Part shown: one piece after another, positions 1 to 64,000 of the stretch | Position numbering within the stretch: position 1 is the stretch's first letter | Layout of the letters: every line of letters begins with the position of its first letter | Source: Raillietiella orientalis | Taxonomy: Eukaryota | DNA length: 64,000 nucleotides | NCBI GenBank assembly: GCA_036172245.1 | Contig: JAYWIR010000031.1 | Location: 620,001 to 684,000 of the forward strand | Direction: 5' to 3' | Program-made: the position numbers and the translations under genes | Notes under the pieces: model-generated | Told to the model about the DNA's origin: nothing | The model's input: the letters and a program-made list of their open reading frames with translations, nothing else | Databases searched by the model: none

Positions 1-910
1 CGATGGTCGACCGATTGTCGGAAACGCATGCCGGATTCGTGCGCACTCAAGGGCTCCCTTCTTCCGCGTCCTGAGAGGAGACTTCCAGGTGGAGCACCCC
101 GCTAGCCCGCAATCATTCACCGGAAAGCCTGGAGGAAGCGCGGCACCCGCCGTTAGCGGTGCCAACTCTCCCGAGGGAAGGCACTCCAGATCCCATGCGG
201 ATCGGGATGGCGCGGAACTTGCCGACGCCTCGGATGGAAAGTCAGACGCCCGTGGATCCGCGCCAACGGTCGCTGCACGAGGAGAGATTCCGTTGAGTTT
301 CGCCTTCTCGTCCATCTTCCAGTTTCCAACGTCCTGGTCGCTACCTCTGCTCCATAAGTTTTGCAAGCCTGGAAAGAAATCTCCCCGACCCAGCAGGGCT
401 CTTGCAAGAGGCTCGGATGAAACTCCACCCCTGGAGGTGGTGGGGTCTGAGAGTCGAGACCACCGAATGAGTTTCTGCCAACCAATCCTGGGGACTGAGG
501 ACTCCTGTTTCTTGAAGAGGATTCCTCTGACCATCTTTCTTCCCGCCTCCTGCAGCTCCTGAGGGCATCTTCCTCCTCTTCGACGATTCTGCTTGCTGGA
601 CACGTGCCGAACGCACCTCTGCTTCAAGAGCTCGCTTCGCAAGACCTTGGCAAAGAAGCATCCCGTCTACATGTCCCACGAGCGTGACGAGCGAAGCGGT
701 GCTAAGGAACGGCGTTCCTGAAGACACGGTTCCTTCCTGCCACGAGAACCATGAACGCCAGGAGTGTTCCAGAAGCTTCTCTGCACGACCTTTCTCAAAG
801 AAATGAAATGCAGTGGCGTCGTAGCCAAAGCCGCAGGGATACAAGCTGTCCTCCAAGTATTTTACCGAAGCTTTCTAAAGTGGACCACGCTGCGGACGCC
901 TTCAAGATGT
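1..910 (-). mobile_element. Degenerate L1/Tx1-like non-LTR retrotransposon ORF2 fragment (RT C-terminal half and downstream region), running off the window start
   Basis: Minus-strand translations give, in order: a frameshifted EGV(R)QRGPL at ~880-905 (cf. GVRQGxPL), FGYDATAF at ~810-835 (decayed FADD motif), then ELQEAGRKMVRGILFKKQESSVPRIGWQKL..SRGG (cf. the post-RT FxW..RIxWxxL..GG segment). GC-rich versus flanks; stops and frameshifts present. Confidence 0.55.
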
Positions 911-3900
911 TGCTATGATGCTGTGGCTTTCCTTGGACTGCGCTCTCTCGAATTGCTGTGGGTTCTTCCTCCACCGAGGCTCACGCTGCCTTCGTGATAC
1001 TCTGTCCTGAGGCGTGAAGGACGAGCAGCGCAGACTGCCCATCGGCTGGAGTGGCAGGAAATTTGGAAGACCTGGAATTTACAAGTGCCACAAAAGGTCC
1101 TCTGGAGCTCCTGAATACTCTGAGAAAATGGGCTGTTGCGATCCTCAACACTCGCCGACATCCACAGTGTCCGCCTATGTCAGCCGCTGCAGTTGAAACC
1201 AACCTGATCCCGAATAAAAATTGATCTGGGTGAAAAGTCCCGGATTAAAGATGGCGCAAGAACACCCTAACTGGCTACGTGGGTGCGCGAAGATTTCCGC
1301 GATGTCGGCACAAAATAGCGGCAGACCTTTCATCTGATGAGCCGCTTGTCTGAAGTTGCACCGGTAGGTCCTTGATATCACCGAGAAGATGAAGCGACAG
1401 ATCCCCCAACAAGTTTTTCGTCAGCAGAAGTCACAAGTCCAGCAACTTTTCCACCTCTCGTTCCAGCTTGCTGCCCCCTAGGTGCAGAAATGGCAACCAA
1501 ACATCATTGCTGAGCTTCCTAAGAAATGAAACGTAGCTGAGTTACTAGAGATGGCTGCAGTGTATCGTGGCAAACTCTTTCAGGAGCCCGTCGGCCGCTC
1601 TTCAACGAAATATTTTAGTGTGCATTTTGAAGAGTCTTCCGATACATGTTTTTCCATAGGAATGGCTATCAATGGCTTTTTTAGTCTCGAACGCAGCTTC
1701 CTTCTCCAGAAGATGCGACTATTGGCCTTCGCGAGTTTCTCTGTACGGAGATTCAGTTTCCTTTTCCTTTTGATATCCCTGGTTCATTCTTCACCTACGT
1801 GATGAGTCCTGCCTAACTTTCACTGCTGCCATTTTTTGCATGAGAACTTTTTCTGCCCATTTCAGTAGACAGCATTACGAGGGAAAGAATAACCCACCGG
1901 AAAACTTTGTGAGGTCAAAACACCACACCGTCTTTGGAGCTTTCATGACTGAGAAAGTCGTGAAAGCTCCAAAACAACAAAGTCAAAACAACGGCCTAAA
2001 GACAGACTCTCAAAAGACACAGACGAGTGGCTTATGCCATGAGTTGACACGGAGCATTTCACTGCTGTTTCAGCGACGCCATTCGCCAACGGCTCCAAAA
2101 ATTGCCTTTCTAAATATACTCTCTTAGCGTTCTTGCTTTTCCTAGTTGATATGCTCTTTGAACAGAGACTAAGGATTCATACTGCATACCCTCTTCTGGT
2201 GTTGTCCATGCCCTCGTTGGCCTTTGGAAATTGAGTCTTCTTTGTCTCTGATCTGTGGCTTTCCGCTTCATCTTTTCAAGAGGACATGCCATTAGGAAGC
2301 AGACGACCAGCAATCGCGAATGGTGCTGTTGATCTCTTGATGGAATGCCTCGCCTACTACTTCTTATTTGACTTTTGTATCAACAGGTGGCTCAAGGACG
2401 AGATTTAATAGGAGAAGGAATAAAGAACGGATCTGCCGTTCATCGCCAAGAAGGATGCGGTTATGAATTTCCCATGAAATCACAGGTTAATATGAACACC
2501 ACTCCCGAACTGCACCACCACTTCCTCGTAAATCAAATGGGAACGTTCTCCATTACGCATCTCAGAGAGTGCACTCGTCCATTTCGCGATCTTTCGGGAA
2601 CGTTTCTTGCTCTTCCAATCCGTCATTCCGCAACAAGTCTCAGAAATCAGCTTTCCAGCTTTTGGTTTAAAATTTCAGTATTCTTGGAGCTGCTTTGCCG
2701 CTACCGAGTCAATGTCTTCCTAATTCTCATCGAGATCTCCGTAGCAACGAATACAAAGGACCCACGCACATCCGAAGCTACAGCTGGATCGATAAGTTCT
2801 CTCCTCCCCGCATAAAAGCAACCAAGGTTACTTCCTAGGTGAAGTGAAAGCATACAGATGTTTTGAAACACGAACAGGAGGACGCGTAGAATTTGCAGGA
2901 ATGTTAACTGTTTGCAAAACGTGCTTGCAGTTCTCGCTTTGGCTCCTAGAGTGCTCTGCTTTCCGAGCCGGAAATTGTTCCTCCTGTTCGGTCCGCAGCA
3001 AGTGGATGGGAGAGAATAGCTTGCTCATCTGAAATGATGTCGCAGTCACTAAACTCCATCAGGAGCTTAAGGGAACAAGCCGAAATTCGAAGAAAATCCA
3101 TACTAAAAATTGGCACTGTTTCATCATCAAGTATCACGTAGCTAACGTGAAACATGAATGCTGGATGTGGAACAAGGATGCGTGAATCAGTGCGCAAAGG
3201 AACTTCCAGTGACACATTCAAATCCCAAATCCACATGGACTAAAAAGTTGGCTTACGAGTAGTACGACAGCAACGGCATGAAATGATGCAATGATCCCGG
3301 AAAAATGATGTACAAAATGGAGGAAAAAATTTCATTTTATTTTTTGCAGAATATAAAGGAATTCGAAAGATGAAGGAATCGTGGAAAGGCGAGTATAGAA
3401 AGAACAAAACATAATTCTTGGCTCAAAACTTCAGATGCTAATCATTGGGGTAACTGCTATCCTTAGACGAAAAAAAACAGAGAGAAACAGAAGAGCTGTG
3501 AGGTGGTGGCGATTGAAAAAACACTCGCAAAAGGTAAGTCTCAGAAAGAAGGAAAGGTAAATGAAACTCTTCACAGGTATGAAAAAATATGTGAGTGAGA
3601 GTCAGAGGTCCAGGGTTGCAAGACAAATCCTGACTCTTCATGGGCTAAGAATGCCATGGGTCTGTTTCAAACTTTTTGCCAGAGATGCAACGCCAAAGCA
3701 CAAATGCCATCATCACACAGAGGCGATGCCAGACCTCATCTGGAGATGTAGAATTGTGATAGGGATGCACTGCACATCCGACTGCAAGTATAATTGTGCC
3801 ACTGATGCGTACAATTCCTCGCACCCGAAAAATGTCGTCCCTGCTTTCAAAATTAGGTTCTATAAAGACGGTGAAGGTGAAGATTTTTCCTTACACACTG

Positions 3901-6106
3901 GCTCTCTGGGAAATAGAGGTTTCTTGCCTCCTTCGAAGCTGTTATTTTAGAACAATAACGTATACACGAATTTCTTAGCGAGGATTCATATATAATAGAT
4001 CTGGCAGCTTATGAAAAGTCAAAACTTTCCAAAATCATCTCACTGAAAGAAAACGATTTTTTCGGAGATTTGTTACGAATGCATCCGAATGCCTTGCAAT
4101 GCTCCAGCACGGCAACTTTGAAGCATGCTTTGATAAGTTTGTAGTTATTTTTCCCTCTTAGCAATTTTTAGTTCCGGTTCAGTTTGTATCCCTCACGGTA
4201 GAACAGGCTGTTGTCATTTCGTCTTTCTAACGAATGGACCTCACATACTGATCATTCATCCTGTTGAGTATACTGCTCTTTAGGAAGGGGTCTGTTTCTT
4301 CCGATGAACCATAGCTTGTTGCTGGTCAGGAAATGGCTGAAACTATTAGCTGGTAAACGCAAGAAAGAGCACATTTGCCAATCTGAGAACCGACTGGAAA
4401 TTGGCATCTTTTATTCTGTCGAGCTGAGCACGATGAAAGCGAACGATCACGGTGATATAGAAACCATGGTGACAACCTATACCCAATTGAACCGATTCCA
4501 AATCCTAGATCTTGCTTCATTTCTGCTAGAGTGTGATCTGCCAGGATTCAAAAGAAGAAGGGTGAGCGTAATAGGAGCGCTGAATGCGCTAATCTAATTG
4601 TAGGGAAACCTTTTAATTGACCAGAGGACCCCTACTTATTAGAGTACTACTACAGGGTCCTTGAACCAACATCCCAAGGTGCAGAAGCCCACAGTTCCTC
4701 CGATGCTCTACATTTCTACACGGAATTCAAATCCGATTTCGCATGGCCCCCCTTTAATTGAGTTTCCTTGCGAATTCACAGGAATCGAGTCAAAGTCCGT
4801 TTTGTCCGTGGGTCCAAGAGATCCTCACCTCCTACGTTACAAATCGCAGTACCTGCAAATGCCGCTCTTTTGTTCGCATGCAGGGAAACCAGTCAGAAAA
4901 GAGGAAAGGAATCGATGGTAACAGGGTTTAGTAAAACCGCGGCATCAAAATAAGGAGATTAAGAGGGAAAAAAAGCACTGTAGGAATTCTGGAGCGCGTT
5001 CGGACTGGATTCTTCGCTTGGAATTCTTCGCTTTTTCTGGAGCAGCGGCGTGGAAATCTCGCAAATTTTTCTCAGCAAAAAAGGGTCATTTTTGAAAACC
5101 CATTTGTTATGCATATTGGAATATGCTTGCTGGGTACACTTTACCTGGTGGTGTGGTTTGACCTTTCGTGGACCTTTCATGCAAACATATGCAACATCTC
5201 CTTTATTTTCAACAAGGGACTGAAATAGAGAAACAAACAAACAAACTTTGTTAAGCGGTCAAAGAATTCTAAACGATGAAAAGAAAATGTTGCTGTGCCA
5301 TCATGAGTTTAATTGCTGTTTTCCCAGCAATTTCTGAGTAATAAGAGAACCTTCAACAAGAAATTGTTTAAGATAAGATACAGAAGGTGAAAAGCTTTAA
5401 GATACAAAAAATAAAAACGGCATAGGATGCATCCGGCATTCCTGATGAATTAAAGCAAATAACCTCAGAGAATGCCCTCATTCCTTTGTGGTCGATGTCG
5501 ACGAAATTAAGTGATAATCTGACTCCAAGTGAAACGGTGAGAGCCTGCATTTAACTTTTTTGCTTCACTCATGGTTTTGCTGGTTAACGATCGCTGCAGT
5601 GGGCACTTTTTTTGCTCTTGAGCTTCTAAGAAATCTAGAACGAAAGTAGAAAACTTGATGAGGGAAATTCTCATTTCCTTAATTTCTCTCTTTTTTTTCT
5701 TTTTGGATTTTTCTATTTGATTTTTAGCTGCAACATGCCATTGAGGGTGATTTATATTTTGAGTATTTGAGAATGCCTAATGACAATGTGCGACGAAAGT
5801 CATGTGAGTCATCCGGATGACTGCCATGTAATTACTGACCAATTCATTTTGAAGGCTGCTTTTTATGGGTGGAATTTGAACATGCGATCCCCATCAAACA
5901 CATAATTTTCCAGAAAAGTTATGCTGAAGGAAAAAATAAACATAAAACTCCACCCGATCTTTTAATCACCAGCACCCTCTGCTTTGGGAAGATCCAATGG
6001 AAAACGATTCTCGCTGCCATGCAGGTCAAAGTGACCTGGAAGAGTGACCTGAATCAGAAGTCTGCGGAGGAAAGCAAAATGGAGAGAAACAAAGAAATGG
6101 CGCGTA

Positions 6107-6270
6107 CCATGTAGATTTGAGTTTCGGAAACTGGAGCATTTCTTGCTGGACGTTCTTCCAGCAAATGGTTCTCGATGACGCGATTGGCACGATTCTGTTG
6201 CCATTTGCTGAGAACGCTACCCAAATCGACTCTCTGAGACGAGCCTGCCAGCTCTCTTTGACTTCCTTTA
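6107..6270. repeat. Diverged local direct repeat, copy 1 (copy 2 at ~6853-7025)
   Basis: gcatttcttgctggacgttcttccagcaaa...gacgagcctgccagctctctttgacttcctt aligns with gcatctcttgctgcaacgttcttccagcaaa...gacgagcctaccggctctctttgatttcctt. Confidence 0.8.
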
Positions 6271-6852
6271 GTAAACTCTGCAGAGTTTACCGCATTCCTC
6301 GTGAACCCGACTGCAAACCATCGCACTGCTTGCTTCTAGCTGGCGATGATGACTCCTAATTTAAGGGAGTTCATTTTCACGATCAAGATGGATGCGGCAG
6401 TTTATTCTAGGCACAGTGTTCTCATTCTAAATGAGCTCTTCATATAAACAAGAAAACTTCCAAGGCCTCCCGAAATTTTAATTAAGTGCACCCGACCCCC
6501 TACGCGAGTATTCGCTCAACTACGGTTGCGGGAACGCATTCTCAAATGCCAAACTTAATAATTCATAAAATGCCGTCCCTCCCTTCCTTAAGACGACTGC
6601 GCCACGTTACGAATGCCTTCGAAATCACAGTATTCTCAGTTTCCTCACCGTCAGCAGGCTGCGATGTGGAACAGAATGCGCTGGAATGGCGGGTCCGATA
6701 CACATAGAATATCAGGGAGTCACTTTGTTCTCGAAACAACTCTGCAATTCGTTTTCAATCACAACAAACGGCGCCATTCCTTTATCTTGAAGCTTTCTCT
6801 TCATGGATCAGGCCTGGCTGAAAAGACGCTGCAGGGATGCAGCGGACCAGTT

Positions 6853-7025
6853 CCATGATGTGGAAGTTTTACAAACCGGTGCATCTCTTGCTGCAACGTT
6901 CTTCCAGCAAACGCGTTCCGATGAAGCGACTGGCACCACTCCGTTGTCTCTGAGTCACTGAGAACTCTATTCAAATCGACATGACGACTCTGGGACGAGC
7001 CTACCGGCTCTCTTTGATTTCCTTC
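6853..7025. repeat. Diverged local direct repeat, copy 2 (copy 1 at ~6107-6270)
   Basis: Same by-eye alignment as copy 1. Confidence 0.8.
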
Positions 7026-9199
7026 CGAGTACTTTTGAAAATCTGAACTGGATTCGAAGCGGTCGGAATCTCAGATCTCGGCAAATGTTGAGGAAAACCT
7101 TCGAGACGAGGATGGCAGTTCCTCCAGATCGAGGTAACTCCTGATACAGCCACAGCCTTCCTTGAACCCTGACCCGATTCAATTTTCTTGCAGTCTGCTT
7201 ATTTTTGCTAGTGAGATGCCATGCTCTAACCAGTGTTTGCTGTTAATGCTTTCCATGCTTCATGGACTAGTCAGAATTTAGATGAATGGCTACCCTAGAA
7301 ACGGAAAGGGAAAAAGAAAAAAAAACGACAAATCTCGATGCCTTTTCACAAATATAAATAAAACTAAGGAAACAATCTTGTTTCTCCATACATTGGAACA
7401 TCCGAGACGAAAGATGCGTAGGCAGCTTGGCGATGGTGCACAAATAAGATGCGAAACCGAAGCTTCTAGGAATCAGTTCAAGTCTCATTAATGAAAACAA
7501 GGGAAGTTTCCTTTAACGCTCCAGGTGAACTTCCGCTCCCGAAGTGGTCATTCTGTAATCTCAGTGTACCTGATTCAATCTCCAAATTCTCTTTCTCCGA
7601 CATGAGACAGCAAAAGGACCTCGAAAACCATCCGAACCTACAAGACTTCATTGCAGTCTGTAGAGACTGTCACCGATGAATCAACTTCTCTTGGCAGCTG
7701 GAAGCCTGCTTTCCGAATCCCAGTTTTTCGCTTTTCATTTTAGATGCTAAATTTTGATGTATTCCTATTTTAGGAGTTTTCGATGATGAACATTCCCTTT
7801 GCCTCCGATTCCAATCTTTCCTTTAGTTACTCACATATCGGAGAATGGCAATTATTTGTAACAAAGCCATAATTTCCGAGCGATAATTTGCAGCAAAGAC
7901 TGATGTGAAGATAAATTACATCCAGTCAAGCATAAGCATTCCGGTGGTCCTCCTCTTGAGAACTTTTGTTTGCTTGTTGTCTTCTTGTGATCTTTGAGAA
8001 TCCGCAAATTTTTTCTTCCTTAAAAAAAAAAAAAAATCCCAAAGGGTTTTCTCCGTGTTTCAAAGTTTGGTGAAATGTGAGCTGATGACAGAATACTCGA
8101 AGCGAAGACTTACAGAATCCAAGAACTTCGACGACGGTACGGGACACAAACGAATGTACCCAGATGAGATGGGGAACTAAAAGTAGGAAGAAAGTTCAGA
8201 ATGCCCATGCACTGAGGTAAAGTTATGGAATCCTTTTTGCTGTGTTCATCAGGAATAGATGTTCATGATATCCTTGTAACTGGAGGGCAGATACTTCCGA
8301 GACTTCTTTCTAAAGCACTGAAGGAAGGAGTCAAGAAGACTTTTGCTCAACAACGGAACAATGGCAGGGAAGAGTTTCAGAAATTTCTCTGTGGAGCTTG
8401 CTACTTCTTTAGATAAAGGAACGCTTTCTAGTCCAGTCTATTTTGAGCCCCATTCTAGAGCAAAATAGAGACGAGATTTCGTTCTAAATGCTTTTACGTA
8501 TGCTCTTATGGCTCTGCTCCAAGCAGAAGACCACATACGAGTGAGCATCCCAGAGGCTTGGGAAATTCTGAATGATTCTCTTGTTTAACGGAAGATGAAG
8601 ATGCTAGTTTCGAATCCATTTGATCCCTGGATGTACTCCAGGATAAATTTCCAAAGGAAGGAAGATTCCCTTCTAATGTTTCGGAGTTTTGCTCTGCTAA
8701 AATGCGAATGGCTGTTTCAAAAGTCTGCGACGAAAGAGCTCATCTGATGGAACAGGTGGCTAAGAGGAGGAGGGAAGCTGGTCTGATCTTTGTAGAGCAC
8801 CCTGGGTTTGCAGTCATCACCGGCATTCTCCGAACTCTTTTTTTTTTTTTTCTAACAAACTTTCTGGGATGCACCATTTCCGATGAAAGTGATCCTCTTG
8901 ATCTGGTGACCGGCGTGGAAGAATGGGAAAAGGAAAAAAAACAAGAAAAAGCTCCAGAAATTCGCATCCCGTTTTCCCAGCACAATTTGGATTCCCATCT
9001 TGAAAAGTGGATGCCAGAACTGAGTACTTTCCAAATTATGGGACAGTATAAGAATCGCAATGCAGTACTCTCTTCAAATCATTAGCTATCTTGCGCCCTC
9101 AATGGCTTCTGCATCTCTCTCGATCTCGTGTCCTCGGACACACTGAGCTCCTTCAAGTTCAGATCCATGCAGAGAGTGTTAGCCTATTGCTTTAATTAA

Positions 9200-9660
9200 T
9201 TCCCTCGTCGGGGCGCTCGTCCCAGTGACATTTCGGTGGGTAGGTCCAGCGTGCCCATGGGATTCAGAGGACTGGGAAGATTGGATGAGGACTCGGAGTC
9301 ACCTGTCCAGCTTGAAGGCACGAGATTTGGTTTCGACTCCAGAGGGAGCACCCAAGCGTGGAGGCTTGGCCTGTAACGAGGAGACATTTGGTGGAATTTC
9401 GAGGGAGAAGAGCCCAGAACCCAGTTGCCCGCCCAGCGAGGCAGACGGGCAAGTCGGATTCGTCCCCGGAAGAATCATCCGCTTTTTCTCCGTCCTCTCA
9501 CGTTGGAGGCCGGGATCGCCAGTGATGGGGGTCTGCGATCACAGATCCGCTCACGAACGCACTCTCCTTTCCCCTTTTCCATGTGGCACTGCCCCACAAC
9601 CTTTCCGTCGCTGCTAAAGCTGCGCCCTTCCGAGGATCGTCTTTGATCGGATCCTATTGG
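9200..9660 (+). mobile_element. Degenerate non-LTR retrotransposon RT fragment
   Basis: GC-rich island. ORF 9225..9617 contains ADGQVGFVPGRII (the LINE RT QxGFxxGR motif), followed by VCDHRSAHERT where DxxKAFDxV is expected. Confidence 0.55.
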
Positions 9661-10439
9661 ATGCTGGTTTCGTACGAAAAGCATCACCTTGGAAATTTTC
9701 TAATGACATGGCGATGGCGATCTCGAAAGCAACAACAACAACCGCGAAGGAGTTTGGATCGCGCCGTCACGTTCCGCTCACGAGACACCGGGACTCCTTT
9801 TGGCTCCTCTTGTTTCCCACCCCGCAACCGGAACCAAGCAACGACAGCAGCCAGCAGCTAGCTGCTTCCCGAATCCAGGCAGCCGAAAACCCTACACTCC
9901 ATTACCGCTCTGAGCGATTCGACAAGTATTGCAATCTCTTCCCATTTTCCTCAGAGGAAGACTTAATTGCTTATTACCGTTTTATCCGCAGACAGCATCC
10001 CAGTTTAATGCGTTCTTTGCACCATTCCCATTTCCATTTCACCTTGCAATAAACACAACGCGGGCGCGAAGTAATCAGGAAGGAATACACGAGCATTCAG
10101 CGATGCCGTAATGTCTGCGAAGAAAACAGCGCATACCATTTTACGATGGTAGGAGACGCTTTAAAACTTTATTATCTCCGGGAACATCGGATCCGTTTTA
10201 TAAAAGGGGATGTATTTTTGAGGATTGCTCGTGCTGAAAGGATCCCATAGGCGCAGTCCCTCTCTGCGAAAATATGCAAGCGAGGGTTGGCTTCATTGGC
10301 TTCTGCCTTCTGCGAGCGTAGGGAGCAATTTGATGGACGCTGATTGTAATCTGTTTCAATGCTTAATCTTTTCCCATTTTCCTTGCTCTTGAACAAATGA
10401 ATAAAAGATTGGCAAGCAAAACGTGGAAGCGATCCCCGT

Positions 10440-10930
10440 CTGTTATTCCCGGCCTATGGACGGCTCGATAAAAACGGAAGTGGACGTTGGCGAAGTCCGT
10501 GGCCGAGATGTTTCCGTGGACCACCACACACGCACACGCACACACACATGATTGCAGAGGATTCCCGAGAAGGAAATCCGCGAATTCGGGAGACGGGCAA
10601 AAGGACGGAGTTTAGACGAAGGAGAGAGGACTTGAAGAAGGAGTGTGAAACTTCGAGGCAGGCAAAAGCCGAAGTCACTGGACGGCGGGGAAGACCGAGC
10701 AGCTCTCAGCATCGGAGCCGGACCAGCCGGGACCCTCGGCTGGGAGAAGCTCCCTTCATTCAGTGACGGAAAATCCCAAACTTTGCAAGAATTCAGGATC
10801 CGAAAGCTCTTCCTCCTCGGTTCACACTTTGGCGTTCCCGCATTGCCCGCGAGCAGGCAGAACGGGGGCGCGGGGCGTGCGCACGAGAGCGCGCAGGGAA
10901 ATGGGGTGAATGCCACGTGCTTACCATCAC
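10440..10930. promoter_or_regulatory. CpG/GC-rich island with GC-box-like sequence and (CA)n tract; possible promoter or 5' exon
   Basis: gggggcgcggggcgtgcgc at ~10864-10882, cacacacgcacacgcacacacac at ~10525-10547, CpG-dense and not matching other repeats in the window. No linked CDS found. Confidence 0.25.
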
Positions 10931-11064
10931 GCGCTCTTCGTGGAGTGGGGGTGGTGCTCTTCGCCAGATGCGTTCGTTACATGCGAACGCTGCTCACTGG
11001 TGAAAAGACTTTCGAGAGGGCGCGAGGATGCTGCAACGGAGCGCTGGAAAGCATTCTCAGTGTA

Positions 11065-11407
11065 CAGCGTGGTACTTGGCGGTGTCAGAACTCATGTCAA
11101 ACTCGGTACTCGTCGCATTTCGACGAGAAAAAAAAAATGTTTCGACACTCGGCGCGTGCTCGGAACTCGACACCCCACTCTCATGATGAAACGAGTGAGC
11201 GCTTCAGTCTCATGGTAGCTCGCGAGCAGTGCCGAACACTTCCGTAGAGTGCCTCCCGAATCGTTCCTTTTTCTGTGCTTCCTGCGCATCTCAACCGTTA
11301 ATCATGGCCCCTAAAATAGGTACATTAAAATTCGCTCGGTACTCATCGGTTTCGGCACTCGTCACGAGTTCTGGAACGAATTACTGACGAGTACCGAAGC
11401 ACCACTG
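11065..11407. mobile_element. Probable MITE / non-autonomous DNA transposon relic
   Basis: Left end ta|CAGCGTGGTACTT. Right end read on the minus strand: ta|CAGTGGTGCTTCGGTACTCGTC. TA flanks both ends. Internal CGG(T/C)ACTC and GAGT(A/G)CC motifs recur in both orientations. Confidence 0.5.
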
Positions 11408-13017
11408 TAATTGGAAATTTTGCATTCATTAACCTCTAATTATTTTAGCATGCACTCTAGTTATATAAATCGTTCTATTTCTTGTTATTCGTGCTTCACT
11501 TACCATGCATATGTCATGCGGCACGATTTATCGTTTCCCCAAAGAGCACCGACAAAGGGTGGGGCCCTCTTGGAGCTCCCGATGTGATTGCTTGTAATTT
11601 TTTATTCCTGGATTAGAAAAACGGCGCGTTTCACCCTGGCTCCTGGATGCGTGCGCCTTTCTTCTTCCTGGAGCCCACCTAGGTGGACAGCAAATAGAAA
11701 ACTCACGTTAGCTTTTGACCGCGACTGCGAGCTGGTCAGCTTCGGTGTTCGGATGCTTTCTCTTTTCATCAGAGAGCTTGCCCGGACACAAAAGATGATT
11801 TGACAAATAGAGTGTGGGCAATCTCAGTTCCAGCTGCGAGCTGCATTCCACAAATGGTGTTATTCACGAATGCTGCGAGAGTATTCGGTGCGTCCGCCAT
11901 TTTGGCATTCGTCCTCTCTGAGTTTGAAATAAATGATGAATGGAGGCAGATTTTATTGAATGGACGCTCCTGTTGGCATAAAAGAGCTGCTATCAGGGGA
12001 AGCTGTTTCGCTGATGTATAAAGGGGAATTCTAAAACTGCTATAATGAACTATGAGAAATTCTCAAAAATAGCAAATTCCAAAATACTTTAAGGCTTCTT
12101 TCGAATCCTTGATGCCTTATTCCTGAAGCTCCGGAGTCCTAGCGACTTTTGTTTTTCAAACAAGACAGGAAATACGTAGTCTTGCGAGATGAGATTTCCG
12201 TGTACGGATACTGGAGTATCCACCGTCTTTGTGGGAATCTTGTTGATAGGTGGCTTGTCTAAGACAGAGCTGGAGGAAAAGTCCTGCTAACCCACAAATT
12301 CTCAGTCGTTCAGATTTCAGTTTTGAAATCCATCATTCGGTTCTCGGATAACGCGGAGTTTACTTCAGGTTTTCGGGAATACAATGAAGATCGACTTTCT
12401 TAGAATGATGTCCTCTGCATTTGCTATCATAGCGTGACATCCTTTTATGGGATCTGTATGATGTTCTTTTTATCCCTTCACACCCTGCTGACTGTAGCTG
12501 ATCGGCGTATGTGATTTCTCATTGATTTTGGACATTTTGTTTTTCGAAGCAGATTCTCAGGGCGTTGAGGTTCGGCTGTTTGAAATTCTTCCCCATTTGT
12601 ATGCTTTATTTATGCAAGTGTTTGCGAACACATTGGACCGTTGGTTTACTTCCTTTGTTCCTACTAATCTTGTGTTCATCTTATCTCTTGTTTTTTTGGT
12701 TCAGGAAATCACGCGAATTCATTGTGGCTCTCCAATAGCACTTTCGCACTTGCTCACTCAGAATAAAAAAAAAATGATTTTTCGAGACTGATGCACCGAA
12801 ACTCTCCTCGTGGAAACACACGCGCGCGCGCGCGCAAAAAAAAAAAAAAGAAAAAAAAAACACCCCCAAAAAAACAGATTTGGAGGAGAGATTCAAGAGC
12901 GATTTATATAGCTTCTGATTCTAAGAGCCCTTCCATCGACTGGAAACCTGCTGGATGCCCCGATAACCGTCGTAAAAATCGGTTCCTCAAGCATCTGCTT
13001 GAGGTAGGTTTCCTTTT

Positions 13018-13041
13018 TTCTTCTTCTTCTTCTTCTTCTTC
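13018..13041. repeat. (TTC)8 microsatellite
   Basis: Read directly from the sequence. Confidence 0.9.
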
Positions 13042-16000
13042 TTTCCTTACATTTTTTCTTCCCAATAATTCTGCAAATGCGGAGCGATCATCTCCGTTCG
13101 AACGAGTCTTCATTTTCTTGCGATGCAGGATGCTCTGCACAACCTGCGAACTTTCTGTGCCAACTTCTAAGCTCCGAGAAAATCCAATAGTACGTGTTTA
13201 AGTGTCGCAACTGGAATTTCTCATTATGTAGTTAAGCTCTGAAGCGCGCCGTCCAAACACACACTTCTTTTGTGAAATACTGCCGAGCAAGAGCTACTGG
13301 GCCGGCTTCCCTCCTTGCAGAGAGAGGTATGTGTTTCCCGTAAGGAGTCCTGGTCCCGCTTGATCTTGCGAGGCCAGATGAAGATGGCCGGGAAACTTTT
13401 ATTCCCTCTTCAGCTGCTGGTTTGTCCGCGCAGAAGGAGGTGAACTCACCTTAGGACGCGAGGTGTAGCGTTAGAAGCGCATTGTATAGGAAAGTGAATC
13501 GCTCGCAATCATTAGAAGGCAATGAATTTTAGAGTTTCTTGGAGTGAGGACATCCTGCCGGCTTGTGCTCTGCAAAAGTTGAACGCAAGAAGCGAATTTT
13601 ACATCGATGCTTCCGCCCTCAGATGTAAGGAATGTTTCTGTGAGAAGAACTGCAAACCGCTTTACGAACCGACAACTCACTTTGCAGAATTTTTCCTTCT
13701 CAAATCACTCAACTTTTTTTCTGTTTCCATTTTTTAATGTACATCGATAAGTGCGAGAGAATACGAATCAATTATTCCGATGCCTTTCACCATAACAGTT
13801 GACGTATTGATAGCATTTCTATTAATCCTTACTGTATTATGGCATATTACATATTTCTTGATATTCCATACGTTTCTGGCATCTATAAATCACTGTTTAG
13901 TGAAAGTACACTTCCGAAGGTATTAAAAGTGCGTTTAAAATGCCAGGTAGAACACACATCTGCTTGAAAAATGGGGAATTCATTCAATGAGTGCAGCATA
14001 CATTAACAACCATTCTTCATGAAAGTAAATTAGATGTTTTGACGGTCTCATGTATAGGCACTCAGTGCTATAAAAAATGTTTTTCATTGCTTCCTTCACC
14101 TTCAGCTATTCCTTACTTTCGTTTGCCAGCATTTCAGTATTACATAAAAAGAAGCGCCAGCTCACCGTCACAGGGTTCAAAGTGCTCAAAGAGTGCTCCA
14201 CCTTAAAGAGAAAAGTTAAGAGCGCTGCTCCCACTTTGTCCTACTAAATAGCCGAAAATCGATTCCTCTTTCAGCCTGGGTGCTTCAGCTGATCCCTCTG
14301 AGTGGAGTTGGGTTCGCGGCTCCTGGCCATCGAAGAACACGCTCGCGACGGGCTTTGTCATCTCTTTGCCGGAAATCGGTCCGACCATGGTGATGCACGT
14401 TCGCCATCTGCCCGGTTTCGATCTCCGTCTTGTTCCGCCTTGCCAGAATTGTACAGCTCGAGCTGACCGATTACGCTCCATACAAGATCACTTAGGTGGG
14501 AAATGCCAAAGAGACATCGGACGCACTCACAACTGATGAAACAGCATGCAGACCTTCACCCACTTGATGAAGCAATTTCCTTCTTCTGTGTCGGAATCAA
14601 AATTCTGGAACCACAGAGTCTTCGATGTGATGATGTGATTCATGTTTCCAGGCGCTTCTTCCGGAAATGAGAAATGCTATCTGTGCACTTGCGGTTCGCA
14701 TCTCTCGCTTCGGATTTCGGGGTTCGGGGCTCGGACAGCATCACCTCATCTTCAAAGCCCTGCTACCACAATTGGACGTTTGCGGAGTGGTCTGAACGAT
14801 TGATCAGGACCACGAAGTTCGTTTTTGTATTGGGTGTCGATTCTCTTTGAAAATCTATCCCAAACGTTCTCTACCAGCCATTCTATTCTATCAGATTCTG
14901 TTATTCTAAATCTTTCTTAAGATTATTGAAAACTGTTTATGTGTTTGACCTTCTGAACTCTGAAATTACTCCAGAAGGAAGATCAAAAAGGTTGCTTCTC
15001 CATCTGCCTGTGATTTCTAACTAGATCACACGCTGCACAACCATAAAGTTTTATAAGTATCGTAATGAGGTGGTATTTTTTTTTTTTTTGGCTTAAGCTC
15101 ATTGCTCTCCTGGTTAATTCATCATGCATCTATACTCATTCATCATGTATCTTTCGAACACTTTGCTTATGTAGTTCGTTTTTGACTTCTTTTCCATGAA
15201 GCCAAGAGAGTTCCATGGGGTGGTTTAAGAGCATTGTCAGTTTCATTCCGTAACCACCGTGCAATAGGGGGTCACCCTCTTTCCCCAGTTACTTTATGCA
15301 ATGCATTACATTGCATTTCATTGAGCTGCCACAATGGAATCGCGACCTTTTTGACGGCTTACTCTGCTCGCGTCCATGCTGTCTTTCGGCAGCATGGACG
15401 CGAATCTTGAATTCATGAATGAAAAGTTCAGGGAAGCTGATCCACCTGAAGCCTTTTTTTTGAAAGCATCAGAAATTTTACATACTCCTGAGTTTCGTGA
15501 TGATCATACTACGTCACACATCCCAATGAAGTGAGATTTCGTGAGGAACAAACTGCCGAATCCTCCCGAATGCTTCAGTTCGTTTCGATTTCCTGAGGAC
15601 TTCATCTTCCATGACTGTTTTTCCCACTCAGGATGCATCCACCTTTTCCGAAGCCGGAACCCCGCCTTCCTTAAGATCTCGGTCTTCTCGTCCGTGCATT
15701 TTTGTCCTCGTTTTGCTCGCCTATGCTGTCATTTCTCACTGACCACAAGGAGCTTCGAGAATCCGGACTCAAGATGCAACACGCTGAGACTTTCCTTACA
15801 ACCGTCTGTACGTTTTCTCCAGTCCTCTAGGATTGGAAGCAGATTTGATGCTGCTTCCACTACCCAACGATCTCTTCGTTATCGGAGGATCGCATATCCA
15901 CAAGAAGTCCATCGCTACTCCATTCGGTCAGCTAAAGTCGCTGTTCTTAAGGAGATTTTCATTGGGCATTTGCTTTGTTCTCAGCTGCGTCGCTCGAGTG

Positions 16001-16952
16001 ATTCTGACGAATGCAAAGAAACATTAATTTTTATTTATTATACTTTCCTTCCAGCTTTCGTCCCACTCCCACCCCACCCCTTTTTTTTCTCACACCCATC
16101 TCTCTCCTTTTTTTTTTTTATTATGCTCATAATTGTCAAAGCGATCAGGCTTTCTCATTGCACACGAGGAAGACATCAAGTATTCTGGTGAGAGAAAGAT
16201 CCCCATGGGCAGACCTACATCCTGGTTTGTGAGCTCAAAAAAGGAACTGGCAACGCTACTCGGAATGATTCAAGGGAATGAAGGGTGTTTATAAACAGCA
16301 CTATTCACTTGCTGCCTCACTTTTTGAGTTCAAAAGTCTGGCTAAAGTCTCGTCTTCTTTGACGACTGCAGAAGAACAAACAAACGTTTGTTCAAAGAAA
16401 ACATTTCAGTTGCTGCGTTCAAGAGCCTTCCGTCATGTGTTCTTTAAGCAGTCACACAGTGTGGGTTTAGTTATTTGAGCGCAGATCAAGAGATAAATTT
16501 AGTCTTGGAGACCTGTAGAAACCCTCCTCGCAAGAAATCAGTTTCCATTAGGGTAACGAATGCTCAGTGGCAAACCATTCCGAATTTCAGATGGGAGTTT
16601 CAGATCCTTGCCATTATGAGACGTTTTAAAGTCACCTCTGCACAACCACGGACAAGTTCGCGTTCAGAAGGAAGTTGATTTAATTCCTGTGGTTTATGGG
16701 TCGCTCCCGAGTTTGCATTCTCTTCTAAATCTTCGGAGAGGAAACCCGTAAAACCTGTTACTGGAGGCTCGGAGACAGATGAAAAGGATTCTGTTTGGAT
16801 AAATCGCCCATGATTCTGAATGCCATGCAGTATCGCACCACTGCAGACGTGAGCCACCTCAATATCCCGACGCCTTTCATTCTCCTCAAGGTTGATATTT
16901 TTGGTTTCACCAAGCTCCATGGCTTTTCCATCCTTCGAATAACGTAGACACA

Positions 16953-17046
16953 GTGGAGACTTCAAAAGTGATAGAAACGAATCGTCCGCATCACACGACA
17001 TGCATCAGTAAGTGATTCTGAAATGGGATGAGAGAGGCAAGATAAT
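16953..17046 (+). repeat. Local direct repeat containing GTAAGT, copy 1 (copy 2 at 18117-18210)
   Basis: acttcaaaagtgat(a/g)gaaacgaat...atcacacgacatgcatcaGTAAGTgat...atgggatgag...ggcaagataat is present at both sites. Confidence 0.85.
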
Positions 17047-18116
17047 GATCTTCGTGCTTCAGTCAATTTGAAGATCAACTGAAACCAAATCATCAGTATC
17101 AGCGAAATATTCAATCCAGAAAATGGATTTTTTTTTTTTTCTTCAAATGCTAAAGAAAGACCTGAAACAATAGAAAGATACGAAGCTTTGCATCACTGGC
17201 GCTTAAGTTCTTTTTCAAATTCCCATTGGGGAGAAGAGTTTTTCTTTCTGCAATCGAGAAGTACACCTCGGTCGCAGGTGCTCGATAGTGCGTCCTCCCA
17301 CTTGAGGAACTGTGTTTAGTGATTTTCTATAAACTCAGAGCGCGAAGGCAAATAAGCAAAGCACGAGTTAAGACAACTGAAAACTCCCCAAAAGAAATTT
17401 AAACAGCTTTAGCTTGCTGCTTCCTTTCCACAAATTGAAAACGAGGTAGGGCTGATAGGGAAGTGGAACAGCAAAACACGTGCAATGACGTCATCAGGTG
17501 TTCCATTAAATTTTAATTCGATTCCATTTGCATTTATGAACCAGTGATTTATCCAATGCCACGCCAGAGCGTATAGTCAGCTCTATATTCTCTAAAATCC
17601 GTGATGGACCACAAAAATACTCCCCTTTTTGAGATGTTGAGATTCTCCCACTAAAGCTGTTTATAACCAGATCCCTTGATCATCTTTGTATGCCTGCAAG
17701 CACTGACCTTTCTCGCTTTTTGTCTATTTCTTGCACGAGCATTCTTGGAATACTTAAAATTACTTACTCATAAAAGTGGTCCAGTAACGGAGCAAATAAT
17801 CATGCACATCTGTGTTTATCAAACACCACCGCGGTCCTGGTTTTGTATGAGCTCTTGAAAGAGCTCCTGATTTCAATTTTCCAAGTATCTGCGTCCTGCG
17901 CTGTCACCCTCCCTGTCAAAGGATTCGAAAAACGTTTTGCGCACTTCCAAGTTCTCTTTAAGGACGCAATGCAGTTGCCATGCCATCCATTCGACTTGGA
18001 AATCTTTCTGTAATTTCTTTATGCAACCTCAGTGATCTTTATGGATTCGATGACGATTTGCGTCGATCCTTTGCTGAGAGAAGTTGCTCAGAAAAATTTC
18101 AACTCATAAGCATTCT

Positions 18117-18210
18117 GTGGATACTTCAAAAGTGATGGAAACGAATTGTTTGTATCACACGACATGCATCAGTAAGTGATGATGAGATGGGATGAGGAAG
18201 GCAAGATAAT
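18117..18210 (+). repeat. Local direct repeat containing GTAAGT, copy 2
   Basis: See copy 1 at 16953-17046. Confidence 0.85.
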
Positions 18211-18799
18211 TTTCTCATCTTTCTGCTTCTTTCTGAGTGTGGTAAAGTTTTTCAAACAGCTTCTGGAAAGTCTGTTTCCTACCATTCCTACCGTTCGTGA
18301 TTCCAATCAACTGCCTGCAGATATCTGGATTTCGAGATTTCCTTGGAAACCTTTTCATCATCCAGAAGGTGTTTGTGGAGCGCGCATGTATCACAAGCAG
18401 CAAAAAGCTCTTTCTCGTTTTTGCTTACTTTTGCTCCATGAGCAACAGACTCACATCTATAGAGATGAGGATTCTGCAAAGTAGTGCTTCGTTGAGATTT
18501 TGAGGGGTGTCAGACCTTTGATACTGCCCGTCTCGAGGGGAGTGTTGGGTGATGGTACTCAGCAAAAGTCCCTCCCGCTGAAGAATCATCATACAGCTGC
18601 TCACCTTGAGCATGTGCTCTACTTTTGACTTGCCTCCATCATCCAGCAGTGGCCACAAAATAGGGGAAAGCGTTTGTTGCAGGACGATCTTACAGAGTGG
18701 GAGTTCTAAAATAGGCTCCCCATTTGTGCAGCTCAGCTTGTCAGCAACTCTTGGACGGAAGAAACAGTTAACTGAGTACTTCGTTCATTGCTGTCTCGC

Positions 18800-19130
18800 T
18801 GGCTTCGAGGGTCCGGAAGTGTCCTTACGAGTTTCTCTGCAGAGGAGGAGGAAACGAGGAGCGCGTCCTTTCGAGCGAGCGAGTTCCCTCCAGAGAAGAA
18901 ATTCCAGGAGCGGATCCTTTCCGAATTCCCTTCCTAGAAGAAATGAGAAGGGGATCGACCCCTCCCCAGAGAATAAGGAAGAGTTTCCCTTCGGATTCCC
19001 TACCAAGAGTAAGAAAAACGGACTCCTTCCTCTGGAGCCTTCCTGGGTTAATTAGGGTGATCCTGTCCCTTCAGCTAGGGGGATCACCCCCTAACCGAAG
19101 TTACAAGCACCCTCGGGTGGCATAGATGGT
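18800..19130 (+). mobile_element. SINE-like element, 5'-truncated copy (array and tail)
   Basis: Contains gagaagaaattccaggagcggatcctttccg, shared exactly with ~25957 and ~50868, and the tail ttccctaccaaga/cgtaaga...ccttcctggg shared with the other copies. Confidence 0.8.
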
Positions 19131-21699
19131 GTTTAAAGAGCTTTGTGAGCTTCTCCTAAGGAGGCAAACCGTTCTTGAGTACTTAGTAACCTCCCCCCTT
19201 CCCACCCCCGAAAAATAAACAAAAGAAAAAACCAAAAAAAAAAGGAAAAATTCGGGTTCCATTTTTCTAACTGCCACAAACTTTGCAAGTTGTTTTTGAA
19301 GCTCTTCGATACTGAATTATGCTGCAATATGCACGCCAGTTTCGCTTCCTTCAGCCTGTTAACGACAAAGAGGTCTCTCTAAGAACTTCCTTTCCGGCTG
19401 ACGAGCGACGAAAGGAAAAGAAAAAAAAAAGCGAAGAAGAATAAGAGAGCGGAATGAAAACTACGCAGGAGTAGTAACGCATGTTCAAAGGGGAAATGAA
19501 ACAGGAGGGGACCAGCCAAGTAGCTTCGAGCTGCAGGCCAAAGAGCATGTCCAAGCATAGAGTTCCTTAGTATGAGGACATCATGGAACAGTAGAACTCT
19601 TTTATTTTCACTTGATGGCATGGTTTCTTGGCTGCTTGTTAGAGTGCCTGCAATCTCATGCCAGTCATGAGATGCAAATGCATCTGGATAATCTGCTCCA
19701 CTGCGTTGGGATTCCTTTTTTATATAACTGCGTTAATTTTGTCCATAGAGGAAGAAAATTCGATCGAAGCAAGTGTCCAAAGACCCGAAATGCCAAAACC
19801 AAAGACGCTGCTCAAGACCTGATCTTAGAGAAGAACGAATAGTCGTCCTGAGGTCGGGCAAACTCAGTTCAACTGCCAGAAGGGAACAGCTTAGCTTGAG
19901 AACTCGGAAATGAAGAAAAAAGGAAAAACAAAATCATTCAGTGCAGATAATTTGCACATAATCGTACGTTCGAAAATTTTAAACGATGATTGTACAACGC
20001 AAGAGAATCCATTCGAAAATGCATCCTCCTTTGTCTGCTGTAAAGAGTTTGGTGTACATCACGTAGGAAATTATTTTCTTTGGGATTGAAATCGAAAAGA
20101 GGGTGGCTGATTTGAGTTTTTGATTGAAATTTGCTCTTGGATCAACTGAAGATAAAGAAGATAAGCAAATAACTCATCGTTCTGAAGTTATAAAATTCGT
20201 ATACGACTCACTGGCTAACGGGAATCATGAACTTCCATGTACACATAAAGCAATGTTATGTACATAAACATGGAACACCGAAAATGATTGAGTGAACACG
20301 AATCAGTTTACTATGAGTTACTGACATTATGTCCTAAGGATTCCATCGTCTAAAAACATTCCATTACACTGTGCTGCAAAACGTTCCCTGTCCACTGAAT
20401 ATGAAAGTCTCACTGAAATCTCTAGCGGTTTCCAATACTTCCGCGTTTGGAAATTCCATCGAGACAAACCTAGGAGGAATTTTTAGATGTCTCTGCAACT
20501 TCTGTGAATAACAGCGGTGCAGGCAGTAGAGTTTTAACGAGAGCGTAAGTGGGGCAGCTGCGAGCAAACAGTTGCGATGGGAACAGCATGATCGGAACCC
20601 TCCACGTTAATGAGGCTTTTGCCCGAGAATACTTGAGAGAATTAAAGACTGGTCTCCGAGCAACTCAGCAAAGGAACAGAGTTATGAGATGCATGATTTA
20701 GGACCTTGGACAAGATAAGGATGCACTTGTGAAAACTATTTTCACCCTAATTCGTTAGGTATTTCCGTCATATGGAAGTTTCGAGCTCATCTGATACGCA
20801 TTATGTAGCCGCGTTGGCACAGCTAGTCAAGATGATGCTCGAACTCATTAGCAATGCAGTTTTATGTCTGGTGGTATGTTACACTCATTTGATTGCACTA
20901 AAATCTGCCCCATCTACTTTCTAGACAAAATACTTTTCTATTACAGTGTAATACTTGCATTTATCTCGATAAACTGGACGAATGCTCTTTCATTTAGAAA
21001 TCGTTATCGACCTACGAATTGGCTATTATTTCTGTACTTGCTCATCTAATGTAAAGTTTTCTGGGTGAGCTAATGGCTTGGCTTGTGTCCAAGTTTTTTA
21101 ATTTTTATGAGGCATAAAGAAAAGCCACCGCGAACCTCATTAGTTTCTGAAAATTGAAATATTTCCGAAATGGTACATCCGAATCGTAGATTCTGTTCAT
21201 TTCAGCAAGATTGTCAAGTTGTCCCATATTTTACCTCGAAAGAATGCATCTGTTTTCTCTATGCGTTGATCATTTTCAACATTGCCCGTTCCTGCTAATT
21301 GGCCACTTCTGTGTCCAAGTCAGAGGCTTTTCTGGTTTCCATCTGATCCTTTATACTCGAACGAATGCAGTTATCGCTCCGGAGGAATAGCATTCACATT
21401 TTCGAGGAAGTCCTCGTTCTGTTCTGAGGTTCGGCGTTCGAACAGCCACTCCTTGATCTAAAACCTCAATCCAACCAAGGGCGGCTTATTTTGCATTGCT
21501 TTGAAGAAACGGATCGTATCCGGAAGCTTAACCGTGGCAGTTCGTTTACAGTCTTTGTCACTTCTCATCTCGCAGGCAGCCCATGTCACTTCATCTCCCA
21601 TGACTGTCTTTTGTAAGCTCTTCTTGATGTCAGTTTCAACTGATGAATATTTTCTCTCTTCCTGTTCATGATTTAGTCTGATCTATATGAAGACGTCAT

Positions 21700-22486
21700 C
21701 TTAAAGAACAAAGAGTTCTTCGAGTTGTATCTCTGTATGCTATTTTCAAAAGGCATTCAAAATGATGCCGAAAGACGGTTGTGAAAGTGTGCACGTATGA
21801 AAGACTCGGAATGACACTTTGAAGATGTCTACTGTGTTCTTTTTCTCCCATTCACTTGAGTATTCTCATTAAAAATGCTCTAAGGATCCATCACCTTCAG
21901 TTTTGTGGATAATCATTACTTCTTTGATATCCATCCATCTACCCATCAAATGTTGCCCGTTGACTGGGTTCTCGTGCACATTCGTGATAGAAAAGTGTGG
22001 GGGCTTCAGATGGGGCTGCTTCAACTATCACCAGGTAAACGAAGCTGTGTGGAATCGTCTGTGGCCAGTCGTCTGTTCATCGGATAACCTCAGTGTAGTC
22101 TAAACACGATCGCTTCCGAATTCCATTTTATCATCTGCTTGCACACGGGCTCCGGACCAAGAGCACTCTTGGTTCTCGGGATCTCATCTTCCCAAGACGA
22201 CCCTTTTTTTGATTCTATCGTTTGTCCCATTATTGTTCCTTTTATGACACTTGGAACCATGTACCGATCTCGATTCGAATATCCTCTGGATGAATCCAAA
22301 TTTAATTTGATTTGATCCAAATTTGGAAAATCGAAAATGCCAGTATGATCTTTTAAGCATCTACGAAACAAATGCGGTTGTGACATCGTTGGGAACACCA
22401 CAGAGGAGGTGGCAGTGAACCACAAGCTCGGAATTACGGCACAGATGAGAAAGAAATGAAGCATACGAATCATCCGCTCAGCATAC
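21700..22486 (-). pseudogene. Degenerate secreted cystine-knot (neurotrophin/Spaetzle-like) precursor
   Basis: TTTTCAG acceptor just upstream. ORF 22473..22090 has a signal-peptide-like start (MLHFFLICAVIPSLWFTATSS), a pro-region, RTKS, then EPVCKQMIKW. Frameshifted pieces follow in order: VYLVIV..TLFYHEC (21975-21992) and SSKCHSESFIRA (~21790-21828). These resemble the NGF-family SVCDSxxxW, QYFYETKC and SQCxTxQSYVRA motifs. Confidence 0.35.
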
Positions 22487-23821
22487 TGAAAATGGACTTG
22501 GCAAACCTTTTTTTAGCATCTATGAGATCACTGGCAGGAAATCGGTTGACAATTTGCTTTACATCATTGCCAGAAAAGTCCAGTAAAGTTGTTCCGTCAG
22601 TTCTTGCAGGATAATTGATGAGAGTCAATGTGTTGAAGCATTGGGAGCATTGGACGGAAACTGTGCGCTTACTCCTTTAGCCGAGATGTTCGGCGCCAGC
22701 AGAATATTGCCAGCACAACCCTAAACTGCACCTTTCAAATGAAACTGTGGAAAGCACCTCTGAATGCGTAATCGCCAGAAACAAGATGCATGTATGCATG
22801 CTGCGTTTCTTAGCTTTTATAGGATCCTACCACCAAAGTAGAGGAAAGGACTTGTTCAATTATGTTGTTTTCTCATACATTCCAGAGATCAGGTTTGTGG
22901 AAAATGAGGAAAATGAGGTGCCTTCTCCTACCATCCACGTACTCGAAGATTTGCTTTTTTCGTAGAAGAGATGACCAGCAAAACGGATTCAACTGATTCC
23001 CAGGCAAAGCGGAATCTCGTGATTCATGAAAAGTTTGGTCCAAAGCACCTCCTGAGTAATGTTCTGAATTCCATTCACGGAACTCACCAAAGGCTCTCCA
23101 AGCAGTTCGCCAAAGAATGAGTTCAATGGGAAATTGGTGTTCAGATGAATTTTGGTCCAGAATAGAAAACTCCATGTTTCGTGCTGGAATGCCATTTAAA
23201 ATTTGGGGAAAATTTTTCCCGAGGATTCCAGTCTGGCTGTCTGGATGGCCTCTCCTTATTTTATCCCGTCTTCCTTATTCCTATTCCCAGCCCAGCCTTC
23301 TTCAACATGTTTCTGTTGCTATCTTTCAGATTCGTTGGTCAATTTGAACTTGAAAAAACAGAATCTTTTGAGTTAGCTGAATTTCTTTGGCAATCTGGCT
23401 TTCGGATCCAACTGATCGAAAGACACGGCATCAGCTTTGTATCTTTTATTTCTCGTTGCGTTTATAGAATTCTCACTGTGCTTAAAAAATCAATTTTAAA
23501 AGAAAATAAATTAAAAAAGGGGGGGGGATCCTTTACTAAACCATCTCTTCTTCCTCAGTTTTATTGCTTGCATCGGAATTACAAAGATGTACCTCGAAAA
23601 CTTCCAAACACAAAAGCCAAAAGTGTGCCGAAAATCAGAAGTGCATCGTGATAGAGTTAAACAGATGCTATCACAACGTGAATTATTCCACTAAGATTTA
23701 TGGCACGCTGAAGTCCGTGTAACAGCAATTGTCAGATGTTGCAATGAAAGTTTGGCTTTTCTTTCCCTACTGGAACGTAATTCACAAGTGTGTTGAACAT
23801 GTTTGTGCTTCTCCACGCATT

Positions 23822-23921
23822 GGCGGCCGTGTGGCTGGGGTCCTCGTGCGTGGCACCAAGAGTCCTGAGTTTCGAGTCCCACCGCAGGATGATCCTGGTT
23901 GGCTTCGGTGAGGAGGCACTG
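23822..23921 (+). mobile_element. SINE-like element copy A, tRNA-like head (5' part, interrupted by LINE)
   Basis: ggccgtgtggctgggg (A-box-like), gtttcgagtcc (B-box-like, 23869-23879), then cgcaggatgatcctggttggctt..ggcactg, homologous to ~42310-42352 and ~50540. Confidence 0.75.
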
Positions 23922-25624
23922 GCTTTTTACCCGGGTTCGCCGGGGAGTTTATTTAGAGTAAAATATACATTTCGCAATTTTTGTCCGACCACGTTCTTTT
24001 TGTAGATACCCTGCCGTGTTACCGGCTCGCAGACCGGTGAGGGCCACCACGACAGCAGAGGGGAGTGGCCAAACAAAAAGAAAAAAACCAAAAAACAAAA
24101 ATAAAACAATTCTGGGGGAGGAGGTGAGGGAAGGGATCAGGTTCTGCCGGGGGCGGTTCTCTGCACCCTTTGGAGGATCCCTGCAAGGTCTTGCTGTCAT
24201 CTGGGCTCTATCCGCAGAAAGTGGAGAGCGAAATGGATGGCGTCCCTGTCTTTGGTTCCTCCGTTGGTGTCGCTCCACGCCTCCACGATCCCACAAAGGT
24301 AGCAAAGTGCTGCAAGAGCTGCGGCTGGCTTCAGGGCATTGCGCACAAAGATGAGTCGCACACTGTCTCTGGTCAGCAAAATATTTGACGTCCATGTTGT
24401 ATTGACTTCGTCTGGCATTGCTCCATGCAGCCACGGTTCCGCCGCGTAGGCGGCCAAGTGCTGCTGGGGATGAGGCCGGCGTGAGGGCGTCGCGAAGGAA
24501 GAGGCGTTTTCAAACGTCTCTGGCGTTGCTGCCGGGGATCCAAAGGGTCGCGGCGAAGCCTTCCCAAAAAGACGGGAGGGCAACACAGTCCACTAGAAGG
24601 TGCGTAAGGGATTCTTTCTCTCTGTACCTTGCACAGATCCACACACACCCGTGTCCAATGATGCTGACCGACATTGCACGGGAGGCCCCAATGCAACAGC
24701 ATCAACGCCGACTCCTGCCACTTCAAGGGGAGGACACGGGTATTCATAAGCACCGGAGAGCACTGCAGGTCTTCCTCCGGAATACATAGCAGCACGCCCC
24801 AGCGCAGAAGTCGACGAGGTCGAGCCCTCGGAGTCGCAGCGTCGGTGAGCTGACCCGTCGTCCACTCGCCATGTCCTTTCCTCCTTCCGGAGATTTCCAC
24901 AGTAACCTCCCTTCAAGTCGTAAGGCCACTGGTACCCATATGCTCCCTAAGGGAGTGCAGCACGGTGACGAGGGAGATTCTGCTTGCCCACGCACTCTGT
25001 TTGCGGGATCTTCCAGGATCTCCCTGAGCGTGCAGCCGTTGTTGGTGCGCGCGTACAGGAAACGTCGCACCTGTTCCGCGCTTGGCTCCTGGATCCTCGC
25101 CCAAGTGCGAACGGTTCCCTGAAACCAGGTGCTATTGTTCGCGGGGCAGCACGAAATCCATCCGTTTTTCCGGACCAGAGTGGACACCTGCCGCAGGTGC
25201 AGTCCGCAGTGGGTGAGACTGCGTGGACAGCGCGCAAGGATGGTCGCGAGTCCCACGCTGACGGTGGCTTGCTGGACGAGAAGACGTGCAAGTTGGCAGC
25301 AGGTGGTGCTCCAGAGGTTTGCCATAAGGGCGAGTGTCTTAAGCTGGAGCTACAGCACCATCCACTCCAGCGTCAGGAGGAGCCCTGGGCCGCCGTCTTT
25401 GCGCTGGCGCACAAGTCCTTCAGGAGGACTCGAGATCTCCCTTCGCCCCAGAGGGCGATTCGTAGGAGGTCCTTCGTCCTCTTTCTAATGCTGCATGGCA
25501 GGAGGCAAACAAAAAGCAGGGTTGTGGAGGAGGGAACCCACGAATGTGTTCCATATCGCGGCCCGTTCCGAGGAACGGACTCTTGGGGACGGACCGAGCG
25601 CCTGCAGTGCTCTCTGAAGACGAC
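23922..25624 (-). mobile_element. 5'-truncated L1/Tx1-like LINE (post-RT region, CCHC zinc-finger region, 3' UTR)
   Basis: Minus strand gives ERAAIWNTFVGSLL, ALWGEGRSRV..RKDGGPGLL, LPLKWQESALMLLHWGLPCN and CARYREKESLTHLLVDC. Ends AATAAA-CTC-CCCGG-CGAAC-CCGGG-TAAAAA. GGCACTG flanks both sides (23915-23921 and 25625-25631). Confidence 0.85.
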
Positions 25625-26125
25625 GGCACTGATGGAAGCAGGAAACCCTCGGATGCCCCCGATGAGTGGCCGGGACTGGAAGTCGACCCTCCGAGTCCTT
25701 TTAGAAATCAGAATGAAGGAGCCGGTTCCCTTCGGTTGTTAAAATGGAGCCGTTTGTTTCCCTCGTGGGCGACCCTCTATCGCGTGCCATAGAACTAGTT
25801 GATACCTCCCTTGGGGGTTACCTCTCCAGAGTGTCAAGAATCGCTCTCCTCCCTTCGGGGAGCGACCCTTTCTTAAGAGAAAAAACTTGAGAGCGTTCCT
25901 TAGGAGTTCTCTTTAGAGGAGGAAACAGGAAGCGGTTCCCTTGCGGGTTCCCTCAGGAGAAGAAATTCCAGGAGCGGATCCTTTCCGTATGTGTATGGAA
26001 GAGGTTCCCTCCCAAGTCAGCGGAACGAATTCCTTGCTCCATAGCCCTTCCCTGATTCATAGGGTGGCTCCTCTGGGGTTTTACCCCCTGACTCTACAGT
26101 CGATGTTGAACAGTGTCCCTCATCT
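25625..26125 (+). mobile_element. SINE-like element copy A, 3' part
   Basis: Resumes homology to the other copies exactly where the head stopped (ggcactg..cggatg..ggaagt..aaggagccg..ctccagagtgtca..gagaagaaattccaggagcggatcctttccg). Confidence 0.8.
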
Positions 26126-29100
26126 AAAATCTCTTTTCCAGCTCTTCCCAAGATAGGAGGCACACGAAGCAAATAGCAATCCCGCTTTTCGATCCCGCTT
26201 TCCGATCGTTCCGACAACAACACAGAGGGTAATCTGAAGTCGGAATGTCGAATTTATTCTTAGTTTGAGTCCCGGATTATTGATGACACATGCAATTTTT
26301 CTTTGCGAATGTAAGACGTAATAAGAGGTAATTCATGTAGCAACGAGCTGATCTGAAGTCAGCGCTCACAGAAAGGCGACAAATAATTTCTCATAGGCAA
26401 GTGAAAATGAAAGCACATGAAAGAGAAGATACGAAGCTGCAGAGGCACCGCGTGGCGAGTGCAGGCTCAGTGTCAGATCAGGTGTCAAATGCGCCAAGCT
26501 TTCAGATGACATTACTTTTCCTATGAAGTGATGATTGCTACCATGAAGGATTATTCCAGCCGTGCATCTAACATTTATCGGCACTGATCTCTACACAGAA
26601 AAAGAAAAAAAAAAAATAGGATTAATTCCGGTAGTTGGAAAGCTTTGATCAGGTGCGCTTGGGGCTCTTCCACAATTTGAGCACATTTGCCTCTTCAGCA
26701 CCCGCCTTATTTTTGGTTCACATCTTCAGGAACAAGTTTTGAAGTTTGCCGTCAGATTGAAGTCATCGATAGCAAACGGAAAATGGACTTGGTCTATCCG
26801 GGAACCGATTCTAGATGTGGACAAGTTCGGGTTTCCCTTCACTGCAGACCAGCTGGACACCAACTAGACTTTTCGCTTCTGTTGCAATTGGTTCGTTAAG
26901 AATTCAAGTTTTGTGAAATCACCCGGGAGCTATGGTAACGGATGTGGTAGCACCCAGGGGAAGGCTCCCAGTTTCATGCCAGAGTGATAAAATTGCTCTC
27001 TCGAAGGCGGTGCCGATGTTTGAAAAGGCGAAAAGCGTACCCACGTTTTCCTTGTAGGATGTTGCTGAATAGATATTTCGGTTTACTTTGAGGTGTTGCA
27101 GATCCACGGTGCTTTTGGCTGCATTCCTATCGAACCGGAAGCAAAGATGACAGGCATTTTCATCCCTCTTAATCAACCCATCGTTCTGTTCTATTTTCCC
27201 TTGTTTACTTTGAATGTCCTTGATCCCGAGGCCTTTTTCCTCGAGGAAAGAGGTAGGAAAGTGGCGGTTTGCAGGGAACGATCCGACTTTTTCGAGGTAC
27301 GTTCCTACATGAAAGTTTTTTTAGGGGGGAACCTGAAGCCGCTCATTGCAAATAATCTCATCCGAGAGCAAACATTTGCCCCGACCACTCGTGCAGCTCT
27401 TCGTCAAAGGATTTGGAACATTTTTGACAGCAGAGAAGATTTTTTTCGATCCTTTCGTTCACGCAATGAGCCAGAGCTGTCGAGCGCTGCTCCGCGAAAC
27501 TGATTGCGATGAGAAAGTTGAGAACTGGGAAAATAGGGAACAGGAATTCGATCCGCGTAAACAAAGGTAAAGTATAACTTCTGGGGATGGAAGAAACGAT
27601 CGTGGTAGGTGCCACTTTTGTTTCAATGCGCGCAAACAGAAGTTTCTCTGTTTTCCCCTTCCTCTTCAGGCCATGAGATCTTACGGCATCGGGCAGATGG
27701 GAAACTAGACACGACATCTGTGGATCCAAAGTGCGTTCGGTCTTGTAAGAATAGACGTTGGTAGATGCGTATCTGTCCATGTTCTGCGAAATCTCTGGAT
27801 TCCACGAATTCTTGCTGTTCCTCCGCTTTTCTCCTTTCGTGTTGCTACGGAAACCGCATCCAAGTGGGCTTCACGGTTTTGAGGAAATCAAACAGCATTC
27901 TCTGAATGAGCTCCTTTGGGTTTCTAGATTTTCAACTGCTTTCGCAAACTCTTAAATCACCATGTGGTCGAGATGACCGAAACAAGAGTTTGTAAGAAGC
28001 AAGCCAAAGTTGAAAGACTATTCCTTGGGTTCTTACATGATCACTAAACACAAAAGTATTTGGGATCCACAACAAAAATGCACCTTTAATTTTTTTTAAC
28101 CTGCTGCAAGAGTTCCGTTTAGGTCAGTTCTCATTCCAGAGTCCTCTGACTTTGAAGATAATTCAAAATCATTGCGTCATTTTCCATACCAGCTGCCATC
28201 TCATTCCGTTTTCAAATTCAACTCTCTTCCTCGAAGTGGAACAACAAAAAGTCTTATAAATGCTCGTCAACGTCCAGCAGGGCCACAAAAATGCGAGATT
28301 TAAAAATAAGAATGAACTGCCCAAGTCGACCAAATTCCGGTAGTTATGAATTTCAGCCATGGACTCTTTCTTGCTCATCACAGGCAAACAGAGGATTTGA
28401 TGGAAATCTGTGTTTTTGGCAGCGCAAGTTGGAACGTCTTTGTGGTTCTCGTGTGTGGGAAATATTATGCGGCTAGTTTCGAGTATTTGCACAAGGGCCA
28501 TTTGCAGACAATCACTGGCAAAATAAGTCATTTAAATAAATAGCATAATGTAACAGCAAAAGATTCTGTTCTTCGCCTTGTGGTGGATTGTTTTGGGTTA
28601 GAGAAAGTGAATGTCAAACGTCTGATGAAACACAGAATTGGCCTATGAGGTGCTTCACGAGTATTCGTAGTAAACGATGATAAAAAGCATAGAAGGCAAA
28701 GAATTAATTTCCAAACGTACAGCTTCCAGCTCTCTCATCTTCTTTTCGCTCAGGGACTCCTGGAAAAGAACAGAGTGATTGCAAACTGATGAGAATGACA
28801 ACTGTGAAGGATGTAAAGCAGCACTCTCCATGAAAATGGAACCGTTCTTGAAATGAAACGAACTGCGCTTACTTCTGACAAGAAATACAATCAAAATGTC
28901 TTAACGATTTTGCAGTGCCTTTGAGAGAGGAAGCTTAGGTTCCATTATCGTTTCCAGCGAAAGAAACTGAATATAGCATTGGTACTTGAAATCTGAAACT
29001 TCATCTTCGAACAAGGAATTACAAGGAATACAAAAAAGTATATCTTTTGGTCTATTTGCATTTGGATTGGCGTTTTCAAAGGAATGCATATCCACAGGAG

Positions 29101-29599
29101 ACGATAAAAGGGATAAATAAATGGCCAGCAGTAGGTTAGCTGTGCAGAAACAAAGCCACTCCCGAATCGGATAAGGAACTCCTCATGAATTCAAAGCTCT
29201 ATACACTATTCTTCATTATTTATTCCTATTTATCATTCTGTTCTCCTATCTAGAATGGAAAACGAACGAAGCATCGATATGCTATTTTTCAGAGTTTCTA
29301 TTCTATTTCTACCATAACATCGTAAATTCTAGCGCGTATTGAATTATAGGGCAAACATTTTACTGGACGAAACTCTTGACATTCTGACCCACCTAGGTCG
29401 ATGGCCTTTCGCGTGTATTCGAGAAATAAAAAATTCTCTAGCGTTACCACGGTGATTGCTCGGACCAGTGCCTTGCGCAATTGAAGGTCACGTTTTCATT
29501 TCATTACTTTTCCTATTTTTCATCTGAGTTTTCATGAAAAGCAGTTATTCTTTCGGTTTCTACAGTGATCGTAAAATCTTAAAGGCATGGTGTAATTAG

Positions 29600-30727
29600 A
29601 ATCAACAAGGTTGAACATCTCGAGGAGTCTGATGACTGAGCTGGTCGGCAGAGTTGGTGAATGGTCCACCATCGACCCGACGTGGCGACGAAAACAGCAA
29701 CTGGTCAAGAGAGAAAATTTGAAGATCATCCCAAAGAGCAAAGAACTCTGGCAGGAGGAATCCATCCTGGTAATCCCCTGGATGGACACCGTGCAGGATG
29801 ACACGAGGAGCTGGATACGCCAAAGGTCCGGAGTGACCTTGCGTGACACCGAAACATGGACACGGCAGCGATACCTACATCACTCTAGGGTGCTCCGTTA
29901 TGCCCAAAGGATCTCCGGCAACTTCACACGTAGGACCCGTGAAGTGTGGAAGAATCATCACGACTTCGCGTGGTCCCGAGTAAAGAAGATCAATATCCGC
30001 CGACTCTTTACAAAACAAGAAGACACCAGTGCCCTCCAAGATGCCGCCGACCGTTACGCTAGTAGTGGATTCAATACACTAGCGATTGGAACGGTGAACT
30101 GGAGGAGTGATTTACCACTGGACACTCAGGATAACCTCCTCATGTTCTACCATGGAGGCATCCTGAGGGGTTCCAGAATGAAGCTCTTCACGGGAAGAAG
30201 AGAAGAAGAAATCTGCAGAGCATGTGGTGGAATAGATACAAGACTTCACTTCTTGACCTTCCCCACATTGCAAACTGAGCGGACTACCCTAAAAAGGGTC
30301 ATCGGGCTAGCCAACGCCTCGACCATGGAGGTCTTGGCAGGGATGTCCCAGGGAACTGGAACGGTTCCCCGCTATAACCCCATGGTGAGAGTGACCATCG
30401 CCCTTTTCATCACCGCCATTATTGTGCGGTGGTGGAAGATGAAAACCACGAGGACGACCATATCTAGACTGGACATCCTGAAAGGGCTCATCCAGAAGGA
30501 GATCGGAATCCGGAACTGCGAATGAGTGCAAGCCTGGAACTACAGTCACATCCTGAGAAGGATTGAAGGAAGCATCTAGGCCCAAACGACCCCAAGGCAA
30601 AGGAATGCAGCAAACTTTTTCAGACACCCCAAGAAGTGAACTTCAGTGAACGTTAGTGAAGTGTAATTGTGAATTTTTAGGAAACTGTATGAATGCGATT
30701 GTAGAGTGAATGTTTAAGAAAATAAAT
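29600..30727 (+). mobile_element. 5'-truncated non-LTR retrotransposon of a second family (ORF2 C-terminus and 3' UTR)
   Basis: Uninterrupted 304-aa frame 29611..30525, basic and Trp-rich, with MFYHGGILRG..ICRACGGIDTRLHFL (zf-RVT-like CxxC..H, last Cys lost). The 3' UTR has repeated GTGAA and ends in AATAAA at ~30721. Confidence 0.7.
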
Positions 30728-33700
30728 TTACCCCACCTCTTATGGGACTTGGGGAAAATAGAATATGATCAAAATTCTGTGAATAGAATTCAAAGACTCT
30801 GATGACAGTGTTTTTCTTTCGCCATCGTCTTGCTGGTCCTCGAGTTTCATGAGGCCGTCGAACTTTTCTTTCTCAAGTGGCGTTTCAGGATCCTGAACTT
30901 TCGGTAAATGCAAGAGTCCAGGGAAAACACTTTTTACTGCTTTTCTAGAAAGAATTCTCGTGTCCACCTCGTGCACCGAGAACAACAGCTCGAGTTATAG
31001 ACCGAGCGACTTCTTCATGATGTCCTGTCAGCTTCCAAGATAAAACCAAAGCAAAGCAAACTGAATAAAACTTGCTCTACTTGTCTCTTGGATCAAACGA
31101 GGCCATCTTTTGGTCAGCATGTCTTAGAATCCAAACCCAGCGAGCACACCTTGGTTGGCAATCGTTCCTCCGTGCTTCCAAGACTGCGGTTATCCTCTTT
31201 CTTCCGTCCGTAGTTAATGAGTTTCTTGATCTCTCTACAGCCTTTTCCTTTTCGTTGTATTGTGTTTCTTTCAACCTTCCTTTTTTTTTTTTTTTTTTTT
31301 TTAATATTGCAGTGCATTTCAAAACTCGAAATATGATTACAGCTACCTCGTACTTCCTAGTTCTTCACTGCTGGAAAATTCCGCCCTCCTCTTACTTATT
31401 GGAACTCTCACACAAGAATTTCCAAGGATCCATGAATTTTCCATTATCATTCCCTGTGGTAGAGAAGATAATCAGCGCCCTTTGTGCCTTCCATGTGGAT
31501 TCCGTGAATTTTTTCCCCCAGCTGTGAAACACTATATCTCTTAATCACGTTTGTTGCATATGATTTATTAACAGATTTCCTTTGTTTTCGATGCATCAGC
31601 CGGGAACACAGTCATCTGGGGGAGTGGACTCAACAATGCCCCTCTCGATGCCCGCCGTTGCTAGGCAACAAAAAAGGATTCTGCCTTCTTATCCGATGTC
31701 ATGAATTGATCTTCTCGATCACTGCATCGTTTCCCTCGATCTTTTTCAACTCATATTGCACTTCATTTCACTCTCGGAGGATCTCTGCTGTGTATTTGAT
31801 CTCAGTCCCTTCTTTCATCTGTGAACGTCGGGTCCCTTAACTTTTGTGATTATTCGCGTAGATTGCTCCCGGAAGCCTTATTCTTTCTAATTCACTTAAT
31901 TAATTGGAATAAGTCTTACTTACCGTTGGCCGATCCCTGCGCTTTCTCTGAAAAAACGAAACAAAAGCAAAGTAGAGTCAGAAAACCTTCCCGAGGAAAT
32001 GCCCATTTTCATCATGAGTTTACATGACAAATCTTTCAGCCACATTCATCACAGGCAGAAAAGAGATTGGACTCGAAATAATTATGTGTTTCTGTCCTTA
32101 TTCATAGAAGATTTAGAAAGAAGAACACAGGATGACAAATTTAAAGAGAGAGAAAGAAGAAAAAAAGCGCTCTCAAACCAACATGCTCCGGTCGAGATTA
32201 CGTTATCTGAAAATTATGCACAAGATGGCTCCGTTTGGAAAGTTTTTGGTAGATGCGTAGGCAAGTTAGGCAAGTTCTAAGGGGACAATTTCTAGGATCG
32301 ATGCATTTTCTTTCTTCTGTCTCTTTCTTCCCCTTTAAAATTCTGCAGCCTTAAGATCCAAGGCAAATTTCACGGTTAGTAGTAAACTGCATTAGGGAAT
32401 TGGTATTGGATGCACCCAAGGCTAACCATTACGTGCAATGGTATTATATGCCGAAAGCTTCCCCGATGATATCCCTGGAACAAGCGAGTAGGAAGCATCT
32501 TCGGATGCTCCACGGGACGACATTCTTCCCGGATCGAAAAAATGCCTTCCCCGAATTTGCGTCCGTTTCTTGCGATTCACAAACGGGGGGGAAATCGGGG
32601 AAGCGGTTGTCAGGTGCTTAGGTCCCATCATCCACCAAATCAGTGAAAGTGAGTAAAACTGAAATTTTTTCTCGTTTCTCTTTTTTTGACCGTTTCAAGT
32701 GCTTAAGAAGTTGCGGTAAGCGGCAACGGACCAACCGCAAGAGATGCTGCAGCGAAAACTCCGCACAGATGAATATGAAAAAGAGAGTATTTAGACGGGC
32801 AGCACGGGGGAAGAGTTCCGTTAATTGAGCTGCCTAAAAAATCCTTCGATGCTCCACTGAATCACATGGAACACTTGGAAAGACGCGAAATGATACTGAA
32901 TGAAGCTTTAAATTGCAGAATAAGTTTTTTAACGAAGTGGAAACAGATTTCAGATATCCTCGGAATAGCCAGAAAAATTACAGCAGCGGAAATCGCTACT
33001 GCACTAGCAAGAAATTCCAGATCGAAGAGAAAAACGCTCCGGATGCTGTTCAGATTGATTTTCTTGCTCCACAGAACCGCATTACTTGCGTGATTCCCTT
33101 CATGGCTTCCTCAAGCACGGATTAATGTATGATAGAATTTTCAACTTTGAAAACGTAAGGAGTCATTTTGTGGTCTGCTGCCATGGTTCAGGTCCTCCGA
33201 AGGAATAGACAAAAGCTCTTTGTGGAATAACCACTAACCTTATTAGCCTTCTTCTTAAGGGAAGATATTGAAGCAAAAGTAAGAAACAGAATCAGGTACC
33301 ACTTGCTGAACCCTATTTTTTCTTAAGTATCATTTCATTTGCATTAAAGTCTCGCACCCAACTAGTAACGAATCTCAGATAATCTCTCATTTCGAAGAGT
33401 ACAACATAAATTGTATTATTAAGGCTCGTATTATAAGCGGATTGTATCCAAAGGTTCTTCCTGCATACGCACATATCTGTTTGTAGTGGACATTGTGTAA
33501 AACTTTGCACATTCGAGCAACAAGACCTCCAGCAAGACGATCGAGACGCAAAATCTTCGTACACCACTCAAGAACTGCGTATTTTCAAGTACACTTTCAC
33601 ATACGATTACGTGCATTAAAGTCGCTTGGGGTTTTACTCCAGAGGTGCTCTTTCATTTGCTGCCTATGTGAAGCATCCGTCGATGTACGGAAGGAGCATG

Positions 33701-36700
33701 GTACAGACGATAGTGCAAGATGAAGTGCATTTTTGATGACAAGGCGGACACATCTTTCGGTGGAAGCATCCATGTGTATTTCCACACCGTTGGCGAAAAG
33801 TCTTCACGCCTTGACATGGCACCTCTATTGAGTGAGGAGAGTATGTTTGGAAATGCGAGACTCATGTTTGACCGGAAGAATGGAAGCAGTAGCCAGAGGA
33901 ATGATGGGTTCTTAAACATGCAGAGACAATTGCCACAACGTGTGTGGAAATTCTGAAGCTTCCTTACTTTCGAAGCACCAAGTAGCATAAATAAATCGCC
34001 TTGGTGAGCACACCAGTCGCGGCGTACTTGAGCTTTGCTTTGGTGCAAAAGTTATGTATACGGCACGAGTCTTTTTTTTTTTTTCCTACTAGAATTCCTC
34101 TGGCTTTCAGAAGGTTTCCTTGCTTTCTCCCGCGCGAGTGAAGTCAGTTGCATTCCGAGTGAAACTCTGCTTCCCCTCACCTGGAAGAAAAGTTCCATTC
34201 CCATATGGAATCCAAATGGGTTGCAGCCCGATGTGCTGCAAGCCAACCAGATAGGTGCTCCGATCCTGAATTTTCGCTACCCGTATGATGGGATAGCAGC
34301 TCCAGGAAAAAGCCTTCCATCCGAACACAGCCGTGCATTGGTTCCACACCACATATGCTTTATTCAGATCACGATGCACATTACTATGCATCCCATTCGG
34401 GAGAGTTCCATGAAATAAATGCAAATGTAATCATACTTCAGATGATTTCATTTCCATTTGGTCCATGTGAATGATTCATGCCATTATAATGACGAAAGCT
34501 AAGGAAAAGGACGAATGCTCTATTCTTTAAGCGAGTAAAGATCCTGAGGTGTCGGCTAGGGATCAGTCCACAGCAGTGGTTCTCTGAAATAAACCTCATT
34601 AATTTTTCTGCAAGCAGCAGAGAAGCTGTTTCAGACGGATTGATTTTGAAAATACTGGATTGCGAAATCAATAAAAATGCAGGTTATCATGGAATAGTGA
34701 CACCCACATCAAGATGACGAAAGATGCGTGGACAAAGATACATTATCGGATAAATTTAGAATGATTGGCAGGACCGGAATTGGGCATAAAGAGGATGGAA
34801 GCCTTAAATATGGAAAAAGCAAGAAGCATGAGGAACTACATTTCTTCGTGATGGACTTTTCCTTAGATTTTTGGAAAAAAAACAGTAGTAGAACGAGCAA
34901 AATAGATGTGCTCTTACAGGAGAGAAACGAAGGATGGTGTCTTAACGTAAAACAGCAGTAATTAATGATGAAAACATGTCGTCGCTTCAGTGCTGTGCTC
35001 TGTCAGGACTGAATGGAGTTGTATTTCCCAGTTTCACCCTCAACCCTCATTCTATCGTTGGTTTCGAGCACAGTCTGCATAGACCGAAGTCAGTTGTCAC
35101 GCGTGAGACAGTTCTAGTGCATACGCAGACTGCTCTGGAAGAGTGCTCCTTTGGCATCGAGATAACCTCTTCTGCAAAATCTCACTCAGCACCCACTATC
35201 TTCCAGGCTTACGAAGTCTCCGGCTGCTGGCCTGCTGCGGCGAAGTGACCATCCCAGTGTGTGTGTTTTTTTCCTTCGTGCCTTGCTGCCGTGCCACCCT
35301 CTCCAGAGTTTTTACTGACCTCGATTTCGTGCCAGCGTTCCCAGCAATTCACACGACTTGCTTTCCCTTCTGTAGCGGGCCAGTTTGAAAACCAGGCGTT
35401 TACACTTGCGGAGCCACTTGCATACAGCGGAAAAAAAAAAAAAAAAAATTCCATCCGTTCCCTCCTCCGCTGCACGCGAAATGGTAAAAATCTTAAAATA
35501 TCTTCAAATCTTAAAAGGTGATTGCTGTCTTAGAAGATCAGGTGGATGCGATCATCGTTTTATAGTTCATCCTCTTCCATACTCCTTGGTCCACATTTCC
35601 ACAAGATACTGCCATGCATTTCTCGTCCAGAATGAAATGATCCATTCATTAACATTAAAGAAATAAAGATAGGCAAGGGAGTGCCAGAATTCGTCCGATG
35701 TAAACACATGGGGGACAGTACGTGGAACGGAGAGGAAGGAAAAATGGATTGTCAAATGTATGAAAAGATAGGGAAGATGATAGAACTGCCTCCTGTGCTG
35801 ATAAGTTCCAGAGGTTGATCGGGAAGAAAAGGGAAAGGTGTGTGAACAGGTTTTGATCACGTGCCCTACCCTCGACTGCCCAAAGCGTATTTCTCATTCG
35901 TGCGAATGCCGCAGTAAAGCATCTTGCATAGGAAGGGGTTGTCCTGGACCACTACCATTGCTTGCGTATAGCAAGAGATTAACAGCTAAGAGGCTGATGA
36001 TAGGGTGGAGGAGGAAGGAAAGAACCATCATGTGAGTTCTTGTGGAGCATCATCCGGTCACCCAGATCTCTTCCGATCCGTTTGCTGCAGTCTCCACATC
36101 CACCATTCCACATCCCAACCGAATTCTACAAGCCCATAGGAAATTTTCTGCAGTTCAGAAATCTTGCTCCACCTGTTACACCGTTCTTCCTCTCCATCCT
36201 TCATTGAAACAAGCAAACAGTAGTGGCATGGGGCAAAGCAGGTCTGTGTGGTGGACATTGCAGCGCCCTTGAAGTTCAGTTCTCTTCGAGCAGCCACGGG
36301 AGCCTTTTTCGTCTCAATGGCGACACCAGAAATGCGCGGTGGGATACAGTATTATATATTACATTTTACATAGTTTATCTCTTAAATTTCTCCATTTGAT
36401 TTCTTCTTCTTCTTACGTTATATGAATACCTTATCATTTCACTGGTCCAATGTCGGAGCGCAATCTTCAATGGATTCCGAAGAACAGAGTTGCGAGAAAC
36501 GATTTTAAAAAAAGTCTTCGAGAACCTCTCGAAAGAAGATGAGGGCTGCAGAAGGGGCTCAGAAGCAGCGTCAATGAGGAGGAGCTGTCAGGCCACTTGT
36601 CCTCAAGCACCTAAGATTGCACCTTGAGGTCAATCCCTTCACCTTTCTGGATAGAATCGTTTGCTTTATTAGCTGATCCAGCCAAACTCCGCCTCATCAT

Positions 36701-39700
36701 TGCTTGGTTGGGTCGTGAAAGTCCGGGGATCTCGTGGCAATTAGGAACACCCTGCGTTCAGGATCGAAATGGCATGAATCCTCTTGAAAACTGAGCCAGG
36801 CTGAGGAATAACCTATTAGGAAGGTTCCATTTTAGAGTGGTAACCTTCTCTCTGGCCCTCCATCATTGTTTTGTTTTGAGTTCCATGAACTCAACTGCTG
36901 CTTAACAAAAGATACTCATTTTCCTTTGAATCCACAAAGAGAGCTTCAGTTTACTTCCTTCGGACGATTGTCTTCTGCCCTCCCGTGGGACACACCCACC
37001 GCTTCCAGGAGGTCGCTTTCGACAGAATTTGCTTCTCATGAACAACTAACACCAACAACTTCTGAATTAGTACAAGAAGAGGAGGTAACACTTTTGCCTT
37101 TGTCTATCATACAGCCGTTCAGAGCTACTGGATATTTCAGATATGCCATCCGCAACGGCCTTTAGTCGTCTTGTTCAGACATCCCTGGAGTGGGTAAGAA
37201 TTTACTAGCATCTTGGCGATGGAAATGTCTCCTCAATATTGCCGACACTTTGCCAGGTGATGTGACAAACTCTTGCCAACGGTTGTTCTTTGGTGCAATC
37301 CAGCAGACGAACGAAGTCACGACCACATGAACAGACTCTTTTGCACAGAACAGACTTTTGCACAGATGGAAAATAGTGCCAAAAATGCAGAGAACAAATT
37401 GAAATGTGTTTTTCCCGGTTATTTACGAAGGAAAAAAACAAACAAACAGGTCATCACCTGCAATTCACATTTTGATTTACCATTCTGTATTAAAAATGGC
37501 TATTCGTATGCTAATTTCAATAAGACGCAAGCTAAAAAAAAGCTTCCCTCTTTCCAGCACGAAGTGTGCAGCTCTGTGCAAGTTCACATAAAGAATTCGT
37601 TTATTTATCGATGCTATGGAATTCCAGGAGAAGCAGCCGGTGAAAGTCACGCGGCGAGATGGCCGAGTTCCCACTCCTCCAATGGATATATGATTCGGGA
37701 AAACGGTTCGATAAAGGTATCAGAAGCCAGCAGGGAACGCGGAAAATGAGAAATCCCTTCAGCCAATGTTGAGGATTTACGATCGAATCGGGAAGAATTT
37801 TTCAACCTCTACGTGTACAGGAACGCATGATTTGGATGCGCAAGCCGCCAGAAGCCTAATCTGCAATCACTGGAAAACTGCTCGAAGATCACTCCACATG
37901 AAGGAAGACATTTTTCGATCCGTAAGCCGACGTTTAAGTGGCTTCACCAAAACTGTTTCTTCAAGTCTTGCAAGAACTTTGCACGGACCATTTTTGCAAA
38001 GCATCTCAAAAAGGATGCAAATGAAGTGATTACAACTGAGACCCAAGCGAGTTACTTCCTTCAGATATCGATTCCTTCTTAAAAAAATTAACTGGAAGAC
38101 AAGTCACATGCTGCATTGAGAAAAATCCTTTTATTAAACATCTCTAGCTTTTACCATAAAGTAATTTTTTATCCTCTTAATTAGGAGTCAAAATACGCAG
38201 CAGATGACAAAATGACAAATGAAGCTTCACTATTGGACACTTTTTGAAATCAATGCGTGAAAGATCGATATGCAAATTGACATCATGGTGTCCTCACGTT
38301 GTCTAATGATAAAACTCACGAAGAAGCAGGGAACATCAGGCAGATATGATACGGGAGACATCTTAAGAAAAAGTCTAGAGCTTTCCATCCTTCAGCCAGA
38401 TATCTCTCAAGTCATATGTTCCCTCAACAGCGACAGTGCAAGCTCAGTTCGGTCCCAAACAGCTCTGGATGATTGAGAATCTACGAGAAGACTTGGGAGC
38501 TAACCATTTTTATAAAAGCCAAGGGCAGATCGTGCACCACGGCAATGAGTTAACCCCTCGTGTTTTCGGAGATCGCTCACCTTCGCGCAAAGGATAAAGC
38601 ATCACCTGGTCTTTAGAGGTGCTCGAACCAGTCGTAAAAGCAGGCAAAAGAGAACAATTAGAGGCGAAGTTTGGAGAAGAGCATCACTGTGCTGATGATG
38701 TCCCCAGCCTTGATGCTCTTTGAAGAGCGGTATCAGGAGATTCCCATCCTCACGCATGCAAGGCAAGAAAGGCGTTTTTCGTCCGTTTCGGACAGCTTGG
38801 AAGAACCTCAAGGAAGTGTCTTCTACTTCCACGAAATCCTCAGCCAGCTGGCGGCAGTTGCACGTGACAAATGTTCAAAGCCCGCAGATCTGATCCGAGA
38901 ACAGCAAAAAACATTCTCTTTCAGAACGACTGCTGATTTGTCCGGATGAAAGGTAGAGAAGAAATGCTCTTGACAGTGTTTGACAACGCATAAGAAACAT
39001 GCAATGAAGTAGCGACGAAGTGCATGGCGTTGTAAATTAATGCGAATTTATATCCAAAGCTTGATCATATTACTGGAAGGAAGTAGAGAAATTAATAAAC
39101 AGGGCTTTTGATCGAAAATAAGGCAAGCAATATTGCATGTAAAAGCTTCATATCCTCTTCATGGTGAGGCTTTCTCAAGCTTTCTCTTCTTCTCTTCATT
39201 GGAAACATCTAGCTCTACAGAATCGGTACGAATGATGCCATAAACAGGGAACAGCCTGTGAAGGAAAAAAAATCGCGGGAAATGGTGTGGGGTACGCCAA
39301 CATCCTTGTTTTAAATCTTCGTAGGATGTTTTGGCATACTCAGCAAACAACGGATGGAAGGTGACCGTTAAGAACCAATTCTGGTTGGTAAGCAACACTC
39401 AAAATGATGTGCTTTGACCTGAAGATCCTCAATCTTGCTTCTGCATTCTTTTTGCTTCCTGTTCCAAAGAGATGTACAGCTCTTAGACGAGTCATGCCTT
39501 GGAGACTGTTCCCGGACTGAAAAACTGAGGGTTTGGACATTCTGTCCACTGCGTTCCGAACGAAAACCGGTGCTTTTGACTGAATCTTGATTTGCACGCT
39601 CCTTTTGGCAGTCACCGATGAAAAGATCTGGTGGATGGAACGCATTTCTTCATTCGAGTTGCAGCTATATCTCCTGTTAGATTATCTCAGTTACTTTCCA

Positions 39701-40534
39701 AACGCGGCCTCAAAGTGACTGAAGAAACATCTTTCAGGTGCAGACACAGCTGTTCACAGCGTTTGACATTTCAGCACTTTTGATTTTCAACCGCTTCTCT
39801 GATTTAGGATGCCCGAAACACCTGGGAGACTGCCTGTGTTGGCATTGGTTCAGAAAATTGCCAGTTTCTTTTCATCCACACTGCAGACATCCCTGGAAAA
39901 GGGAAATTATCGGGTTATCATAAATTCGAATGACAGTCGAATTACATCTCTGAACTAAAGCCGAGTACATAACAGCATTTCTAAATTCACTTTGATGTTT
40001 CTTAAGAAATCGAAAAGGAGAGCAACAAGATAGAAGGCTGGACGGAGGATTTCCTTTACAAGCAAGGAACGTTTGCATCCTAACGGGAAATTGCATAGAG
40101 TGGTGTATGCTCGTCACCTGGAACCTCAAGACATCAAACAAAACCAACAGGTATGGGGAGAGGTGGTCTCCAGAGAACCAATCACGTTATTGCAGCGGAT
40201 TCCCATGGAACTGGTGACCAGCTACCGAAAAATCCTCCTTTACCACCCAACACTGATATCGGGAAGCATATAAATTTTACGATGTACCACAAAATCCCGA
40301 ATGACAATGAGCACTGACATGCTTCCCAGCTGTGTTCACAAACTGGAATGCTTATTTAAAGCTTCTATGTATTATTTGCAGTATATTAACACTTATCGTG
40401 ACGCAACCTGGTGACCACTTTCAGTCACCAAGGAATTTGTAAATCGCACACGAAAGCCTCTGAATCCCTTGCTGACCAGCACAGGCAATGAACGATTTAT
40501 CAAGCACGAATGGGTATTCGGATGGAGGCAAATA

Positions 40535-40635
40535 TACCCAAAAGACATGACGTGCAGTTGATGGTCCTACTTGCCTTCAATGCGCAAGGAAGAACAAACC
40601 CTCCTGCGATCGTGATTTTTGAGGGTGAACCGGTC
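40535..40635 (+). mobile_element. pogo/Tigger-family DDE transposase fragment
   Basis: VQLMVLLAFNAQGRTNPPAIVIFEG resembles the conserved RxTVxxxxNAxG..PPxxIFKG motif. Confidence 0.5.
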
Positions 40636-42215
40636 GTTTCCCCTGCCTGCATGCATTCCTTACACTTTGCGCCGAATCAGCCGCTTTGGATTTCAGTGAC
40701 GTTTCCGCAAGGGCCTCAGTTCCCAGGAAGAAGGATAATAAGTCGCGAAGAACGACCCTCGTGACGAAAGAGCTCGTGACGAAATGTGAGAGCATCATCT
40801 GCAGAGTCCGGCAATTTTCATTTGAATGAAGGGTTGAAAAAGGTCGTTAGCTCCTAGGCAAAGTTGAAGAACGGTCAAAAGACTGTGGACGAGGTCGAAC
40901 GAGCCACTTTTGAAATCTCATTAGATAGGAATTCCGGAGACCAAGACCGAATACGACTTTCTGAAACTTGAAGTCTGACTTTAACTTCAAGGTAGGTTGC
41001 GCGCCTCTATTCCGTACATTTTTTTTTTTTCGACTGATAGCATGTGATAATGACGACGACCGAGATACTGGTAAAACACGGATGCCCTATTACTGGACAT
41101 TGCCTTATTGCTTCCAAGTCCAGACCTTGCTTTCCCATAGGTTTACGGTAAAATGTGCGAACACATTTTCATGTCCTGGAAAGCTTCCAGAAATGCTCTT
41201 GTCAGTGCGTTGTTCTCTTTGAAGCGACTGACTGCTTCCTGAACTTTTAGAATGTACGCAGTACTCCCAATGCTGCTGATTCAGAGCACTGGTGTCATCG
41301 GCAGAGAGCAATCAGAGCTCTTTTTTTCCAAGGCTGAGCTCAACTTAGGTGATGAAAGGGGAGAAGTCCACAGTTCCCGAGGCTCCGCGACACGGGAGAG
41401 GAATTTCCCAAGCCAGCAAATCAAATGGAATGTTCTGCGGCAAACTACCAACAAAGATGAGGACTTGGGATGTTATGACCAGAGAGATCAGGTGGACGAA
41501 TCACGTCAACAGCAATTGTGAAAAGGGAGAAGAATAGTGAAAACCCATGGAAACGCACACCGGAAGAGGAAAACAGCTGCTGACGGTAATTCGAATCCAA
41601 GCGCAGCAATGTTTTGCTCTTCCTTTCCAGAATTCTTGTTCGGGAAGATTCACTCCCTGCACTTTGGCTTTCCCTTTGGCGGCTGGGACTTCGGCATGAT
41701 GGAAGAGCGTCCGTGAGAATGCAAGCGTTTCCTGCCTATACCTACACGGAATCCACCTCGAATCAGCAGATCACGTTGCTTGCAACGGAAAGCTTTACAT
41801 CTGAGCGGGGGTGCTTCTGGACGCCTGCCTTTTCATTTCCCAAGGAAGGCCAAAGTTCCTGAGGGACATTCGAATTCTGCTAGGTACTCGTTTTCAGCTA
41901 GACGAGGGTAACTAAGTAGACCTCCATTTGGAATTAAGATGCACCGATGACCTCACTCTCGATAGCATGCAACGAGAGGATTCCATCTGCAGAGATGGAT
42001 GGGAACAGTTGAACTGTGGGAGTCACCCAAGATGACTCCTAAGAACTCATCGATCGAAACGCTCGTGGAGAAGACACCATCGCCTCAGGCACACACACGA
42101 TGCAACACAAAGAAAGATAGACGACTCACTGCGAAGCACCCAGGTCGAGGGAAGACGCGCTCTGAAGAGGCCGATGCTGCCCTACGTCGGACAGTATTGG
42201 AATATCGGCCCGTGT

Positions 42216-42660
42216 GGACGGACGTATGGCTGCGGTCTCCGCTCCTCATACTCAGCTCTATGAGCTCGAGTCCCACATGGGGAAGAATCGACGCTGAGGA
42301 ATGTCTCCTCCGCAGAATGACGCTGGTTGGCTTATTCGGGGACTGCGGCACTGGTAAAAGCCGCAAGCCGGATGTCTCCGTTGACCGGCTTGCGGGATCC
42401 GAAGTTGACCCTCCTGGGTCCCTTCCAGGGATCAAGGAACCGATTGCCTTCGGAGCTCCCTCTAGTTGTGCAATTGAAGCCTTCCTCTTAGGATATGACC
42501 CTCTATCGGGTTCCTTGAAGCGGGTCATGCTTCTCCAGAGCTCGAGAAGCGCTCTGCTCGCTTCGGGGAGCGGCCTTTCAGAGAAATTTGGAAGCGTCGG
42601 GTTCCCTTCGGAAAAATAACAATGGAGCGGCCTCCTCCGGGGTCCCTCCGGAGGCAACCA
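42216..42660 (+). mobile_element. SINE-like element copy B, 5' part (interrupted by LINE)
   Basis: cgtatggctgcggtctccgc head, gagctcgagtcc B-box-like (42262-42273), body homologous to 50540-50990 with fewer array units. Confidence 0.75.
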
Positions 42661-43599
42661 TAAGAGCGTAGGAGTGGATGCTCACCCCCCCCCCCCCCCT
42701 TAGCGGCAACGCTGTCCTTCATGAGGAGGGAGGGAGCTTGGGAGCAGTCAAACCCTGAGGTGAAAGTCTCCTGAGAGATCGCAGGTAGGGAAAGCTGAGA
42801 CCCCGAGTGCCCTTCCACGAGAACTGCAGCGCTGGGGCGAGCTGCTAGACATTCCTCGCGGAGACCTGCGGTGGCCCCCCAATGCTCAAGAACAGCAGCG
42901 TCCTTTTCCCAATGTGGAAGGAATCGGCAGCACTTCTGCTGTTGCACTGGGGTCTTCCCTGAAACGCACGCCGACAACACCGGGTGTTGTTGAGAAGGGC
43001 AAGCCCGGACTGTCTCAGATGCAGGAAACGGGAGTCCCTCACGCACCTGCTTGCGGACTGTGCTGCCCTATGGCTCCTATGGGAACGTTTCGGAGCAATC
43101 CTCCGGATCCCGGTTGGCACCCTCAGGGACATCTTACGGCTCCCCTTTGTGCAGGATCCTCTGCAGCCAGCCGCAGCCTCAGCAGCGCTTTGCTGCATCC
43201 GCGGGATTGTGGCGGCTAGGAGCGAAGCCAACGAAGGAAGAAACGCGAGGGACGCCGTCCAGTTCGCAGTTCGCTTTCTGCGGATAGCAGCATCCAGATG
43301 GTCCCACTTGGGACTAAATTGGCAGATAAATATAGCACCTAGCTGGCATCCTAAAAACGATGCAGACTCCTTTCAGTAGAGAGTGGTCCCTTGTCGATCC
43401 GCCCAAGGATTTTTATTTCATTTAATTTTTTGTTTTTTTCCCATCCCTCTCCGCTGCCGGGGGGAGCACCATCGGTCTGCGGACCGGCGACCTGGAAGGT
43501 CCATGGACAAACAGAGTGTGGTAGAGCCACGTGTCTCGCCACAATTTATGAGTTTCTTTTCAATTTCAAGAAACGCTCCCGGCGTGTCCGGGTGGGAAT
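42661..43599 (+). mobile_element. 5'-truncated L1/Tx1-like LINE (same family as 23922-25624)
   Basis: ORF 42984..43379 contains DCLRCRKRESLTHLLADC (CCHC finger) and PAAASAALCCIRGIVAARS. The 3' UTR has the shared hairpins. Flanked by CGGAGGCAACCA (42649-42660) and CGGAGACAACCA (43600-43611). Confidence 0.85.
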
Positions 43600-43755
43600 C
43601 GGAGACAACCAGGACGAAGGTTTCCTACGGAAAGCCTTCATCCTGGTTGTCTTACCAAGCGTAAGAGAAAAACAGGCCCCTTTCTTCGTAGCTTTCCTGG
43701 ATTCATGGGGTGTTCCTTACGGGGCCACCCTACAACTTGAAGAGTTTCACGTGTG
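43600..43755 (+). mobile_element. SINE-like element copy B, 3' tail
   Basis: cggagacaaccagg and taccaagcgtaagag are shared with 50987-51040. Confidence 0.75.
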
Positions 43756-46479
43756 GTGAAAAAGGTGCCGAAGTCTCAGAGTACTCGGAGAATCTCGTCT
43801 TGACTAGTTGAGTCAAGAGTCAGAAGACGATTACCGAGAGACATTGCTAGCTGGTGACACAGGTCGAGAACGCTAATCTAAATGGCCGGCAGTTGATGCT
43901 CGCCGGCAAGACGACCACGGAAACAAACTCGAAGTTGAAACCAGACTAAGCTCTGGAAGATTAAGAGGCAGTGAACCTACAGAGTATGCCTTGCTTTTAC
44001 GGGTGTGCATCAACAGCATTGGAAGAGGCAAGACATGAGTAGGCCAAGAACCAGGAACGCTTCACTTCTACTTCGGAGAAGTGCCCTATGTTGTTGCGGA
44101 ATCCCTGAGGTTTCGAGATTCAGCTCCCCTCCAAAAAAAGGATCCACCGGGAAAGGTTTCCTTGGACAGTAATTCTTCAGAAGAGTTTACGTGATCTATT
44201 TCCAAATTCCAATTGGAAGAATTAGCCACATCTTTCGCTCAGTTGGCATTTGGATCCTCACGCGTCCCTCAACGTTTGAAACCCAGCACAGTTCTCTGCT
44301 CCTGTTCCGAGATGCGTCTTACGATTCGATCGCTCCAATCTCTGATGACTTCGCTGCTGACCGCGCGCGCAATAAGAAATCGCTCTTCCCAGCGCTGGTC
44401 CCGGCGCTGATCCCAGCGCTCCCAAGCTTCGAATCCTCACCCGTGAACGGGTCGCCGTAGCCCTTCGAAGCCCTTGTTTCGACAGCTCAGCCCAGGTCGA
44501 TGTGACGCATTTCTTGCACATGAAAAAGGTTACTTTCCCTCTGGACTTGCAGTGGCTCGTCCAAATACCGCAACACGAAAGCAAGCAAACACTGTACCAA
44601 CACATTCGTTACCTGCTTTCGAAAGCCGTAAAATAACAAGGAAGTCATCTTCATTTTGTAACATAGGAGTGTTTACCGAGTTAGGTAATCGTCAAGATGC
44701 TTCGCGTTTTCTCATGAAAATCTCATTTACGCCGCTCAAAGCGAAAATTCCCATCTGAAATCATCATTTATCTGCCATTAGCCGATCGTGGTATAGTTCG
44801 GCCAGTACCGCACCGCTCATTCATTCGAGGAGTGGTTTCTATTCGGGTGTAGTTTGCCTCCTGTGCGATTGTCTCAGTGGATTCGTGATGGTCAGCACTG
44901 CTGTGAGTCCCTTGCAAGCTCTGTTTATTGGCAAGGAATCGAGCCCTCTTCCAGCATATCCAAAATGCGGTTACTGAGATGCCCCATATCTCTTCTCTTC
45001 AAACGGAGTTACTTGGGGCATTCGATGCAGGTTTAAATCAGCTTCCATGCTGAGAGTTTTCCTAGAGCTGTAAATACATATGCTGTATAGTTGGCCTCTA
45101 AAGTCTTGAATGCATGCACTCCATTCTTTTAGGTGCGAACACATCAGACTTTATATCGGAAGAGTCCACGGTTTGTAAATGCAGCGCCTTCCATGTGTTT
45201 CCATTATTCCTTCCAAAGTAGTGGTGAATTTTGCAAGACTTCATCATTCAAGAGCTTTGCTACCCAAGGAGGAGTTGGACAAACTGTAAGAGCCGTGTCT
45301 TTTCAAGGTCCCTATAGGATACTATAAGGAGCACACCTTTTGCAGGTTACATCATGCTAACTTTTTTCTCCGCTGTCTTAAAGGAAATGCAGGGGGGGTT
45401 TTCTTTACCGCAAATTGCGATTTCAATCATGTTCTGCAAAAAAAAAAAGAAAGAAAAAATAATTATTTACTCTTATCTAAACGAGAAGCCCTTATTTCAC
45501 TCCCATAAGTTCTCTTCGAAGAACAGTCGCCATTTTGTCCTCAATGGAAGTCGAGAGCAATGAAACTTGCCTGCTTTGTGAAAGTTTGTCATCTTCAAGA
45601 GCTCCCAAATGAACAAAGCTCAGAGAACCTTCAGTAACAGTGTACAAAAAAAAATTGTGAAAAAAAAAAAATTGCTGTATTCTTCAGTGGAATCAGGAAT
45701 AGGAACTAAATAAGGATTTTCATCAAAGCAGCACAAGCACAAGAAGTATCGTCCAAGCACGCATATTGATGAACGGATGGCAAATCACTCGGATTCCTAG
45801 TACCATTTGCAATCAGGAACTGAAACTGAGCTGTGCATGCAGAGACCACTTTTGAGTGCTTTGTAGTTTCGACAACGGCTTATTTTGGGGCTCAGCAGAT
45901 CTAACAAAGTATGGACTTTTTTTTTTCTTTCGACTTCTTACCTGAATTGAAGGCTTCAAAAGTTTGAAGGAGGATCTCCGGAAATGTCTTTACGTTGATG
46001 TTTTAATCTGGAAGCACTTCATTGGAGTAATGACAGCTGACAGCCGAAAATTAATTTCGGCAGATTCATACGACTCATCAGTAAAAACTCCAAGGCTTCT
46101 CGAGAGGAGAACCTCAGCATGCCGATGTATGCCACCCTTGAATATCCACGCCACGCGCCGGAATCAGGTGATTTCTCGACCCTGGTCACCTGAAATCGCA
46201 ACTGCGTTTCTGCCACGAAAATTACGCATCACTGTTGTGATTGGTCCACGACATGTTTGTATGAGGAACTGCCCCAATGAAAGAAACAAATGCTGTTTTC
46301 ATGGAAGCACAATTGCTGATTTCAGACCTGAGCTGGTTGACATAGAAACACCAGACGCAAGCAATTTCCTTGACATGGCAAAGGGTCCCCAAAAATTGGG
46401 CTTGGGAGACGACGTCACATGAAAGACTGGGAACTTGGTCTAGGACGATGGACATCCTTGGGTTCATTTGTTTCCACGC

Positions 46480-47286
46480 CTCTCCGCCCACGGCAACCCG
46501 CATGGGGGCGTGTAATTCTTCTGGATAGGGGGCACCCCGGGATGGGGGTCCGCTTTATGAATCCCAGGAAGGACTCGGAGTCCGTTCCTCTCACGCTTCT
46601 CGCACCTCCCACCCTGGTTGTCTCCGAAGGGGAACCCCGAAGGGAATCTCGTTCCTCATTCTCTCCGGAGGGACGCCCCCCGCAATGTGGGGTGGTCCTC
46701 TCCATTTCAACTTCTCCGAAGGGAGCCCGGAAAGGATCCTCTTGTAGGAATTTCTTCTCCGGAGGGAACCTGCAAGGGAACCGCTCCTTTTCACTACTCT
46801 GAAGAGAATCCGAAGGGATGCTTCCGAAATTCAGAAGAGGCGTTGTAGATTCCCGCAGGGGAATCGCTCTCGCTTGCTTCCTTGCACTCTGTGAAGAGGC
46901 GACGACTCAGAGGGTCCCTCCCGCAACAGGAGGGTCCGCTCCTTTGAACAACTGGAGAGGTGCCTGTGAAGGCACCTGCTCCATCTTGAAAGCGGAGGGG
47001 TCCCCCGGTGTGGGAGGTCCGCTCTCCGTTGTGCGACTGGAGGGGGAACTCCCCACTCCTTTATCCCTGGGAGGACCCGAAGGTCGACTCCCATTGCTCT
47101 GGACTTCATCGGGGGCCTCCGGGCTTTATCCACCGCCAGGGCCATGCCCGAATGTCTCGGCCAACCAGCTCCATCTTGCAGGAGAAACTCGGAACCCAAC
47201 GACGCAGTGGCGTCAGTTATCTGCCGAAGTATTCGAACCCGCGACGCATGGTGCCACGCGCGGAAGCCTTAACCACAAAGCCTCCG
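46480..47286 (-). mobile_element. SINE-like element copy C, apparently full length (~0.8 kb)
   Basis: Minus strand begins GGAGGCTTTGTGGTTAAGGC (tRNA D-arm/A-box-like), then GGGTTCGAATAC (B box), followed by body, array and tail homologous to the other copies. Confidence 0.8.
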
Positions 47287-50200
47287 ACGCGGGCACATCA
47301 GTGGACACACACTCAAAGGAAAGGCTTTGTCCCTACATGAAGAGGTGAACTTTGGAGGAAAATCAAGAATGGCTTAGACAGTGGACACAAAAACTTGCCC
47401 AGCGTTTACACACACACCAGCAAGGAGTAATTATCCTCTAGTCACTGCTCCCGAAGAGTTACAGACAATTAAGGGGATGAATCAAGATTCGGATATCGGT
47501 ACTAGGAACGAGTGCTCGGCTTCCATGAAACAGGTTCCCTTGCATACAAAAGCACTTGTAAAAGTTTTATCCGCGCAATAAGAAATCCGTAGGATCATCA
47601 GCGGCACTATTTGAAAAATCTAAGGAATTTAGAGTAGGTCTTCCAAGTCGGTCAGTTTACCAGAAGCCGAGAACAGTAATCCGCAAGTTGCATTAGAGCT
47701 CATGGAAATGCGAGTATTAAAACTAATGCTAGAAACCGAGACTCTCTATGCCGCTTTTTATTTCTCACAAAAAGCCTCTAGCATGAATTCTGCAACTAAT
47801 GGCGTAGATCTGTGTCTTCCGTAAAAAACAACTGAAGATCAAAAAAACATCTGCGAGGTGTTTCATTTTGTAGTCTGCCTCACGGCATCCAGATTGTGGC
47901 GGAAGACCAAGCTTTCCTCCAGCGAAGCATCCCCAATCTAGACCTGGATGCCTCTCAAAGGAGTTCGTTTTGGATATACAGATACGCGTATAGAAAAGAA
48001 AGTACAGATTACGTAAAATCGATAAGTCTAATCGAACACTAACAAGACCTGTAAAACAAGATCACGGGTCCAGTGCTCTTACTCTGTTTTTCTTTATTTT
48101 GGTATAGTGAACTGGGTTCCACGCAGTAGAAGCGAGGTCACTTGAAGGTGACTTCAGATTTTACATTTTGTGTGATGCTGAGAGTCACTCTCGATTTGGA
48201 CAGCTTTTGATACAGCGTCGTCCCGCGGCTATTCGAAGGTTAGCAGAACGCAGTGCTGGAGCTGTCTGTGATGGCGAGCACCTAACTAAAAGGGAAATGG
48301 AGTGCGAGCAGGAAGCTGGCAGCATAGGAAACGGAAAATTTGCGCTGGATCCCTTGGAAAGTACGCGCAGGAATTACACAGTTTTCTTCCTCCGTTGCTG
48401 CTCTCGATGGGTGGAACCCAGTTCCAGCAGCAGCGTGGTCTTCAACCAAACTGATGATGCTTGAGAGTAGTAGGGTGTCTTGAAAAGAAGGCATTTTCTC
48501 AACCAGCAAAAACAAATGCGGCCCTCATGCGGTAACACCCGCATTTCTCGACTCCTTGAACTTAAGGGCTCCGGTGAGAGCCACGTGTTTCTGCTGCACG
48601 ACAGGGAAACATGACCGCATAGAGGGTCGTCGCTCCGGTTTTTCGACTCGAAAACACGTCCATGCCCTGCTGAATGAGCCTTGATGAATGAGTATTCGTC
48701 CCTAAAAGAATGATCTGTTTCCAAGGATGCGAGCTCAGAAGTGCAAGCTCGTAAGCACATCAGCAACGAGATCAACGAAGACGACCTGGGCAGAGCAGTT
48801 GAGCACGATTCCGGCAAGTTCCTTCCACAGCTACTCGCGTGACCTTCAGAAAAGCGACTGCGATCCAGCGGCTGAAGCGTGAATACTTTGAGAGGAACGA
48901 GCAGTGATTATATGGTGCAGCATCGAGCATCCATATGTGGCGAGAGATCCCGTTTCCATTACCCGATGGTGATGACACTCGATGGTGTCAAGTAGTAAAG
49001 TGCAGGAACACATTCCGCAAGCAGCCTCGTGTTAATCTTCACGTTTTTCGTAGTTCACACTGAGACCCCCTACGGATACTTGATAAAACTTTCCGTTGGT
49101 GCTGATCAACAGAGAAAGAGGGAAAGATCGCTAACGGAGGTTCCAGTGGTCTCGAAAATTGCATCGGAAAGTCTCATGGAAAACCGAAGGCTGGAAAATT
49201 TCTCCTAGAAAATTCGAAGAATGGGGGTGTTCTGGAAAACGAAAATGGTAGTCTTACGCGAAGTCACCGAAACAGGAAGCATCCGCAGAGAGGTACAGAC
49301 GGAATCTTTCATCTTGCAGTGGGTGACCTTGTGATTCCATGGGAGAGTTGCAGCTTTCCAGCTTTCCTCCGAACAGAATGGGGAGGATGCAGTCTCTGCC
49401 TCGTGGTGAAACTTCATGTGCTGGCTGTGTGGGTTGTCCAAACCACCGTTCATGTTCGAGGTAACGGTATGAGGTGGTAACAATATGTGGAAGACAACGT
49501 GCGTGGGTGTCCAGAGAGGTGAGAGTTGGCTGCAGATGTTGGAAGTGCTGCCTTGCTCGTAGCTGACAGCCTCAGTTAAATTCAAACGGAGTTCAAAGCT
49601 AAAAGGGATGACGAAAACGGGAGCAAACACGATCCTCCTGCTCCGAACAGATCATGATTTGGAGACGTGGTTTCCCACCTCCGCGTAGGTCGAGTCTTCA
49701 TAGCTATTCGGTCCTCGGAATGCTCAGAAGACGGCCCTCGCGATTTTCCCAAAATCCGTGAGAAGAACCGGGGAACTCGGAAAGTTGCCGAATCCATCGT
49801 TGCAGGACCTTTCAGAAGCTGAAGATGAATTTAATTCGACTTTGATGAAAAAGGCAGTCGTTGATCCAAGAAAAAAAAAAAAAAAAAAAGATGAAAGGCA
49901 ATCAGCAAACCCTATGTGAGCTGAAGGAGTTAGGTAAAAAAATAAACAAGATTTCCGGAAGATTTTACACGGAAGTTGATAATCTGAAAGCAAAACATGG
50001 ATAAGTTCATTACTTGATGAAATGGGACATTCAGAGGAAGAAGAAGGGATTCTGGAAGAACGTGAATGATCCTCTACAAGGAGACAACATCAGGATCGTT
50101 TCCGAAGGGTGGCATGCTGAGTGATCCTTGAAGGCCATCTTCGCAGATCCTGACGTCACACAAGTATGACATGCGGATGCCTACGTGAGACCCTTTACCC

Positions 50201-50440
50201 GTTTCTGTGAAGTCTTCCAGCCATCGACACTCTCCCTAAAGTAAGGAACTCAGCGATGCTGTAAGAGTGAACTGCAAAAATATAAGCGACTGATTCCCTC
50301 TCGTGATTCGGGTACAGTCGTCAATCCACAGCCAAACTCCAGAAGCATGGTCTGTTAGCACTGTGAGTCGGTGGTAGTCGCAACTTCGAAATAACTAAAG
50401 GTGATCTCGGAACATTGGATGGCCCCAGGTTACCTTAAAC

Positions 50441-51050
50441 ACCGTGTGGCTACGGTCTCCGCACGTGACACCAGGCGTTACGGGTTCGAGTCCCGTTCGA
50501 CTCCAAGAAATGGGTGCGCCGCAGGCTTCGAGTCGCCCTTCGCGGAATGACGCTAGTTGATCCTATGTGCTCCAGGGCGGCTCACCGGATGTACCCGTTG
50601 ACTAGCCTGGATCGGAAGTGGGGGTCCTTCCAAGAATCAAGGAGCCGCTTCCTTTGGAAGGGTTTTCTTCGGTTGTGAAGAGGGAGCCGTACCATCGCGT
50701 ACCATGGAGCTGATTGATACCCCCCTCGAGCGTTTTTGGCTCTCCAGAGTGTCAGAAGTGCAATGCTCTTTTCGGAGAGCAGCCCCTAAGAGAAACTTGG
50801 AAGCGTCGCGTTCTCTTCGGAGGAGGAGGAAAGAGGGAGGGAGCTATTCCCTTGCAGTTTCCGTCCGGAGAAGAAATTCCAGGAGCGGATCCTTTCCGGG
50901 TTCCCTTCGGAGAAGAAACGAGGAGCGACTCCCTCCGGGGTTCCTTCCGGAGAAAACAAGGAAGAGGATCCCTTCGTCGTTTCATTCGGAGACAACCAGG
51001 GCGAGGGTTCCATTCAAAGTTCCCTACCAAGCGTAAGAGGAACGAAACAC
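50441..51050 (+). mobile_element. SINE-like element copy D
   Basis: ccgtgtggctacgg, then ACGGG-TTCGAGT-CCCGT (perfect T-arm, B box at 50483-50493), body, and six CGGAG-initiated units at 50773, 50818, 50866, 50908, 50948 and 50987. Confidence 0.85.
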
Positions 51051-53134
51051 TCTGTAAAAGCCTGGAGAAATGCATCTGTTCTTTTGGGAACATTCCCAAA
51101 GGAAGAATCTCCACCATCTGGGAGTCATGCTGGAGCAAGAAGATCTCCGAAAGCGATTTGAGAAACACCCGTTTCTTGAGATATGGCTGGTCCCAGCTTT
51201 TCAGAATGCAACGGTAGAGGAAATCTTCAAATATTTGGAGCGGAGTGATTCTGGTAAAGCTGTCGGCACTGTGGACGAGGATGGAAGCTGAACATCTGTG
51301 ATTCTAAAAGGTGTTTGCTTCATCTCTCTGCCATGCGCGCGCGCTCGAAATGTCCAAGTCGTTCCCAACCAAAAAGAGCCTTTTCTCTTCTGCGAATGCT
51401 GTACTCGAATGCGTTTCTCGATTAGGTCATCATCACCATAATCATCATCAGACAAGCAATTTCACCACTCTCTCTGAACCCTTTTGGTGAGGAGAAGAAA
51501 GAAACCGCACGAGTGGCAAGATACGGAAGGTCCATGCTCCTCATGCAGACCTTAGGTCCTCGTGACGTGCGGTCCACAGCTACCATCAGGTGTCTGGACG
51601 GAGATGACAAATGTTTGCTGCATCTATTCACAAGAGAAACGAACCTTGTAAGCCGAGGTAATGAGAAGTTGGCATCCCTTTGTAAACATCAAAAGAGATA
51701 TGAATTCGTTCCTAAAAATAGCTTGAGAAACGGTACATATTTCTGTTTGGAGATCCGAACAGAGCGATGGATTTGATAAGTAATCCAAACTGTGCTCTCC
51801 GAGAAACAAATGGGATTGTGATAGACGGGCGTCATCAGAGCTGAAAGGAAAATGCTCGACTGATGGTAACGGAAACCACGCTGAATCCGGATAAAGGTGG
51901 TTATTGTTTCTGTTAATGTGACTCACAGTGCTGCTGTAAGTCCACAGTTCACTGTGTCACTCTGAGTGGAGCCCAGACCCTCAGACAGAATCATGACCAA
52001 TCGTTTAACTTCCTGGGATTTCCTACCGCATGAGTTGTAGCTCGTCAGCAGAATTACGTCATCACCGAGTGCCAATTTGGTATTCACACCTACGATTGGC
52101 TTAACACCGATTTGGATTCTTCTACAAATTTGAATCGTGCCCACTGAGTTTTGTTTTGGATCAGGCTACATTCTTGTTCTAGTTACCCCCGGTTCCACCG
52201 TTTATGCCACATCTGCCACAGTTTTGCTCTGTCTGTTTCCATACACTCTTGAATTTTTCATCTCAAGACATCACACTGGGCATTTCAGTAGGTATTCTCG
52301 CAGTTTGCATCTTTCTTGCAACTTCATCATATGTATCAACTTCTCTTCCTAGATTTCTTCCCTTCTACTTCAAACAGCTAGAAATAACCCCAGCCCCAAA
52401 CCTCCCTCTTTTCTAACAAACAAGACATTTATTCACAATAAGAAATAATAATACCTCGCGTTTCCTGCTTCATCTGAGAGCCAAAGAAACGCCCTTTCTT
52501 TTCCTTGCTCCTACTGAAGCCGTGGAACTTCTCAGCTTCCATGGTAAAAGCAGCTAACCTTACTAGCAAACAAAAGTCATAGCCATATCATTGGAGTTTC
52601 CCTACCTATCCACCTTCTCATCAACAACCATGTTCTCCATGCATAAAGCCCTATTCTTTGCTGTGTCCTTTTTCTGCAACAGTGCAGCAAATCATGGATA
52701 CTGGAACCAACTTTAGCAACTTTTGCATTCTCTTCTGCTGGATTTCAGATCCATGTGGAGCATGAAACAGTACCTCTCCTCAGGTTGCTTCCATCTCCTT
52801 TAAGAGCAGCTTCCTCTGCGATTTTTGTTATCAAAAAAAAGCAATGGAAAAGCAAACTGAAAATGGAAACAGATACTTACGTTGGCCAGCAACTGTTCAT
52901 TTGACGACGGAAGCACTTTACCTTCTAGATGGTTCTTTCTTGTAATCCCGATGTTTTCTATAAAAGTAATATTCATTATGATCAAGTTTTTAGAAGGTAT
53001 CTCTTCCACATCTGCTGCCGCCGAGTGATTTTAGATTCTTGTTTTCCATTGCGTGATCATGAATGAAGCTTAAATAAACAAACACCCCCCCAAAAATAGC
53101 CTATACAGAGCGTGTATGGAATCTTAAGCAACGT

Positions 53135-53563
53135 GGCAGAAGACTTTTTGAAGAAATTGCACGAAACGATCTCTACTAAGAGATGATGATGTACGAGGAG
53201 CGTTTTCCTCACATTCCAGACAATTCGAAAATTCGGATGAAAACTCTTTGATCACCCAGTCCTGACCTCGCCCCCGTTGACTACCACGTCTTCCTGCAGC
53301 TCCAGAAGTGGCTCGACGATTCGAGGGGGAGAGTGAGGAGTTGAAAACTGCAGTGCTGCTGAGCTCTTAGAAGGCGGGACTTCATGCAGAGGGTTTCAAA
53401 AAGCTCGTTCTGCGGTGTCAAAAGCGTTTGGGGAAAAATGGTGGTGACTACGTGGAAAAATGACACGGGGGTGTACGTGTCTCGAACCACCAATACACCT
53501 TTGTTCCTCTCCTTTGTTCTTTCTTTATATTCGTTCGGCCTTACTTTTGAGACGAACCTCTTA
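53135..53563 (+). mobile_element. mariner-family transposon relic (transposase C-terminus and right TIR)
   Basis: FLKKLHETISTKR, FG*KLFDHP/SPDLAPVDYHVFLQLQKWL (the YSPDLAPxDY motif), GFKKLVLRCQK..GDYVEK*, then a TIR-like cggccttacttttgagacgaacctct|ta. Confidence 0.85.
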
Positions 53564-54329
53564 GTGGAGACCTCTTCCCTTATTCTAGATCATCCTGCAG
53601 ATGAACATACGAGTCCAACTGCTTGGCCCCTGAACGCGAAATCGCAGCCACCCTTCATCTTTTACGGCAGCAAGGAGACTTCAGTTGCACTAGCTAATGA
53701 CTGAATGAAATTTTGCACATCATTTAGGAACAATGATCAACGCAAAACAAATGACTGTCAGCTCGCAAGGTTGCGATAAAAAGAAATCATGGAGTGAAGT
53801 CCATCATCGGAAAAAAAGCAATGCTTGGAAATGTGGCGGTGAAAGATCGAGTTATAATTAGGTTCTCTTGGAAGTCTCACAGAAATCTATAAGAAAGAGA
53901 AATGGTCTGCATTGGTCTAAATATTCCATTTTTCTTATAGGTGGAATTTTTTCAAGGTCATCAAAGTTTTTTTTTTTTTCTATTGGAAGTGTAGAAAGCG
54001 GGTCAGGACTTCTTCGTTTGCATTAATTTTGAATTATCATCAGCAAATCACTGATCAGAACAAACATGAAATGAGTCCATCAAAGTGCCACGTAACTCGA
54101 GAAGGAAAAAAAGGGGGAAGAAGGTGGTAAGAAGTTTCCTAACGAGTGCTTTACTCCCTGATCCACAGCAAAGAATGTGAAGTCACGCACTTCCTCTATT
54201 GGAAGCATTTTTGATCATTTACTCAAGCAATGAGAAATTCCAAGCATCCTAGCTCCAGACAGGTTTTGAATTTGCCTTAAGCATTTCAAGGACGCTCATG
54301 GGCTGACGGGATCATGGGGTGGAAGAAGA

Positions 54330-54925
54330 TGCTTATACAGATCCCCTACAAGGAGATTTGCGGGTGGCATTCAGTTCCCCACCACGAACAGATGCTTCTA
54401 GACTTCCAGACCGGCACCTGTGGCTGCGTTACGCAAAGACGCTTGGTGCACCGAAGGACAATCCCAGGGACGTGATGAAGCGCCTCTTCGATGCCCTTTC
54501 GCCTGCCGCATCCTCAGCAGCTCTTTGCTACTGCCTACATGGGGTTGTGGAGGCCTGGAGCTATACGAAAGGAGGATGGCACGAGAGGGATGCCATCTGC
54601 TTCACCCTGTACTTCCTCCGGACGGCAGAATGATGGCTCCACCTGGGGCATACTCGGATGGAACTTGCCGGCATCCTGGAAAGGAAGCAGAGGAAGCCAC
54701 CCAGTGGACAGTGATCCCTTCCCGTGCCCCCCAGAGTTTTCTGCTGTCATTTACTTTTATTTTTATCTTCGTTTACCCCTTCCCCTTCGGTTGCCGAGGC
54801 GAACTTAGCCGGCCTGCGTGCCAGTTACTCGGCAGGTTCCGAACATTTTCGGACGTCGTAGGGCCGATGACCCTACACACTTGTACGTGTAATTTCATAA
54901 TAAACGCCCCGGAGCTACCGGGTGC
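54330..54925 (+). mobile_element. 5'-truncated L1/Tx1-like LINE 3' end (third copy of the family)
   Basis: RDVMKRLFDALSPAASSAALCYCLHGVVEAWSYTKGGWHERDAICFTLYFLR is homologous to the other two copies. Same 3'-UTR hairpins, AATAAA at 54899. Confidence 0.8.
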
Positions 54926-57900
54926 ATGAAAGTGCGCGAAGCTGCCCGTGACGCATCGTGTGCGTACTCCTCTCCAGGTCGCTCGGTTAGAACGAATGCT
55001 GGTGACTTCGGGGGATCAAGGAAACCCGATAGCGCGCGGCCTCTTACGCATCCACTCGCTCCAGAGACCTCTTTCATCGCGCCAAATCACGCACAGCCGA
55101 GTGCAATTTATTTTCCGAAATGAGCGGCGGACTAGAAACTCTGCTCCTTCGCCGGTCCTTACTTTGCATCCCAGAGAAAACGAATTTCGAAACGAATCCG
55201 GAAATTCAGAGGAGTGCTCTGGATAATTTCATCCCGGTCTCAGAAAAGTCTTCTGCTAAATGAATTGGAATCAAGACTGATCACATCACAATGTTATGGA
55301 TGCTTTTCCATTACGGTGTAGTATCAGCTAGAGATTGATGATGAAAACCGCTCGAGCAAACGTGAATGCCCTTGGAGTTCTCATTTCAAAGGAAACATCC
55401 ATCTTCGGTACTCTTGGTATCCTTGCAAGCTAATGGCACTATTGTTTTTCGATTAGGATGTTTTCAGAGTAGAGAAAAAGAATTCCTTGGAAGATCAAAG
55501 ATCATACCCGTTTCATCTCGATGCGATTACCCTTTTAACTTTTTCTGTCTGTCCTGAGCTGGAGACAAGCAGGTCAAAAGCTTTTAACTGTCAAAGGAGA
55601 AATCCTGCTACTCACCCCAAATAAAGGAGATGAATCTGCTGTTATGAGCTTTCAAAGGGATGAAGCAGCACCAATGCTCGAGTTGTTTTGTAGAGTGAAA
55701 AGAGCGATACAGATCTTGTTTGTTTTGAATCCAAAAACAAATCACTTCAATCTTGTGTATCTGTTTGCCCATTTACCTAATGCATTCCAAGAATCAAATG
55801 GGAATAAGACCTGGATTGTCTACGTATGATGATGGGACTGTTGTTCAGATTGCAATATTGTAAAACGAAAGAGTCGAAAGGGATTGGTGTGAGTCTGCAT
55901 GGACCTCACCGTGGAAGGCCCTCCAATGAAAACGACAATAAGCAGCAAGCAGATACTTTCGAAGCTCGTATTCTTCTTATCTTTGCAGAATTTCAAGGAA
56001 CAGTTTTACCATTGAGGAAGTTTCCAAAGATTTATTGCAACTGAGCTACCTAAAATGTCAGAACGTAGATAAGGCACATTATGATGACAAAATTACGTGA
56101 ACGCAGATGTTTGAGAAACCCTATTCGTATCTTCCATTTTTCTATGTGTTTTCATCACTTTTTTGTTTAGGTACGCAAAGCAACTATCTGCGGCGTCAAG
56201 AGAGAACGCATATGCTCGAAAAAATTGATGATTTGCATCTTTCACTTCCGGCAACTGGATGTGAAAAGCAGCAGGTTCATGGATGGATCCTTAGTTGAAC
56301 CACCTCTGAAAATCTTCGGAACCCCTCGTCTCTCATCCTCAAATCTTGAAGAATACAAACGTAGATTCGACACATCATTTCCTGTCCATTCACTCCGTCT
56401 ACGTTCCTTTTCCTTGAAATTTATCTCGATGGTCCACCCTCGTGTGGTCCGTTCGGTACTACTCATCTTCTGCCTCCAGGGGAAAAAAAAAGAATTCTTC
56501 CTTGGTGATGAAATCCTTGATACGACCGAAGTTTCCTCCTCGAGTTCCCATCCATTTTCGTCCTGGAATTCCACATTGCTATTCCGTGTCGCCGTCCTCT
56601 CCAGATATGCTTCTCCGCGAACTAATTCCACTTTCCATTAGAACGTATTCCACACAGACGCATTTCTTACTTGGTTTCTTTCGAGCGTCAGAGGAAAAAA
56701 GAGAAACGAACATTCCATTATATCCGGGAACCTGGAATGCATCCCTCAACATCGAACCAGCAGTCATCACGGGAACTTCTACTCGTCTGAAAGGAACAGA
56801 GGAGTTTCAAAACGCAAGCGAAAGCCATCGTGGTGAAGGCGATTTGGTACTCGGAGGTATTTCGGTGGTGTACGACCTTCGCCTTGTGCTCGCACTTCAT
56901 TTCAAGATTTCCGCTCCAATTCTGTTGTCACCGTCTGCGTGTTCTCTTGGAAATTACAGGGAACCATCCACAATAATTTCAGCGTGATGCAGGACATTTC
57001 AAAAGCGGCAATACAGTAAATCTGCTCCTCTGGAAGTCTCGTTTCCGTTTCCATTACGTACCGACTGTGAGTGTCTCATTAGTCCCTAACTCGGCTAACT
57101 TATGTTCCTTCACCGAAGGCCCTGCACCGCTCGATTACCAGTTGAACGAGAATATGAAATCGCATTTTATCAACCCTTAGGATTCAATAGCATTTTGGAG
57201 ACCCATTACTTCTTGCAGCCTGACTGTCCCTAAAGCCAATTTATGTTTTCTTGGCATCCAGGAAGGTTCGGTGTCCTCCACTCGTAACCTCAAACGCATT
57301 GCCAAAAGCAAATCTGCGTAAGGAGTGTTTTCGCACTGATCCTAATGTGAAATAACATCATCGTTATTCGAATAAACCACAATGATAGCAATTCTCAACG
57401 TCTTCTTTCCTTTATTGAACCGAGTCATCTTGCGTATCCTATGCATTCATGTTGATCTTATGTATTGAACGGACTGCGGTTGAGATGCTGAAAAGATGAA
57501 AGCATGAGCGCAACAGTCCAACGTCTCTTGGGAATTAGAAGAGGCTTTCGAAGGTGAAACAGCAGTGACCTTCTACGCTGATCCGCTTATTTGAATGAAA
57601 CTAATGAGCTTGCTAACTGTACCAGATGCATCAGAATGTTCAAATAGTCCACAGCCGTTTGTTTGCGCTGCAAAAGTAATTTGTTTGAAATGCTGCCTCA
57701 AAACAGCTCCCTAAATATGCGCACAAGTGAATTCTGGTGTTTTCATCGTGCAGCCATCATTTTAGAGGGGGAGCGAGGGGTCACAACACAAAATTTAAAC
57801 GAAAGTTTAGTCAACCCAGATTGATCCTCTCCAGGCTTCGATTCCTTTTCTTCCTGCTGCAAAGTGACCTTTTTTTGTTAAAATTTTTCTTCACTCTTTG

Positions 57901-58226
57901 CAAATATTTTTAATAAATTGCTTAGATTGCCATGCAGTGTACTCTCGCTACTTGCACTCTATTGCTCCCGTGTTTTCCGATTGTTTCCATCCGATCTGCA
58001 ACCTTTCCCGTTTCTAAGACTCCCACGTACCAGATCTTGCAGTGCTGCCGCTGGAATGTTGCCACACCTCTCGATTGCTACTCTTTCCTTGATAAGATCC
58101 TATGAGAGGTCCTCCACTGCTGCCTATTTTGCTTTTCATACGATCTTTCGATGAATTAGCGCAACTGCGATGGAGGAGGCTCAGTGCATCCGAAACAGTG
58201 TGTGGTAACTGAGGTGGCAGCTCTTT

Positions 58227-58289
58227 ATACATTCGTACACAGACTCAAACAGTCCTCATACATTCGTGCACAGACTGAACCCGTCGTTC
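58227..58289. repeat. Two-copy 31-bp tandem repeat
   Basis: atacattcgtacacagactcaaacagtcctc followed by atacattcgtgcacagactgaacccgtcgttc. Confidence 0.8.
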
Positions 58290-59024
58290 AGTGATGGGCA
58301 AGTCCACCTCATATAAAACGCATGCGTTCTAGTGCATCATTTTTTCAAGAGAAAAGGAAGCTGGTAGCTGTAATAACAAACGATACGAAATATTGTGGCA
58401 GTTTTGGGGAAGCAAAACACAGGGAGGATTCCTTCAAAAAAGTCAGCTCGGACTGCTCTCGTGGCAACCATCGCCGTACCTGAAGAATTTCTCCAAGCAA
58501 GTAAATCTTGTCAGCTAGAACAGAAAATGGAAGTCATATGGGGCAGATTCCTCTCTCGAGCATTCAGGTGCCGTTGTCTTAAAGCTTACAGCGATTTGAG
58601 CACTGCTGGAGGCGAAATCCCGTTGTGGCCTGCTTTGTTTGCAGAAGCAATAAGCTGAACCAAGTCTTGAAAAATCTTCGATTTTTCCATCACATCAGAT
58701 CTACTTATAATTATGAGCCATATCCTATCATACGTTTTGAGCTTAAACATCAATCAGATATTAGGAGACTGTTTATTCACAATTGAGATAAATGATACAC
58801 CACGGTAAAAGAATTTATTAACTTACGTTGGCTGATACCCCTGCAAGACTTGAGTAGGATACCTCAGAAAGATGCACGACCCAAACTTAATGTGGGGATG
58901 CTAGAAAAGGGTTTCCGCGTGGTGCCTTGAAGAAAGATCAAGAGACAACATTAGAACTTCATGAATTGCAGCCAATGGATCCGACCGTGTTCGGTGCAAC
59001 CCCCAATAAGAAACAGAACGCTGC

Positions 59025-59200
59025 TTGGCAACGGTGTTCCAGAATCCATTATCTGTGACAAGAACGGTGTTCTTGGAACAGATTTCCACGCCAAGAATGC
59101 TCCAGTAGATCAGAACCGAAAGCTGCACAAGCGATTCGGAATTTTGTCCACATGCTGCAGTAGCTTTCCAAAGTACAAAGGCCATCCACAGAGCTACATG
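59025..59200 (+). mobile_element. LTR-retrotransposon (Ty3/Gypsy-like) integrase core fragment
   Basis: GVPESIICDKNG..F..LHKRFGI..GHPQS resembles the rve motif GxPxxIxSDNG..F..GI..PYHPQS. Confidence 0.55.
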
Positions 59201-62200
59201 GATGTTCCCAAGCAGATTCGGTTTTGATTGAAGGACGATTTACCTTAAGCAAAAAGTGCCACAGGACGCAAGATTATTTTCAGTTTGTGGCATGCATTCG
59301 TCTAATGGAGTACTATCATTGCGAATGATGGTACTGTACCATCGTGAAGCCGCGTTGCCATACGGTTTCTGTGTTTTGAGGGTCCCGCGGCAGTTAAACT
59401 CTTCGACGAGTACAGGAACCGTTCCCATGAATGCAAATAAGTTGAGAAAATGTGCCCAAATGCACTCAGAAACTGAAAGCTGGCCAGAACGTCAACGGTG
59501 TCAATAAAAGACCACGAGCCAGGGACCACCAAATTTTATGCATTTAGGCATTTCTTATATTTGCATATCTTTCGTCTTGCATTCACATTTGCCTTTCGCA
59601 ATAGTTGTTTTTATATAAACTTGAGATTTCATCGCACTTTTCAGAGAGTGTATCCGAATGCTTCCCCATAGTAGTGGAACCTGTAGCTTCTATTAACTGC
59701 TCGCCATGTGATGTTCATTTTCCGTCAGTGAAGAAATTTAACAGTTGCTCGAAAGTTTAGTACCTTTGAATTTTACATAAGCACATGTGCATTACTACTC
59801 TCTTGAGCAGATATGTACAGCATAGTTTTACATCTTTTGCTTCAGGAGTGCCTTGCGGATCCATCCGGTGCAAAAGTTCTGGCTTGCCGCGCCACTTTCT
59901 GGGTTTTTAAAGAGGCCTCCTAAACACCTTGCAATTTCTTGGTATACACATGCAATCCCGTCTCTCACTTTCAAATAAGGAAGATCGAAGCTGTGGGAGG
60001 AACTTTTGGTAAGGCACGGTTCTTTCTGTGGAAACAGCGATCGCTTGCTCGGAAATTCTTCATGAACTGAAGGGTGAGGGAACCGAACTCATTTTAAAGA
60101 AGTGCCTTTCCCAGTCGATGAAGGCAAGAAATCCCGCACCGTTTTTTTTCTGGGTGCTTTTAGTAGCATTTCCGGTTTTGATTCCACCGAAGTGTGAAAG
60201 GATGCATCTGCAAGCCAAAAGTCTTCAGGAACTAAGGGTGTTCTCATTCAACATGCTCATTTTTGCGAAACAGCTTTTGCACTTGAAGGAAAAGTTGCTC
60301 GAGAAAACCGCAGCACTTTTCCATCTCATCTCCAAATGATTGCGTCAAAGTAATAATATGCTACTAGCTGTCCTTTGGAAATCATCACTATCAGAAAATG
60401 CGGAAGATCTGTGTTTGTCGGTCCATTTCAGTGCATTTAAAACTTGCATCGGTTGAATTTGGTTCAGGATGTAGCAAGTACATTTTTTAGTTTCGATTAC
60501 ATTGATATAAGAAATAACACAATGAAATTAGAGAAAAATATGAAACGTTGATAATTAGATGGATGATCGAGAGACTTTGGAATCACCCCAGAAAGCCCTA
60601 ACGACTCCCATGATGGAGACATGAATCATTCATGGATGCGTTTTGCAGATGCCAAACTTGATTTCATGTTTTCACTCTATTTAAAAATCCAACTGAAAAA
60701 GTGTGTTTAACAGAATCGTTCCTAATTAATATGTTACATCAATTCCTACATTCGTGAAGGAGAACTATGACAGTTTAGAATGCAGTTTGCTGCACTCGAA
60801 AGTTCCCCCGAACTATTTCAGGCACACAGACTGCTACAAAAAGCAGTGGTTGGATTTCAAGGAACTGGGAGTGATTACTACAGAAGGTGGAATCTCCCGA
60901 CGTTTTCTTCTCTCCATGCTCCTCCATGTAAAAGCGAAGCCAGTGATTGTGTTTCCTAGAGCTGAAGGTTGTTCGCAGCGAACAACACGTGTGTAAGACG
61001 CTCCGAGTTGTTGAACTTCCCTTGGAATTCATCTCATTTCCTCAGGTGGAATAAGAATGCATGGCAAGAGTAACTTATTTGCTTCACCATGGTGATAGTG
61101 ATGCTCTTGTATTCTGGCAACATTTCTGAGCAAAAAATTGGGATGTGACAAGGAAAAAATAAGTTCAATGAAAGGGAATTCACAAACTGGGAAGGCTCCC
61201 GGAAAAATTATTCCATGTGCATCGAGTGGATCATGGAAAACTGCATGCGAGGAGATGGAATACGTAAACTGTTGAGGTACTGAAACCGATTTAGCATGCA
61301 AATACAATCCCCGAATCACATAGAAGGTTAGCGAATCGATTTTGCAGCCATTTGGTTACTTTTCAGGATAAAGGATCTATTTGCGTGTTGTTTGGGTTGC
61401 ATCGCTGGAGAAACTTGAGATTTAGAATTAAGCTACACATTCAATGCTGAAAATCTTGCTGTAAGCCGCATCTGCTGGTTCCAAAGGCTATTCTCATCTT
61501 CGGTATCCAGCTGCCCCGAAAATCATGAAATCCCATTCAGAAAGTTGTTGCGTTTACTCTTAAGAGTGATCTTCCACGCAACTCGAAACTGAAAAGCGCG
61601 CGAAACAGTAAATGGGACTTTTATTTCTTAAAAATCGTCTCAAGATCTCGAACAGAGAAACAAACCAACAGAGTGCAAGATGGACTTAATAACTGTACTT
61701 ACATTCCGAGTGTTCGGGATTAGGTCAAGACAAGAATCGTTATTTCCACGGAAGAATCGCTGTTTCCACTTTCCGGCAGAAGTTCTAATGCTGAGCTGGC
61801 TCAGAATGAACAATCTCAATACAGCAGGTGCAGCTACATTGAGGATTTGGGATGCTTCTTTCCCTTGCTGCCCCGCCAAACCAGACTGTTTCTGTGCATC
61901 AGTGCATCAGAGACTGCAGCTTGCTGATGCATCTTTTCGGTGAAACCACGTGGCAGTTGCGATTGCTTTGGGTTCTTTCGAGGTGTGAGGAAAGAACAAG
62001 GAGATGTCCGAACACAACAAGCAGCAGATTGAGTGAGAGTAAGGGTGAGAGAATTGTAAGTTTTCAGACCCAAAGGAACGAGAAAGAGCTGTAAATAAGT
62101 CGGCACAGAAAAACAAGAAAATGCTTCCTTCTGGAAAAGCTATGGAGCCATCAGAGTCAGCGGCCACTGTAGGAATGATCATTTGAAAGGATCCCAGCCC

Positions 62201-64000
62201 AAGTGGGCCACACTTACAATGACACAGCTCAGTTCGTGTTCAAGCACGAAGTCGTCAGAGAGGCACATCACCTCAGGTCGTTGCCTGAGGTGACGCACGT
62301 GAATTTGGATTCTACAGATCTGTCAAAGCCAACCGCTCGAGCATGTAATAGAAAGTTCAGCATCTCACAAAACTCCAGTAGAGTACCTCTGCCTCGGCAT
62401 TGCTATCAAGTAGAGAGGGGAGAAAAGCAGAACTAAACTTCAAAGGGAATATTGTTCCAGTTTTTCTTATTTATGGTGTTTTTCCTTCTTCAAAAATGTC
62501 AGCGCGAAAGGAGGAAAAGCCATCACCCTCAAAAGGAACGCTTGCAGAAACTTCGTTACACAGTATTGGCATCCTGTTACTTTCCTTAATCTTCCTTACA
62601 CGAAGAAAACAATCCCTAGGGATAAAATACTTCGGGCTGTAAATATTGTTTATTTTGATGAAAAGGGACTGATGTTAGGAAAGGCAGCGAAACTGACCAA
62701 GATTTATGGAGAGAAGAAATGGGTTTCTGAGAAAGCCCACTTATGTTTCCCTAACTGTTTTCTAATCCTATAAAGTCTGTGAAGTGAAAGTTAAGAAACA
62801 GAGAATTGTTTATGACATCAGATGGACCAATTCTGCAGGCGCAACTGCTTGACGTCTCATTGTGTAATTCGGCTGAAACAGAGGGTTTCACTTTTAGACT
62901 CCGCGGACAAGCAAAGTAGACCTGGAAAATTCGAATCCATGTGCTAATTATGAAGCCGAGGAAGATGAAATCTTGTTTTAAAAATTTGCATTTCAAAGCA
63001 TCAATGTAACCGAAGGACATCTACAAAAAAAGGAATTATGCAGCACGAACCTGCGCTTAGACTTATTTATGTACTGAGCATCATGTTGCTGCTTCATCAG
63101 CCCTACTACCTTCCCACTGTTTCACGATGCAACATCTGAAATGCCGAGTCATCCCCGTCATTGATAGCCATGTGTCTTCCGCATCCAGCGCGGATCGCTG
63201 GCAGCGGATCCTACACCACCAGAAAGGTCAGGTGTGTTGTAAGCCGGAAGTGAATCCTCATTTGGGCCTGAAGCCATGGCAGCTTCTCGTTTTCGCTGCC
63301 CCTCGTGGGTTTAACACCAAGCAAACTTGGATCCATTTCGTCCTCGTTACGGGTTCAATTTATGGAGAGTACACTCTCGCTTTTCTCCATTTCCGTGTAT
63401 TCGATGAGTGAGTGTTTTGAATCCGAAATTTTTCGCTCTGCGATCATATGCACTTGGTCCACGTTGAAGAAGTCTCCCTGAATCCATCCCTGGACAAAAT
63501 TTTTTTTGAAATCGTGGCAGCACCTTGAGGCAGCCTCAAGGATCCCGCTTCCGGGATCATTATTCTGGAAGGGTTTCCGCGTAAAACTGGTGGAGCACCT
63601 ACAACTGTGCGTGTGATGGGAGCTCACAGCAAATAGGCGAGCCCCTGCCATATTATCAGTTCCTTTTCTTGGCTACTAATGAGATTGTTATCTTCGTAAC
63701 TATTGAATGGCTTTCTTTCCATTGTATTTTCCAAAGAAAAAGTAATCAGTACAGTCTTCTGAGAGAGAGATCGATTGCTGGGAAATGAAATTTGCTATAA
63801 CTCTGTTACTGAAGTCTTCTTCGCTTTTTTTTAAAAATAAACAGAACGCTAAGAAGCGTACAAGAATCCTTTGACATTTGTGCTTTTCGCAGCTTTGATT
63901 TCCTTTTGAATAGGTCAGCGCTGCTGGGATTTTAGGTTGAGGATAGCCGAGGAGGTGGAACATCTTGAGCTTCTTTGTTCGAGCACATCGGATAAATATG

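Follow-up and report, generated by a model that had tools for sequence, protein, structure and literature searches.

Three copies of a candidate structured RNA motif in the 3' tail of a decayed LINE-like family from Raillietiella orientalis

Introduction

The characterised stem-loops of stringent-type LINEs are located at the very 3' tail of the element. R2 elements are specific for rDNA and carry a C-terminal restriction-like endonuclease after the zinc knuckle. Stringent-type LINEs depend on a 3' tail stem-loop that is bound by the ORF2 protein (PMC4176376; PMC1636434). The R2 protein recognises a small core of two stems whose single-stranded junction is conserved, and a 43-nt tag derived from this core is sufficient for TPRT (PMC10499050).

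An earlier note, made from the sequence alone, reported a 45-nt covarying RNA structure in three copies of a LINE 3' UTR within 64,000 nucleotides of Raillietiella orientalis contig JAYWIR010000031.1, the stretch analysed here in full and called the window below. These copies resemble the tails of UnaL2 from eel and of ZfL2-1 and ZfL2-2 from zebrafish (L2 clade), which are irregular, family-specific 3' UTR RNA stems conserved among related elements; as for those tails, it is proposed that the cognate ORF2 protein recognises the motif before TPRT begins (PMC4176376; PMC1636434). A conserved 3' UTR stem-loop kept by structure-preserving changes is found here too, in three sequences only. Unlike the UnaL2 and ZfL2 tails, the motif lies internally, with a separate terminal hairpin following 66-79 nt further downstream, it has neither 3' tandem repeats nor a partner SINE in the 64-kb window, and it matches no Rfam family by sequence or covariance model.

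The motif also recalls the R2 tag (P1, P2 and J1/2): both are compact RNAs with two stems and a length of about 45 nt, with variable stem sequence, maintained pairing and a few invariant single-stranded residues, here bulge G1, G3 and C6, the A before the P1 3' strand, and CUGCG (PMC10499050). The architecture is different, with a nested hairpin here and two junction-joined stems in R2, and there is no sequence likeness or Rfam match. Our main reading, to which we give a probability of about 0.5, is that the motif is the structured core of a ~207-nt 3' UTR and part of the tail recognised by the ORF2 RT.

Three copies of the motif share one layout

The sequences of the motif copies, their pairing, their substitution pattern and their position were read directly from the DNA.

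24011..24055, minus strand: 45-nt motif, copy 1; 14/15 pairs formed
43454..43498, plus strand: 45-nt motif, copy 2; 13/15 pairs formed; the sole copy with a C-G pair closing UGCG
54791..54835, plus strand: 45-nt motif, copy 3; 13/15 pairs formed

On re-reading, the coordinates and parse given by the earlier note were exact, and each copy is 45 nt long with an 8-bp P1, a 9-nt bulge, P2, the UGCG loop and a 2-nt junction. Its statement that length is exactly conserved in indel-rich surroundings also held, as none of the three copies has an indel within the motif and the flanks are gapped in alignments. Identity between copies is 60-69% over the motif, similar to the remaining UTR. The unpaired residues that never change are the CUGCG loop, G1, G3 and C6 of the bulge, and the A preceding the P1 3' strand.

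Pairing was counted cell by cell, with 23/24 cells paired in P1 (8, 7 and 8 of 8 in copies 1, 2 and 3) and 17/21 in P2 (6, 6 and 5 of 7), for a total of 40/45. The seventh P2 pair, which closes UGCG, is C.A in copy 1, C-G in copy 2 and C.U in copy 3. Two pairs had been put forward as compensatory. P1 pair 7 is indeed U-A, G-C and A-U in the three copies, and it is the only fully compensatory pair within P1 and P2; P2 pair 6 has the states described (U-G, U-A and C-G), but these can be reached by single steps through G.U. The word covarying is an overstatement, since it depends on one compensatory pair in three sequences.

The shared fold keeps its pairing despite substitutions

When RNAalifold was run without a supplied structure, it recovered P1 and P2 and added an outer helix, P0. 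On the preferred reading, the motif would form the centre of an irregular hairpin that spans 78-80 nt and comprises P0, P1 and P2. In each copy a terminal hairpin follows.

23985..24062, minus strand: extended domain P0-P1-P2, copy 1; P0 pairs 24056-24062 with 23985-23991 (RNAalifold)
43447..43526, plus strand: extended domain P0-P1-P2, copy 2; P0 pairs 43447-43453 with 43519-43526; 7/7 P0 pairs
54784..54863, plus strand: extended domain P0-P1-P2, copy 3; P0 pairs 54784-54790 with 54856-54863; 7/7 P0 pairs
23930..23944, minus strand: terminal hairpin, copy 1; CCCGG-N5-CCGGG, located at the element's 3' end or close to it
43578..43592, plus strand: terminal hairpin, copy 2
54908..54922, plus strand: terminal hairpin, copy 3

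All structure statistics that follow come from three sequences, with a fold chosen from the same sequences that were tested and with P0 found post hoc. Over the 45 motif columns the consensus energy was -19.1, compared to -9.6 +/- 2.4 in column shuffles, none of which (0/500) was as low; over columns 1-90 of alignment A4, 2/500 column shuffles were equally low. When the 442-column 3' alignment was scanned with sliding windows, the lowest consensus energy, -20.3, fell in those over the motif, and the coding, U-rich and AU-rich stretches of that alignment gave ~0 kcal/mol.

Between copies, 8-12 of the 30 stem positions differ, and 13-14 of the 15 pairs are kept where 7.8-9.6 would be expected at random. 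Random-substitution simulations with the observed number of stem changes gave P 0.0015-0.025 for P1 and P2 together and P <=0.007 when P0 was included, and P2 alone was not significant (P 0.03-0.37). P0 keeps 7/7 pairs in copies 2 and 3 despite five changed positions (P 0.012). When P0, P1, P2 and the terminal hairpin were combined, 74/80 cells were paired, four pairs had changed on both sides, and the covariation score was reached by 11/500 shuffles. For P1 and P2 together, the covariation score was reached by 50/500 shuffles of the 3' partners.

Single-sequence folding energies were ordinary, both for the 45-mers (z -1.24, -0.48 and -1.21) and in contexts of 79-149 nt (z +0.9 to -1.4), where P1 and P2 appeared in the same minimum-energy fold for one stretch alone, the 143 nt of copy 1. 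Shuffled versions of GC-rich 45-mers were observed to fold nearly as well as the originals.

That the three copies share an indel-free structured element with structure-preserving substitutions is supported by these comparisons (n=3), and the earlier observation as a whole is confirmed in part. The pattern could also be a neutral relic, in which an ancestral GC-rich inverted repeat has diverged too little to lose its pairing, and that pairing was never selected and serves no function. This explanation is unlikely in our view. It fits the good folding of shuffled GC-rich 45-mers, the similar identity (60-69%) inside and outside the motif and the single fully compensatory pair, and sequences that share ancestry may score above shuffles even when unstructured. 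It does not readily account for the excess of kept pairs over random expectation (13-14/15 against 7.8-9.6, P 0.0015-0.025), for a P0 that stays fully paired in copies 2 and 3 through five changes, or for a motif free of indels between flanks that have them. On the preferred reading, selection on the sense RNA would have preserved helix pairing while the element was active, and would also have fixed the few invariant unpaired residues (C-UGCG, bulge G1, G3 and C6, and the A before the P1 3' strand).

The column-shuffle test does not separate the strands, as the reverse complement scores equally well, and this would suit an action at the DNA level, with palindromes in cDNA or dsDNA serving, for example, as a snap-back primer for the second strand or as a protein-binding palindrome. 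Also compatible with such an action are the stems of the terminal hairpin, which are perfect palindromic GC blocks without covariation. We consider it improbable, given how the pairs themselves are distributed. The sense strand has 11 G.U cells, which become A.C mismatches on the other strand, and in a count from the pair table only three mismatches (A.C or C.A) are of the kind that pairs on the antisense, so that pairing falls from 74/80 to 66/80. In addition, P0 contains an invariant G-U, and in copies 1 and 2 the sense strand has the more favourable folding energy. The distribution is more consistent with the preferred reading, in which the motif would act as RNA.

The loop is invariant, and the bulge pairs downstream at chance level

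The earlier note had suggested that the 9-nt bulge pairs just downstream as a pseudoknot. Helices of equal length between bulge and downstream sequence formed in 1326, 1586 and 1554 of 2000 bulge shuffles for the three copies, respectively, so the proposal stands at chance level. A K-turn reading of the bulge was dropped because the junction bases do not fit.

The four loop bases fit UNCG, with UGCG in 3/3 copies, but the C-G closing pair that defines the stable cUNCGg form is present in only 1/3, and the tetraloop reading holds for copy 2 alone. Copies 1 and 3, which lack this pair, have in effect a hexaloop, CUGCGN. That CUGCG never varies is easier to reconcile with sequence-specific recognition than with loop stability.

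HDV-like and hammerhead ribozymes are present in some retrotransposons, and one study reportedly covers L1Tc (PMC3383444). A small self-cleaving ribozyme or another catalogued RNA family was considered. A search of the 64-kb window with 4227 Rfam models found no family at the gathering score. At E<=10, the three motif regions gave matches to unrelated families only (E 0.6-9.7), with none on the sense strand over the motif. By eye, the earlier note had seen no match to the hammerhead, HDV-like or twister consensus. Known ribozyme classes have nested pseudoknots or conserved cores, whereas the motif is a two-helix hairpin with a 9-nt bulge that has neither, and its proposed pseudoknot is the one found at chance level. 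A ribozyme or other catalogued family is very improbable. The suggestion that the motif is a possibly undescribed cis-acting one agrees with the lack of an Rfam match, but a structured LINE 3' tail is already a known kind of feature; what is new here is another family, and the novelty is therefore limited to a new family member.

A hairpin with invariant stems lies at or near the end of the 3' tail

The 3' UTR is ~207 nt long, and the motif lies ~80 nt downstream of the decayed ORF, after a U-rich tract.

24071..24109, minus strand: U-rich, indel-rich 3' UTR tract, copy 1; read from the sequence
about 43410-43439: U-rich tract, copy 2; read from the sequence
about 54737-54775: U-rich tract, copy 3; read from the sequence

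Between the end of the motif and the terminal hairpin are 66-79 nt. All 10 stem positions of this 5-bp GC hairpin are invariant across the three copies, and 3-4 of its five loop positions differ in each pairwise comparison. Homology between copies fades within ~40 nt 3' of the hairpin; past it, the only match is one of 15 nt between copies 1 and 2, with a score reached by 20/300 shuffles. In all three copies the sequence after the hairpin lacks poly(A) and tandem repeats, and no tRNA-like sequence was found downstream of them.

Several features of this tail could instead reflect another task of the RNA, such as 3'-end formation or the control of polyadenylation (in which AAUAAA and the U-rich tract would take part), RNA stability or export, or the control of ORF2 translation. 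The U-rich tract lies upstream of the motif, and copies 1 and 3 have AATAAA 3 nt before their terminal hairpin. Moreover, because the motif is 66-79 nt away from it, the terminal hairpin could by itself serve as the RT handle. The AATAAA has nevertheless been lost in copy 2, which has AGAAAC, and a poly(A) tail follows none of the copies. None of these observations separates such a task from RT recognition; we rate such a task as quite unlikely, slightly more so than a neutral relic.

The upstream ORF remnants weakly resemble the end of a non-LTR reverse transcriptase

Upstream of each 3' UTR is a decayed C-terminal ORF remnant.

24137..24852, minus strand: decayed C-terminal ORF remnant, copy 1; frameshifted; TGA stop at 24139-24137; inter-copy tblastn
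42782..43386, plus strand: decayed C-terminal ORF remnant, copy 2; zf-RVT E 0.062; carries the CxxC-x7-H-x4-C knuckle
54418..54714, plus strand: decayed C-terminal ORF remnant, copy 3; interrupted by a single in-frame stop; the ancestral TGA occupies 54712-54714

In copy 2, the stop is a TAG at 43377-43379 and the ancestral TGA position reads TGG (43384-43386). The CxxC-x7-H-x4-C motif is present in the remnants of copies 1 and 2 and resembles the zinc-binding C-terminus of non-LTR RTs. Pfam zf-RVT matched the remnants at E 0.062-0.087 with 14 bits, below the cut-off of 27.5, and 25 of the 30 named matches in the ESM Atlas were zf-RVT clusters (best score 0.95). Two points set the family apart from R2 as outlined in the Introduction: its copies are dispersed, and ~105 residues extend past the zinc knuckle. 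An AlphaFold model of the remnant was too poor for fold comparison (mean pLDDT 47.2), and a PDB profile search gave one match, at E 0.67, which is expected by chance.

No RT domain was detected by Pfam in any window ORF >=90 aa, or in a three-frame read-through of the 4.2 kb upstream of each copy. Because the copies are 5'-truncated, this absence concerns the window and not the family. The description as a LINE 3' UTR gains from the ~207-nt untranslated tail and from an ORF end with a weak likeness to zf-RVT, but the LINE part is unproven, as the 4.2 kb preceding each copy contain no RT domain.

The copies are dispersed in both orientations and have different 5' truncation points, with homology that, counted upstream from the terminal hairpin, extends over about 920, 810 and 505 nt. 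No direct repeat >9 nt was found between the 3' flank and upstream sequence that would mark a target-site duplication; the absence of such duplications and of tails is weak evidence because the copies are old and decayed. The best reading is that they are old, 5'-truncated members of diverged sub-lineages of one non-LTR family that is poorly sampled publicly.

A proposed role in recognition by ORF2

An action of the motif as RNA, its binding by the ORF2 protein and any part in TPRT are inferred. In this scheme, the P0-P1-P2 domain would be part of the RNA tail bound by the element's own ORF2 RT, with the helices as a scaffold and the invariant single-stranded bases as putative protein contacts. 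The terminal GC hairpin with its invariant stem would cooperate with P0-P1-P2, and the two would allow the element to begin TPRT on its own RNA in the manner of stringent-type LINEs. The 66-79 nt that separate the motif from the terminal hairpin downstream of it count against its being an RT handle.

If real, the motif would mark the handle through which a further LINE lineage selects its own transcript for copying. Compact handles of this kind explain LINE-SINE partnerships, and the R2 tag is a precedent for fixing a handle onto cargo RNA for insertion by a retrotransposon protein. The general understanding of LINE tails is unchanged. The claim is based on three decayed copies. For annotation, the motif with the terminal hairpin would provide a specific signature for truncated copies of this family.

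A bolder possibility, which we regard as somewhat unlikely, is that P0-P1-P2 with its CUGCG and the terminal hairpin form a self-sufficient RT tag of an essentially unsampled LINE lineage. If true, it would be similar to the R2 tag in size and logic and different in architecture, and would thus represent a new RNA-protein recognition module for TPRT.

Search for further copies and outside relatives

An unfiltered covariance-model search and nhmmer found no fourth copy of the motif or tail and no partner SINE in the 64-kb window, and the motif strings gave no match in the literature. Alignment-based relatives were sought among pattern matches in metagenome (580), genome (376) and viral (132) contigs, and none was confirmed in any of the three sets. 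An 18-base pattern occurred in at least 118 metagenome stretches and 4 viral stretches; among the matches listed (120 with full context, 122 loci), each had at most 6/8 P1 pairs, and they were taken as chance. A 22-base pattern had no viral match and one match in an Amycolatopsis genome, also attributed to chance.

For the ORF remnant protein, a search for relatives of greater length found none. A profile of the ORF2 C-terminus, run against 1.84 billion representative proteins, returned two matches. One was a repeat protein matched by chance, and the other was a genuine relative of 87 aa, encoded on a single 2870-bp contig (source jgi), whose sequence returned only itself when used as the query.

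Helix architecture shared by the three copies

The 45-nt motif comprises an 8-bp helix (P1), a 9-nt bulge, a 7-bp helix (P2) with a UGCG loop, and a 2-nt junction. Its three copies, each 45 nt long, were recovered with exactly the coordinates and sequences quoted in the earlier note:

24011-24055, minus strand: 45-nt motif, copy 1
43454-43498, plus strand: 45-nt motif, copy 2
54791-54835, plus strand: 45-nt motif, copy 3

Together with 10 and 6 flanking bases the copies aligned without a gap, and many gaps were required to align their wider 3' region. Counted on the motif alignment, P1 forms 8/8, 7/8 and 8/8 pairs and P2 forms 6/7, 6/7 and 5/7 pairs in copies 1, 2 and 3. Unpaired bases that are invariant across the three copies include the CUGCG loop, G1, G3 and C6 of the bulge, and the A preceding the 3' strand of P1. 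The loop had been assigned to the UNCG tetraloop class, which holds for copy 2, where the innermost P2 pair is C-G, but not for copies 1 (C.A) and 3 (C.U).

P1 pair 7 is U-A, G-C and A-U as claimed, and is the sole fully compensatory pair within P1 and P2. The states reported for P2 pair 6 (U-G, U-A and C-G) are also correct, but they are reachable by single steps via G.U. A helix architecture with structure-preserving substitutions common to all three copies is real, but the description of the motif as covarying is thinly based, with three sequences and one compensatory pair.

The host element

A decayed reading frame lies upstream of the motif in all three copies, and the final 50-100 residues of these frames can be aligned with one another. 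A TGA within a conserved (G/C)TGATCCCTTCCC terminates the frame and is kept in copies 1 and 3; copy 2 carries TGG at the ancestral TGA position and TAG just upstream. The stop and the end of a terminal GC hairpin are 206-208 nt apart in every copy, and the 3' UTR runs from a C-rich start through a U-rich, indel-rich tract, the motif with an outer helix (P0), and an AU-rich spacer (AATAAA in copies 1 and 3, AGAAAC in copy 2) to this hairpin. About 105 residues ahead of the stop, copies 1 and 2 contain the zinc-knuckle-type pattern CxxC-x7-H-x4-C. The Pfam zf-RVT model matched the remnant under its cut-off (E 0.062-0.087), and zf-RVT clusters made up 25 of 30 named matches in the ESM Atlas (best score 0.95).

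No reverse transcriptase domain was found by Pfam in any window ORF of at least 90 aa or by three-frame read-through of the 4.2 kb upstream of each copy. Counting back from the terminal hairpin, homology between copies ends after about 920, 810 and 505 nt in copies 1, 2 and 3, and neither target-site duplications nor a tail repeat or poly(A) were found at the three copies. Because of the decayed frame, the zinc-knuckle-type pattern and the dispersed, truncated homology, the three are likely, but not proven, to come from a non-LTR retrotransposon whose 5'-truncated copies are dispersed in either orientation.

Pairing compared with chance

Whether the motif folds better than chance depends on the test. 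Against their own dinucleotide shuffles the 45-mers fold only slightly better (z -1.24, -0.48 and -1.21), contexts of 79-149 nt bring no improvement (z +0.88 to -1.38), and among the minimum-energy folds of these longer contexts the 143-nt stretch of copy 1 is the only one to show both P1 and P2. When 3' partners were shuffled among the three sequences, the P1 and P2 covariation score was matched in 50 of 500 trials. RNAalifold nevertheless predicted P1 and P2 unprompted from stretches of 146-157 nt per copy, running from the motif through the terminal hairpin, and the consensus energy of the 45 motif columns was -19.1 kcal/mol versus -9.6 +/- 2.4 for column shuffles (0/500 as low). A sliding scan of the 442-column 3'-region alignment reached its lowest consensus energy, -20.3, at the motif windows (0/150 shuffles), and the values were near zero across most coding columns and in the two spacers, U-rich and AU-rich. 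The exception is a 7-bp hairpin (GCAUCCU-N4-AGGAUGC-like) conserved within the final codons of each ORF remnant, at 24155-24185 (minus), 43341-43368 (plus) and 54666-54696 (plus), with a consensus energy of -7.4 kcal/mol and 0/150 column shuffles as low in two covering windows.

An ancestral inverted repeat that persisted as a neutral relic would fit the ordinary single-sequence z values. When the observed number of changes, 8-12 across 30 stem positions for any two copies, was placed randomly with a 2:1 transition bias, a mean of 7.8-9.6 of 15 pairs survived, compared with 13-14 in the real copies (P 0.0015-0.025 over six ordered, non-independent comparisons; P1 alone 0.005-0.08, P2 alone 0.03-0.37). 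We consider a neutral relic unlikely, and the pairing of the motif helices was probably under selection.

Outer helix, terminal hairpin and strand

RNAalifold added P0, a 7-bp helix missed by the earlier note, in which the seven bases immediately preceding the motif pair with a segment 19-20 nt past its 3' end. Copies 2 and 3 differ at 5 P0 positions yet form all of its pairs (P 0.012), and two P0 pairs are altered in both partners (C-G/U-A in one, C-G/G-C plus a U-G form in the other). The terminal hairpin, CCCGG-N5-CCGGG, was likewise missed; its 15 nt lie 66-79 nt downstream of the motif, with 10/10 stem positions invariant across the three copies and 3-4 of 5 loop positions differing in each pairwise comparison. 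Homology between copies fades within ~40 nt past this hairpin, so the 3' end of the element lies at or close to it. Pairing of the bulge with downstream sequence, proposed earlier as a pseudoknot, is at chance level, the observed helix length occurring in 1326, 1586 and 1554 of 2000 bulge shuffles. Separately, a near-perfect long palindrome at 43604-43652, ~10 nt downstream of the copy 2 terminal hairpin, consists of ~12-bp outer arms around an inner hairpin whose loop is UACG, and was seen as a self-inverted BLAST match; copies 1 and 3 have no palindrome of this type downstream.

Taking P0, P1, P2 and the terminal hairpin together, 74 of 80 cells are paired, with a covariation score matched in 11/500 shuffles, a figure that counts for less than its face value because P0 was identified post hoc. 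Column shuffling did not discriminate between strands, which would fit a DNA-level palindrome. The sense strand, however, holds 11 G.U cells, one being an invariant G-U in P0, and only 3 A.C or C.A mismatches could pair on the opposite strand, leaving 66/80 cells paired in antisense. These wobble pairs favour action as RNA of the sense strand, the strand of the ORF, and make a DNA palindrome very unlikely.

Relatives and proposed function

Within the 64-kb window, neither a covariance model of the motif with filters off nor an nhmmer profile found a fourth copy. Of 1.84 billion representative proteins searched with a profile of the ORF remnant, one was a true relative, an 87-residue fragment on a 2870-bp contig. 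In metagenome, prokaryotic genome and viral collections, protein and DNA pattern scans produced nothing beyond chance matches (for the first metagenome DNA-pattern scan, among the matches listed). No Rfam family reached its gathering score in the window, and a search of the three regions at E<=10 gave no sense-strand match overlapping the motif, which makes a ribozyme or other catalogued RNA highly improbable. None of the papers in the literature collection searched contained the motif strings. The motif is thus undescribed in the narrow sense of lying outside Rfam and being found in no paper; since structured, lineage-specific 3' tails are already a known LINE feature, it is a further example of one. 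The original observation was largely right and its interpretation right in kind, but overstated, and the evidence is confined to three decayed copies.

Stringent-type LINEs require a 3' stem-loop that is bound by the ORF2 protein (PMC4176376; PMC1636434), and the R2 protein recognises a compact core of two stems and a conserved junction, from which a 43-nt tag was made that suffices for target-primed reverse transcription (PMC10499050). The variable yet paired helices and few invariant unpaired bases seen here resemble such protein-recognised RNA tails. By this analogy, and with a probability of roughly 40-50%, the P0-P1-P2 domain would contribute to the handle that lets the element's reverse transcriptase protein, ORF2, select its own RNA, and the terminal hairpin would position the RNA 3' end. 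What we observe is a sequence pattern, from which we infer both ORF2 binding and a function for the motif. A structured element with another role, for instance in stabilising the RNA or forming its 3' end, seems quite unlikely.

Remainder of the window

The window looks like repeat-rich, non-coding eukaryote DNA, with no Pfam domain in its 161 stop-to-stop ORFs of at least 90 aa and no tRNA found. A second interspersed repeat family, without a Pfam match, is represented by five incomplete copies that share 73-84% DNA identity:

18822-18962: second repeat family
25823-26056: second repeat family
42495-42654: second repeat family
46583-46822: second repeat family
50694-50952: second repeat family

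Relative to the tail of the retrotransposon it is oriented differently at copies 1 and 2, which marks it as a distinct element. At 53120-53470 (plus), a short frame with no Pfam match even at E<=10 reads ..SPDLAPVDYHVF.., which resembles the typical mariner/Tc1 transposase C-terminus.

Follow-up and report, generated by a model that had tools for sequence, protein, structure and literature searches.

Many elements of the Tx1 clade show a target preference (Kojima 2015, PMC4494074). A sequence-only reading of the DNA studied here had taken it as established that Tx1 elements often target multicopy sequences, and two papers support this statement (PMC4494074, PMC3706591). Mutsu, for instance, inserts into 5S rRNA, Keno into U2 snRNA, and Dewa into the tRNA-Leu spacer (PMC3706591). 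In crocodilians, Tx1-Mar is found within the element Mariner-N4_AMi, at ~240 in the opposite direction and at ~830 in the same direction, in regions described as having "no recognizable similarity" (PMC4494074). The same source assigns elements to the Tx1 clade by reverse transcriptase (RT) phylogeny and recognizes a preference where one kind of sequence occurs in >20% of flanks (PMC4494074).

Here, we describe LINE copies that lie inside SINE copies within a 64-kb stretch of eukaryotic DNA, referred to throughout as the window. Nests of this kind are familiar from mammals, where L1 fragments lie in Alu or MIR; L1 itself has a poly(A) end and AT-rich nick sites. L1-group elements typically have a 3' terminus that is poly(A) or rich in A, a feature that does not serve as a formal criterion. 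A C-terminal zinc knuckle of the zf-RVT type is common to Tx1, L1, and plant LINEs and is thus not specific to Tx1. Outside the LINEs, Ty3 and the Dictyostelium TRE elements integrate next to tRNA genes rather than in them, at a short and fixed spacing. In the literature searched, which includes parts of the papers cited here, we found no description of a LINE targeting a SINE, and one may still be in print.

The window and its two repeat families

The window is rich in repeats and apparently holds few genes. Its GC content is ~44% outside repeats, 56% in the SINEs, and 67% in both of the duplications discussed below. The observed/expected ratio of CpG is 0.83, a slight depletion unlike that of a heavily methylated vertebrate genome. 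ARAGORN found no tRNA genes in the window, and no Rfam family matched anywhere along its entire length. Pfam was run on 150 of the 194 open reading frames (ORFs) of at least 85 amino acids and matched no family; the other 44 lie in the repeats under study or close to the window end, and seven ORFs of the LINE were scanned apart. A 309-amino-acid ORF at 29596 gave no match in a homologous-protein search. The evidence base is the 64 kb itself, together with one database fragment and the literature.

Self-comparison and an nhmmer profile revealed a SINE family whose element measures 0.6 to 0.8 kb and whose five copies, of 0.3 to 0.79 kb, are non-coding, dispersed, and present on both strands. Their sequence sums to 2893 bp, or 4.5% of the window. 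The layout of the SINE comprises a head, a body, tandem units of ~38 bp (...GGTTCCCTTCGGAGAAGAAA...), a tail (...CCAAGCGTAAGAG...), and a terminal stem. The SINE and LINE copies, along with the parts of the nest around LINE copy B, are as follows:

18811..19110, forward strand: SINE S1, 5'-truncated (nhmmer profile positions 380-665, E 7.5e-80)
23818..23928, forward strand: head of SINE S2 (nhmmer profile positions 2-147, E 1.2e-18), ending in GAGGAGGCACTGG (23909-23921)
23929..25621, reverse strand: LINE copy A, ~1.69 kb, nested antisense within SINE S2
25622..26094, forward strand: body of SINE S2 (nhmmer positions 140-649, E 1.9e-119), beginning with GACGACGGCACTG (25622-25634)
42212..42660, forward strand: 5' part of SINE S3, containing the tRNA-like head, the body, and the tandem units of ~38 bp (profile match 42212-42679)
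42649..42660, forward strand: probable upstream duplication copy, CGGAGGCAACCA, which differs from the SINE motif CGGAGACAACCA at 1 position
42661..43599, forward strand: LINE copy B, 939 bp, 5'-truncated, in sense orientation within SINE S3
42661..42793, forward strand: 5' end of the insert, 133 bp with a C14 run at 42686-42699; either diverged LINE or junction filler
42794..43379, forward strand: C-terminal remnant of ORF2 of LINE B, in a frame with TAG and TGA stops and the natural stop at 43377-43379
43380..43599, forward strand: 3' untranslated region of LINE B, alignable as far as the hairpin with both other copies, A and C
43600..43611, forward strand: probable downstream duplication copy, CGGAGACAACCA, the exact SINE motif
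43600..43755, forward strand: 3' part of SINE S3, with the tail (...CCAAGCGTAAGAG...) and terminal stem (nhmmer 43600-43754)
46506..47290, reverse strand: SINE S4, uninterrupted (nhmmer E 1.9e-165)
50439..51057, forward strand: SINE S5, uninterrupted (copy D of the sequence-only reading), which serves as the empty-site reference
54382..54935, forward strand: LINE copy C, ~0.55 kb

The head of S5 contains GGTTCGAGTCC, which we take to be a B-box-like motif; variants of it are TTTCGAGTCCC in S2 and GCTCGAGTCCC in S3. Searched alone against Rfam, the S5 head matched the tmRNA T-arm (E 0.029) and mascRNA (E 6.2), both far below gathering scores. These resemblances hint, weakly, at a tRNA origin of the head. 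Near-identical 12-mer pairs recur within the copies (9 in S5, 15 in S4, 7 in S2b, 3 in S3a, and 0 in S1) because of the internal tandem units. No metagenome contig searched contained a 22-mer core of the SINE, and no match to SINE sequence strings was found in the literature.

The LINE family has three copies in the window, and nhmmer and tblastn detected no further ones. The copies are 61 to 64% identical: copy B shares 63 to 64% with copy A (over 23929-~24840, minus strand) and 61% with copy C (over 54413-54924). All three have a common 3' end, AAAC.C.CCCGG-loop-CCGGGT, which in copy B reads CCCGG (43578-43582), CGTGT, and CCGGG (43588-43592), followed by T and GGGAAT. When the window was scanned for this hairpin motif, four matches were obtained against 0.08 expected, three of which lie at the LINE 3' ends. 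The three copies have identical 5-bp stems and variable loops. As an invariant stem allows no covariation, the hairpin is an inferred structure. Past the hairpin, the copies carry 6 to 9 unrelated bases (GGGAAT in B, AAAAAG and GCATGAAAG in the other two), and a poly(A) tract is found at the 3' end of none of the three.

At their 5' ends, the copies are unlike one another, with ~1.69, 0.94, and 0.55 kb kept. A shared 3' end combined with differing 5' ends classically marks LINE copies that have been truncated from the 5' side. Two of the three (A and B) have a flanking target-site duplication, as described below. No match to the reverse transcriptase (RVT) family of Pfam was detected in the seven LINE ORFs or in the 150 scanned ORFs of the window. 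Since all three copies are truncated downstream of the RT region, this result is no evidence against the LINE class. The N-terminal region is likewise absent from all three copies, and the window holds no endonuclease sequence.

The coding remnant of LINE B matches copy A (tblastn E 3e-19) and contains a zinc knuckle, CX2CX7HX4C, at 43011-43061 (peptide ...LFPMWKESAALLLLHWGLP-NARRQ...CLRCRKRESLTHLLADC...). The Pfam zf-RVT model matched LINE B below threshold (E 0.087, 13.9 bits versus a cut-off of 27.5), and the zf-RVT set supplied 18 of 30 feature matches for LINE B in a protein Atlas, which we treat as a lead only. A HMMER search of 1.84 billion representatives returned one true relative, an 87-amino-acid C-terminal fragment (P0002) with 59% identity; another match, P0003, is a repeat-rich spider protein and was judged spurious. 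The homologous-protein search yielded no match of the LINE B ORF to longer proteins, and the search of solved structures yielded no relevant match. On metagenome contigs, 580 pattern stretches matched in the search for the LINE protein profile, none of which was confirmed. To judge from its sequence, LINE B is a LINE with a C-terminus that appears to be of the L1/Tx1/plant type, which the window does not narrow down to the Tx1 clade. Hardly any trace of either family, LINE or SINE, exists in the public collections of proteins and metagenomes that were searched.

Nested copies and the flank of copy C

LINE B is nested in S3. The SINE profile matches directly on both sides of it (E 1e-102 upstream and E 2.5e-32 downstream), which confirms the nesting. 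A SINE-LINE chimera produced by template switching is ruled out, as the SINE resumes past LINE B. The 5' part of S3 aligns with S5 by BLAST at 62.9% identity over 410 bp. The sequence-only reading had described a 0.94-kb sense-strand LINE bracketed by two copies of a short sequence that is present once in S5, and both parts of this description held. The two 12-mers, CGGAGGCAACCA at 42649-42660 and CGGAGACAACCA at 43600-43611, are identical at 11 of 12 positions, and exact CGGAGACAACCA occurs only at 43600, at 46615 (minus strand, in S4), and at 50987 (in S5). The 3' end of LINE B, which is set independently by copies A and C, falls 6 bases before CGGAGACAACCA at 43600. A 12-mer pair with at most one mismatch in matching junction zones was found in 4 of 3000 random pairs of zones placed 0.94 kb apart.

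The 5' junction of copy B is not fully certain, because neither family matches the opening 133 bp of the insert beyond the level of shuffles and the SINE profile extends into them. Against LINE A, 232 of 300 shuffles reach the score of 42661-42793, and against SINE S5, 15 of 300 do so. Weak similarity to the profile of uninterrupted SINE copies continues as far as 42682, 22 bp beyond the first 12-mer.

In the other nest, the S2 head covers the profile as far as position 147, and coverage by the S2 body starts again from position 140, such that positions 140-147 are found on both sides of LINE A. This overlap points to a duplication at LINE A, where the flanks GAGGAGGCACTGG and GACGACGGCACTG form a looser duplication of ~13 bp (~10 of 14 columns). 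LINE A also contains an internal tandem duplication (24375-24521 versus 24209-24370).

We also considered whether the LINE and SINE might be a tail-sharing pair, in which case the S3 tail after copy B would be the LINE's own end. This possibility was rejected, as none of 18 alignments of LINE tails with the SINE rose above the range of shuffles; the highest score among the 18 was reached in 6 of 200 shuffles (uncorrected). Having no such sequence in common, the two families are not tail-sharing partners.

LINE C shows no detectable duplication, and no repeat candidates were found at its flanks. Its downstream flank had been described as similar to the SINE; the 19-mer cited for this similarity is present, but its identity as SINE sequence is not supported by the profile or by a chain test. 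A 44-bp SINE-like match 75 bp downstream of LINE C is marginal (score 37 to S3 versus a maximum of 35 in 100 shuffles). The match of this flank to S2b is borderline (35 versus a shuffle maximum of 33), and those to the other three SINE copies are within noise. The SINE profile gave no match at this flank even at very permissive thresholds, and in a collinear-chain test, 39 of 300 control regions did as well or better. On the strength of the blank profile searches and the nonsignificant chain test, a SINE relic beside LINE C was discarded. The 200 bp past LINE C have a GC content of 57%, placing them in the top 1.8% of non-repeat windows.

A possible insertion preference, base composition, and rival explanations

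The starting point for a possible preference was the count of two LINE copies out of three inside a SINE that covers about 5% of the window, and nhmmer and tblastn bear out this count at a cover of 4.5%. If insertion were uniform, the probability of finding at least two of three copies in SINEs would be 0.0066 at this cover. The probability is higher when the target space is matched for GC, because the SINEs are GC-rich islands. With only 12-mers of at least 50 to 66% GC eligible, it is 0.018 to 0.065, and with 100-bp contexts of at least 50 to 58% GC eligible, it is 0.09 to 0.36, at thresholds that were picked after the two sites had been seen. SINEs make up 8 to 15% of GC-rich 12-mers (15% at ≥66% GC) and 11 to 31% of GC-rich 30-mers; among 100-bp windows with ≥58% GC, their share reaches 41%. 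The rise from 0.0066 under uniform insertion to 0.018 to 0.36 with GC-eligible targets bears on the alternative that the sequence-only reading had itself named, insertion that follows local GC content. The data are accounted for about equally well by recognition of the SINE and by a bias toward GC-rich or repeat DNA or a higher survival of copies that land in junk DNA. Three copies, with GC as a confounder, are too few to establish that the LINE targets the SINE.

The two insertion sites differ in both position and orientation, as the sequence-only reading had stated: copy A lies antisense at profile position ~147, and copy B lies in sense orientation in the last tandem unit. The sites differ in sequence as well, and no nick-site motif common to both in the LINE's orientation was seen. 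On the SINE strand, the upstream duplication copy of each site contains the heptamer GGAGGCA. Relative to the LINE, however, its sense is opposite at the two sites, and its form at site B deviates from the intact-copy motif CGGAGACAACCA; we treat it as a coincidence. Both sites lie inside the SINE, ~100 bp and ~550 to 600 bp downstream of the B-box-like motif.

The probable explanation, in our view, is ordinary nested retrotransposition of two 5'-truncated copies of one LINE family into existing SINE copies. It is supported by the co-terminal 3' hairpins, the SINE sequence on both sides, the duplications, the dissimilarity of the two sites, the GC-rich targets, and the GC-rich patch that LINE C adjoins and that none of the tests marks as SINE. 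Target-primed reverse transcription would have placed the LINE copies within pre-existing SINEs, each with a duplication of 12 to 13 bp. For copy B, an endonuclease would have nicked the SINE at ...CCCTC|CGGAGACAACCA, reverse transcription would have started from the 3' end of the LINE RNA and stopped, or been cut short, after ~0.8 to 0.94 kb, and a staggered second nick would have produced the 12-bp duplication. The presence of two of three copies in SINEs would then reflect chance plus a general bias toward GC-rich or repeat DNA, acting at insertion or through survival in junk DNA. The anatomy of the nests, the duplications, the common 3' end, and the differing 5' ends are read directly from the DNA; from general knowledge of LINEs, we infer the mechanism and likewise the absence of specific targeting.

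A different account of the LINE B junctions holds that the two 12-mers are adjacent paralogous tandem units and that the LINE entered without a duplication or with a loss of ~30 to 100 bp of SINE. Within S5, CGGAGAAAACAA at 50948 is indeed a paralogue of CGGAGACAACCA with 2 mismatches, 39 bp upstream of it, and BLAST pairs 42598-42666 with 50897-50966 of S5, a segment that holds CGGAGAAAACAA. Many near-identical 12-mer pairs occur inside SINE copies in any case. Moreover, the profile of uninterrupted copies aligns 42661-42682 with the conserved core AAGAAATTCC-AGGAGCGGATCCT, and the 31-mer core, exact in S1, S2, and S5, is otherwise missing from S3. That core-like match is not above shuffles, however, and four features favor a true target-site duplication. 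Among the units of intact copies, the last one alone carries the diagnostic signature CAACCA; the first 12-mer agrees with the last unit at 11 of 12 positions but with the paralogue at only 9 of 12; the left context of CGGAGGCAACCA agrees with the last tandem unit of S4 (an alignment judged by eye); and S3 minus one 12-mer copy has the single-unit architecture of S1. The paralogous arrangement would, in addition, need an 8-bp insertion that recreated the signature of the last unit by chance, and we consider it quite improbable. That the SINE-LINE-SINE order is an assembly chimera or a product of repeat recombination is very improbable indeed. The arrangement is known from the assembly alone, yet both junctions are clean, the S3 halves are complementary in profile coordinates, and a short duplication lies on both sides of the insert. 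The same anatomy recurs in a second, independent nest 18 kb away, and copies that are 61 to 64% identical are too diverged to be mis-assembled together.

Compared with ordinary nesting, a true target preference would require that the endonuclease or integration complex favor this SINE at two or more hot regions and in either orientation. This is unlikely, although several observations speak for it: the uniform-insertion probability given above, the marginal SINE-like match near LINE C, and the fact that both duplications belong to one length class of 12 to 13 bp. Multicopy targets are also known for other Tx1 elements (PMC4494074; PMC3706591), and Tx1-Mar in Mariner-N4_AMi provides a precedent by which the proposed pattern may be regarded as plausible but unproven (PMC4494074). 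Against it, the hypothesis was born from the same three copies on which it would be judged, and the enrichment is largely gone once the target space is GC-matched. In addition, the flank of LINE C fails the profile and chain tests, the sites have no common motif in the LINE's orientation, and none of the three copies carries the poly(A) reported for SINEU mobilized by Tx1-Mar (PMC4494074). In its full form, the proposal is that the LINE prefers one tRNA-like SINE family at two or more unrelated hot regions in opposite orientations, which would make this the first SINE known as the safe harbor of a LINE, analogous to Mariner elements for Tx1-Mar. We regard this form as rather unlikely.

Comparison with known systems

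As it stands, the window documents a LINE family and a SINE family that coexist and nest, which is a matter of routine repeat annotation. If the preference were true, a SINE would join the safe harbors of L1/Tx1-type elements, which include rRNA, snRNA, tRNA spacers, microsatellites, and DNA transposons. It would also be a second instance in which another mobile element is targeted at several sites and in two orientations, with a bearing on target recognition by LINE endonucleases or integration complexes and on the design of targeted integration.

The nests resemble those of L1 in Alu or MIR in their 5' truncation, in duplications within the 7- to 20-bp range, and in the occurrence of either orientation. 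Unlike L1, the LINE of the window has a GC hairpin at its 3' end, and its duplications have 67% GC in both nests. Ty3 and TRE fit the idea of a Pol III-related preference that the sequence-only reading had put forward; the sites in the window, at the distances from the B-box-like motif given above, instead lie inside the SINE.

The 3' end recalls the stringent-type L2 LINEs of zebrafish, which likewise have a 3'-terminal stem-loop, through which they are recognized, and no poly(A) (PMC4176376). Those elements belong to the L2 clade (PMC4176376), whereas the C-terminus of ORF2 in the window has a zf-RVT-like CX2CX7HX4C knuckle. Tx1L, which inserts in Tx1D of Xenopus, and Keno, Mutsu, Dewa, Kibi, and Koshi are comparable as L1-related elements with multicopy targets (PMC4494074, PMC3706591). 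As summarized in these sources, however, each uses one defined site and orientation per target (PMC4494074, PMC3706591), and the two sites in the window share neither. Tx1-Mar is known from many copies, has a Mariner DNA transposon as its target, was placed in its clade by RT phylogeny, and is associated with poly(A) on the co-mobilized SINEU (PMC4494074). The LINE of the window, unlike Tx1-Mar, is represented by three copies, has a SINE as the host sequence, and displays neither RT sequence nor poly(A). Like Tx1-Mar, it lies within another transposon, in two dissimilar regions and in opposite orientations (PMC4494074).

Conserved core and divergence of the SINE copies

Three of the five tRNA-like SINE copies in the window, the 5'-truncated S1, the LINE-interrupted S2 and the uninterrupted S5, share an identical 31-mer, GAGAAGAAATTCCAGGAGCGGATCCTTTCCG, at the following positions:

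18893-18923, 31-mer in S1
25957-25987, 31-mer in S2
50868-50898, 31-mer in S5

The version of this core in S4 carries more than 3 differences, and S3 is without a clear version. The 31-mer is identical in S1, S2 and S5 despite a mutual identity of only ∼66 to 72% outside it. Much of the divergence among SINE copies may thus go back to source elements that had already diverged around a conserved core, and not to decay after insertion.

Sequences at the LINE insertion sites

Both upstream target-site duplication copies, at 23909-23921 (LINE copy A, within S2) and 42649-42660 (LINE copy B, within S3), contain GGAGGCA on the SINE strand. Viewed from the LINEs, the motif runs in opposite sense at the two sites, and at the insertion point of copy B its G is a deviation from what intact SINE copies have there; the shared heptamer is probably a coincidence. 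The 5' end of insert B, a stretch assigned to neither LINE nor SINE, includes a run of 14 C residues (42686-42699) that lies 26 bp after the upstream duplication copy and could be junction filler or LINE sequence. Immediately downstream of LINE copy C, positions 54936-55135 are 57% GC, versus a 44% background, and include a marginal SINE-like match of 44 bp; this patch could be the relic of an old GC-rich repeat.

Coding segments of LINE copy A and of a possible second LINE family

In copy A, on the minus strand, the segment that codes for the very last part of the ORF2 C-terminus is duplicated in tandem (24209-24370 and 24375-24521), and P0002, an 87-amino-acid database fragment, matches both stretches. 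A further open frame was detected:

29596-30525, plus strand, 309-amino-acid frame with a C..C...H-type motif (…EEICRACGGIDTRLHFL…)

This frame gave no Pfam family and no match in a word-based protein search; it resembles the C-terminal end of a LINE from another family.

Other repeats and base composition

Two direct repeat pairs are related to neither SINE nor LINE: 6120-6268/6865-7024 (76% over 161 bp) and 16953-17046/18117-18210 (88% over 94 bp).

For the whole window, observed/expected ratios are 0.83 for CpG and 0.52 for TpA. Within the repeats, CpGs are retained (0.72 to 0.98). These values speak against a host that heavily methylates its repeats at CpG.
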